Assembly: GCA_020891255.1 (NCBI GenBank)
Contig: BQFW01000009.1
Coordinates: forward strand, 1,240,001-1,304,000
Direction: 5' to 3'
Length of the DNA: 64,000 nucleotides
Origin: Entomortierella parvispora E1425
Lineage: Eukaryota > Fungi > Mortierellomycota
Numbering within the stretch: position 1 is the stretch's first letter; each line of letters starts with the position of its first letter. This document shows positions 1 to 64,000 of this stretch, piece after piece. A program made the translations under genes and the position numbers. The notes below the pieces were generated by a model that searched no databases, had not been told where the DNA came from, and saw nothing but the letters and a program-made list of their open reading frames with translations.

Positions 1-3000
1 GTCAAAGTTCATATCATCCCGGCATCAAACGATCCATGATGATACCCAGCAGCAGCTCAAATCAACGCTTCCGTTCAGCTTTCACCATTCCAGAATTGGC
101 GCTCAAAACGCCTTGCCTTTTGCAACCACGGAGTCCAAGAACTCACCCGTCCAACAAAAGAGGCAAGCTCTGTCCCCTCAAGCGGTTTCCCGTTTACTTT
201 CGGTCTTTGCGGATTGCAGCATGGTCTTGTTCGACCAAGGGAACAAATCTCTACAGAATTTAGGCCTGGTTTTCAAATCAGAGAACTGGCTCAGTTTATG
301 GATTCAACATGCTAGACTTCAAGACGCTTTGTGCTGGGCGAACCGACTACTGGAGATTGACCCGGAGGTCCTTGTAGCAAACGAGGAGTTGTTTCTTGAA
401 ATTTGGTTCAGGACGATGGGAGCACCCACTTCGGAGCTAACACTTCAACATCGGTTCATGAGGGCCATCATGCGATTTCTCAACAACGAAAAACCATCAG
501 CTCCTCTCCTCTTTTCCAATTCGGATGCGCTCTTGTCTATTACCCTCTTTCGCGATTTACCCTTGGCGTTCTTGGATGATACAGTCACGGATGGAAAGAA
601 AGCGACCATCTCTTTTACAGTGGACGTCAATCAAAGCCTGATAGAGTCTTCTCGTGACAAAAACCTGAGCCAGGAGTTCAAAGAATCACGACTTCAGGTG
701 TTGAGCAAAGTTCTCAGTAACATGGGAGAGCAGTACCTCATGTTGCGATCTGGCACCGGTACTGGAAACGTCCATAGGGCCTTGGCGATGAAAGGTCGCT
801 ATCAGATCTTCATTGGTCAACTTCTGCAGCAGGTGAAACAGGATTACGAGGTATGTATCCCATATCCTATATATCATGGCCTCTAGCGAGTGACAGGACT
901 TCAAAGCTGACAGCTTCTACAATGCCTGAAATCACTCTCTAGCGCCTAAACATCCAAAAGATGGTTCGAGATAGCAAGGCACATGTGGAGCTTGCCCATC
1001 ATGTTGTCGGCTGCGTCATTCAACATTGCGGACTCATTGTACAAAACACACCTCTGACGGGATCACAAGATAGTATTCTGGGCTACTTGACCTCGTCGCG
1101 TTTCTTCCCCCAGCCTCGATTGTAAGTCTGATAATTCCTTGTGTTGTTTTCTAAAATGAAAATCCCGATTCCTGTATTACCATCAACTTATTAACAATCA
1201 ACGACTTTTGATGTCGATTTAGGGACAGTGTCTATGTTCACCAAAAGATCCGCGGCTACGCGTTCTTGTACCATGCTGGGGAGAAGCAATTCTTCTCCGA
1301 GTTGATAGAATTGGCGCTGAACCAGCTACGACTCGTGGCAGGATCAAATTCTTTCAGATTTAATCTGTCTTGCGAATATTCAGGAACAGGCCTTGCGAAT
1401 GGCAGCACGTCTCTTGCGGTCGTTTCTAACAGCTCGGCTCTGGGGATTAGAGTGATGGATTGTCATCAATTAACCTATGGGCACTCGGATAATGTGGCGG
1501 ACGAGAGTTTGTCACCTTCGCCTGGAGCTCAGAATACGTCTCTCTCAACGGCCCACCCTGCATTCGGCGACCCGCTACCTCATGGACATCACGAAAAATC
1601 CGGTGCACCAGGATTGAAACCCACCATTCAAACCCTAGTCACCAATCAGGGTACCCGTATCAAAGAGCCATTGGAGATATCGCGCGATGCACTTTGGACG
1701 TTGACTAGCAGTCTGCGGAATGCAATTCTTGAAACCGATGACCGAAAGCAATGGTAAGCAGCCATTTTTTTTTTTTTTTTTGAACCTACGGGAATTTTGC
1801 TTCATTGTTGCACGGACAAATTGCTAAACACCAACGCCATTGCCCACTTAATATATGAATATGATAGGAGTATGGTTTTAAGTGGTTTCCGCTCATTGCT
1901 TCTTGCGGCTCTCTTTCGGCCCTTGTTGACGGCTTTTCTAGGTGAGCCTCCAGAGGAAGGGCACTGCTCCTCCCTTTTGCGCATTGGAAGAAGTCCACGA
2001 CAAAACATCACAGTTAGCAGTTCTCGCTGGTTTGCAACGGCGGGGCTGATTACAGTGGCTGTCCCAGCAGCTCGATGGCTAAAGTCGTTGGTGGAGGCTT
2101 TGTCCAACGATATCTCGCAATTGACGTCCCCTGGTCCCCAAACTAATGAGGGAGTGCCTATTGGAGAAGGCAACAGTGCAATGGCTGCCACCTCGCCCTT
2201 GTTGGCCTTCAAGACTTTTCAGAAGGAGACTTCAGTCATGTTTTTGCCCCTTTTGCAAAGTTTGAGCGGATGTTACGATGCTGTAGCCAGGACTCGACTA
2301 CTGGAGACGGCTAGGGAACTGCTGGCATCTCTTTCAGCTGCAGATAGAACACCTGTGGATTTCCAACAGCAGATTTCAGAGCAGGAAAGGATGGCTTGCC
2401 AGGGACTTTACCTCTTTGGTCAGCTCCTGCAGACCATCAAATCGATCGTGAAGGTGTCCAGGAAGACTCAGTTGCTGTATCCTGCATTTTGTACGTATTA
2501 CTGAATCCTCTGCTGCGCAATTCCGAGTTAACTCTGTACTAATTCAGCGCACTTTCATTTCCACTCAGACGATCGAAATAGGTCCTGGAGGGAAACGTTT
2601 CTAGAGCTATTACAAGTTGCTTTGGACCACAGTCTGGATATGATGATTACACTGGGCGGTCCAATTGAGGCGGACTTTCTACCCACCGAGGATGATCAAG
2701 GCTACCAAGTACAGGCGGATGTCGCTCTTGCTTTGGGACAATCAGAAAGCATACAGTGGGATTCTGAAAACAGGATACCTGGAGTTGAAGATGTGGCATC
2801 GCTTGAGTCTGCATTCAGTGAGTTTCTTTCTAGTCACTCTCAGTCTGTCGCCATGGAATCGGCTGTCCGGAAGGAATTGTTTTCACGGCTTGGACATCCT
2901 CAAGGCTGGGCTGGAGATATCATGTCGGAGGCAGGACTGGACAGTGCGATGATGGAGGATCCTGATCAGGGTCTTGACGGAGAGAGAGTTGATGAACACC

Positions 3001-3413
3001 GCCGTGCTCCTTTTCTGCCAAAGGCTTCTCCAAGTTCTCGAATGAGGAGACTGCAATGGATCCTATGGACCTTTTTGAGCTCGCATCTCGATTTCTGTCA
3101 GGCTATCTCGACTTTGGATCCCCGGTTCCATCGTCAAGTCCAAAAATCACTCTCGGTCTTGTTGAAGCCGCCTCCACCGTTGCCTTCGCCTCTGGAGAGG
3201 GCCCCCTCCGTGTCCTTGGAGAGCTCGGTCTGGTTTGACTTGGCCCATTCTGCTCGCGACTCTGGCGGACAGGGATCAAACCCCCTCTCGTCCTGGGGAT
3301 TGTTGGGCCAATGCTTGGGCAAGGAGTGGAATTTGTTTTTGATGTCCCTGGGTGAGACGGGACAGCAGTATGGTGGTGGGGAGTGGGAGAAAGAAGGCGA
3401 CGTCTTTGTGTAA
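1..3413 (+). CDS. MMS22: Mus7/MMS22-family replication-repair protein, C-terminal part (5' end outside window; ~5 exons)
   Basis: Frame is open from position 2. GT-AG introns at ~851-941, ~1123-1220, ~1754-1867 and ~2491-2568 join the ORFs. The spliced peptide LEIWFRTM...LQHRFMRAI...EFKESRLQVLSKVLSNM...YQIFIGQLLQQVKQDYERL...HVELAHHVVGCVIQH...FFPQPRLDSVYVHQKIRGY matches the fungal Mus7/MMS22 C-terminal pattern as I recall it (recognition from memory, not a search). Confidence 0.72.
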
Positions 3414-3957
3414 AGTAGATCCTTGTAATATAGAAAATAAAGCCGTCGACCCATCACATGAGAGAGAATACACGGTCCTTGTAAGAGGTACGCCATGGTC
3501 ACGATCGATTTTTTTGGTCTTGTTGTTGATTTGCTATGATCCTTTTCGACGGAAGTTGTTGGCGACCGGGCACTGGATGTCATTCCAGTGGTGTAACTGT
3601 AGGCGGGGAAATCTCGAAGTTCATTGTCCGTGTGGCGAATCAACATGTTTCTCATGAAAAAAGCACGCACAGACCACATCTCCGGATCGCCAAAAAAAAA
3701 AAAAAAAAAAAAAAAAATCAGCATGCTGATAGCTTTGGAGAGAGGGCGGGAGCAGATTATGTGAAGAGTCAGCCCTGTGCGCACGTCTTCCTCTCCCTTC
3801 CGTCTCCTCAAGGATTCAAAGAGGAGTATTTATCCCGCTCTCATATTCTATTTAGCATTTCTTTCACTGTTTTTCATCAGTTTCCTTTTCTACCCGCTCT
3901 CCTTTTATGTCATTATCCTGTGCATGCCATTCTCATGATCAGTCAAGTTGTACCAAT

Positions 3958-5760
3958 TTGGCGCCGTATGAACCGACTGAACGAAGCATCTGCGATAGAC
4001 GGAAGGAAATTCTTCTTGCGATCGTAAATGTTGCGTTGAATGGCATGTGGGGGATCGAGCGAATGGATCTATGGACTGTCAGTTTTTTGACGAGTTGGGT
4101 GAAAAACATGGATCTTTGATATCACGAGGCGGATCGATTCTCCAAGATGAGAGGATCTAAATGCACTTCGCCTCAAGTGAAAGGGAAGGCTTTTTACTAG
4201 TCGACATTGCTGTTCAAAGATGTGTGGGCCAGCATCTTGGCGCCATGTGGACCGGATCGAACGAAGCATCTGCGATCGAAAGAAGAAAAGAAATTCTTCT
4301 TGCGATCGCAGATGTTGCGATGAGTGAGTGACCCAGCAAAGAACTGATGGATCTATGGACGGTCAGTTTTTTGACGAGTTGGGCAGAAATCGTGAATCCT
4401 TGATTTTACGATACGGATCGATGCATCTCGTCAAGAGGACCAAAGCCCACTTGGTTTCAGGTGAAAGGGATGACTTTTTACTAATCGACATTGCTGCTCA
4501 AAGAACTGATTGTCGTCGTATATATGAACCGACTGAACGAAGCATCTGCGATAGAAGGAAGGAAATTCTTCTTGCGATCGCAGATGTTGCGATGAGTGAG
4601 TAACCCTGCAAAGAACTGATGGATCTATGGACGGTCAGTTTTTTGACAAGTTGGGCAAAAATCGCGAATCTTTGATTTCTCAACATGGATCGATGCTTCT
4701 CCGCAAGCGGAACAAAATCTACTTGGTCCAAGATGAAGGAAACTATCTTTTACTAGCTGACATTGAGGGCCGAACATCCTGCGCTTAGAACAGAAATGTC
4801 GACTAACGAAGCATGGTAGCTTTCATCTTGGACAAAGTAGATTTTGTTCCGCTCGCGGAGAAGCATCGATCCATGTTGAGAAATCAAAGATTCGCGATTT
4901 TTGCCCAACTCGTCAAAAAACTGACCGTCCATAGATCCATCAGTTCTTTGAAGGGTTACTCACTCATCGCAACATCTGCGATCGCAAGAAGAATTTCCTT
5001 CCTTCTATCGCAGATGCTTCGTTCATATATACGACGACAATCAGTTCTTTGAGCAGCAATGTCGACTAGCAAAAAGTCATCCCTTTCACCTGAAACCAAG
5101 TAGGCTTTGGTCCTCTCGACGAGATGCATCGATCCGTGTCGTAAAATCAAGGATTCACGATTTCTGCCCAACTCGTCAAAAAACTGACCGTCCATAGATC
5201 CATCAGTTCTTTGCTGGGTCACTCACTCATCGCAACATCTGCGATCGCAAGAAGAATTTCTTTTCTTCTTTCGATCGCAGATGCTTCGTTCGATCTGGTC
5301 CACATGGCGCCAAGATGCTGGCCCGCACATCTTTGAACAGCAATGTCGACTAGTAAAAAGCCTTCCCTTTCACTTGAGGCCAAGTGCATTTTGATCCTCT
5401 CATCTTGGAGAATCTTGGAGAATCGATTCGCCTCCTGATATCAAGGATCCATGTTTTTCACCCAACTCGTCAAAAAACTGACAGTCCATAGATCCATTCG
5501 CTCGATCCTCCACATGCCATTCAACGCAACATTTACGATCGCAAGAAGAATTTCCTTCCGTCTATCGCAGATGCTTCGTTCGGTCGGTCCATGTGGCTCC
5601 AGTCTGGACTTGGCCCAGCAAACCTTCGAACAGCAATGTCGACTAATAAAAAGTCATCCCCTTCACCTGAAACCAAATGGGCTTTGCTCCTCTCGCCGAG
5701 AAAAATCGATCCATGTCGTGAAATCAAGGATTTGCGAGTTTTTGCCCAACTCGTCAAAAA
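3958..5760. repeat. Mirror-symmetric (foldback) array of ~280-bp units: 3 units, ~30-nt loop, 3 inverted units plus a partial 4th
   Basis: Left units start at ~3958, ~4237 and ~4524 and share GAACGAAGCATCTGCGAT...TTCTTCTTGCGATCG...GGATCTATGGAC..TCAGTTTTTTGAC.AGTTGGG...TCGACATTGCTG. The reverse complements run from ~4796 to 5760. Unit 2 versus its mirror: 5 substitutions in ~195 bp by manual comparison. Confidence 0.95.
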
Positions 5761-5922
5761 AAAAAAAAAAAAAAAAAAAGCAATCCATATATCACCAAAG
5801 GTTGTTCAAGCACCACAGAACCTGCGTGCGCACAGACAGGAGAGCAAGACTTGGGGGGGGTTTTTTTTTTTGGTTTTTTTTTTATATAAGTTGTTGGGCT
5901 ATTACATGTATTGAAATAAATT

Positions 5923-7356
5923 CTAAAGAATATATGCAACGGCAGCAGCGACCAATCCAAACACTGTGATCTTGGACACTGCAGCGTGGCCGGCGCCGCC
6001 GGTTTTTGACGCGCCAGTAGGGGCAGACACGGCGCCAGAACCGCTGGAAGTTCCGCTGGGAGTACTTCCGCTGATCTGAGGCGCCTGGACGTTGGTGGTC
6101 GAGCCGTTCATGCTGATAGCCACGGTACCTTGGATGGGGTAAACAAAGCTCTCCTCCCAGTAAGGCTGAGCAATGTCGTTACAAGCGGTAGCGGGCATCG
6201 TCTGGAATTCCTTCTGGATGGTGGGCAACCAGAACTCGGCCAGAGTGATGGTCGAGTTGGACAATTCGTGCTCAAGAACGACGTGGCCGACCTTGGTATC
6301 GTTGCCCTTGGCGCGGTTCTCGAGCCATCCTGCAACGGTCGCGTTGGCCTGGGAGTAAGGGAGGGTACCACCGGGCACGAGATCACCAGGGATCTGCCAG
6401 TCGTTGGTATCCAAGTCCCACATGATGTTACGCAAACCCATCTGCCAGGCAATGGATCGGACACGGTCATCAACATCACCATATGGAGGACGCCAGCATC
6501 GGGGGGTGATACCGAGCACTTGCTTGATCATCTTGAGTCCATAATAAAACTCAGCAACGACCTGGGCGTTCGTCAGTCGCGTCATGTAGGGGTGGGACCA
6601 GGTGTGGACGCAAATGGTATGACCATCATTGAGACCACGCTGGGCAGCATCTGGAGCACCCACGATTCTGGAACCGTAGTACATCAAGTTGGCCTTTTGG
6701 TCGTTGTGAGCCAACAAATAGTTGTACAAGTTGGGCTCTGCCCACTTTTCGTTTTCGGGGGTGACAGGGAAGTAGTACATTGGGCCGTCGTCGTAGGTCA
6801 ATCCCCAGGTTCCTTCCTTAGGACAGTTGGAAATGTCTGGTGGGATATAGTCCACTTTGGGGGTCACACAGCCGTTGTAAGTCCTAAAAACAAATAAAAA
6901 CAAATAAAAAAAAGTTATCAGCACCAGATTTCTTGGATCAATTGGTCCAAGATGGGATAAAGATCACACTGCACAAGGACAATACCACCAACAGTAAGGA
7001 TCGCTTGGACTGTATGTCGTCATGGTTGTCTCGGTTGTGGGGGCGACATTGGGAACCTTAGTCCAGTCAATGGTTTTCATGACAGCAACGATTTGGGGGT
7101 CAGTGGCAGCATCAGTGACAATCTGAAAAGTTGCAGGGTATCCGGTCGTCAAGTCGAGAGCGGCGGCGGTTGTTGGCAATGGGCCAGAAGGCACAGCTCC
7201 AGTTTGGGGCCATGATTTGATGACGCCAGAAGGGAGGGGGATGTCTGCGAGCCAAGCAGGGGAGGTTTGGGGGAGGTAACCGGTCGTTGGAGTGGCGGCG
7301 TTGGTGGTCGCTGCAAAAAAGAGAACAGCCAAGGCTGCTGACAGTTTCAGGGTCAT
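5923..7356 (-). CDS. Chitin deacetylase (CE4/NodB domain), signal peptide, Ser/Thr/Gly tail and hydrophobic GPI-type C-terminus
   Basis: Signal peptide MTLKLSAALAVLFFAATTNA (ATG 7356). One GT-AG intron (~6885-6986) restores CWW-TYNGC. CE4 motifs TYDDGP, HTWSHPYMT, RPPYGD, WDLDTNDW and VVLEHE. C-terminus VFGLVAAAVAYIL. Confidence 0.93.
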
Positions 7357-9921
7357 GGTGTCAGTAGGGAGAAGTTTGGAGATGAAATCGAGGGAAATGG
7401 TCAAATATTTAAGCAAGGCACGGAATTAACTCCGGATATCCGGGTATATCGTGGCCATTGAATCGTGATACCCTGTTGCTTTAAGAGCATGGCAATGGTT
7501 GTCTAAGAAAACTGCTCATCGCTCAGCCTCCGAGCATCTTCCTTTTGAGGCAGTTGGCGTCCAGCTGGCCATCCAGTTGGGGCGTGAAAACCCGAAAATA
7601 AGCCACGTCGCAGCCAAAAAAAGAAAAGGTTCAAAAAATGGGAGATGAAAAAAAGAAGGTTCAGTGAAAAAAAAAAAAAAAAAAAAAGGTTCATTCAACA
7701 TGAAGGCAGGTTGGCAAAGAGCCGGGTGGAGATTGTGAGCCCACCCTCGTCTGAAGCTACTGTCTGGGAGAAGTGCAAAGAGAACCTGTGGATCCTATTA
7801 AGATTTCCTGGTCGGAAAGCAAGGTTGAGACTAAAGAGCCACAAAAAGACAAGAGCTGAAGCCGATCCCCTTTCTGCAATTATAGAAATCACAATCTCCC
7901 ACAATGTCATTTTGCCTTGTGTAATCCGCCAAACTGAAAATGGATCTCACATCCAGCAAGAGAGTGCGAACTGTGAATATTGACTCAATTTCCATCGATA
8001 AGGATAAACCTCGTGGTGGACATGTCTTTGATGATGACCAAGGGAAAAATCGTACGGGATGCATGGTAGAGTCCCGGACAACAGGATACATTCTGAATGG
8101 AATCCTCCAGAGAGTAAAGAGAGCCTTTGTGCAACAGCACCTGGATGAACTGGGACAGAATACGGCAAAAATATAAAGAATGCATTCTGTTGTCCAGGGC
8201 TCAAGTGGTCGCAAAAAAGCTGATTCCTCAACAAAAGGTCATTGCAATTGAGACCCCTACGACGCGCCACAAACTCAAGCTGCCATTGCTATCTATCAAA
8301 TATCGAGTAAAAGAGAGAGGAACAACTGCACAAAGGTGGGTTGTCCCATAGGCTACAGCTTGATGGTGATGAAGCCGATTGAGATCCGCATGGAGTAGGC
8401 CCCTAGTGGTTTTGGCCTTGCTACTCTGAGACAGAGAGGAGAGACGCAAGGGCTTGATCACAGGGGTATGCAATAGACTTTTTTCAAGCCATTGATTTTG
8501 GAGGTCTGTAGTCTGTACTCTCATTCCGCCTTGGGCGCAAGAAGATTCTGCAGGCCTGACAAAAAAAATCTTTTGCTCCGCAAACAAGGGACCTTTGCCG
8601 TGCGCCCTGCGAGCCAGGCAGAAGAATCCAAAATATAATTTCACTCTTATTGCCGCTTTGTTGTTGTTGTTGCTGTTGCTGTATCGGATGACGCCAACAA
8701 CGAGTCGCTCCCAAAGACACCCACAAAACCCGATTCCATCGCCGATATGACCATTTTGAAGTCAACCTTTCCTTTTGGCCCAGATAATACTCCAGCATGG
8801 ATGTTGTGAACATCGTCCATGGACGAATGGACATCTTCGGCCTGTGCGCCCAGGCCTAGCTCCTCGTCCGCGGCCCTTGCCCCAATTCAAATCTACCCGT
8901 GTGCTTCTCCATGTAAGAGACATATGGGTTCCCTGACACCTCCGTTGCCACGGATTAAAATTACTCCTCCCACCAGCTCGTTCCCTTTTCACCAGGTCCC
9001 TAAACCATGGTGCAGAAGCATTCTCTGGTGTGTTTTTTTTGTATTACTATTTTTTCTAATTTTTCTATTTTTTTTTTTTTTTTTTTTTTTTTGCCTGACC
9101 TTGCCCCATCAACAAGACTCCGAGTTGACCATCTTGAGGGCTACTGAGTGTCATCATAATCCTTTGGAGCATGCGTCCCAGCCCTCCCAGTCCAAAAGAA
9201 TATTGAGGTGGGATGGGAGAACCATGCGAATTTTAAATAATGAGCGGCAGAACAGCGATTAGCTCATTGCTAGACAATACACGGCGGACATGAACGCGAT
9301 CAAGGAATGAAGACTCGCCGCGGGGGAGGAGTAACAGGGGCGTGTCTATGATCGTAGCCACTACAGCCCTACCAGCTCAAACCTTTTCATTCCAGCCGTG
9401 TTCAATTGACCCGCTGACTTTATCATGATCATGAACCGACATATGAGTGCAACGCTGTCTACAGGCGTACCCCCCCCCCCCCAACATGGACCCATAGAGT
9501 TACATTCTTCTCAATATTTGAAAAACCACGCTCGTAAGCGCTATCCCGTCTCCCTCAACATTACAGTCTTGGGACCAGCTGAATGGAGTCGACAATCGAA
9601 TCCAATGGATCAGCCGACCTCATCATGACCACCATGTCACCTAGCTACATATCTCATATATCTCGAAAACACCCATATCACTCGTTCTTTCCCTCATGTT
9701 CGTGTCCTTCACTTGTCTCCCTCAGCTGGTCTATTTCACAAGCATCTTATTTGCCGGCCGAATGCAATGCCAATCATCGCGTTTGCTCTTTCCAAAGCTA
9801 GAATGATCCTCCCGCCCCAGTTGCCTGTAAGTACCAAACCGTAACTTAAAAATAGCCATGTCGATTACTTTTAACAGATAAACTAGCACAAGCTATTGCC
9901 CCTGCAGTGTGAGTAGCCTTC

Positions 9922-12278
9922 CTATCTGTAGGAAGAGGTAGCGCAGGACCCGAACGGCGTACCAAAACTCCACAGCATTGTTTCGATACAATTATGTACC
10001 TCATCACCCCTTGACCTGTAGCCTCCTGCTGTCCATGTTGGCTCGGGGCAAGGTGGCATCGGACACCCCGAGGGTTCATGTCGGGCCCAGATCTTGTTTT
10101 GGAGTAATCGTTCTACGAGTACTCCCCATGCCAGCTTGAGGAGTTGAGTACCGACCAGTGTTTGCGAAAATGTCGCATCAAAAAAAAAGGCAAGTCCGCT
10201 TTGAAGTATCAAGACCCCGAGGAGAAATAGACCTGTCATCAGCCACATGAGAGGGATGCCATTAGTTTTTTAAAAACCCTGATCGTCTGCCCCGCCTAGG
10301 ACGCCTGCAGCTCACCTGTGAACGTGAACCCTCTCTGTAGACAAGTGGCAGTTAAACTTAGCACTGCAGCAGCCATCATCCAGCCTCCATATCCTATTTT
10401 CAGATACTCAATAGCAGTTAGTCATTATTCTGCCGCTGATCCCTTTGCTCACCTACAACTATGGTCTCTTGCTACCTTTTACAAGCATGTTGCACATTGA
10501 TAGAACATGAAAAGCAAATCGAAGGGGGTATGTGCTACGGCTCTGCATGGCGTGTATGTCACTGACCATGCGATGCATCTTTGAGTGTTCGAGCTTAATG
10601 TCCTGTGTCATCTTTTGCCATGCCATCTCACTCTCGTGCTCTAGCGCTCCAAATGAAGAAAGCATAGATTCCAAAGCTGATCCTGAGGCTGTGCTGATCT
10701 CGTTAGCCAGAGATATGGATCTTTGGGTGATCATGTCGCCTCCATTAGCTGCTTTGGTACCCAACTCATCAACCAGTTCCTGAATAACCGCTAATCGATC
10801 TTGTATATGATCTAAAGAAGCAGCTGCAGCCAAAGCGTTGTTTTGTGTGTCCTGCACTGACCGAAGAATCTACAATGTACCATGAAAGCGCGTTAGAGTC
10901 TGACATTCGCCAGTAAGGTAGACGTAATGGATGGTGAATACCTGTACCAGCCCACTCTGGTAGTCACGCAAGAGAAAGCTCTTCATATTCTTGAGCTCAG
11001 AGAGAGCGCTTTCTTGCTGCTCCACTCTGTGTTCGTTGATTCGAGTCAGTTGAGTTAGGTCGCTCATCATCGACCTCAGGGTATCTCTCAAGAGAGTAGC
11101 GGTTTCCTATGAATCAATTCAGTTGGTTTATTAGTCGCGTGTTTCTCTCTTTTTATCTGCAACCAGAACATTATAATTGAGTGGCTGTTTTCCTACTGCA
11201 GTTGCTTTGACCTCTGACGTGATATTCAAGTGGAAGCCAAGAAGCTTGTTAAGGTGATCCATCTCTTGTTTGTGGAAAGCCGAGAGTTCGTCTCGCTGCT
11301 CTTTCAGGACAAAGACGTGGTCCGCATGTGCCTTCTTCAGATTCTCTTGTAAAGCTTGTAGTTGATCTAACATCAGGGTGAAGTTTGGTCGGTATAGGTC
11401 TTTGATCACAGAGGGTGTTTCATTACTTCCATCATCAGTTTCAGTGTTGCTCACTGTACTCCCGTACCTTGCTCAAGGGAATAGCGCACAGCCAGACACA
11501 TCACATTCACCTCGCGGAAGTAACCTGTGTATGATGTCCAGTGTTGAGGTACATGACTGAGGGATCTAGGAAGATGAAGACGAACAGTGGTGTTAGCCTC
11601 TTTTTTTTTTATTGTGAAAATACTGATGAACAGCACTCTGATACATACTGGATGCAGCTACTGACCACGTCCCTTCCGGATTTCGAGGACGGCATTGATA
11701 TTCCTGCCAGCAAACAATCTTCTGGAATGAGCAGATCAGCCGTTGCCATTTCACAAACAGTCAGTCGGATAGCGTCTAAATCATCAACAATGGTAACAAT
11801 AAGTGATGGATTTAGGGGGAGGGAGGGAGGACTCGGCTGTAAGGAACACTTTGACAGCAATAGGAGGCTTGCATTTTGTTTTTTCATCCTTATCCTGGTC
11901 AATATTGCGACAGCCTTGGCGGAGAGCTCTAGCAGCATCTTTGAAGCAGTCATGTTTCTGACCATGCACCAACAGAGACTCTATGCTCCCAAATCAAAAC
12001 ACAGCAAGCAAATGATGTCAGTCCTGAGGAGTAGAAGACTCTCTCTCTCTCTCTCTCCTTGATAAGAAAGCAGACTACAGACCGACGCCACGCTGCACTG
12101 TCGAAAGCTCCTCGGAACCAAAGAGCAGAGTGCTGTCCGAGTCGGACGCGACAAGTCGATCGTCCATCCAGGCCCTTTGGCGACGGAAGAGAGAAGCGGC
12201 TGTGAAGGCAGGCAAGACGAGGATGCCAGCAAGAGAGAGCAGGGTCAGGTACAGTCGAAGGCAAGCGAGGGGGGGCAT
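9922..12278 (-). CDS. KAR5: KAR5/Tht1/GEX1/Brambleberry-family nuclear-envelope fusion protein (multi-exon)
   Basis: Signal peptide MPPLACLRLYLTLLSLAGILVLPAFTA. The spliced Cys-rich domain CFKDAARALRQGC..DEKTKYAIRLTVCEMATADLLIPEDC...SCIQSLSHVPQHWTSYTGYFREVNVMCLAVRY is the family signature. Coiled-coil exons (11131-11454, 10870-11091, 10459-10857) and a C-terminal TM segment (9922-10248) follow. Internal boundaries are partly approximate. Confidence 0.82.
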
Positions 12279-12328
12279 GGTTAAGGTGGAGCAGTAGATG
12301 GGGGAAGGTAGAGCCTCTTTCTCTTGGC

Positions 12329-12363
<35 letters not shown>

Positions 12364-12604
12364 GACGCGCCACCAACCAAAAAGAAAAAGTGAAAAAAAA
12401 AGTAAAAAAAAAAAAAAAAAAAAGAAAGAGCTTCTAGCCCTGGTGGCTTGTATCTCCTTGACATGACATGTGTACCCCTTAACCACCATCGCACTTGATC
12501 ACCGCGACTACGCCCACATTCATTGACTCATTCCTTGCCATCTTCCCACCCGCAGCAGTAGCAGCCACAAGTCCAGTAATCTCCTACCCCTCAACTGACT
12601 GCGG

Positions 12605-15047
12605 ATGCTCATCGCTATAAAGCGCCCCTTCTCATTCAACCGCTCTGCTCTTCGTGGTGCCACATCTCGCCTCTTCAGCAACAAGCCGCAACAGGCCAAC
12701 CACGCGCCTTCGCAGAAACCCCAGGGCAACAAGAGCCCACAGCCGACTGCTTTCGTTCCCTCCTTCCGCCGAACACCTGTTCCCTTTGAAAGAACGCGAA
12801 AGAGCTCAGAACCCACGCAGCAATTTTACACGGGACCCATGTCTGCTATGTCTTTGAACGGCTTGAGCCTCAACAACTCGACTGCTGGACGGTCGATGCA
12901 GATTCAACTCACAGAGCAAGAGGAAAGGATCTGCGAGATTTTGGACAATGTAGCTAAAAGCTATGTGCAAAAAGGAGGCAAGAAGGTCGAACTACGCATT
13001 GCCGGAGGCTGGGTCCGCGACAAGGTATTTTTTTCGCCAATACCACAGATACCCTTTGCCCTAGCATGAACATGTGGATGTTGAGTCAAGACTCTAATTT
13101 TGCTCCCTACCATCACGATCATAGCTCCTTGGACTGTCTTGTCATGATTTAGATATCGGAGTCGACACCATGATGGGCTATGACTTTGCCACCTTGGTCA
13201 ACGAATTCAGATCGTCGCAAGGCCACCAAAAGAGAGCCATTGCCAAGATTGCCACCAACCCCGATCGGTCAAAACATCTCGAGACCGCCACCATGGTTGT
13301 CGAGGGCATGCCTTTAGACTTTGTCAATTTGCGCTCAGAAGTATACGACGATGTCAGCAGAATCCCAACAGAGATTGTAAGTTGCCACAGTGTCTCTTGC
13401 TAGACGTGACAAGGCTTCGTCTGGAGGGTACTGTTTTTTTTTCTTTTTCTTTCAGAAATCACATACTGACCTTGCCTGCTTCGGATATGGAATATAGCAA
13501 TTTGGAACGCCAGAAGAGGATGCCTATCGTCGCGACATCACCATCAACGCTCTATTTTACAACATCCACACACGCCAAGTCGAGGACTATACAGGAAAGG
13601 GACTCGAAGACCTGCAGAGCGGACTTGTAAGGACGCCTTTGGCCGCTTTCAATACCTTTTCTCAGGACCCTCTGCGTGTAATGCGCTGCGTCAGATTCGC
13701 TTCTAGGTTCAACTTCCGGATTGCAGATGATGCTAAGGAAGCCATCCTGGATCCCCGGATTAAAGAGGTTTTGAAGACAAAGATTTCAAAGGAGAGAATC
13801 GGTGCCGAACTCGACAAGATGATTGACGATGGTGCAGGACGTAGCATCGCCATTCGGCTATTGCATGATCTGAGCCTCTACGACGTCGTCTTCCCCCCTC
13901 CAGTTGTGGAAAACATTCCCAAAGGCACGTCAGACGTCACAGGATCGATTGGAGAAACCGACGAAGCGTTCAAACTAGTCTGGATTATGGAGTGGCTCCT
14001 CAAGATTAACCCTAGCCTGGAGACAGAAGAGTCACTCAAGGATAGAGTCTTTCAGGCGGAGGTGGACCAAGGACAGGAGTCACTCTTGGCTCAGTCTCGG
14101 GGCGCCCCTTTCGCCACACACCTCAACCCTTTGATCATCACAATGTCTTCTCCTTTGATCCCTCAAATCACACCCAAGGAAGATGAATTTCCGGAAAAGC
14201 AGTGCGCAAGAAGCTTGGTCCTCTCCGGAATGGTGTATCCATACCGCACCATGGATGCCATCGTCAACAAGAAGCACATGTCAGGAGCTACCTGGTCCTT
14301 ACGCTATGGACTCAAGTGCAAAAACTTGGATATTGAGATTGTTACAAAGTTGATGCAGTCTATGGAGACTGTTCGTCGGGCTGTGGATTCAGTGACCCAA
14401 TCTACCGAACAATTAGATGAACTCGGAATGCAAAAGGAGCGAGCAGATATGGGAATGGCCATCAGGGATGTCGGATTTGTGGCTATTATCGGAAAGAAGT
14501 GGCCATGCGCCTTCCTCTTGGGGCTGGGCGCTGAGTTGCTGCCAAAGTTTGAATCTTTGCGCCAGGGAGTCCTCGGTAATACGAGTTTTATGAGAGCACG
14601 ATTTCCTCTTTCAGCCTACACCCGTTTTACTAACCAAGACTATTTATTCCGTTCTTAGACGACGAGTCCAAGTCAACGATGGCCAAGTACAACAACTTTC
14701 TCTCAAAGGCCGCGACATATCATATCGATCACTGTTTTTCATGGAAGCACATTGTCGATGTAAGAACACGACATTTGTTCAGGATGATTGTCTCAATTAC
14801 GTTGTTCTGCGGAGCCAAACAACAAGTCTTGTTTGGCGACTTGAATATTCTTTACTAACAATCCTTTTGAACATTTTTTTTTCAAACTGTGTAGGGAAAC
14901 GAGTTGATGAAGCTGCTTTCAGTGAAACCTGGACAAAAAACGACGGAATACCTTCGACATGTAATGTACTGGCAGCTCCAGCACTTGGGATCATCCAAAG
15001 AAGAGTGCGAAGCATGGATTCTCGAGAACCGTCAACTGTTCACATAG
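12605..15047 (+). CDS. CCA1: CCA tRNA nucleotidyltransferase (class II) with N-terminal mitochondrial presequence
   Basis: Motifs after splicing: LRIAGGWVRDKLLG..DLDIGVD, KHLETAT, DFVNLRSEVY, EDAYRRDITINALFYN, DPLRVMRCVRFASRF, KISKERIGAELDKM. Last exon GNELMKLLSVKPGQKT...WILENRQLFT* ends at TAG 15045-15047. Confidence 0.95.
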
Positions 15048-15811
15048 ATCCACGGATGGCAGTTTATTGTTTCTTTTGTCTACCTATAAAGGATACATTC
15101 TCCAACTGCTTAACAATCATCAGCGAAGACATGCCAAATTGGGACTGCAAGCAAGAATACACAAAAGGATTGACTGTCTACAGAGACAACTGCTGGAGAG
15201 CCCTCTTGAAAGAAAAAATTGGACGTGCTCACAATTTTCCCTACTTTTTTTTATTTTGCTGTCCTGTGGCAAAGACCTGGAAGGACATCTGGAGCGCTTC
15301 TTGGAAGTCTTGCGTTTTTTATGATTCTTTTTTTCTTGCTGTCCGCGCTATTGTCCTCCCCTTGCAGCGAGGACGAACATCAGCTGTACAAAACACATTG
15401 TAACCCTGCGCGGTTTAGGTCTGCAAAATAGGCACAAAGACGGACCGAAACAATACGGACATTTTTGTGCGACATCAACAATGAAAGACTCCAGGTGGCA
15501 TGGAGCACGCTGGGAGGGGAAACAATAAAGCTCAAGAAAATGAAGGGCGAGCTGGCTGGACCTTTGTTCCCAGCTTTGATTGCCTCTTTCAAGGCCCTCG
15601 CCACCAGGGAACTACTTTAGTCATTTGTCTGGATTATATAAAATACGAGCCTCTTTCTGGTCTTCCTCCCATTGTTGGACAACGGTATTTTTCATTTTTT
15701 TTCCCAGGTTGCTTTTCTACATTGACTTTCAGGACCGATCATCCCTGAAGCAATCTCATCTCCCCCCCTTTCACGCGTCGACCCACTGCAGCAGCTCATA
15801 TTTTTTAAAAA

Positions 15812-19723
<3,912 letters not shown>

Positions 19724-21242
19724 ATGAAGAAGAGCCATAAAACAAAACAGAATAGACAAAAAAAAAAACGACGCGTCCTTTTCACGAATTCTGATGAAAG
19801 AAACCAGACGCGTATTTTTTGCACGATTCTCATTACAGGGGAAGCTCAGAAAGCTGTTTGGAATGGAAGCACACGGTAAATAGTTTCAGGCCATGTTTTT
19901 TTAAAATAAAGGTAAAAGACAACGATGGGGCAAAGGGAAGGGCCCGGAGCTATGAACGCTGACAGCAATAGCATCGACCTCAGTGGTAGCAAATAGCCCG
20001 ACAGATGAAAAGAAAAGAAAACAAAAACCTTGTGTTCAGCCCTTCCTTTTTTTTCTTTTTTCTTTTTCCTTTCCTTGAGCTGGGGCAGCCCACGGCCCAC
20101 ACTGAGCGGACAAAGACCCCCTCCCCCCTCGAGGATCATTCGTTTTGTCCTTACTCTGACCACTCACCCCCCACCCACCCCTCACGGAGACTTTCTGGTG
20201 AATCACGGTTGGCTTTGAAAGCAGGGAGGGGAAGGTATAGTTCAGCGTTGTTTGACGATGGCCATTGTTTTTTTGTGCTCCCCTTTTCCCTGACGTCTGT
20301 ATGTCTGTGGGGATACATCTTTGACGAGGCAGACGTGGTTCATCGACATCTAGCAAACAAATCTGCCGTCCTATTTTCTTCCCAGGACGGTTGGACAAAA
20401 AACTTTTTGAGCAAGATGGCGCGAAAGAAAAAGAAAGGCAGAGAACCTCGAACAACAACATGGCCCCGGTCCCGATCCACATCCTCACCCTATCTCATCC
20501 TTGCTTTTCCCTCTTGCCCGCGGGAGCAGCGTGTGGTTAACACGCTCGTTGCGGGGTCACTCTCTTTTTTCTTCAATCTTGCGATGTTGTGCATAACAGT
20601 AAGGCCAGTTCCTGGCACAGTCGTGGAAGAGGGAGAGAGAGAGGGAGAGAGAGGGGGGGAGAGGGAATAGAACAACCTTGAGGACAAAGAGAGTTGTATG
20701 TTGACCGTGTTTGTTTGTGTATTCTCCGTCCATTCTGCTTTCCCCCTCTTTCCCGCTCGTGCCCAAACTCTTTTTTGAATTCGTCTTGTCCTTTCCGGAC
20801 TATTGGTCCGGGTGAAGGACCCCTTCTGTCACTTTGACTTTTGTTCCTCTTCTTCCTTCCCACAGAAGGGCAAGGAAAAGGAACCCTCTTGGCACCGAGA
20901 GAGTGGAAGAGATTGAAGACAGATTGGACTTGTTGGAGAGAGGATAGCCCAGATATGAATAAAAACAGGACCGTCCACTCTCTTTGTACCCACAAGAACA
21001 CCTCGCCTTCACCCCTCTTCCTTTCCTCTCTTTACCCTCTTCTTCCATTGCTCTCTTTCTTTTTAAATCATCATCCGTCCTCCCTCTTTTCCTACCTTTC
21101 CCTCTGCCTCTTCCACCCTTCTTACTTTGTCTTCCACCCCGCCCTCCCCAGTCACCAAGAGAGCACATCCACACATCCACACGCACGCACAAACCACCCG
21201 ACCCCAACATCCACCCCCTGCCCCTCTCACAACACACGCAAC

Positions 21243-23734
21243 ATGACTGTTCCTGAATCCAAAAGTCGTCCCTTGACTTCAGTCTCGATTGTCGACACGA
21301 CCACTCAGACAAAGGTGCATTCGTTTGTGCGTCAAAACCCCGTCTCCTTGGCTTCCTTCCAGGCCAGTCAAGAGGATGCTGGTCGAGGTGATCACAATGG
21401 TCGCGTCTCTGTCCAACCCACTAGTTTCGAAGGCGGTCTCCTTGTCGGATTGTACGATCGTAAGTGGGAAGATCCCTTTATTTTTTTTTATTTCATTTCT
21501 TATTTTTTTTTTTTTTTGAGCGCCGTGCGCAAACAAAGGCGCGCGCGCGCACTGCACCGCATTTTCCTCTGGTCTCCTCCCCTTGATTATCACTTGGTAC
21601 CAAACAACCGAAACAAAAAGAAGCATCGACCCAGAGGCTCGGGTCAAAACTTGGCGACGCAAAAAAAAAAAAAAAAAAAAAAGGAAGGGGGAGGAACATG
21701 TGCAAATCGGAGAGGTGGGCCCTGATACATAGCATGTTCAAGATGCGTGAGAACTCTTGCACGCGAAAAAAGGGGAGAAGGGGGAATTTGGATTACCATT
21801 TCTATGGATCACCCACCTGTCTTCCGTCTCGTCTTTATCTCCATTGTTTGCCACTTCCCATTCTTTGGCTCTCAATTGTCAACTACCCTCTGCCTTGGTT
21901 ACTGAAAAAAGGACGGGTACGTCCATGCTGTCAATGGGAACACAAAACCTCAAAAAAAATCAAAAGCAACTTGCGCCTGGCAAAAGAGTGGACGGCGAAG
22001 GGAGAAGAGGATGGGTTTTTTTGTTGGTCCATGCAGAAGTGCATTGAAGGTACACTATTCTCTGTACTCACGCACACGCACATGTGAGGGACGCACTATC
22101 CGTGGTCCCCACCCCTCGCACTTTCTCTGTTCACTTTCTACGTCTGCTCTGCGGATAGATGGGTTGAAAAAAAAAGTCCAAGACAGACAGGGAAGACAGG
22201 GAAGAAAGATACTTTGCATAAACATGAGAGCCATTCTTCTTCCCATCCTTTCTATCAGTTTTTATAATGCGGCGCCATCGAATCGCTGGTTACCTAACTC
22301 ACTTGCAAAAACTCTTGTGTTCGAACGTCGTACTCTTTTTTTTCTTTTTCTTTTTCTCATACCTTACACTCGCTCGGTCCACTAGCTCACCATGGTCCCC
22401 AGTGCGCCGAATACCTTCAACAGCACCTTGTACCCATCCTGGACGAATCTCTGTCGACACAATTGGATCATCAGGACGACAGCAACATTTCTGGCTCGAT
22501 CCAGAACCTTGCCGACATTGACTCGACCTCGGGAACCAGTGCCTGCAAGATTGATCCCAACCAAGTGATTGACACGCTCAAATCCACATTTTTGGAACTG
22601 GATGAGCTCTTGTTGGCCACTGCCATTACTGTGGCGCTTACCCAACCCGAGGATGTTGATTTGGCCTCGGCAGATGAGGTCAAGAAGGCGCAGGAGGTCC
22701 TGGCCCAGGTCGTGACAGGTTCCACGGCCCTGGTCGGCTTCTTGGCCCCTCACCAATCCTTCTCAGAGACGTCTCTTTCGGTGGCCTTGGCCGAGGTCGC
22801 CGCCGATGCCGCTGCACAAGGAGCAGGCGATGTGGTTCAGAAATTGGATTTGTATTTGGCACAACTGGGCGACAGTGTCGCCATCTTGGCAGGATTGGAT
22901 CATCTGGGCCAATGGACCGCGCGTCGATTGAACCCGCCCGAGACCCATGAGCATTCCGTTCGGTACCCTCACTCGGACGAGTTCCGAAAGGTGGTCTCGG
23001 AGGCCAAGGACCGCGCGTTGACAGCGGAGCAGTTTTTCCGTCAATCAGCCTCCTCCTTTGACCACAACGATAGCAGCAACAACACCCACACCAACGCAAA
23101 GGACAATGCGCCAGAAATGACCGATCCAGAGGGAAGCTTTTTGACCCGCGGTGGTAAATTTTTGGGTTTGCCAGTGACAAGAGCCTTTGGCGACTTGGAC
23201 TGGAAGATTGAGCAGGATCCTCGGCACTCGGTCGCGACTTGGGTGGAGGCGTCCTTGAAGGCCCAGATCGAGAGGACATTGCGGCAACAGCACGAGGCCA
23301 ACTTGCCGCAGGAGCAGGTCGGGATCAACAATCTGAACGACCCTCCATATGTGGCGGCCGATCCTAGGATCACCCGGTATATTCTCCAGACCCGGAAACG
23401 TACCTCAATAGTCTCCGCCTCGGGAGCGTCGGATCAGCTGCTCATCTTGCTCAACCGGGGATTCTTGTACAGCACTCATATCACCCCTTCTGCAGCGTCG
23501 TCCTCTTCATCATCAACACAGGACAAGGTCAACAACAGCGGCAACCCATATGACCAGCAATTGATCTCCGATCTCCAACTCTCACGCGTCGTGGCCGATA
23601 CCCTGGAGAAGGGCGAGGAGAACGCGGCCCTGGCGGTCGCAAGAGCTCTGGATCAGGCCCGCAAGGAGTTGGGTGTTGTCGATTGTGAGGGCGAGGAAGG
23701 CCATGAGGGATCGGTCTTGGTCGTGGTTCTTTAA
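21243..23734 (+). CDS. PP2C/pyruvate-dehydrogenase-phosphatase-like protein with degenerate catalytic motifs
   Basis: Exon 1 (ATG 21243 to 21459, donor GTAAGT) splices in frame across a 926-nt intron to 22386, giving LVGLYDPHHGPQCAEYLQQHL. Later GSTALVGF, LPVTRAFGD, PPYVAADPRI, LLILLNRGF, ENAALAVARAL and SVLVVVL occur in PP2C motif order. Confidence 0.7.
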
Positions 23735-24223
23735 AAAAAAAAAAAAAATTGCTACTGAGCTGCTTTTTTTTTTCACCTCGCCTTCTTCTTCCTACCTTGT
23801 ATCTAGCCTTTGTGTTTTCCTTTCTATGTATGTAGTGTCATTGCCCCCGTATTCTTTTTCATCCTTTTTTCTTGAACGATCTCTCGAGAGACGCTTTCGT
23901 CATAAAAACTAAATATATATGTGCGCTTCTTATTCCTCATGAGAAAAGAATGCGATTGGTACTTTACAAGTCATTCATCTTCGCATTCAAAGTTAACAGA
24001 AAACTCTTGCTCCTTTGAAAGGTGCCACCACCGATATGAGCGACCAACTTGATGTATCTCTTTTGAAGGTTCAGACAAAAAAGGCCAGGCGTGAGAGGAT
24101 GAGGATGTTATGGAAATGTATTTTATGTGAACTACTATACCACTTTGATATTTGAATATGGATTGATGCGCTTTTTTTTCTCGAATGTCAGTCTCTCATT
24201 GCTTCCTTTTTTTTTTTTTTTTT

Positions 24224-27200
24224 TTAGCGGCCAACCATCTCCTCAGTACCGCGACGCCATCTCTCCTCTGGTCGGAGGGTCCCGTTTTTGTGGTTCAGAT
24301 ATAAACTATTATTTACATATACTTGCACTCTTGGAGATGCGCCAGGTGCCGTCAAGGTCGCTGTTGTCATAGAGGAAGTCGGCGCAGAGGAGTGCAATAT
24401 TGATGACGGCGATGCAGCAGACGTTGTCCTTGCCCCGCTTGGTTCTAATGAACCACTCTGAGTGCCACCACTGCCGCCAAAACCATCAGTACGATAGGCA
24501 TTTAAAGAAGTCAAAGAAGTTGTTGACGACGATGGTACGGAGGGCGTAATGAAATCAGCCATACCACTGCTCGCCCTGAATCCTGGCATTTCCATTGATG
24601 ATGAGGACGACGTGGTCGTCACCAAACTCGGAAGGGCAGGCGCGCTTGCATTCGGCGGCAGAGTGGTGCCAGGATAGGGTGATCCTGCCAAGTTGAAGTG
24701 CTCAAATCCATTGTTCTCATGACTAGTCCTGAAACTAGACCGATTTCCGATCGATTGAGGCACTACTCCACTTCCACTGCTTCCTGACAGCCCGTTGGAT
24801 GGCATAGCTGGAATAGATTGATATGGATGCTGTTGAATTTGCTGAACTGAAGGAGGGGGGACATAGGTTGTCCCCGGGTATCGTGACATTGGCTCTGGAT
24901 CTCGTCGCATGGGCTGTGCTTGTTGAGATGCAGACGTCATATTCCGCTGAAGGTATTGTTGCTGAAGATTTTGTTGCTGTTGTTCAAGCTGCAGCAGCTC
25001 CAGTCGGCGGTGTTGTGTTGTGATGGATGAACCATTAGCACGTCGGGTATGATGAGTGATCGGCTCGTTGGGCTGAGGCTGCAGAGGAGGTGCTCTGTTA
25101 ATGAAAGTGGCTGCAGGCTGTCGAGCTGAAGTCTGTTGGACCTGACTCGACCTGCTACCATTTGGAGCCAACTGAAAAGACGATTGCCTTTGCTGTTGTT
25201 GTTGTTGCTGCTGATAGTAATCCTCTGATCCCGATCTTGTTACTGTAGTAGTATTCGCTGTCATTTCTCCTTGAGAGTGGTACTGAGTGAGTCCTTGCTG
25301 ATAGTCCTGGAATCCTTCCACTGATCTTGAGATAAAAGACGTATTACGATGAGGCGCGCCACTGTTGGAGTCGTTCCCGCGAGCCGTGCTAATGACAGGG
25401 TCCACGGGCACTGGTAACTGCATCGTAGGTCTATAGCCACCCAAGCCTGAATCACTACCTACTGTTGCTGGACGAGTGGTGGCTAAGTGCGAGGCCACTC
25501 CGGAATGGAAGGCAGTCATCTCTTGCCCGTATTGTTCGAGCTCTCGCTCCCACTCCCGCTCCCTCCTCAAAAGATCCGACATTTCTGTCATAACTCGCCT
25601 TCGCCTCGAATGCTCGGGTCCATAGCGATTGCGAACGTTGCCGTAGATGTAGTATAATCCTCCTTGGCTGAATTGCTGTTGCTGATGTGGCTGTCCAGAG
25701 TTTGGTTGGAGGATTCCCAAAGAAGGTTGACCGCGTCGAAGCGAGACCGTCTCTAGATCTTTGTCATCTGATTCCTGTAGGGACCGATGTCTATTGGGCT
25801 CATCGCAATCATCATCACTCCAGCTCTCGCCATTCGGATTTGTAACCCATGATGATTTCAGCGATTGGTATCGGTGATTATCAGCGAGCAGGCTGTCTGC
25901 TTCTGAAATATGTTCAACGCCTTCGAACACAGTCCCAGAACTCACAACACGAGACCTTCCATGGCCTCGGATCACGTCGCCTCCATTCCATCGGTTCCGA
26001 TCAAGGGTCGTCCTTCGTAAACGCCTCCTTTGTTCCCGTGCACCAAGCCAGTCTGGATCATCCTCCTGTTCGTCAAAGTTGCCTTGCGATGTGACCGAAG
26101 AAGCAGAAGAGGATCCATAGGATTCGCTGCTGCTGCTTTCAATGGGGTTGCCGTTGCAGTCCAAGATCTCTGCAAAAGTAGGGCAATGAACTGGATAAAA
26201 CTGAGGCAATATAGGGGCATCCCTACCACGAGCAGATGAGCGGTCCTCTGCAGCCTCTATTGAGTCCGTTTCTTGTCCAACTTCAGCTTGTCCATCATCC
26301 AGGGAGCCTGCAAGACTTGTCCCTCGACTGCCTCCAGTATGGTTGATCATGCTTCTTGTATCTGCTGGATGAGCTCGGTTCCATGGTGGGCGGTCTGCGT
26401 AGCCCATGGACGAATCTCTCTCACTCAACAGGCGAAGCAACCGAGTGAGGCGTGCTTGACGGATCCGAGAAGCCATGGACAGGATCGAAGAGTCAAACCC
26501 AGGACGATTGGAGGCAAGTAAAGAGAAATCAAGAGGCTCTTCTGACAATGGGAGGACTGTCTGAGAATCAGATAGAAGTGGCCCCAAAAGACCGAGCCTG
26601 TCCGTAAGCGTAGCATTCATGGTGGGAGGGGACTCTATCTCGCTGTGCAGAGTGATGGGGGCATCCACAGTGACATCCAGCAATTGTCCAGAGAAGGTAT
26701 CCTCTGAGTTGGTATCCTCAGCTGTCGCATCCATCCTTATGGCGCCAACCCCGTCACTCAGTGTATCCTCATCTACTGACACTCTACTGCTGAGCTGTCC
26801 CGTAGGCAAGGGTCGAGAGAAGAGGGGAAGAGGTAAGGGGGCATCCATTGGTGTGTCTAGATTGGGAGAAACAGTGGTAGGGTTTTGATCGGGAGTACTG
26901 TCGACAAGAAGCTCGTGGCCAACCAGCTGAGAAGAAGTGGCATCTTGGTTGGAAGGAGGGACTTCGGAGGCGACATCATCCAAAAGATATTCGCCATGCT
27001 GGACGACTACTCCGTCCGCCGCTGTCTCACCCTCGGCGTTGTTCAGAGCAATAACATCTGGATGGCGCAACCAATCATCTGAAGATACTGATCCAGAGGA
27101 GTAGTCTCTCGTGGCGTATCTTCTACGGGGAATGGCACCTCTGGGCAGCATGACCAGATTATCGACGGACAACGAGAGTGTTCGTCCTGAGATGGCATAG

Positions 27201-28663
27201 GGATGTGTTTGCGGCAACAATGGTGAGGTTGCAGATATGGTATTGGTGTCCAGGGTCGATAACATGGGCTCTGCTTCGCTTTCAGCATGACTGGGTGCTA
27301 CTGTGTGATCAAACGATTGGCTCATAGTGGCATCTTGGAAGGATGTCAAAACTTGGGACAGGGCCAAGCGACTAGCGGGGTAAGTGCTGTGCTGCTCCAT
27401 GGTCTCGAACATTGGTTGCTGATACTGGAAGTTTGGACTGTCGCCTTGGAAGCCTTGGCCATTTATACCATCAGACTGACCATGGTTATGGAGGATGTGG
27501 TCTAGAGATGCTCCCATGCTACTGCTGTAGTCAAAATCTTGGCGCGACGGGGTTCTGGGCGCATGCAATGATGTGAGCACCATGTCTGACGCTGATGACG
27601 GAGAGTGGTCCTGGTGAATTGTTAGGGGTTGGGCCAGCAACAAGTGACTGAGTCTCGATGGTAGAGAGCTGTCAAGTCTTTGATCTAGAGCGCGGCCCTC
27701 GTCCGTTTGGTCATCGGCACTCAAAGACAAGTCAGTCTGATCTGCATGAAACGGGTCTGGAGCGCTGGGCATTGAAGGCCCGAGCGCAGGGGGAGAGTTC
27801 GAAGCAGAGATTGCAACGGAGGCTGATGCAGCCGCGGCAAGAGCGGTCAACGCAGAAACACTTCCGGGAGCATCGGTCGAACCCTCTGCTGTTATCGTTG
27901 TTGCAGTTTCCGATCCCATACTCTGTTCCGCAGATGTGGTCAGATCGCCAAATTCAAGGTTGTGCAATTGGAGAAAATCACCGACGATCGTCGAAGTTGA
28001 CCCCCCTGCTTGGCGATGCCCCTGAGTCAGCTGCGATGGCTGAGCATCAACTGAAGGAGTTATTGCGGTGGTCAGTCTGGAAGGCAAGGTAGATGAGATA
28101 TGAGGTGTCGGTGTGTCCATTGTCGAAGACTCTTGTCGGTTTGTAAACTCTGCAGGTGCGAGCTGATGCTGATCCTGTTGTGGCAGAGACTGATGCTGCA
28201 CATGGAACTGCTGATGAAGATGCTGCTGCTGTTGTTGATGAAGCTGTAGAAGCTGCTGTTCCTGCCGTTCACGAATGGCCAAAAGCAAAGATTCATGTAG
28301 ATCCAAGGAGCTGTTGGAGAAGGAACTGGAGTATGAGGGGTAAATGGGCGTATATGATAGGTGCTCATGCTCGTCCCGACTGCTACTTAAACTGCTGCTC
28401 TGGGTTGCTGTGCTGATGCTGATTGTGTTGCGGTTGGCAGGGTTATTAATGAGGACGCTGTTACTGGGCAGGGGATCGAATCCGACCTCTGCACCATTGA
28501 AGGCTGGTGGTCTACGTTGATCCCCTTCATTGGCCTCGGCCCGTCCTGACGGGATGTCCCCAGATGCGGTCTGGCCAAAGGACACAAACGAAGATGAGGC
28601 TGATGAAGAGGCTGAAGGGACAGTGGATGCAAAAGAAGTCAAGAACGGGGTCCTGGAGGGCAT
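24224..28663 (-). CDS. Large intronless low-complexity (Ser/Gln/Thr/Pro-rich) hypothetical protein, 1479 aa
   Basis: 4.4-kb uninterrupted ORF starting ATG (MPSRTPFL), with poly-Q and poly-S tracts. No domain recognised. Confidence 0.85.
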   Translation of the reverse strand: MPSRTPFLTSFASTVPSASSSASSSFVSFGQTASGDIPSGRAEANEGDQRRPPAFNGAEVGFDPLPSNSVLINNPANRNTISISTATQSSSLSSSRDEHEHLSYTPIYPSYSSSFSNSSLDLHESLLLAIRERQEQQLLQLHQQQQQHLHQQFHVQHQSLPQQDQHQLAPAEFTNRQESSTMDTPTPHISSTLPSRLTTAITPSVDAQPSQLTQGHRQAGGSTSTIVGDFLQLHNLEFGDLTTSAEQSMGSETATTITAEGSTDAPGSVSALTALAAAASASVAISASNSPPALGPSMPSAPDPFHADQTDLSLSADDQTDEGRALDQRLDSSLPSRLSHLLLAQPLTIHQDHSPSSASDMVLTSLHAPRTPSRQDFDYSSSMGASLDHILHNHGQSDGINGQGFQGDSPNFQYQQPMFETMEQHSTYPASRLALSQVLTSFQDATMSQSFDHTVAPSHAESEAEPMLSTLDTNTISATSPLLPQTHPYAISGRTLSLSVDNLVMLPRGAIPRRRYATRDYSSGSVSSDDWLRHPDVIALNNAEGETAADGVVVQHGEYLLDDVASEVPPSNQDATSSQLVGHELLVDSTPDQNPTTVSPNLDTPMDAPLPLPLFSRPLPTGQLSSRVSVDEDTLSDGVGAIRMDATAEDTNSEDTFSGQLLDVTVDAPITLHSEIESPPTMNATLTDRLGLLGPLLSDSQTVLPLSEEPLDFSLLASNRPGFDSSILSMASRIRQARLTRLLRLLSERDSSMGYADRPPWNRAHPADTRSMINHTGGSRGTSLAGSLDDGQAEVGQETDSIEAAEDRSSARGRDAPILPQFYPVHCPTFAEILDCNGNPIESSSSESYGSSSASSVTSQGNFDEQEDDPDWLGAREQRRRLRRTTLDRNRWNGGDVIRGHGRSRVVSSGTVFEGVEHISEADSLLADNHRYQSLKSSWVTNPNGESWSDDDCDEPNRHRSLQESDDKDLETVSLRRGQPSLGILQPNSGQPHQQQQFSQGGLYYIYGNVRNRYGPEHSRRRRVMTEMSDLLRREREWERELEQYGQEMTAFHSGVASHLATTRPATVGSDSGLGGYRPTMQLPVPVDPVISTARGNDSNSGAPHRNTSFISRSVEGFQDYQQGLTQYHSQGEMTANTTTVTRSGSEDYYQQQQQQQQRQSSFQLAPNGSRSSQVQQTSARQPAATFINRAPPLQPQPNEPITHHTRRANGSSITTQHRRLELLQLEQQQQNLQQQYLQRNMTSASQQAQPMRRDPEPMSRYPGTTYVPPPSVQQIQQHPYQSIPAMPSNGLSGSSGSGVVPQSIGNRSSFRTSHENNGFEHFNLAGSPYPGTTLPPNASAPALPSLVTTTSSSSSMEMPGFRASSGMADFITPSVPSSSTTSLTSLNAYRTDGFGGSGGTQSGSLEPSGARTTSAASPSSILHSSAPTSSMTTATLTAPGASPRVQVYVNNSLYLNHKNGTLRPEERWRRGTEEMVGR

Positions 28664-30314
28664 GTTGTCGGAGGTCGTCCTGTCGGAAGAGATTCCGATA
28701 TGAAGCGACGGCTCTTCTCGGTGGTGTGGTTTGTATCCTTGTGCGATCTATTTGTTCCGCCGTAGACGACAGTTCCAACAGACACGTCGCTGGCAGGCTG
28801 CCTGAGTCGAGCGTACTATCGGTCTTTGTAGCATGTAATCATATCATGGGGGTTGAATTAAACACAATGTCAGTCGGCTGGCTCTTCTTGTCTGACAGCA
28901 TGCAACCCCAAAATCAACCAAGGCACAAAGGGACGGGCACAAACCTTGGTATCAGCGATAAAGGCCGGTTAAAAAGGCAAGGGCAAGGAGCAAGAAAAGG
29001 ATGACGAGCGTGTAATAGGCACGGTGAGACCACGGCAGCAGAGGCAATGCGCAACCGGCATGGGCGCCAGTGCAAGGGGATGAATGAACGGACAGACAGA
29101 CAGAAGGCGCAGGGACTGACTCGGAGTTTGGAATGGATGGTGATGGAGAGGAAATGGCGTTGAATGCAAGGGACTGAGCTGAACTGGAATGCTGTCCGCA
29201 GGGGTATGATGCGAATGAATGTGCAAAGAATGGGCAGGGCGGCGGAGGTTGGAAGGGTCCAGCAGGCAGGGAGAGGGTAGAGAGGCAAAGGACAAACATG
29301 CATGGATGGACACATGAACTTGACGCATGCATGCGTGCATTTGAGGTTCAACGCCATATGCAAGTACAAGTGTGAATCATAGTAATTCTACTTGTATTTG
29401 ACTGACGGTCACGTGGAAAATAAAGCTCGCACATCGAGCGGGATATGGCAATCCTAGGTGACGAGTGAGAATCAGACTAAGTGTCGCCGTGCTGGCCTCT
29501 GTCAGTATCGATCAATGTGGAATAAGACGGATAAAGAGCAGTGCGAGCAACTACATATAGGGGTTCTACTTAAGGGTGTATCGTACCGTCCTGGCCATCA
29601 ACAAGGTCAACGAGAACGCGCTGCCTAGAGGTCAGAGGCTTCCCTGTATCTGGAGAGCCAAGAGTCGGTAGCCAGTGGCCAAACTCCGCGCCCACAGCGA
29701 AAGCTCAATTAAAAAAAATATGGGTCTGCAGTTGAAGGTCCTTTCAACCCCAGGAGAAATGACCGAGTGTGCCCGGCCAGGAACGATTCTTCCCGAGAGC
29801 ATTTGCAGTGGAGCATGGATCGCACAACGGCGCTCTAGTGCACCTTTGAAGGACAGAAATGAAGGAGATTCCCAGAAGACCAGCCGAGGTGCCACAGTCA
29901 GCCATGAACGCGTTGCTCCAACGAAGATCCACCCATGTGCTCGCCTGAGTTGCCTCGTTGTCGGAGTCTGATCTCCCGAGGCCTGCTTTGTCACTGACAC
30001 GAGGGGAGTCACTCGATGAAATGAACAGAAGTGAGCAACAGAGTGAAAAAATGCGGGGATATCGCAGTCACTCTTGTTTTTTTGGATGAGTGTGGTGCAA
30101 ATCTCAATCTTGAAATTTAACTTCCGGCTGCCTTTGACCTCTGTCATCGGTCGTCTTTTCTCTTTCCCTTCCTTCCCTTCCTTCCTTCCTTCCTCCCTCC
30201 CTCTCTCCCTCCCTTCCCTCTCTTCCCTCTCTTCCCTCTCCTCCTATCCTCTCCCTCCAGCAACAAACACTCCCCCTTCTCTCTCTACCCACTTTTTCAT
30301 TCCTTACCTCTGCC

Positions 30315-32315
30315 ATGTCTGCCGGAACTCCTCAGGCTCCCCCCAAGCGTAAGACCAGGGTCAATCTTATATCATAGCAAGGATCGGGATTACCCTCACA
30401 GACCAGCCGCTCGGAACATACATGTCAAAAAAGAACATCAGGACTCTGCTTGGATAGCCTGGACCGTTCGACTAGGCTGCATCTGTACACGGAATATTTT
30501 TTTTTTATAGTTTTGTGCAGTCGCTTCATCCCTGGACATATGTTTCGTCGACTGATCCCGTTAGTGAAATGCATTCATTAACCCATCTTGCATTTCCACA
30601 GCCCTTCCTTTCCAATGGCAGTTTGTCGCCGGAGCCGTCGCCGGTGTCTCTGAGATTCTTACCATGTATCCTTTGGATGGTGAGTACAATTCCTGTTTCC
30701 AGACTTATTGATCGCTATCTTATCTTTGTGGCCTGTATCGATTTATCAATTTTTTTTCCCCCGTGCTGCCTTGCTCTCTCGCTCCTATAGTCGTCAAGAC
30801 TCGCTTCCAGCTCCAGGTTGGAACCGGAGGAGCTGACGGATATAGCTCCATTGGCGACTGCTTCAAGAAGATTATCAAGAACGAAGGGTAAAGATTGTCA
30901 CTTCAGAACAGGGTTACTTTGTTGTGCCTTTCATAATTTTGGGACGACCATGTGGATTTCACCGGACTTGTGCGTGTGAAATCAGGAATGTTGTTTGTAG
31001 TAGTTTCTTGTACGACATCGAGCTATGCTGGGGGTCGGTTGACCGGTTTGGAAAAAAAACAGGACCAGGCTTATCGCAAAGCAGTCTGGATCAGTTGAGA
31101 GCACAATATCCTCCGCATCCTAGCGACTAATACCTACTTTGCCATCTCTAGTTTCGGTACACTCTACCGCGGAATCATTCCCCCAATCATGGTTGAAGCA
31201 CCCAAGCGTGCTACAAAGTTTGCTGCCAACGAGCAGTATACCATTCTCTACAAGAAGTTCCTTGGCGAGGATGTTAACAAGCAGGGATTGTCCATCTTGA
31301 CTGGTGTCAGTGCCGGTATCACGGAGGTACGCCTTATTGATAATGAACGCTACGAAGGAGACAGAGACTACACACATCTCAAAGTTGGGATGCACGTGGA
31401 CTAACATACAAGTTAAATGTAGGCTTTCCTTGTCGTTCCCTTCGAGCTTGTCAAGATTCGCCTTCAGGATAAGGGCAACGTAAGATATCTGGAAAGAAAC
31501 CAAGATTATTTCAGCGTCAGATCGCAATTCTAATCTCTCTTTTGGCGAAATAGGCTGGTAAGTACAACGGATCTATAGATGCACTCACCAAGATTGTGCG
31601 GTCGGAGGGTCCTTTGGCTCTGTACAATGGATTGGAGGCTACTCTTTGGCGCCATGCCATGTGGAACGGTGGATACTTTGGATGCATTCAGGGAGTCAAG
31701 AATGCTCTTCCTGAAGCCGAGGTAAGAGCTTTGTGGATCAAGCAGATTACAGAGAGCCAAAATCGTTGCCATTTTCACGCAGACAGAAGTTAATGATTGT
31801 ATCGATCTCATCTTTATAGACCGCCAACGGAAACCTTGGCCGCAACTTCACTGCTGGTGCCATTGGAGGTACCTTCGCCACCATGCTCAACACTCCCTTC
31901 GATGTTGTCAAGACTCGTATTCAGAACCAGGCCAAGGGATCAGTACTCAAGTACAACTGGACATTGCCCGGTGTTGCCATGGTTTACCGCGAGGAAGGGT
32001 AGGAGAACACGCATAGTGGAGCTTGATTTCCGTTGGAGCTAATGTCGTTTGAGTACTAACACGACTTCTATGCCATCCTACTTTAGTTTCCGTGCATTGT
32101 ACAAGGGCTTTGTGCCAAAGGTTTTGAGATTGGGACCCGGTGGTGGTAAGTGATATACCGCTCCTATGTCTGGCGCAACTGAATTTTCAGACACATGTTG
32201 TTGACATTTATTTTCTTTTCTCCACTTAGGTATTCTCCTTGTTGTTTTCGATACCGTTTCAACTTTGATCCGCAAGCACATCCTGATGGAGGATGTTCGC
32301 CAATATGGGGCTTAG
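30315..32315 (+). CDS. ODC1: Mitochondrial 2-oxodicarboxylate carrier (SLC25A21/ODC)
   Basis: Spliced product has three carrier repeats (YPLDVVKTRFQ, VPFELVKIRLQ, TPFDVVKTRIQ) plus ODC-typical VEAPKRATKF, RHAMWNGGYFG and KVLRLGPGGGILLVVF. All introns are GT-AG. Confidence 0.93.
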
Positions 32316-32591
32316 ATGCGATAAAAGCAAATGATAAACATAATGACAAGACATTATGGGAACTGGTCGCACCCACCTGTGCAACATTGATATACTTACT
32401 ATACATAGATGCGACTGCACAAAACTTCAAATATACTCCCCATTTTCATGTTCGAATGAGCAATTGTGATGTTTCTCTCTTTTGCCGCCAATCTGTGCTC
32501 AGGATAGCAGTCACGAAACGGAGCAAACAACGATCAAGATGAAAGGTTCCATCTCCTTCGCCCATCACTCACTCATTCAGGCAACGACAAC

Positions 32592-34347
32592 ATGGTTAAC
32601 CCACGCGTCTTCTTCGATATTGACATTGATGGTCACAGGATAGGAAGGCAAGTCGATGGACAAGCACGGTCTACCGTTACATTGTTGGGGGCCCCCAGTC
32701 GACAACTCAACCTAACTAGCCAACAACCAAATTCTCTTCCATCCGATAGGATTATCATGGAGCTCTTCAAGGACGAAGTCCCTATGACGGTTGAGAACTT
32801 CCGTGCTTTGTGCACTGGTGAGAATTAATATCAGGATCTAAAAGTCTGGACAACCCAACAGTCGAAAGCTGAACAGGAACGCTCGGAGATAACTGGAAAT
32901 TCACCAATTATTTTTTTCCATTTTTTTCTTGTTAGGCGAAAAGGGAGTTAGTACAATCAGCGGCATGCCTCTCCACTATCGAGGCTCGATTTTCCATCGG
33001 TAGGCGAAAGAGTTGCCTGTCTATTGTGTGGCACTTGATGTCCGGAGAACTTGCATGAAGACTACTTCTGACTTCGACTGTTGGTTGCCTTTATTTTTCC
33101 GTCTTAGTGTTATTAAAGGCTTCATGATCCAGGGAGGAGGTACTGCCACGTGAATACATGCAATACTTTCCTCTATGGAACTTGGACTGACCAAGAGCTT
33201 TACCTTGATATCTAGACTTTACTCGACGAGACGGAACTGGAGGAGAATGTATTTATGGCGGGAACTTGCAAGACGAGGGAGGCTTCAGACGCAAACACGA
33301 TATTGAGGGTATGTGGATCAATCGGACCAGCACGTGCAGCGAAAGACCAATTGCTAACGCACACTTTAATCATTCAAACCATGGCATCAGGACTCTTGTC
33401 GATGGCGAACAAAGGACCAAATACCGCCAGCTCACAGTTCTTTTTGACCACACGCCCTACACCACATTTGGATGGTAAAAAAAACGATATGAAATGTTGA
33501 AACCTGTCAGTTGCACTCTATGGAACTAACAGCAATATTCCTCGATATTTGCTGTTCTACTACTATAGGAAAGCATGTTGTGTTTGGACGCGTGGTAAAA
33601 GGATACGACATTGTAGAAAAGATTGAAAATACGCCAACAGACGAACGAAACGATCGACCCTTGAGCATTGTCATGATCTCCAACTCTGGAGAACTTGAGC
33701 TCAAGATTGATCCCAAAGTGTTGGAACAGCAAAGACTCCAAAAAATTGCTGCAGAGAAGGCCCTCAGCTCTGAAAAGTCCTCATCGAAATCAAAGTCTCG
33801 CTCTAGTCGTAGGGATCGTCGATCCGAATCTCGGTCTCGCTCCCGTTCAGTCGGATCCGACTCTGGGTCAGACTCTGATTATGAGCGGAGGAGGAGGAGG
33901 CGCAAGGAATCGAGTCGTAAGAAGAGTCGACGCAGCAGAGATGATCGCAGCAGAAGCCCCAGTCGCCGTTCTGATAAGAAGCAATCTGGCCGATCCAGGT
34001 CAAGATCTCCAGTGTCGAGGAAGACTGAAGAGGTGGATGGAGGAGTCAATAAGGGGCAGAGAACTGAGCTGGCGACGACCATTGAACCTGCCAAGGAGGA
34101 CCCTGAGTACTACGTGCGACAGCGAGAAGCGGCGCGTGGCATTGAGACAAAAGCCAGATCGCGATCTCCAGAGATTAAATTCAAGGGCCGAGGAGCCATG
34201 GTAAGCTGAGTTTGTCCTTTTGAAGGCAGGCGTTTGGCGTGTTGGCAAAGCTGGATGATTTCCTATATTGCATTGTCGAGCCACACTAACTTGCGGTTCT
34301 TACATATTCCTTCCATGTAGAAATACGGCGGACGTCCAAGGTGGTAG
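32592..34347 (+). CDS. Cyclophilin with Arg/Ser-rich tail (PPIG/Cyp63-like, spliceosome-associated type)
   Basis: [51 protein letters not shown] and [13 protein letters not shown], then an RS-rich region and KFKGRGAM|KYGGRPRW*. Confidence 0.93.
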
Positions 34348-34669
34348 ACGCCTCAGCATCTGGCGTGACGTAGGCAGTGGCCCCACTGGGTGGGGCAGAA
34401 AGCAAAGAATAGTTGCGCCCACCAGAAGCCCAGGAAGGAAAAAAAAAAGACTGTATGAAAATATGAAAGTCACACTTTTTGGAGGTAAAATGAGCAGATG
34501 ACGACGGTCCAAAGTAGAGTTCAGTGCTCAGAGCAAAGGCGGTCTGGTCTGGTCAGCAAACAGGAGGGGTGCATACGCACTGTGCGCACAAATGGATGGA
34601 TGCAATAAACGTCAACCTGTCTCGTTCGTTTCGTCTCTTCTTTCATTCATTCATTCGTTCGTTCGTTCC

Positions 34670-34671
34670 TT

Positions 34672-34706
<35 letters not shown>

Positions 34707-34830
34707 ACCCGTTCTTCGTCCGTTCAGTGCCGTCAGTGCCCTTTCTTTCCTTCAGTGCTTTTTTTGTCTCTTCTCTACCTCTGTGTTTCCTTTTCTCTAT
34801 CTCTCTCGCTCTCTCTCTCTCTCTCTCACT
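34670..34830. repeat. (CT)n and pyrimidine-rich microsatellites upstream of the cold-shock gene
   Basis: Runs of CTCTCT at ~34670-34705 and ~34795-34828, plus TTCG/TTCA tetramers nearby. Confidence 0.85.
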
Positions 34831-34973
34831 CGCTTGTATCTTGAATCTGTCTGTCTGTCTGTTTGTTCTGAACTGTATAGTCATTGCCTCAGTACATTCC
34901 TTACCTTCTTGCCCTTCTTTCTCCCTCTCGCTCTCTCTTTCGCTTTTTTTCACCGCCCCATTACTTTTGTAAC

Positions 34974-37076
34974 ATGTCTGTACCCGCCGCCAACCGCAGG
35001 ACCGGAAGAGTCAAGTTCTTCAACAGCCAGAAGGGCTTTGGCTTCATCATTCCCTCCGACAGCACCGAATCAGCCCCCGTTGATGAGAGTAAGTGTGCCA
35101 ACTCATTGGCCAGTCGCCCTCATTCCTCCCTTCAGCAGCACTTTTTCAGTCAAGGCGGGATATCAGGATCAATCTATGTCGAGCTGCACCTTCTGACCGC
35201 AGCTGGCATCAAATCTTTATCAGTTGGATACTGGATGTCAAAGGAGGAGCTGGAGACCCATCCATGTCGATAAGGGCGGCTTGAAGAGTGAAAGAGAGGG
35301 GCCTCACATTCACAAACCTCTGTGGGTCTGGTCTGTTGTGTTTTAAAAGACGTCCTCACCCTTTTCAAAAGAGGGGCATTGCTGTCGTACTTGACCCCTG
35401 CGACGGATCGCAGGTCTCCTTTTGGGAATGAAAATTGGAAGTGGGGAGGGAGGGTGGTTCTGCCCAAAGGTGTCGGGTTCTCTGCACCCACCCAGTGTCA
35501 TGCTGAATAAGCCCCTGTTTCGTGGGAAATGAAAAAAGAGAGCCTCGCCTTTTGAGGTTGTCGCAACGAACCCATCGCCCTCTTCTTTTTTTTTTCCTTT
35601 TGCTCTTCCTGGATCAGAAGCGTTGACTCCTGTCGCGACGAAGCTCCCTTTTTTTCACGGTGACGCCGCCCCATGTTCCCTTGAATTAGCTCAAAAAGAG
35701 GAGGAGAAGGACGGGTGATTTGATAACTGAGGAGGATCGAGGCAATTGGCTGCAGGGTTGTTGTCAAACAACAGGATTACGGCTCGGCGTCACACCGGCT
35801 TGTATTTGGATCATCATGCACGACACGACGCAGGACTTTGTTTCAGCTGGATCGGTCCAGACGCAACCATGGAAACGGACATCACTGGGATCCGCTAGCC
35901 GCTGGAAGGCTATGGTTTATCTTGAACAGGCTTTTTCGTGGACAACCATGGCCACTTTCAACGATCGAGTCGTCTCTTTTTCTTGATTTTCTTTTTTTTC
36001 CCCCAATCGGATATTTATTTCCTGTGGCACGGTGGTGGTGTTAGCGCCACGACCCAAACGAGTTAACCGTTCGCTCTCTGTGTCGTGATATATATTAGTT
36101 TTCGTTCATCACACGGCTATCCACAACGAAGGCGGCTTCAAGAGCTTGGCAGAGGTACCTTTTCATTGTTGACGAGATATGACATGAAGCTAAAGAGCTA
36201 TTGAACCAGGAGATACTCATCGCTACATTGTTTTTTGTGCGTGGATTGATCTAGGGTGAGGAGGTACGTTTTCAAGGCGTGACAGACCGGTGGCGCTCCT
36301 AGCCATTTGATTGCTTGATCGAGCCTGAACTTTGGCTGCTCCACAGACTTTTTTGCTCACAGGAGACTCCATCCTGATATTGTTAGGTCGAGTATGACGT
36401 TGTCCCTGGTCCTAAGGGCATGCAGGCCGCTAATGTGACAGGCCCTCATGGTGCCCCTGTCCGCGGCGATCCCAACGCAGGTCGTCCCATGTTCAAGTAA
36501 GCGTTAGATCATGTCTGATCAGAAAAGACTCTTTGGGAGCTTTGCAGCAAACTAAAACTTTGGCTCCCTCCATTTTCCTTTTAGCAGCAACCAAGGAAAT
36601 CGCTTTGGAAACGGCGGCTATGGCGGTGGCTATGGTGGCTTTGGAGGTCCTAACGGTAAGGACATGGAACGTCTTCTCTGATGTGAATGATGAACTTTCT
36701 GTTGTGAATGACGCTAATCTGACCGTTGTATATCCCTGTAGCCTATGGAGGTGGATATGGCGGTATGGGCAACGCACCATATGGAGCTCCAGGCGCTGGA
36801 GGCCAACCCGGATATGGTCAGGGCTACGGTCAGCAGCATGGCTTTGGCGGTGGCGCTGCATTCCAGCAGGGCAGCAACCAGTACCAGTTCGGCTACCCCC
36901 AGGGAGGCTACACTGGCAATGCAAGCGCTGGTCTCCAGGGTCAGCCCGGTCAGCTTCCCAACCAGCAAACATCCTTTGGCCAGGGCGGTGGTGGCGGTGG
37001 CTATGGTGGATCCGGGGCTGGACCTCAAGCTGGATGGAATGCACCTGCCCCTGGCGGTGCAGCACAACAGCACTAA
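34974..37076 (+). CDS. Cold-shock-domain protein with Gly/Gln/Tyr-rich tail
   Basis: Spliced RTGRVKFFNSQKGFGFI (RNP1)...IFVHHTAI (RNP2)..GFKSLAE|GEE|VEYDVVPGPKGMQAANVTGP, then GGYGG repeats. First intron is ~1 kb; there is a 9-nt micro-exon at 36255-36263. Confidence 0.92.
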
Positions 37077-37312
37077 GAAAGTGATCTCGTCGACTCTTGA
37101 TCTTTTTTACCCCGACCCTTGTAATGATCTGATCGCCCATCCGTCTTCCGCAACTTTCTAGTCTTTTTTTTGCCACTCTTTCCATACCATTATGACTTCC
37201 TTGTACATTTTTATTTTGGTTCAAGAAGAGAACATGCCTTTTTTTTTTGTGGTGAACATTGTATTGTGCTAGCACTTTTTTGACTATAAGAATATATTCT
37301 TGTTTGCCTCTT

Positions 37313-37561
37313 TCACCGCCTTCTAGTTGCAGGAGCTGGGACAGGGTCTTGTCTACGTTTGTATTTTCTGGAGGGACAACTGGGCGAGGACCCTCCAGCA
37401 TCAATCAGCGCCTGGCAGCAGTCCTGCAGGTTTTTTATCAAGTCCTTGCAGCGAGACTCTTGATAGTTATTCTTTGTCAAGCAGGCCTGAATGGCACAGG
37501 CTTGACTGTGGCAGGCTTGTGACTTTAGAGTCTCTGGAGAGTCTGATTCAACGAAGGACAT
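37313..37561 (-). CDS. CMC4: Twin CX9C protein, CMC4/MTCP1(p8)-like (mitochondrial intermembrane space)
   Basis: ACHSQACAIQACLTKNNYQESRCKDLIKNLQDCC shows the C-x9-C spacing and the ACAIQxCLxxNNY motif of the family. Confidence 0.88.
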   Translation of the reverse strand: MSFVESDSPETLKSQACHSQACAIQACLTKNNYQESRCKDLIKNLQDCCQALIDAGGSSPSCPSRKYKRRQDPVPAPATRRR

Positions 37562-38211
37562 GGTGATGGAGATGAAAGAGGGTGGGGAAGGTGACAGAGA
37601 TGCGTTGCTCGTCGAAATGAACGCACATGTCGAATTGAAACTTGCTCCCCAGAGAGCGAGTCACTTTGAAATATCAAAATTAGTGGCGTAAATTTCAGCA
37701 TTTCCCTTTTCACCCAGAGATTTCAAGGTTGCTTGCTTCCTTGATTAGAAAAGTATTGTGCGCCAGAGCTTGTGTGAGGCATGGAGTGAATCCCCTAGGG
37801 TCATTGAACCACTCTCTCTGTATGACCTCCAGCGATTTGGCGTGAAGAGGAAGCTTCAGTTCAGGTCATTGGGATCGCCATTGGGGATCACTTACTTCTA
37901 TTCTCTCTTCTACCACTCAGTTCACTCATTCCCGCACTTTTTTTTTTTTTTTTTTTTTTTTCATCTTCACGCTCCTCGATGAGCAACCCACAGCTAACCA
38001 AAGTTTACGTAATTTCTCTTTCTGTCTGTACACTCGCACCAGTTGGTGACGTATCCGAGTTCAAAGAGCTACCCAGTCTACATGTTAACAATCGAAATGT
38101 GGATGAAAATGCTAGTTTTTTTAATGATGGGAGGAAAAAAAGCGAAATTATATATAAAGGTGGGATGAAAAGATGGAAGAAAAAAGAAGCACTTTTTTTT
38201 TCTTTTCTTTT

Positions 38212-39053
38212 TTAAGCACTCTCGGGAATAGGACGCTTCTCATCCTGAGCGTAGTACGTGGGCAAAGAAGAGTGGGAACCGGTGGCGGCGGCAGCAGCAG
38301 CGGCCTTGGCCTTGTTGGCACGACGGCGACGGACCATGAACCAGGCACCGGCGGCCATGGCAAGGACAACGACGGCAGAGACACCACCGGCAATACCACC
38401 GACCTGGCTGCTGGAGAGACCGCTGGACTCGACCACGACCTGATCCTTACCACCGTGGGGGTTGGTGATGTTGCCACCGGTGTTGCCGTGGGGGATGGCC
38501 TCGTAACAGATGATCTCCTCGCGGCTCAAACCCATGCACATCTCCAACTGACCGTTCTTGCAGGCGGTCTGGTCCTTTGTGCACTTCTTGAGGTAGCAAA
38601 TATCACCGTGGCAAGACTCCCAGGCTGTCAAAAAAAAAAAAAAAAAAAAAAAAAAAGGAGAAAGAGACGGGCGAATGGGTTAGTCTTCCATAATAGCGCA
38701 AAATTGTTGTGGATATTCATTTTTTTTCTGTAAAAGTGCGGAAGAAATATTAAAAAGGACTTACTCTCGCATCCAAGGGGGCACTTTGTGGTCTGGGGCT
38801 TGATGTCCTCAGGCATGTCGCAGAAGAGGGAGTAGACGTTATCGACACGGGCAACAAAGGGAGCAACGGTGTCCTTCTCATCCAAGCAGGTCTCGCCAGG
38901 GGCCAACTCGGGGATGCAGTACTTGTTGTAATGGCAAGACATGCCAGCAACGGGGCACGAGGTGTTCTCGTTACAGTAGTACTTGGCCCAAGGGGTCTTG
39001 GGGTTCACGTAGGTCGTGGGGGCGGGGGTAACGGCGGAAGAAGTGGAAGACAT
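38212..39053 (-). CDS. Single-pass membrane protein with 14-Cys ectodomain, no evident signal peptide
   Basis: Two exons (GT-AG intron 38625-38764, joining CE-TWESCH). 14 Cys precede the TM segment VGGIAGGVSAVVVLAMAAGAWFMV and the stop-transfer RRRR. Confidence 0.8.
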
Positions 39054-40160
39054 TGTGAGGTATAGACTAGCTGTAAGGCGAGTGACGGGGTATGCAAGGG
39101 TCAAAGAAGGGAGAAGGAGGCGGGAGGAAGATGAGGTGGGTCAAACGCGTGGGAGTGATGAAGAAAAGAAAAGAAAAAAAAAAGAGAGAGATGTGCCTCT
39201 TTTTATAAGAAAAACATGGCCCTTTCAGCTTTTTGCCCCTGGTAAGAAACCTGGCGCCTCTCCCCGATTCAATGAATCATTGAGTATAATACAGTAGACA
39301 TTTTAAAAAAATGAAAAGGATCTGAACGACGCTGTGGGGAAGAACAAGTCTCCTTGTTCCTTTTGGTAACAAGAAAGAAATTCAACTCCCGAGCAGGAGG
39401 GCCTAGCAAGTGAGAGTATTGTGCGAACTCCAATGTCAACAAGGAAAAAAAGAACTGAAGTAACCCGTGTTCACCTCTCCTCCCTCGCCCCATTCGAGAC
39501 AAGTCAGTTCAGGTTCATTTCACTCAATCAGATCTACTCAGTTCAGTTCAGTTCTGTTCTGTTCAGTCAAATCTGTCATCTTTTTGCCACACAAGTCTCG
39601 ACATCCTCGCCTCCCTTCTCACTCAAAGGAGCCCTGTCCAAGAAAGCGGAACCCTCTTTTGTCCCAGCCGAACACATGGCCGCAAGGACTGCAAAATGAC
39701 AGCCCTTGGATGGGCAACTCAATTGATCCATCAAGCTCATTTTGTTTTCAAGTCCTTCCTGTGGATACTTTTTTTTTCTCTTTTTTTCAATTGAGAACGA
39801 AAGGGAGGCAGGCGGTTGAAAGGAGTAACCAGTATTTTTTTTTTCTCACGTAAATTACATGTGCATGTGGTGTGGCGCTTCAATGCTAGTGGCAGGTATG
39901 TACAGTACAGTCGTTTTTTTATGTCACCACTGCATGCAGTAAGCAGTACACAAGGCAACGCAACACAACGATGCAAAAAGCACAAGTGAACATGACGAAT
40001 CGGAGAAGACAATAAAGTAACAGCTTTTTTTGCGCTGGTTGAAAAACAGAGGAGAAGGTGGGCAACGGAGGACGAGGGGCAGCGGAGGAGTGCTTACCGG
40101 GTAATAAAATCAAAGAGTTGGGTTTTGGAAGGAAGAGCATGCTTCCTGTTTGTGTAATGG

Positions 40161-40826
40161 TAATCAGATGGAAAAAAAATTGAGGATCTGATAAGATTCT
40201 GAGACACAGGCACCAAGGGCGAAGTGCACAAAGAAAAAAAGATGGGTCGACTGACTGAGTGCATCTGCGCTGGGATTCAATTCCCTTTTTGTTTTTCTGT
40301 GTGGCAGCGGTCGGGGCTTCGTTATTGGGTGGTTCGTTGGTAAGGAGGGAGAGAGCGCGCAGACACAAGGACACAAGCGGGCCATTGACAGGTGACGAAC
40401 GGCGATCCCCTCCTCCTCCTCTCTTCAAGAGAATCTTTGGAAGGGGAGCGTCAAAAAGACTGGGTGGATCTCGTGAAAACACACAAGAAGTGTAACAGGT
40501 GGGCGAAGGTGAAGCTACTTGACTGCTATACACGAATGACTGAAGATGTAGAACATCCCCCAGGCAGAGCATGGAGACAGATTGTCGAAGACAAAAGGGA
40601 CGGGTAGGGGAACGGTTTTGTCTCTCCTCTAGCTCAGGATCTGATAAGAAACATAAGCTGGCCACTGGGAAAATTTTCGATCCGGGATGGGCGTTTTGCG
40701 TCGCTTTTGCGTCTGAGTGTCGGGGAACGGGGAGACGGATGGGACCGCGCTGTTTCGTGGCGCCGGTTCAAAAAGGCGGCCCGAGATGGCACCATGAAAG
40801 GGCAAGAAAAAAAAAGGATCTGATAA
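40161..40826. promoter_or_regulatory. Cluster of GATA sites matching ATCWGATAA (SreA/Fep1/Sre1-type iron-repressor consensus)
   Basis: ATCTGATAA at 40186-40194, 40639-40647 and 40818-40826, each preceded by GG. Near-match ATCTGATTA on the minus strand at 40161-40169. Confidence 0.5.
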
Positions 40827-41667
40827 AGATTCACACCACCCGTGAGAGAATGAAGTTTACGAAGCGGAATCCGTGTCCACAGAAGTCTGGGAAGATTCCA
40901 AGGCAACAAAAAAGGAGTTAAGACAACTCTTTTTGGCCTCTTGCCCCGGGTTGTGAGGGACAGGCTCACTGAGGTTGAAAAAAACAACCCTCAGCTGCAC
41001 GCACGACCCGCATGGAGGGACAAAGGGCAGCCCAAAGTCGGCGTTCACGTCTTTTTCTCCTTCAGTTAGTGGAACCATCCTTTGCTCTGCCCTCTCCATG
41101 GTGACCAGGTTCAACGACTCAAAAACAAACCTAAAGTACTCTCTAGACAGCCTTAGTCTTGCCTCTTTTCGTGTGCCCACACAAACACCGGAGGCCCGTA
41201 CGCCGATCAGTGCATGCTGGTCACCCCCCCCTCTCTCTCTGGCTCTTTATAGTTCCAGTCCGTAGACACTTCGGGTAACGGCGGAGGAAGAGAGTCAGAA
41301 GAACTCAACGAGGTTGATGTCATCGATCTGGATCTCGATCCAACCTAGGAACAATGTTCAGAAAAGACGCGACGGCGGCAGTCACATCATCTTCAGCATC
41401 CACTTTTGATAACGCGCAGCCATACCCCTCGAGCACTCCCTTTATGACGGGGCTCACACACCCCATGATTGCAACGATGAGTCCCGTAGATCGCGTTGAG
41501 AGGATGTATATACATTTAGTGACATTAAAGACGGAGGGGATGTCCGGGATGTCCGTTAAAGGCGGGAGGTGAGAAGGTAGGATTTTGTGAGGCTTCCTAT
41601 GTCTTCAATCGGTAGCAAGGACATCGATTGGTTTTGTACAGGGTTGATTGGTGACTGGACCATCACC

Positions 41668-42153
41668 TTAAAGAGCAAGAGCTCCAATGAAGCAGGCAAC
41701 ACCCAAGAGAACTGACTTCTCGGACGAAGAGAAGGAAGAGGCGCTGTTGGAGGGCTTGGTGATGGGGGCAGCAGTCTTGGAGGGGGTAACACCGGGGCGG
41801 GCACCGGTGTGGACATAGATGGTTCCCTGGGCACCCTTGAGGCAGTTGGCACCAATACCGTCCTTGTAGTTGACGGTGGTGGCCTTGGCGAATGTGCGCT
41901 GGTAAGCCTGACCCTTGGTCTTGCGACCCGAGTTGAAGCCTCCGGCCATGTTGTTGCAGGAGCGAGCACCGCTGTTGGTCTGGACGATGGCGTGGTCGGC
42001 GCCGTCGTTGTTGGGCCAGCGAACAGTATCACCGGGAGCAATGTCCAACTCCTGGGGGGAGAACTTGCCGTTGACGACATTGACGTCCCAGGTCTTGGCG
42101 GCGAGAGCGGGGGCCATAAAGGCAGCAATGATGGCGATGAAGGAGATCTTCAT
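41668..42153 (-). CDS. Secreted/GPI-type cupredoxin-fold protein lacking canonical type-1 Cu ligands
   Basis: Signal peptide MKISFIAIIAAFMAPALA, then FSPQELDIAPGDTVRW...DHAIVQ...SC....GFNSG...YKDGIGANCLKGAQGTIYV, a Ser/Pro tail and a hydrophobic C-terminus. Confidence 0.82.
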   Translation of the reverse strand: MKISFIAIIAAFMAPALAAKTWDVNVVNGKFSPQELDIAPGDTVRWPNNDGADHAIVQTNSGARSCNNMAGGFNSGRKTKGQAYQRTFAKATTVNYKDGIGANCLKGAQGTIYVHTGARPGVTPSKTAAPITKPSNSASSFSSSEKSVLLGVACFIGALAL

Positions 42154-42646
42154 GGTGGTTTGTGTGAAAAAGTGTGTGTAAAAAGGTCTTGGAGAGTTGC
42201 TGGGAGTGTGTGAGCAAATGAAGAACGGCTACCGACACGCCTTTTATACTGTTCTCCTTGACAGTGCGCGAGCATGGTGAATCATTTGATAGCATCTTAG
42301 ACAATGAGAAAAAAAATCGGTTTGCTGTCTCGTCTCTTGGCTGTGCTGTCAGACAATCGCGTAATGATGCTGCATGGTGGGGCAATGCAATAAGCCTCGC
42401 TATCTACCATCTCAAATGAGAGACGACGCGTATTCTCCAGGCGATAATATCGGGTTAGTTGTCTTGGTTCATACCAAAAAAAAAAAAAAAAAAAAGCTGT
42501 CCATGCATGTTTGGTGGCGTTGTCGTTCACACGTCAATGATACGATGCAATATCATGTTTTGAAAGAAAAAAAATGTATATTGTACACGAGTAATATGGA
42601 TGAAGATAGTATAGATAAAGATAATATGGATTAAAGGATTCTGCAC

Positions 42647-44114
42647 TCAATAGGCTTGCGGGTTGCGAGCTGGAGTCTGACCACCTGCGTAATAACCTCC
42701 ATCGTGATGTTGTCCTCCTTGGTAGTCGTAGTCGCCCTGGTTGCCGTAGTCGCCCTGGTTGCCATAGTCATAGCCTCCATAGTGGTTAGAAGGCACCACA
42801 GATGGGGGGTACGCCACGTTGCTTCTCCCAGAGTTGCCTCCGATCACCGAGAGCTCTGTTTCTTCGTACATGGCGTGGTGGCCACCAGGGGCTCCTCCGT
42901 AGCGCTCTTGAACGTAATGCTGGTTGTAGTAATCCCCTGCTCCATTGTCGCTGCCATGGCTCGAATATCCTCCTTGCTCCTTGTAGAAGTAAGCATCTTG
43001 GGAACCTTGCCTAGACAGGCTTGCTGCGGCCAGCCTTCCCGATCCGGGTATTGGGGGGTCCTCGCCCAATTCAACATAGCCTTTTCTAGGCGACAAGATG
43101 GGGTCAACCCTATTATCAAGAGCCATAGTGGCAGCAAACTCCTTGTCCCTTCTGTGACGATCCTTTTTGTTCATTGCGCATTTGAATGCAATGAGGGCGA
43201 TACCGATTGCGAAGACCAACCCTCCAACGGCCGCACCTCCGATGATTATTCCGCTGCTGCTGTCGGATGAAGTGGGAGAAGGCGTTGGAGTTCCGGTGGC
43301 ATTCAAGGTTTGGGTAGTCGAGAGAACAGTCAGAGTAGAGGTCGGGCCAGGGCCAGGACCAGGAGCGGTCGTCACCCTTGCCAAAGTGGTGGTAGTTACG
43401 ACAGCCGATGTTGCAGCAGTGGGGGATGGAAGGTGAGAAACAGACGACGTGGCAACCTCAGTCGTGGTGGATGCCGCCTATGGTTTAAGGATGGAGAGCA
43501 TCAACGAAAACATAGGGTTTTAGTAATAGAGCGAGATGGCTGGTAGAGAGCGGAGAGGGGCTCATGGACGGATTAACATTGTTTTCGGGTTTTTTTTCTT
43601 TTTTTTTTTTTTTTTTTTACGAGAGAGATTTACCGAAGAGATACCACCAGAAGAGGCCGACTGTGATGCTGGCGGTGGGTCCAGTAGAGATATTATATCT
43701 TGTCGCTTGTCTACCGAGGCAACATATGGACCTTGGACTCTTGAAGTAGGGCGTGCTGTGGGCTGACGAACGCCAAATATTGTGCAGAAGATATGTTTCG
43801 AGGAGGCAATGGATACAATATAATTAGATGAATGATCGTTACACAATTATGGATGAGCAAATGGTGGAGAGTGGAGGATGCTGGCGTCTGTAGATCGTTG
43901 GTCATCCTTGGAACACCATTCCTCCGCAGTGGGCCTGTTGGCAAGGCAAGGGGAAGAAGGTACAGGTGCGTTCGCTCTCTGCTTTATAACTTACACTTGT
44001 CAGTGACTGACCATCATTCGCGTTCCAAGTGAAAGCAAGGGCCGTAAGGATCAGTGCTAGAACAAGGAGACCCTTGGCCCTGGAGTGCCCTAGGGAGAGC
44101 TGAAAGGAAGGCAT
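42647..44114 (-). CDS. Mid2/Skg6-like single-pass membrane protein (Thr/Ser-rich ectodomain, Gly/Tyr-rich cytoplasmic tail); 5' exons uncertain
   Basis: ORF 42647-43480 has a T/S/P-rich stretch, TM IIIGGAAVGGLVFAIGIALIAF, a basic patch and GDYGNQ repeats. The upstream exon ~43630-43770 contains DKRQ. A candidate signal peptide starts at ATG 44114. Confidence 0.68.
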
Positions 44115-45108
44115 CCGAGTGCTTTGTTCGTTGGCAGACGAAGAATGGGGGGAGAGGTGTTTTCTGGGTAAAAGGGTCGACGCTAGCACTGCAGCGGGGA
44201 GAGCTTGAGCCAGCACAAGACCAGTGCTTTTTTTTTGTGCCTTGAATTGAAGGTAAAGCTCGGAGAGACGGGACGCGTGTTGAGCGAGTAGGACAAAGGA
44301 TTGAGGAATGAGGAACGACCGAGTGATGAATGAATGAGAAAGGAGAGTGATGCGGATGGGGAATGGTGATGATGAGAGGGAAGGAGGGAAGGAGGGAAGG
44401 AGGGAGGAAGGGGAAAGGTGAAGGAAGAGGTGAGTGAGTCCAGAAAAACGACAAAGAGCGCTCACTCGAACGGCCTTTTTGGCGGTGTCTTCTGGTCCTC
44501 CGTCCTCACTGCCACTGTTGGCTGCTCTGCCCGCCCGAGAAATGGCAATAATCGTGCCCTCTCCACCCTCCACCCACAGCACTCGATCTGTTTTGGCAAC
44601 TTGCCATTCTCAATGAAAATGAACGGGCTCTCACGCCGACCCTCTCGCTCGCTCAATATGAGGGGCCATGTATGTATATATCTATGTAAGTATGCAGCAA
44701 AAGAAACCTCCCCCAAGCCCCAGTCAAATAGCCTTACTGTATGAAACCCAGGAGTGGGAGACGCAGCGACACGACACGAACACGACCTTGACGGCCAGAG
44801 GTCTCGCGCCTGTCCATGAGGGCAAGGAATCTACAGCATGCGTCGCGGTCTGGCATTCTGGCATCCTACTGTGCAATAGTTCCGAGGTCTTTTGGGTCCG
44901 AGTGTCCAGAGTCCAGACCAACGGTCGATTTGCAGCGGTCACGTGCCGCAAGAAAGCGAAAGCGGAAAGAGAGAGAAGAGAGAACGGCTGTTTCCTCTCA
45001 CCTCTCTCTCACACGGAACAGGACCCTGCCAGCAAGAACAACCAGGAACCCTTCACTTGTCCTCTTGCTTCCCTCTTCTCTCGGACCAGCTTCAGAACCT
45101 TCCTTACT

Positions 45109-45874
45109 ATGTCAGAGCAGCATGTCTCGGGCGACGAGCTGGACGATTTCAAGGAGCAGGATCGCTTCTTGCCTATCGCCAACGTGGCGCGCATCATGAA
45201 GAAGACCCTGCCCGACAATGCAAAGATCGCAAAGGAGGCCAAGGAGACTGTCCAGGAATGTGTCTCCGAGTTCATTTCATTCATCACCAGCGAAGGTACG
45301 ACAATCGACCTGAAATCAATCCGTCCTGGGCAGAATGGGACTCAGGGAAGCGCGCATTTCAAAGGCCATGCACGCGCCAACTGCGGCAAACAAGCCAGAA
45401 GTGTGCAGGGAGCCCCGTCTTCCTTTCTGGATCTGCAAAGTTGGTCATGGACTAACGCTCTTGTATGTCGATCATCTATGTGTTTGTAGCGAGTGATAGA
45501 TGTCAACTGGAAAAGCGCAAGACGATCAACGGCGAGGATATTCTTTGGGCCATGCAGTCTTTGGGATTTGAGAACTATGCGGAGGTGCTGAAGATCTATC
45601 TCGCAAGATATCGTGAGGTAATGAATACAATGGTCACCGGTCGACCTGCATGCATGAAGAGAAGGTCTACGGTAGCTCTGCCACAAAGTCTTTACTGTCT
45701 GTTGTTTGTTATTTACCTTTCTTTCTCTTGTTTTTTTATTTTTTATTCACCAAATAGACGACAAAGATCGAGCGTCAGGCTGCTCAAGTCAAGGACAAGG
45801 ATGGCGAGGATGAAAAGGGCGACAATCCGGACGACCAAAATAGGTTCACTGGATACGTTGGACTTCAACAGTGA
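45109..45874 (+). CDS. HAP3: CCAAT-binding factor subunit NF-YB/HAP3 (histone fold)
   Basis: [45 protein letters not shown]|[43 protein letters not shown] across two GT-AG introns. Confidence 0.96.
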
Positions 45875-46767
45875 GGGAAAACAGACACTATAGCCACCAT
45901 CTGGCATCCCATCCCATTCATTCACCTTAGTTTTGTACCATATCATACACCATTACAAGCAATCTTCGATAAAGACGCCAATGTAGAAAGGCCAGCGTGT
46001 CATGCTTTGCGTTGCAGACGACAGAAGTGGTTGGTGACTCTAAAGAGAATGGACCAAGAAAACAAGCATACGGAAGGGCAAGCTGGCACAACTTCTCTGG
46101 AGGGCATCCCATAAGACTAGAACTAGTGGAGCCACCTCTTCACCCCTCGCCAGCATTTCTCTTGCACTATTCAATCCAAGGTCAGGTCAGGGGGTCAAGA
46201 GCGTCATTGAAAGCACGTCGAGGTTAACACCCGTTCAGTTGAGAAGTAACCAAGGTCCCTTTGCAGGCATCCATTTGCAAAAATTTGAGGACGCGTCGAA
46301 AGTTTTGTTTGGCCGTTCTTAGCTCAATTAGGGTTGGTCAACCCATGCTCTCATGCGATAAAGTCAAGAGCAAGCTAAAGTGAAGGAAGTAGCCCATCTA
46401 CTCTTTGACAGCCAAGGATCTCTACACTCGAGGATGGAGCGGATGTGCGTTGACAAAGCCGTGATTGCAGGCAAGGCAGCACGTACCGACAGCGGGTAAG
46501 CAATTGAACATCAGTCAGCCTCACTTCCCCTGCAACGGTCTATTGTCTGCGGTGCCCAAAGCTCTTCCCCCAGAACGAGCGGACTGACATTCGTTCATCC
46601 TTCCTTCCTTCAAGAGCCCTCTTCTGTTCTTTGCAACCTTCGTCTTTTTTGTCTCTTTGTCTCTCTTTGGTTCTTCTTTGCGCACCTTCTTCTGGTCCCC
46701 CTTCCCAGCCTCCTTTTGTTCCTCTGCACCTCCACTCTTTCGACACTGATCCACCACGGATCCAACA

Positions 46768-49700
46768 ATGTCCTTGAGACGTCTTCATTCACGGAATGGC
46801 TCCCTTTCCGCCAACCCATTCGACCATGCGGAATCCTCACCCAACAGCAATGGCGAAGGTCGAAGCATCATCATTGTCAACAGCGACATTATGATTCTCC
46901 CTAGTGGACAACAGGAATCGCAGACAGAGGACGATGAAGACGACGACGAAGAGACCCTGTCCTCGTCAGGTCACAGTAGCGGTCGCCGGAGCATGGCCGC
47001 CGCACTAGCGCCAGTACCTGAGCCAGTGCCTGAGCCAGTACCTGTACCTGCAAAGGATCCATACCTCCCTTCTTCATCCACCATGGCTTCATACACGCTA
47101 ACAACGACGCCTTCGTCGCTGCAGTCCGCACCGAGTATTGTACCAGAGCCCTTTTATGCCTATCAGCCACCAAAGGACCTCGTAACCTCTGCACCTTACT
47201 CCTCGCTCTCGACTGCCAACGCGACCATCCCTGCTACAACCCACAGAACTGTCCCGGGCTCGCCCACCTCACAATACCCGGACGACACCGCGCCCATGTA
47301 TCGTTCGGTGAGTAACGAAGCTACTCGGACTCAACAGCCTCAGCCCAATCTCTCTTTTCCCGCCCAGCCTCACGATCCAATCATCTCCAATGGGCAACAG
47401 CCGCAACTTGAGCCACAACTCTACCAAAAACAGACGCAGGAAGCACACGCGCGGTCCTCACCCCGTTTTAGCAACGACTATTCTGCCGACCTAGAAATGC
47501 AGGATCGTGCCAGGACGTCGCCAAAGAGGACGAGCTCTCGCGAAAGAGGAAGTCAGGCTCTGGCTGGCGATGCATCCTTGAGCTCAAGCCGGACCGTACC
47601 TGTTTCTTCCCAGACCAACAATGGATCCTCGTCTGACACAACAAGGGCCGCAAAGGCCCTGGCCATTTCGGAGGACTTGCGCAACAACAAAAGCGTGCAA
47701 GAGCGTGGCCCAGGTCGCACAAACAATCAAAAACAGCATCATCCCACCTCTCACAACGACAACAACAACGACGACGACAAGAGCAGAAACTCAAAACAAA
47801 GGTCAAGCGGGTTTTTTGCCGGATTGTTCTCTTCTGGTAAGAACAGTCGTCGTCGTTCAGGTGGCGTGGCAGCGTTGATGGGTGCAACGTCAGAGCCACA
47901 AAGTGCATCCGGGAGCAAGAACGACTTGATTGATCCACGGTCGCAACTTCCTCATCACCACCACCACTTGAGGAACGACATGGTGCCAGAAAAGGGAGCG
48001 GGCAAATCGGGTGTCCCAGGAAAGAACGGCGAGGCACCAGAAACGGATCTGTTCAAGTATGTCGGGATCATGCTGGACCTGCCCGAGGACCCAACATGGC
48101 GTGAGATCGGGATCAAGATGCTCAAGGTCCTTGCGGTCATGACTGTGTCGTACTTTGCCCTGATGGCCCTTTATTTCGGAGCAGAGGTAATTTCCGTCGG
48201 CTCTGATGTTTATTTGGTTTTTTTCAATCGAAAACCATACGCGCGTGGTGCGTGTTTGTGTGTGGGGCGGGAGATTGCAAAAGAGTACAATGTTTTGGAA
48301 ATGAGATGCCACATGGTAGAGCGCGTCCTGTTCGTGTTTCTGCCTATTGTGTCCACCCTCCCCTTCACTCGCCAAACTGAACAGAGAGCAGGCTGTTGCC
48401 CCTGTCACTCTGGGTCAATGAAAACCCTTCGCTAATCTGTAATATGCCCTGTACTCCCTATTGACAACTCTAACAGTTCCAATCAAACAACCGTATGAAC
48501 AACTTCAATGTTCTTGTCGTCGACCTCGACCTGAGTATGATTGGTGCACAGTTCGTCAACTTCACCCAGCTCTCGAATGGCCAGCCGGGACAACTCAACT
48601 GGTCGATCCAGCCATACACAACGTATCCCAACCTCTCCGTCATCATGGACGCCGTCAATAGCGGAAAGTACTGGGGCGCTGTCGTAATCCAGCCTGGAGC
48701 ATCCTCAACCCTCAACCAAGCCTTCGTAACTCCGTTACCTGATTATGACCCATCCAAGGCATTCGCGTTTGTCTACGATGGAGGCAGGGATCCATTGGTG
48801 GTCAAGCCCTACATCGTCTCCACCATGTACACCCAATTCTTGCAGTTCTCAAAAATTTTTAATCCTGCCTGGATCAAGGTGGCGTTGATGACGGCGGAAC
48901 AGTACAATATCACTCTTTCAGATCTCACCCTGGCTCCACAAGTCCTCGGAACGCCTATCGCCTTTGAAGAGTTTGATCTGCATCCTCCCACTGCCTCTAT
49001 CATCACCTCTGCGACAACGGTGGCGTATATTTGGATCTTTTTGATCGCCGGTGGCAGCACTTACCTGGTGGCGCACATGATCCAACCCCTGACCAAGAAC
49101 GCGACCGTGGTCAAGACGGTAGTATCTCTATTGGGACCTTTGCTCGGCTTCTTGATCTCGCTTTCGATGGCATACAGTCTCTTGCTATTGGCCTTTGGAG
49201 TCCCGTTCAGTTCCGGCGGCCAGTTCCTGTCATTGTTTGGAGGGATGTTGATCCTACAGTGTGCAGTGGCGTCGATGGTGATCTTCTTGATCTACCTGAT
49301 TCCAGTGGTCTTTATCCCATCGGTTACGATTACATTTGTAATCATGAACGTGATTGCGGTCTTTAACCCAGTCGAGTTGATGCCGGGCTTTTATCGGTGG
49401 GTCTACGCGATGCCGTTCCTGAACGCGGTCCAGGTCGCGCGTTATGTGCTCATGGGCTCCTATGATCGACTAAAGTACAATATCCCGATTCTGGCCATTT
49501 GGGTCGTGATTCCGCTTCTGCTCTTGCCTGTTGCCATCAGGAGACAAAAGAGGTTGGCAAGCGAGTTGCAGATTGAGGAACAAGAGCTAGAGCAGTTGAA
49601 TCACGAACAGCAGCAACGGCGACTCAAGCTCCAGCTTGAGCAAGACAATGATGTTGCTAATGACGATGACGAACGGAAGGGTAGGGCGGAGCAACCAGAG

Positions 49701-50171
49701 CATACGCTGGAAGACGACGATGACCAGGACACTCTGTCTGATGCCGCAGCCGACGTTGAACATCGAGGCCAGCGCCGTGGTTTCTCTCGCTCAACAAGGG
49801 AGAACCAGCGCACCACTAGCCGCAACCATGAAGGTCTTACGATAAACCACTCATCCCGTCAGCAAAGTCATGACAATACTCGCCAGCGTACCCGTCCTTC
49901 TGCCAGTAGTCGCAGTGCCAGCTACCACCGTCGACATCCCAGCCATGACTTTTCAGAGGGGGTCTCGAGCGATGTTGCTGATCAGACATACTATTACCAG
50001 CCGCCACCTCCACCTCTGACTAGTACAAAGTCTCGGTCACAGCATCGGCCCCCTCGCAATACCACCGATACGGAACCAACGGCGCCCTCTGAATCCCTTG
50101 TATTCGGACGAAGGACAGATAAAGGAAGGAGAGGTCGTGGTCAGGATCAAATGCCGAACGAGGTCAAATAG
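46768..50171 (+). CDS. DUF3533 / SNG1-like multi-pass membrane protein with long low-complexity N- and C-terminal extensions
   Basis: Exon 1 ends in TM ...YFALMALYFGAE. The intron 48187-48476 splices in frame to FQSNNRMNNFNVLVVDLD...KYWGAVVI..GAS...YDP...YDGGRDP, followed by about 6 TM segments with PVELMPGFYRWVYAMPF. Confidence 0.8.
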
Positions 50172-50566
50172 AGAAACTTGCTCTTGTGGTTGTTTCTCTC
50201 ATTTTTTTTTCCCATTCAAAGTGCTTCCATCCTTCTTTACTCAACTGCCTCCCACCTTCCCTCCGCTGCGATCTTCGCCTTTCCTGAACCAAGGAATATG
50301 ATACCTTGTTACTCTTATTAATGTCCTACACTCACCCCATACCATTTGAGGCATTTTACCTCACCATTTAATCCAATTAAAAAAAAATACTCGATAATCT
50401 GATCTGCATCGAAGAAGAATACCTTTGAATACCCACCCATTCAGACCCGATTGAATTCACAGTTAATGCTTTCAAAGTTTCAACACTACCCCTGTTGTTG
50501 TTTTTTATATGGACTATTTGCATTCCCATTGTTTGTTCGGGACGCAAGGGATCAAACTATTCTACT

Positions 50567-53500
50567 CTATGCCTTGGTCTTGTTTCTGATGGTGACATGT
50601 GCACCCCAGTGGTTGTCTTGGATGATCTGGGCCAGTCGCTGAAAATCTTTGTTGGTCGAAAGGGAGTTTGTCACAATGACGAGCCTATGGGCCCTGCGAC
50701 CTTGGTTAGCGATCTGGCGGAGATAGACCACGATCAAGTCAATCTCTTGAGGACCCAGGTTGGTAAACGAAAGATCCAACCATTCCAGCCAACCCCAATT
50801 CAGGGCCTCAAAAACGGCCTTCCAGCCCGAGACCAGGACGCGTCTCGTCGTGCCCGTCCCCTTGGCCGCCGGCGCCGACTTTTGCCGATGACTGAGCGAA
50901 GAGGGACGAAGGGGAGGAGAAGGGGCCCGTGGGTCTGTGGGCTCATCCGCCCAATAGGACTTTGGCTTGAAATCGGACAAGCCGACCGCTGTCAACGTGT
51001 TTCGAAACTCGGTCAAGATTGAGACCAAGTCTTTGACTCTGTGCGTGGATTGGATATGGGTGCAGTCCAAGAGCAACTCCTTCAGAGGAGCGTCGTTCTT
51101 GCGCTTCTTGCGGTTCTCGGCCACTTCGAGTAGGCCCTTGAGCCAGCTGTCATCGGTGGTGTTCTGGAGGTCGATGATAGGGATGGAACGGCAGCTGGGT
51201 GTCGCAAGGAGGGTTGGCCACGGGAGTTCGGCCTTGGTCAGGGCGCGGTGGACGAGCTCGATGGACCGGAACTCGGCCGTGGCACGGAGGACTTCGACCC
51301 GAAGCGCTATATTCTTGCAGCATCGGAACAAGACCATCAGTTTTTGGGGTGGAGTGCGGGCGGGAGGAGGTGCGGAGGAAGACGGGGGCAAGCACAACGT
51401 GGCGCCTGCAGTCTCGAGGGCCAAGATCCTTTTCAGGATGGCGAGCTGGGCCCGACAGAGCTCTGGAGGGGTCCTCAGAATCACGCGTTCCAACCGCGTC
51501 AGTCGACGAAAGAGCTCCTGCACTCGACCTATGTGAGGGTGACTGAAGCTGTCGAGCTGGAAGGTGATCTCGAGGTCTTTGAGATGGGAGAGATCCTTGG
51601 GGAGATGCAACTCTGGCTGCAGCAGAAAATCGGAAAAATGCCGGAGCATCAAATGCGTCAACCGTTTGTTCTGCATCAGTCGCATTGCAAAGTCGCCGTC
51701 GTTGACGTTGCCGATGGTGGGTCGGTAAATGACCAGCTCGCTGATGTAGGAGCGTTCAAGAGCCAGGGCCAATTCTTCCATGTCGGCGCGGTTAAAGTCC
51801 CATTTGAGCTGCAGGTCGAGAAGATCGACGGCCTTTGGATTCGTACGGAGGAGGGCGTAAAACTCTTTTGCGTCGACCCGTGTGTGGAGATAAACGTCAA
51901 CATCCCGGTCGCCGCTACCGTTGATCTTTCCGTTCTTTTTGATATACTTGAAAAGTGCCTGTTGACTGTTATCGAGACGCAACTTTTTTCTTGAGGATCC
52001 CTCCTCATCACCGTGCGATCGAGGGGACGAAGAGCTGGAATATCCAGACGACGAAGAATTGGAGGAAGGCGCTTTGGAAGACGACGATGATGACGACGAC
52101 GACGATGTTGATGGCGATGAAGCAGAGGCACTCGGCGCGGGTGACGAAGACGAGTCTGAGGGGAGTCGTGGTCTCTTTCTGGAATATTTAGGACTGTTGA
52201 TAGTTTCGGCATTGTCTTCCTCTAGTTCCTGGTCCCCTGATTCCCGGCCTTCCTTTGGTTCTGGGACATCTTGCGGTTCCTTGACACCCTCTGATGCTTG
52301 ATCTTCTTCCTCGTCCACGTCCCCAAAGTCAATCTCTTGAACGCTCCTGTCATCGTCATCATCGTTGCAGTCTGTGATATGGATCTCAGGCAACGCTGGC
52401 CGATCAGAGACTTGGCTACCCGCTGGGCCTTCCCTGTTTCTCTTGAGGTTCTTTCCATCTGCGGGCTCATCTTTGCGGGCTTCAGCTCCTCGCTTCTTGG
52501 TCAGTTTCAAGTCCACAGGTGCCAGGGCATCCTTGCTACCACTCGCATGGCTCTTGGAGGTCGATACTTGAGCCGAGGAGACGTCGGTGGCACCCCCTAC
52601 GGCTGTCGACTCTTTGATCGCGATACGTTTTTGTAGAGCCCTCGCCACGGCGGACTTGGGGCCTGGCTGCCTGCGCTGCGGGGTATTTGGCTTTTCTGGC
52701 GGGCGCACGAGAATGCGAGAGGGCTGATGATCTTTCTTCTTGCCACCCTGATTGTCCTCGTTGCCATCGCTGTCGTCGTCATGGCCGCTCTTGTGCTCGC
52801 TGTGGTCGTTCTCGACTTTAGATTGCTCATCCGCATTGTCAGGAGTACTGACGGTCGCGGTGGTGGTAGCTGTAGCAGGCAAACCGAGCTCATGGTGGCG
52901 CGCTTTGAACCGTTTTTGACCCTTGACAAAGTCCGTTTGGTAATCGTACCAGACTGTCAGCCAGTTCTCGAGCCAGTCGGGCATCACCTCCACGGCATTG
53001 ATTTTCCGAGTCAGATCCTCTGTACTGGCCTCAATGTCTTTTCGGAGTCGCTGCACATGTGCGTCCATGGCTTGAAGGACTTGGTCATTGTGGGTGTTGA
53101 TCAGCAGCGGCAGTTGGTTCATATGGGCTTCCATTTGTTGTCGGTGTCGATCCTGCCTCAACATGAGTTCTTGTTGAAGCTGTGCGCGATCGGAATTTAG
53201 CTCTTGTCGAAATCGTGCCCAAAAAGAGTCGGGTATCTCTGCTTCCGTGGGCCAGTGGCGCGTCGACGATGGGGGTGTCTGCATGGAATAGGGTGCCGGC
53301 TTTGGGATCAGCCCTGGAACTGGTTGTGGAAGTGGAGATGATCTTGAGCCTTTTCGTACGTGTGGCCCTTCGGTGGGCAATGGGCCAGGTGCGCAGTGAT
53401 AGTTGGGGTGGTGCCCATCGAAGCTGGCTCTGTGGTCATTGGCAGGCTGTTGAGAAAAAGGGTAGGTGGTGTGCATGCCCGTTGGGGATTGGACTGGAAA

Positions 53501-54083
53501 TGGGGTCACGCATGGTGCCCAACAACTCTCTGTGGTGTTCATATCTGATCACCACAGGCCGCGAGATCTGGGGAGAAGTGTGGACAGCAGCGGGGACACT
53601 CGGTCGTTTAGGAGCTCCTACTCTATTACCTTCTTCCGGTCCTGCTTCTACTTCGACCTTTATCTCTGTGTCCGTCGTCTGTATCGTAGTTTCTGTAGTT
53701 ACCAATAAACCCCCCGCTTCAGTTGGACAAAGACAGACTGTTTCTTCCATATGCCTCACTTCAGGAATGTCTTGTTCAATCACTTGGATCATAATTCTTT
53801 GATGAGCATGAATCCAACTGCCTGGATGGAACGCGTTTTCGTGAGCGGAAGCGTGATGAACCCGCACTCGGCGGTCGTTGAGGACAAGATAAAGGGCATT
53901 GGGAAAGGCCGTGAGGATGGTTTGCATCTTGACGTAAGGAGTTGGTCCGTCGGTCTCTAGAGAATCTTCAATTGGGAGGTCATGGAATTCGGTTGCGAGG
54001 CTGGCGGCATCGACGCGTAAGAAACGTTGTTTCCCAGGAATGAAATCCCTAGGCTGGCCTCCAGTCGTGGACCCGAGGCTCAT
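50567..54083 (-). CDS. Lineage-type RNI/LRR-like protein with N-terminal header domain, coiled coil and acidic/Ser-rich linker (junction between ORFs 53436-54083 and 50567-53542 unresolved)
   Basis: C-terminal half YIKKNGK...DAKEFYALL...DLLDLQLKWD..ADMEELALAL...LTHLMLRHF...LKDLEI...LEWLDLSFTNL shows RNI-like leucine periodicity. The two ORFs are in different frames; a candidate 85-nt GTAATA...ATCAG intron would join them. Confidence 0.65.
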
Positions 54084-54547
54084 GATTTTGTACGTGTCAG
54101 TGATGTTGGGTCAAAGGTCTGGGGTTTGTTCTGGTAACAATGATCGCTAGGGGTGTTGGGTAAATGAAGGTGTATGTTGGTTGTCTTGAATGGGTCAATG
54201 GCAGAGACAAAAGAAGGGGAAAGAAAAAGGCCAGCTAGACGTGGACACGTACAGAATTTATATAGCCAGAGTCTTCCACTTTCCCAAAAGCCTTCCTGGA
54301 AAAGAAGAGAGGGAGCTGTGGTTTCTGCAGGGAAGGGCAAAAAAGACCTGAAAGAGCACTTTGGCGCCTTGTTGTTTGTGGTCACTGGTCGCGACAATAG
54401 GAAAAAAAAAGATCCCCTACTTTGACGGTTCAATCTCTGATTTCGGAGAATGATAGGAGGACAGTGGTCTGTATACTCAAGTCGGGACGAGCCCCACAGA
54501 AGGCTGGTCCCAATTTTTGGAGCGTGGTACTCTCATACACACACGTT

Positions 54548-56708
54548 TTATTGAAAGAAAAGGCGAAGCGTGTCCATGTGGCGAAATCGAGCCCGCAAGT
54601 TCCTTTCAATCTCGCCATCGTCTTTGGGGATACTCATACCCAATTGCAGTTTTTGAAGGTGGGGTCGTTCGCCATTGATCCAGCTCACGTCATGCAGTTC
54701 CTTGTCTAGAGCTATCTCGGGAGTTGCAGGGGTTTCCAGCTTTTCACCACCACCGTCATCGACGGCCTCTAGATCAATACTTGTCTTAGATTGCTGTGGA
54801 GGATCGGGGCATCGGCCCAGCCCTCTAAAAAGAAGATCCACATCCGAGACGCTGCCATCCAGCATCCAGAAATCCGTCAATCTGGGGCAGCAGTGCAGAA
54901 ACAGATTGACATCCAAAATGAAAGCTTCGGATGCTATGTTTCTCAGCCAGTATCCTTGTAGCCGCAATGATCGCAGGTGGAATACAAAGCTGACTTTGAT
55001 TCGGATGTTTTGTCGCAAGACAGAGAGATATGCCTCTGATGAATACAACCTCACAATGTCCTCTTCCTCAGTGTCTTCTCCTGACTCAATGTCACCGAGA
55101 TCACCTTCGTCCGCTGGAGCAGTACTCTGCTCCTTGTCATCCCCCAGCAGACCCGCTTCTCTTTCCAATGAAGACATATCGTTCCTAACATCCAGTATGA
55201 TGGCTCGAATAATCGTTGTCCGATGGAAAAGACTCAGGCTCTTGATTTCGTCACAGCAGGGCTTCATCAAGTACTGGGCCCAAATACGGTCGCTCTCCTT
55301 GTCCACGGATGGATTCCAGTCTGCATGGCTCAAGATCGTGAGCCGTTGCAGTCGTAAACTTGAGGGGAACTTTAGTGAAAGCGCCGTCTGAAGCCCATCC
55401 ACATGACCACCCTCTAGAAAGAGATTGTCAAAGCACTGTGGCATTGGAAGCTCATTCAGCGGAGCCAGATCCGTAAGAGTCTCCAGACGAATCTTTTGAT
55501 TAGGGGAGCGCAGTCGCAAGTACTTTAGAAAAGGGAATGGCGTTCGTTTGAATTCATCGTCTTCCTGATCTGCCCCGCTCCTGGTCCTGTTGCTACTTCC
55601 TGTGAAAGAGTACCCCTGATCATCTTTGCTCAAGGGCCAGTGTTTGACATTGTTCGTACTGGCTACATCGGTCTGTTGCCAGAACGGGGTGATGTTGTAG
55701 ACTGACAACTCTTCGATCTGTGGAAAAGTCTTTACGACTCTTTTTGCCAGCTCATCCCCGATCAGACAACGAAAGCCCAGTATCTTGAGGCTCGTGATTT
55801 CTGGCCCTTCTTGATCAAGATTGTCGCCGACGACCAGGACCGATATCCGGTTAAGCCATAGCTCCTTTAGATTCGGGGCCCCCGATACCAGAAACTGAAC
55901 CAGAGATTCCCAGCTGATGACAAAGTTTTGCTTGTGGGGCGCAGATATATCCAACAGCCCGAGTTGAGGGAAGATTGGCAATGACATGGGCGAGACGGGT
56001 GTTGCAGCATTGACCAAGCGGGCCAAGACGGGGTGCCGTTGCAGATGAAAGGCAAAGTCGGGTGTAATCTCCACCGTTTGTTTCGAGAGCGAATCCAGTA
56101 CGGTGGCGAGATTGACCGGTTCTATAGGGACATCTTCGGGTGGAAGAAATCGCAGGTACAAAAGTTTGAGTCCAGTGGCGGGGACAGAGGACTGCATTAG
56201 ATGGTTATCGAGCAGGTGCGGGTTGCTGTCGAACAAGCGTGTTGACAGACTTAGCTGTGCAATGGCCTTTGTTAGCGATTCATGGTCCCCGTTTTGCAAC
56301 ATAGCAAGAACATTGTCCTTGAACGCCTCGGTGACGGCCTCCTTCATGTCGTTCCAGTTCTCTTCCCAGGCAAAGGCCAAGCGCAATACCGTCAGGTTGG
56401 GACATTCCCGAAGGGCTCGCCTGAGGGACACGGCCTCGGTCATGCAGAGAGGGGTCTTGTCAGAGCCTCAGGATTCGAAGATTGGCTCGCTTGAACTCGT
56501 AAAGAGGATCCTGGTCAGCGTCTTGAAAGCATTCTGTCATACTAATAAGCTCACCACCGAGCCAGCGAGCAGGGGAGACGGCCCGGTTGATGGTCCTGCA
56601 GACACACCTCAGAGAGAGGATGTTGTCTCTTGTAAGGTAGCTGATAATGACATCAGCAAGCTCTGGGACGGAGAAGACGCGAAAGAGAGACTGGGTAGCC
56701 GGGGACAT
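54548..56708 (-). CDS. F-box plus LRR-like protein (junction between ORFs 56460-56708 and 54548-56443 unresolved)
   Basis: N-terminal VFSVPELADVIISYLTRDNILSLRCVCRTIN is F-box-like. Downstream repeats CPNLTVLRL, FPQLGLLDI, APNLKELWL, FPQIEELSV, CPRLTDFWM and PHLQKLQL. Confidence 0.7.
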
Positions 56709-57320
56709 GGGTGCTAAGGAAGTGTGGATGGGGTCGGGAGATTACGAAGAGAGAGAAAGGAAGGGAAGGAAAGAAGACCAAGAAGGAAGAAAGGCTGGAG
56801 AGGGGCGAAAGAAAGAACTGCGGTGCGTGGCAGAGACGGGGGGCTTGCATGTTCGCATGGGGCGGTGTCTGAGTCTTTTTTTTTATATATAATTTATAAC
56901 TTATATATATATATATGAATGAGGGGAAGGAATGAATGAAGGTGGGAGTGAATGAATGAAAAGACATGCAGGAGGAGGGCTCTTGGTGTCCGAGGAATAA
57001 GAGAGAGAGAACAAACAAACAAGGGAAACAAACCATGTCCATGTCCATCGCAATGCGCTGTGCAACCCACAGGAACAAAGAGACGCGCGCGGCAGATTGC
57101 AGCGGATCTCCTTTTCTTTCTTTCGTTCGACCAGTACTGGTCCCTGACTGGATTTGGGCCTGACTTAAAAAGAGATCTCTCTTTCTCTCCTGTTGTTCAT
57201 GCTCATCCCTCTCTGGTCGACTTGCTTCTTTGCTTCCCTTCTTTCTTTCTTCCTTCTTTCTTCCTTCTTCTCCCTCTCTTCTCTCTTCTCTCTTCTTGCT
57301 CAACTCTCCACACACCAGCC

Positions 57321-57592
57321 ATGGGTCTGCTCACCATCCTCAAAAAGAACCGTCAGAAGGAAAAGGAGATTCGTCTGCTCATGCTCGGACTCGACAATGC
57401 TGGGAAAACAACCATCCTCAAGCGAATCAATGGCGAGGACATTGACGAGATTGCCCCCACTCTCGGGTTCAACATCAAGACACTAGAGCACAAAGGGTAA
57501 ACCTGTTGTCCCCGACAAGACCTGCCGTCGCTCTTCAGTGCTTGTCCTACAAAGCCGAACGTCCCTCGGTTTTTAACAGATTTTCGTCTCGT

Positions 57593-57626
<34 letters not shown>

Positions 57627-58214
57627 CATCTTCCTAGCTTCAAAATGAACATTTGGGACGTGGGCGGACAAAAATCCATTCGATCCTACTGGCGCAACTA
57701 CTTTGAGCAGACGGACGGACTCGTCTGGGTCGTAGACTCGGCTGATCGACTGAGATTAGAGGATTGCAAAAAAGAGCTCCATGAACTCCTTCAAGAAGAG
57801 GTAAACCGTTTGGAGCATCCTCTAGGAAGAAACCTGATAATGACCCAAGAACAACGGAATATTGATCGTGGAAGCTCTTCCTGGCTTGTATAACCTCATA
57901 GCGTTTATCTGGAGCATCCCTTTTGGTGTTTGCCAACAAGCAGGATCTTCCAGGAGCATTGACGGACGTTCAAATCCGAGAGGTATGCTTTCATTTTCTC
58001 GATTAGAGAAAAAAAAACCTTCAGGTCGTCACAGGAAAACTCACCCTCCTACTCTGTTCTGCTATCCTTCTACTTTTAGGCACTTGGTCTAGATGACATC
58101 TTGACACATCACTGGGCTATTCTGGGATGCAGTGCCAAAACAGGCGAGCATCTTCTTCAAGGCATGGACTGGGTTGTAGGCGACATTGGATCGAGAATTT
58201 ATCTTTTGGATTAA
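57321..58214 (+). CDS. ARL2: Arf-like GTPase 2 (ARL2/Alp41/Cin4, tubulin-folding pathway)
   Basis: [70 protein letters not shown] and [10 protein letters not shown]. Three GT-AG introns. Confidence 0.96.
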
Positions 58215-58430
58215 AGCAATCAATTATACCCCCACTATTGAATAGTTAATGATATCTAGTTGTTTTAATATGATATGCGTTCTATGCCCGGGTTCTAGAT
58301 CCGGTCCGTTTTCCCAATTCGCCCTCGACAAAAGCTACAGCAAGATGGCTCCTCGAATGCACCTTATTGACAAGTCTGGAGTGTCCTTTCAAATCGAGCA
58401 TCCTGATGTCCCCATGGTAGTCGTTTCTCC

Positions 58431-59520
58431 TTAGCGTCTCTCGACAACGACCTTGAGCTCTACCGTTCCCAAATCACCCAGGTCCACTCTTGCCCAAGAG
58501 TCACCAATGGACTTGATCTTTGTTCCGTTGACGGTGACCTTATCCACGACAATTCCGTGCTTCTCCTTCAACTCCTTGATGACATCCTCAGCCTGAACAG
58601 ATCCAAAAATGGTTTTTGATCCTGGCAAAACCTCGTTGACGGCGCGGGAGAAGGTCAAGGCGGGCAAGGCCTGAAGACGGTTACGGAGCTCCTGCAATTG
58701 CAAAATACGCTGCTCCTTCTTGATAGTCTGCTGGTAAACCTGGAAAAAAAAATAGCGTATCGGCAATAAAAATCAGTCTCTTCCACCATGCTTTTCTTTT
58801 TTTCTTTCTTCCTGTCAAATTTCGCCCATTTGCTGTTGTGATCGTTTGCTGTATTACCTTGTTCATCTCCTGGGCAGTCTGGGCGGCGTTTTTATCAGCC
58901 TCGGCAGCCTGTCTGAAGTTCTGTGCGTTCTTGTCAATGTAGTTAGCGAGTCTGAAAGGGTAAAGTCTGTTTCTCATTCTACCGGCTAATAGAAGAAGAG
59001 TCCGTATTCCAATCAAAAAAAAAAGAAGAAAAGACGATTAATCTCCTGATACTGTCGACTTTTTTTTTTTGTTTTCCATGGTGTCTGAGAAATCTCAAGT
59101 CCTGAAGATCGACATACCGGAAACATTGACAACATCGCCTAAAAGATGGTTCAATACGAAAATGTTAAAGACTTGACTAGATCCATTCTCATGAGCATCC
59201 TTGTTCCGATAGGAGCACAGATCTGTTCGAGGATATCCACGGTCATTGTGTTTTTACCTGGCTTTCCGAGACCCTCAACGTTGGCTCTCAAGGTAACCTC
59301 AATCGACTTCCAGCGCTATAATGAGAGGGTGGAGGAGCAAAAAGTGAGTCGTTTGCTCCGTATATCCTCCAAGTTCTCTAGCATTCCAGGTCCTTTTATG
59401 AACATTGGCTGCTCCGTGTGTTGCTGTTGTCGTTGCTCAAGAGTGATGAGACGGTACCTTGACAACATGTGTGGCTGATCTGATGGTTCCTGTGAGTGAT
59501 GACCTGCTTGCTGAGAACAT
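58431..59520 (-). CDS. Mitochondrial ribosomal protein bL9m
   Basis: Spliced MFSASRSSLTGTIRSATHVVK|RWKSIEVTLRANVEGLGKP|GDVVNVS|AGRMRNRLYP (L9 N-domain), then IFGSVQAEDV...IKSIG (C-domain). Includes a 21-nt exon at 59118-59138. Confidence 0.88.
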
Positions 59521-60114
59521 TGTGATGTATTCGATTCGGGGAGAGATGAGTGTGGCTGGGATGAGTCCGTCTTTGTCGAGGCGTGGAGAGAAAAGGAGAG
59601 GATGCGCGAGCCGGTCAATGAATGAATGGTGGAGGCACTCCTCGCACTCAGAATTGTTTACCAAATGGCTCCGAGCGGCAACTTTGTGACTGTCATTGCA
59701 TGCCACAAAGAGTTCTAGTCTGTCAAGATCTCGACGTGATATCCTTCCCACTTCTGCCTCCTCTCGCAGATCAACTCCGACAGACTCCCTCTGCATCCAA
59801 CGCCTAGAAAGAATAGGCATTCATAGAGTTTGATCTGGACTGTGCCCAGTAGAGAAAATATCAAAGTCCAGCCAACTGGAAGACTCGCTAAGCGGCTTGC
59901 TATGGTCTTTTGGCAAAGAATCCAGAGGTGCTTCTGCAGCCAAGGTTGGAGCAATTGAAAGACTGTAACGCCAAAGTGATCACAACAAGAGGTGCCAATT
60001 GGGTGCCTGAAGCTAGAAAATGGCGTATATTATTTATTATTGTCATCGCTCCCAAAGTTCATTCTCTATGTAAATTGCAACTTTTCAGTCTCCCATCCTC
60101 GCTTCATTTTTTTT

Positions 60115-62261
60115 TTAATTGCGTCCAAAGATACGGGTCAAGACAGTCAGGTAGTGCTTGTTGATCACGCTGGGTTCGTTCTGGTAAAGGGTCATCATCA
60201 CACCCATGGAGGCACTGAAGAGGGCGATATCACCATGGGGAATGTTCTTAACCAATCCACGCTTCAACAACAGCTTCCAGGTCGTCTCCAGAGCACGGGG
60301 CAAGCAGTACAAGGCCAACTCCATTTGGCGACCGGGGGCCTCAATCAAGACGGCAAAGCCAGAGACAATACCATTGAAAAGGTAACTGTTGCACAGAAAG
60401 TGAATGGAGAAGCGATTAGAATTGCGGCACGAAATATACTTGAGAACAAATATTGCACTAGTTCAAAAAACTTACATAAGGTTGGATTCCCTCTGGAGCA
60501 CTCTGCGCATCAGGCAGGGAACATAAAAGGCAGCCAGGACATACACTGTCAAGAACATGACCGATCGCAGAGTCGACTTGACGTAACGGTAGACGGACAG
60601 CTTGGGGTCTGAAGCCAATCTCTTGTGCTGGAACACAAGTGTGACAATCAGGTTCAAGGTACCGTACATCTTCAGGGCACGGCCAAACTCGCCCTTGATC
60701 GTGTCCACAGCATGCTCAGAGCAAGGGTAAAGGGGGTGCAAGAGTGCACACAGTTGGTAGTCGTGATGCAAGTTGCTGGGCACCAATGTTGCAATGTTGG
60801 GCGAGATATTTTGGGCAATAAAGTCATGCGAGCTAACGCCCTTGGGGATGCAAATGTGCTCATTGCCGGCAGGCAGCGTCTTCAAGTGCTCAAACTGTGT
60901 CCTGAAAGTCTCCACGAGGGGTGGGAACATGGCTCCAAACTTTTGTGGCAATCCAGAGTGCTGCATGATGAAGTTGTAGTACGACCTGGGCATCGCATCT
61001 GGCTCAATCACGCAAGAGTACAAGTTGACAGACGCAGTGGCCGACATGAGGGCCGTTGCTGCCGAGGCTGAGAGACCCTTGGCCAAGATATCGTCCCAGC
61101 CGGGTCGGGTGACTAACGCCTGTTTTTCTCCTGCAAGTTCGACAGCGTCCCTGAGCGCCAGGCGGTTATGGGCTCTCTTGGCGTGACGATGTTCGGCCCA
61201 CTTTTTCATGCCGTAACTGGATCCAAACTGGATAGATCGAGTAAAAAGGTATAGGGTGAGGGCAGTTCTACGGCTCTTGTTCTTGTCCAAAAGTAAGGTC
61301 AATCCTGCAACAGATCCGGCCACAAACGCATTGAGTCTGTCCCCGTCGTGATCGGGTCTGTAGTAGCGCATGGTGCAGAGCACCATCTTGTACGCCGACA
61401 AGAATGACGACAAGAAGAATGCAAATCCAACGGTATCACTGCCTCCTGCCCTTTTGAAGATGCTTGGACTAGATAGCAAAGAACAGAAATGTTGAGTTAT
61501 TGTGGGGAAGATGGGTTGGCATGTGAAGGAGTCAGGTGGCCAATGAACGGAGGAGGAGGAGCACTCTTCGTCGTCGCCTGATCGGGACGGAGATGGAGAG
61601 AGAGAGAGAGCAGACGGATCGGTGGCCAGAAAGAGCGATCGGCCACCAGACATGCATCCTGCCAGTGGTCTCCATTGTCCGCTGTGATATAGGGGTCAAT
61701 CCGCCAGTTGTTGTCCCGGTACTACTGTCCAATTGATTTGAGATCCAGATCTGCATCGACAGGAGGTAAGGGAAGAGAAGGAGAGTGACTCTGAGCTATC
61801 GAAAAGGCTTACTTTTTGAAGGCCCTGCCCGTCAGAGTGGCAGGCAGGACCCCGATCAGGTACTTGACGATATAGGCAATCATCCAGGTCTTAAAGAACC
61901 CACGCGTCACGTTCTGGGTACATGTCTTGCCCTCATGCTTGCACTTGTTCACGCGTTTCTCATTCTGCGTGATCTCAAGATTGAGTCGTTGAAGGTTGTG
62001 GCTGGATTAAAAAAAAATAAAAAAAAAAGGAACCTGTCAGATGGCGAGAAACCGCTAATGCTCCCATGTGGGCCCAACTTTCTTTCATGCATTGAGTTTC
62101 TTTTTTTTTTCTTCTTTCCACTCCAAATACCTGCTGAGTCGCTGCAAGCGCTGCTGAAAGTTGTTGAAACCGGAAATGACCTTTTCGGTTTCTTTGTCCG
62201 TCAGAGCCTTGGACATCAAGGCAGCAATGGCCTCGAGAAAGTTCTCCCAAGCGTTATCCAT
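60115..62261 (-). CDS. TMEM135-like membrane protein (Tim17/PMP24-related duplicated domain)
   Basis: CKHEGKTC..NVTRGF..WMIAYIVKY, NAFVAGSVAG, RRTALTLYL, LCALLHP..C, LKMYGTL, IEAPGRQMELALYCLPRAL and ALFSASMGVMM.LYQ.EP match the TMEM135 pattern. Multi-exon with GT-AG introns. Confidence 0.85.
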
Positions 62262-64000
62262 CCTGATAACCGAATGAGTGTGTCAGTGTGCGGTAAAGAA
62301 TGGGAGAAGGAAGGAGAATGTGATGAGAGGGAGGCGGGGAGATGGCGAGTCGAGCAATCCGTGGGCTTTCTTGGAGAGTCGTCTGCGCGTGATATTTCGG
62401 TAGATTGAGTTCCCGCTCAAAGAGATGGTCGGCAGAAGCGGGTGGGTGGGCAGATGGAAATGGAGCCTAATGGAACCTCAGCTTGGGGGGAAGAGAGCAA
62501 GCCGCTTCTTTTTTTTTCGACCCGAGGTAAGGGGGCGGGGAAGAGGGGGGGGAGGAGCAGACTACGTTGGAACGCAACAATGGGCGGTCCAAGAGTAAGT
62601 CTGTGAAGGAACGGATGTGGAGAGAAGAGAGAAAGAGAGGCAAGGGAAAAGAGACAGGAAGAGACCCAGGCGAGCCAACAAATAGAAAGCGAGGGAGAAG
62701 TGTGGGAGACGTCAATGCCGCCTCTCTTTCTGCCCGTTCCTCCAGTCCTCTCCCCAAGGAAACTCTCTTTCCTTTGGCCCAATGGGTCGAGGACGGGCCG
62801 CGTTAAGGGGTGCTCCATGCTCTCCTGCATCTTCGTTACGTCTTTACGCAAGGGCAATTGACACGACTGTCACTCTCGCTTGCTCGTGGCCGTCATAGAG
62901 GTCATCTGTGTACCATGCCCCCCAACATCAAAATGATGATCTCTTTCTGTACTTGGTGAAACTGAAAAGTAATAACGTTTATGGAGTGAACTCTTCAGAA
63001 GTCTGTCTGGAGTGACATGCCAGCGACTCGATTCTTTCTGGAGTCATGTCCACCTTTCCTATCTTTGCCAAGAAACTGTGCGGAAGTAATAGACCTAGGC
63101 GAGATGCAATGGCTGCGGGCGCCAGACAACAAAAGCAGGCACTACACGTGCATCGGTGGACCAAACGTGCACACAGCTGTCGCGTACCATGTGTCTGCCA
63201 AGACTCGGGATTTGTAGACTTTGAAGAACAGAATGGACATATCAATATATCGCCGGTTTCTTCCTCAGCGACGGAAACGTCCACAAATTGAAGAATGAAC
63301 TTGCTGTGGCTTTCCTTTGTCACTCGCGTCTCATTGCTCTCATCATTTCGGCCCAAAATTCCTTTATTTTCTTTCCAGAAAGTGTCGGCTCGTCTCTCAC
63401 GTCTCTCACCCCAGCACTCCTGGGCACCTGCCGTAGAACCATGTCTGCTCTCTTTCGTCCAATCTAGGAGTTCTTGACATTGAAAGTGTACAGGTTGGTG
63501 GCACGGTTCTGTCACGTGCTTGGTTCAAGCCCAGGGGTAGACCTGTGGTGGTGGTCTTCGCCCTCGATATAAACATTTTACCTATAGTGTCTGGCGATCT
63601 TTCCCGAGTTCTCCAAGCATGGACCGCGCCTTGCACAGAAGGATCCAATATCCGCATGTGAGTGGCAGCGACGATGATGAAGTAGAAGAGATCTTTCTCG
63701 ACCTCGCGTCCCCGTCTTGTATTTTAGTGGTGGCTTAGAGGACCACAACATCTGCACTGACTGCAGTTCCTACTTCTCCGTCGCGTCTTTTGTGTCGTCT
63801 ACGGCGACCCGGGTCCCTGATGTCTCTCTTGTTTACTTCGCGCTGTCGCATCGACTGTTGTCAAGCACTCCGCTCAATACACATCCTCCACACTACTCAC
63901 TACTAAGACTAGACACACAAACGCTGGCTGAAAGACAACATTTGTCAACATCAAGTTGGCGTGCTACCCACGCCATGTTTAGGCACAGTTGTTTCAACAC

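Follow-up and report, generated by a model that had tools for sequence, protein, structure and literature searches.

A palindrome in Entomortierella parvispora as the best-preserved member of an old foldback-type repeat family, with arms probably homogenised by arm-to-arm copying

The window analysed here is a 64,000-nt stretch of contig 9 (positions 1,240,001-1,304,000) in the Entomortierella parvispora E1425 genome, which comprises 38.9 Mb in 20 contigs. Within it, a palindromic element sits between two convergent genes, both of which face it with their 3' ends. The left neighbour is a predicted Mms22/Mus7-like gene on the forward strand (113-3413), recognised by a PF09462 match on the ORF at 113-886 together with the ORF list. 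The right neighbour, on the reverse strand (5923-7355), is the chitin-deacetylase-like gene EMPS_07043. It contains a NodB domain (PF01522), a signal peptide, a GPI-like tail, and one intron at ~6885-7000, and its predicted protein is 100% identical to EMPS_07043 of Entomortierella parvispora.

The palindrome spans 3959-5601 and is composed, in each arm, of three diverged units of ~280 bp disposed around an asymmetric centre of ~30 nt. A repeat search recovered three long inverted pairs that together tile this interval: 4136-4529 with 5021-5414 (394 nt, 98% identity), 4534-4764 with 4795-5025 (231 nt, 94%, arms 30 nt apart), and 3959-4148 with 5412-5601 (190 nt, 95%). An earlier reading made from the letters alone (the sequence-only reading) had proposed three units mirrored by three, a ~30-nt loop, and a partial fourth unit with poly-A, and had suggested a self-comparison as a check. 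BLAST of the region against its own reverse complement gave a single alignment over 3959-5601 with its midpoint at 4780, and the proposed architecture was recovered in each of its parts, including a right-hand half unit with a run of 24 A residues (A24). The array was not reported by Tandem Repeats Finder at default settings; the units came from the inverted-repeat search and an HMM search.

The left arm contains units U1, U2, and U3 on the forward strand. U1, the outermost unit and of type 1, occupies 3958-4236, with an HMM match at 3958-4235 that covers unit positions 1-279. U2 (4237-4523) contains the best copy of the module-A hairpin, with 26-nt arms at 4262-4287 and 4294-4319, and the innermost unit U3 (4524-4766) is cut short at unit position ~256. 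The centre itself (4767-4795) corresponds to the longer tail of U3', for which U3 has no counterpart. In the right arm, on the reverse strand, both unit alignment and the HMM delimit the innermost unit U3' (4796-5026) and U2' (5027-5313), the latter 98% identical to U2. These are followed by U1' (5314-5602), which carries a 10-bp tandem duplication at ~5405-5424 that is absent from U1. A U1-specific 27-mer occurs exactly twice, at 4024-4050 on the forward strand and at 5510-5536 on the reverse strand, against a chance expectation of 0; the earlier observation that U1 and U1' share a sequence found in no other unit was therefore correct, with one occurrence per arm. Only the right arm continues outwards, into a half unit on the reverse strand (U0', 5603-5795) that consists of the core only; homology places it at 5603-5761, with unit homology to about 5790 and a probable extent to ~5795. 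The A24 run within it (5757-5780) is an expansion of the unit's own T6/A6 run, and a related copy on contig 6 is expanded at the same unit position. The left arm ends exactly on a unit boundary, without a counterpart of the right half unit.

We compared the units by cutting the region at the unit coordinates of the sequence-only reading and aligning every pair. Mirror partners were 95.3% (U1/U1'), 97.9% (U2/U2'), and 92.7% (U3/U3') identical, whereas all pairs of neighbouring units in the window copy were 80-86% identical. This agrees with the earlier claim that each unit is closer to its mirror partner than to its neighbours (93-98% vs 80-86%). U2 and U2' differ by six substitutions over 287 bp, where five in ~195 bp had been counted before. 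Over the whole length of the arms we counted 42 substitutions, 26 of them transitions, and three indel events of 10, 9, and 2 bp. The central ~85 bp holds 20 of the 42 substitutions, and the remaining ~770 aligned bases of the arms are ~97% identical. As had been proposed, no coding frame survives: ORFs contained entirely within the element reach at most 91 aa, and Pfam gave no match for those that overlap it.

Nanopore 1D reads include fold-back chimeras, and a palindrome of this kind might in principle be an assembly artefact produced by such chimeric reads. The assembly was indeed built on Nanopore 1D reads, but at 409x coverage and with Illumina polishing, both of which argue against this explanation (PMC8759367). 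Moreover, the palindrome lies 1.24 Mb inside a 1.88-Mb contig with unique genes on both sides, its arms differ by the substitutions and indels described above, its centre is asymmetric, and an additional half unit is present on one side only. Eleven further foldback loci in the same genome share its design and are older. An artefact thus has a negligible probability and is effectively refuted for the window palindrome, in accordance with the sequence-only reading, which had dismissed it on the basis of arm-specific differences; the unique flanks and the older paralogous foldbacks lead to the same conclusion.

That reading had also called for a BLAST search of the genome with one unit to establish copy number and orientation. 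With U2 as the query, 65 matches were obtained at ~15 loci across the whole genome, and a motif scan added one more locus beyond the U2 matches. An HMM census, whose profile represents a conserved core of 178 nt at unit positions ~100-278, counted 66 cores at 16 loci on eight contigs, and two other subfamily queries (L038 and L040) detected no further loci. Foldbacks of one polarity ('+..+ -..-'), in which the 3' ends of the units point towards each other, account for 12 of the 16 loci; the remaining four are fragments with a single arm or a single unit. At the other foldback loci the arms are 66-90% identical, such that the window copy is by far the best kept. The elements range from 0.6 to 1.8 kb and their subrepeats from 160 to 290 bp, with 3 to 3.5 units of 243-289 bp per arm in the window, and no copy has any coding capacity. 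Five of the 16 loci cluster within the first 525 kb of contig 1. A candidate 5-kb palindrome seeded by a foldback and surrounding another locus of the family (C1:439-453k) was considered and rejected, given that its 99.7% identical inverted 5.08-kb blocks are two opposed copies of a Ty3/Gypsy chromovirus-type retrotransposon.

A full unit consists of a 5' module, i.e., a 25-bp imperfect hairpin followed by a variable stretch, and the core. Conservation within the core is uneven, with short blocks at 90% or more across every copy and the remainder at 60-75%. Among the 66 cores, the blocks at or above 90% include those around GACGAGTTGGG, GGATCGAT, and GTCGACATTGCTG, as well as TTTTGACGAGTTGGG.

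The centre of the foldback bears on how the family began. In the ten loci annotated with the full-unit HMM, orientation switches at unit positions ~252-269. The centre at 4767-4795 of the window has homologues in eight other loci, and it is asymmetric in all nine. At this junction, one inner unit breaks off directly behind GACATTG; a short GGCC-rich stretch comes next, and the inverted unit then begins with its longer tail. Since independent fold-backs would not recreate an identical asymmetric junction, the foldback arose once. The shared junction demonstrates that the founder of the family was already a foldback. Two inverted stacks of subrepeats around a short asymmetric centre formed a single time and were then copied to other chromosomes. 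The sequence-only reading had offered an uncharacterised foldback family as one possibility, and this is upheld by the unit at 16 loci, the 12 foldbacks of one polarity, and the centre common to nine of them.

The age of the window copy can be assessed through its duplicate on contig 6 (locus L041). This copy abuts a relic of the deacetylase gene of the window, which comprises aa 258-294, aa 410-443, and the 3'UTR. The relic lies beside the outer half unit of L041 and consists of the last 34 codons, a separate piece of 37 codons, and the 3'UTR, at 83-90% DNA identity. The corresponding host flank in the window extends over 5796-6506 on the reverse strand and takes in the 3'UTR and, from the coding sequence, the C-terminal GPI-like tail (to ~6030) plus a further piece (6353-6506). 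Its matches to contig 6 are 83% over 155 nt and 89.6% over 154 nt, and besides contig 6 the window flank has no other match in the genome. The deacetylase tail is conserved in orthologues from other genera and is thus ancestral, which makes the window locus the parent, no younger than the contig-6 duplicate. Contig 6 holds a decayed copy of the gene end together with the foldback, and at least this copy event was a duplication at the DNA level in which the adjacent deacetylase gene contributed its 3' part. We also considered, and rejected, an association of the foldback with deacetylase genes as a family; the four closest paralogues (contigs 8, 2, and 5) are far from every locus of the repeat family.

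The duplicate serves as a reference against which the arms can be measured. Units of the window and of contig 6 are 86-88% identical and the shared flank 83%. In both arms of both loci the unit types follow the same order from the centre outwards, namely type 3, type 2, and type 1. The co-duplicated relic of the neighbouring gene acts as an internal clock, and by this clock the structure is old and its arms look young. Freely diverging arms should differ at least as much as the two loci do; instead, the contig-6 copy is 12-20% diverged from the window and the divergence between the window arms is just ~3% once the central ~85 bp are set aside, and therefore the arms recombine and homogenise. 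The sequence-only reading had left open whether the whole block was simply inverted after its units diverged or whether the arms are homogenised against each other. Simple inversion is insufficient on its own, because the inverted architecture predates the contig-6 duplicate and homogenisation at a later time is needed.

Phylogenetic analysis agreed with this age comparison. In the core tree, mirror partners were sisters within a locus and fell inside unit-type clades common to several loci, with support of 100/98 for W_1p/W_6m and 100/95 for W_2p/W_5m in the window. The same mirror-sister pattern was observed in L041, L039, L040, L042, L044, and L056. In the full-unit tree, (U1,U1') was supported at 100/99 and (V1,V5') at 95/93, and the two pairs were joined at 100/99. 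AU tests, for which the clades were named after the first tree was seen, rejected all topologies that pair a U1-type unit of the window with one from contig 6 (p ≤ 5e-5). Of the two alternatives offered by the sequence-only reading, homogenisation of the arms is hence the one favoured by the mirror sisters in the trees, the AU tests, and the age of the contig-6 copy.

The orientation of the centre spoke directly for crossover between the arms. Relative to the deacetylase flank, the centre is in opposite orientations in the window and on contig 6. As an internal control, a trio of loci with a shared one-sided flank (L032/L033/L034) had the centre in the same orientation, without a flip. These results demonstrate that the arms of the window palindrome recombine, apparently by conversion with occasional crossover. 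The copying route could be intrachromosomal gene conversion or hairpin-templated repair between the inverted arms, and occasional crossovers between the arms would flip the centre. The window copy probably looks young only because its arms keep being copied onto each other. One qualification concerns whether conversion is ongoing: a one-time event at each locus, in which one arm was made anew from the other, could in principle mimic the pattern, though such an event would still be arm-to-arm copying. We conclude, with moderate confidence, that the structure belongs to an old and non-coding repeat family of foldback type, that it is the best-preserved copy of that family, and that its arms have been homogenised by arm-to-arm copying.

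A long inverted repeat could alternatively be maintained for the RNA that it encodes. Under such a model, read-through transcription coming from one or the other convergent gene would yield a predicted dsRNA of ~780 bp, from which Dicer would produce small RNAs able to silence the repeat family or modulate the genes on either side, and selection would keep the arms paired. The position between two convergent 3' ends and the fact that the arms resemble each other much more closely than would be predicted from the age of the locus are in line with this model, as is a folding prediction in which 1500 nt of the region, treated as single-stranded DNA, form one almost unbroken stem of -882 kcal/mol. 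However, the arms are decayed, to 66-90% identity, at the other 11 foldback loci, the unit hairpin lacks covariation, and the core has no consensus structure; the decay at the sister loci and the lack of covariation argue against selection for pairing. We therefore consider a maintained hairpin-RNA locus very unlikely. More generally, apart from being hairpin-prone DNA between convergent genes, the locus presumably serves no cellular purpose.

Searches for a structured RNA gene were also negative. Rfam gave only sub-threshold generic hairpin matches at the centre, with MIR8742 scoring 41 bits against a gathering score of 130, and ARAGORN detected no tRNA-like fold. The module-A hairpin was 87% paired in 27 distinct copies and showed no covariation beyond that of shuffled controls. 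RNAalifold returned 0 consensus pairs across 54 cores. With all four of these analyses negative, a structured RNA gene is unlikely.

The mode of spread was evaluated from the ends and flanks of the copies. Target-site duplications (TSDs), which the sequence-only reading had suggested looking for, were found neither in end alignments nor in a scan of seven two-ended loci at every offset for lengths of 3-9 bp, with the qualification that the copies are old, some anchors are imprecise, and decay is possible. The outer ends lie at unit position ~95-130 in most loci, without a single sharp terminus, and six of them run ~35 nt further, to a ATCACCTGA motif. No inverted pair of distant matches that might frame a transposase was observed; all matches to the unit and its motifs lie in compact arrays of at most 1.8 kb. 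Two loci, L037 and L038, share 92.7% identity that is coextensive with the element; their flanks are unrelated, and the left boundary is sharp. The sequence flanking L040 and L038 matches nothing elsewhere in the genome, and hence no empty-site paralogue was found for either. In two copy events, i.e., window/contig 6 and L032/L033/L034, a one-sided flank of host or non-unit sequence was carried along. Such one-sided flanks fit segmental duplication better than clean transposition.

These observations can be read in several ways. The family may be a classical non-autonomous cut-and-paste foldback transposon of the Galileo or FB type, with a candidate transposase binding motifs in the subrepeats and the window copy as a recent insertion whose arms, for that reason, have stayed similar. 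The long and internally repetitive inverted arms, the absence of coding sequence, and the dispersal over eight contigs all suit such an element, as do the coextensive similarity of L037 and L038 and the unique flanks of L038. In addition, the TTTTGACGAGTTGGG and GTCGACATTGCTG blocks, kept at 90% or more in 66 cores, behave as expected of repeated protein-binding sites. Nevertheless, the window copy cannot be recent, given that its contig-6 duplicate, with its piece of the neighbouring gene, is 12-20% diverged; further, no TSDs were found, no autonomous partner with these ends was found among the unit and motif matches, and the copy number is only 16. In this strict form, the transposon model is unlikely.

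At the other extreme, the element may never have been a transposon: a local tandem array would have folded back once and then spread by segmental duplication or by break-induced copying from the palindrome into one flank. The one-sided co-duplication of flanks in two independent groups would be expected from this, and so would the clustering at the start of contig 1 and the lack of both TSDs and a transposase. It is harder to reconcile with 16 loci on eight contigs, with homology that ends at the element and unique flanks at L037/L038, L040, and other loci, and with outer ends that in most loci occupy similar positions in the unit, a regularity not expected if duplication breakpoints were random. 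We regard this combined scenario as distinctly unlikely. It is likewise highly doubtful that the palindrome propagates itself without a transposase, in which case a break or stalled replication would lead to hairpin-primed or break-induced copying together with one flank, the arms would be re-symmetrised, and read-through would feed RNAi. Retroposition was considered on account of the long T/A runs at or near one end of several copies and the truncation of L038 at its other end, and was set aside: the run in the window and contig-6 copies is the expanded T6 of the unit itself, the other runs lie inside shared sequence, and no TSD was found. In our reading, the family is a relic non-autonomous foldback element that was also moved by ordinary segmental duplication. 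We infer that it began as a non-autonomous transposon whose partner transposase has been lost or is unrecognised.

The design of the family resembles that of known foldback elements. Drosophila Foldback-like elements have long, internally repetitive inverted arms and no coding capacity, and in Galileo the terminal 40 bp are nearly identical, the TSDs are 7 bp long, and the transposase belongs to the P superfamily (PMC2775673). In common with FB and Galileo/Newton/Kepler, the elements described here consist almost entirely of their long inverted arms, which are stacks of tandem subrepeats; most copies are non-coding, secondary structure is strong, and the two arms differ in subrepeat number. 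In the window the long inverted arms lie at 3959-4766 and 4796-5601, and the copies are non-coding and dispersed. In contrast, no counterpart of the termini, TSDs, or P-superfamily transposase of Galileo could be demonstrated in this family, whether as fixed-length TSDs at the seven two-ended loci or as a transposase-coding relative among the unit and motif matches. Compared with the Drosophila foldbacks, the subrepeats here are much longer (160-290 bp), with divergence into types that are specific to position; the sequences are not similar, and the host is fungal. By analogy of design, then, the family would work like elements of the FB/Galileo type, and membership of that group is unproven.

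The behaviour of the arms recalls a different class of structure. Mammalian sex-chromosome palindromes are reported to be conserved through gene conversion (PMC7023750). The window element shares with primate Y and willow sex-chromosome palindromes, and with inverted segmental duplications, inverted arms around a short unique spacer. As in gene-converting palindromes, arm identity is far above that expected from age, and the spacer can flip by arm-to-arm crossover; all three features, i.e., high-identity arms around a spacer, identity above age, and spacer inversion, were observed here. Sex-chromosome palindromes differ in that they carry genes and extend over tens of kilobases to megabases, whereas the arms here are 0.8 kb long and belong to a dispersed non-coding repeat in a family of 16 loci.

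Two other kinds of element were compared. Miniature inverted-repeat transposable elements (MITEs), e.g., mimp of Fusarium, are usually smaller than 0.8 kb, with short simple terminal inverted repeats (TIRs), defined TSDs, and tens to thousands of copies. The present family is similarly non-coding, flanked by inverted repeats, and intergenic near genes, but its elements measure 0.6-1.8 kb, their arms are stacks of subrepeats, and there are 16 loci with no TSD found; in size, TIRs, TSDs, and copy number it thus does not correspond to MITEs. Small-RNA loci that encode hairpin RNAs likewise consist of a long near-perfect inverted repeat that would give dsRNA if transcribed, and the present family differs from these in the decayed arms of its sister loci. 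The element is a combination of known kinds, namely a foldback-type repeat and a gene-converting palindrome, and not a new mechanism.

Searches for relatives beyond this genome were negative within their reach. A pattern scan of metagenomes with 22 specified bases, which has low sensitivity, gave nine matches, none of which fits the unit HMM. We found no paper in the literature that links foldback elements with Mortierella or Mortierellaceae. A foldback-type repeat such as that of Entomortierella parvispora has apparently not been described before in Mortierellaceae.

In this early-diverging fungus, the locus provides a clean and datable instance of a small palindrome whose arms have evolved in concert. 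One consequence for annotation is that, in this genome, arm identity is unusable for dating elements of this kind. Its long non-coding palindromes should be interpreted as structures that recombine, and not as recent insertions or assembly errors. Finally, the family adds a foldback-type repeat to those of Mortierellaceae and is a candidate source of hairpin RNA.

Every full unit of the family carries a 25-bp imperfect hairpin (in the window, for example, at 4262-4319), which we located at equivalent positions in 34 places across 11 loci. Its internal mismatches follow a fixed pattern and 87% of it is paired; compensatory changes do not exceed chance. The hairpin is conserved by descent.

Several family members have a T/A homopolymer run of 20-28 at, or close to, just one of their ends. 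Such runs were observed at window 5757-5780, at approximately 3033-3055 of the contig-6 locus L041, at approximately 2995-3015 of the family locus L038, and in the left flanks of two further loci, L056 and L042. The runs in the window and at the contig-6 locus are the unit's own T6 run in expanded form; those at the other loci may stem from target preference, slippage, or a tail. The same intergenic region of the window has further long homopolymer tracts outside the element: an A26 tract (3692-3717) and, in plus-strand reading, G8 and then several runs of T in the deacetylase 3'UTR (5846-5883).

The initial 525 kb of contig 1, which may be a repeat-rich chromosome region, contain five of the 16 family loci (at 132.6k, 276.5k, 395.0k, 444.7k, and 524.4k). 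The loci at 276k, 395k, and 445k have in common partial higher-order copies and a one-sided non-unit flank of 230-550 bp. Another contig-1 observation concerns a family locus flanked on both sides by oppositely oriented Ty3/Gypsy chromovirus-type LTR retrotransposons, at C1:439405-444480 (L045:5405-10000 plus L046:1-480, the stretches around this locus) and C1:447725-452801 (L046:3725-8801), a pair that imitates a giant palindrome. The copies, each approximately 5.1 kb and 99.7% identical to one another, look young; they encode reverse transcriptase, RNase H, integrase, chromodomain, protease, and zinc knuckle, and are accompanied by a 986-bp direct repeat, presumably the LTR.

Elsewhere in the window, five long ORFs of 555-1479 aa (16553-19723, 24224-28663, 46768-48435, 50567-53542, and 54548-56443) contained no Pfam domain at E <= 0.001. 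The chitin-deacetylase-like gene beside the window element, EMPS_07043, has a close paralogue at C5:1869869-1871148 (76% identity), whose six-frame match contains an in-frame TGA; this may reflect an intron or a broken gene. A decayed relic of EMPS_07043 itself adjoins the contig-6 foldback (L041:2652-3023; C6:1298652-1299023). What is left of the gene there is the 3'UTR plus aa 258-294 and aa 410-443; the intervening stretch has been deleted. This relic is an unannotated pseudogene fragment, and it gives a date for the duplication.
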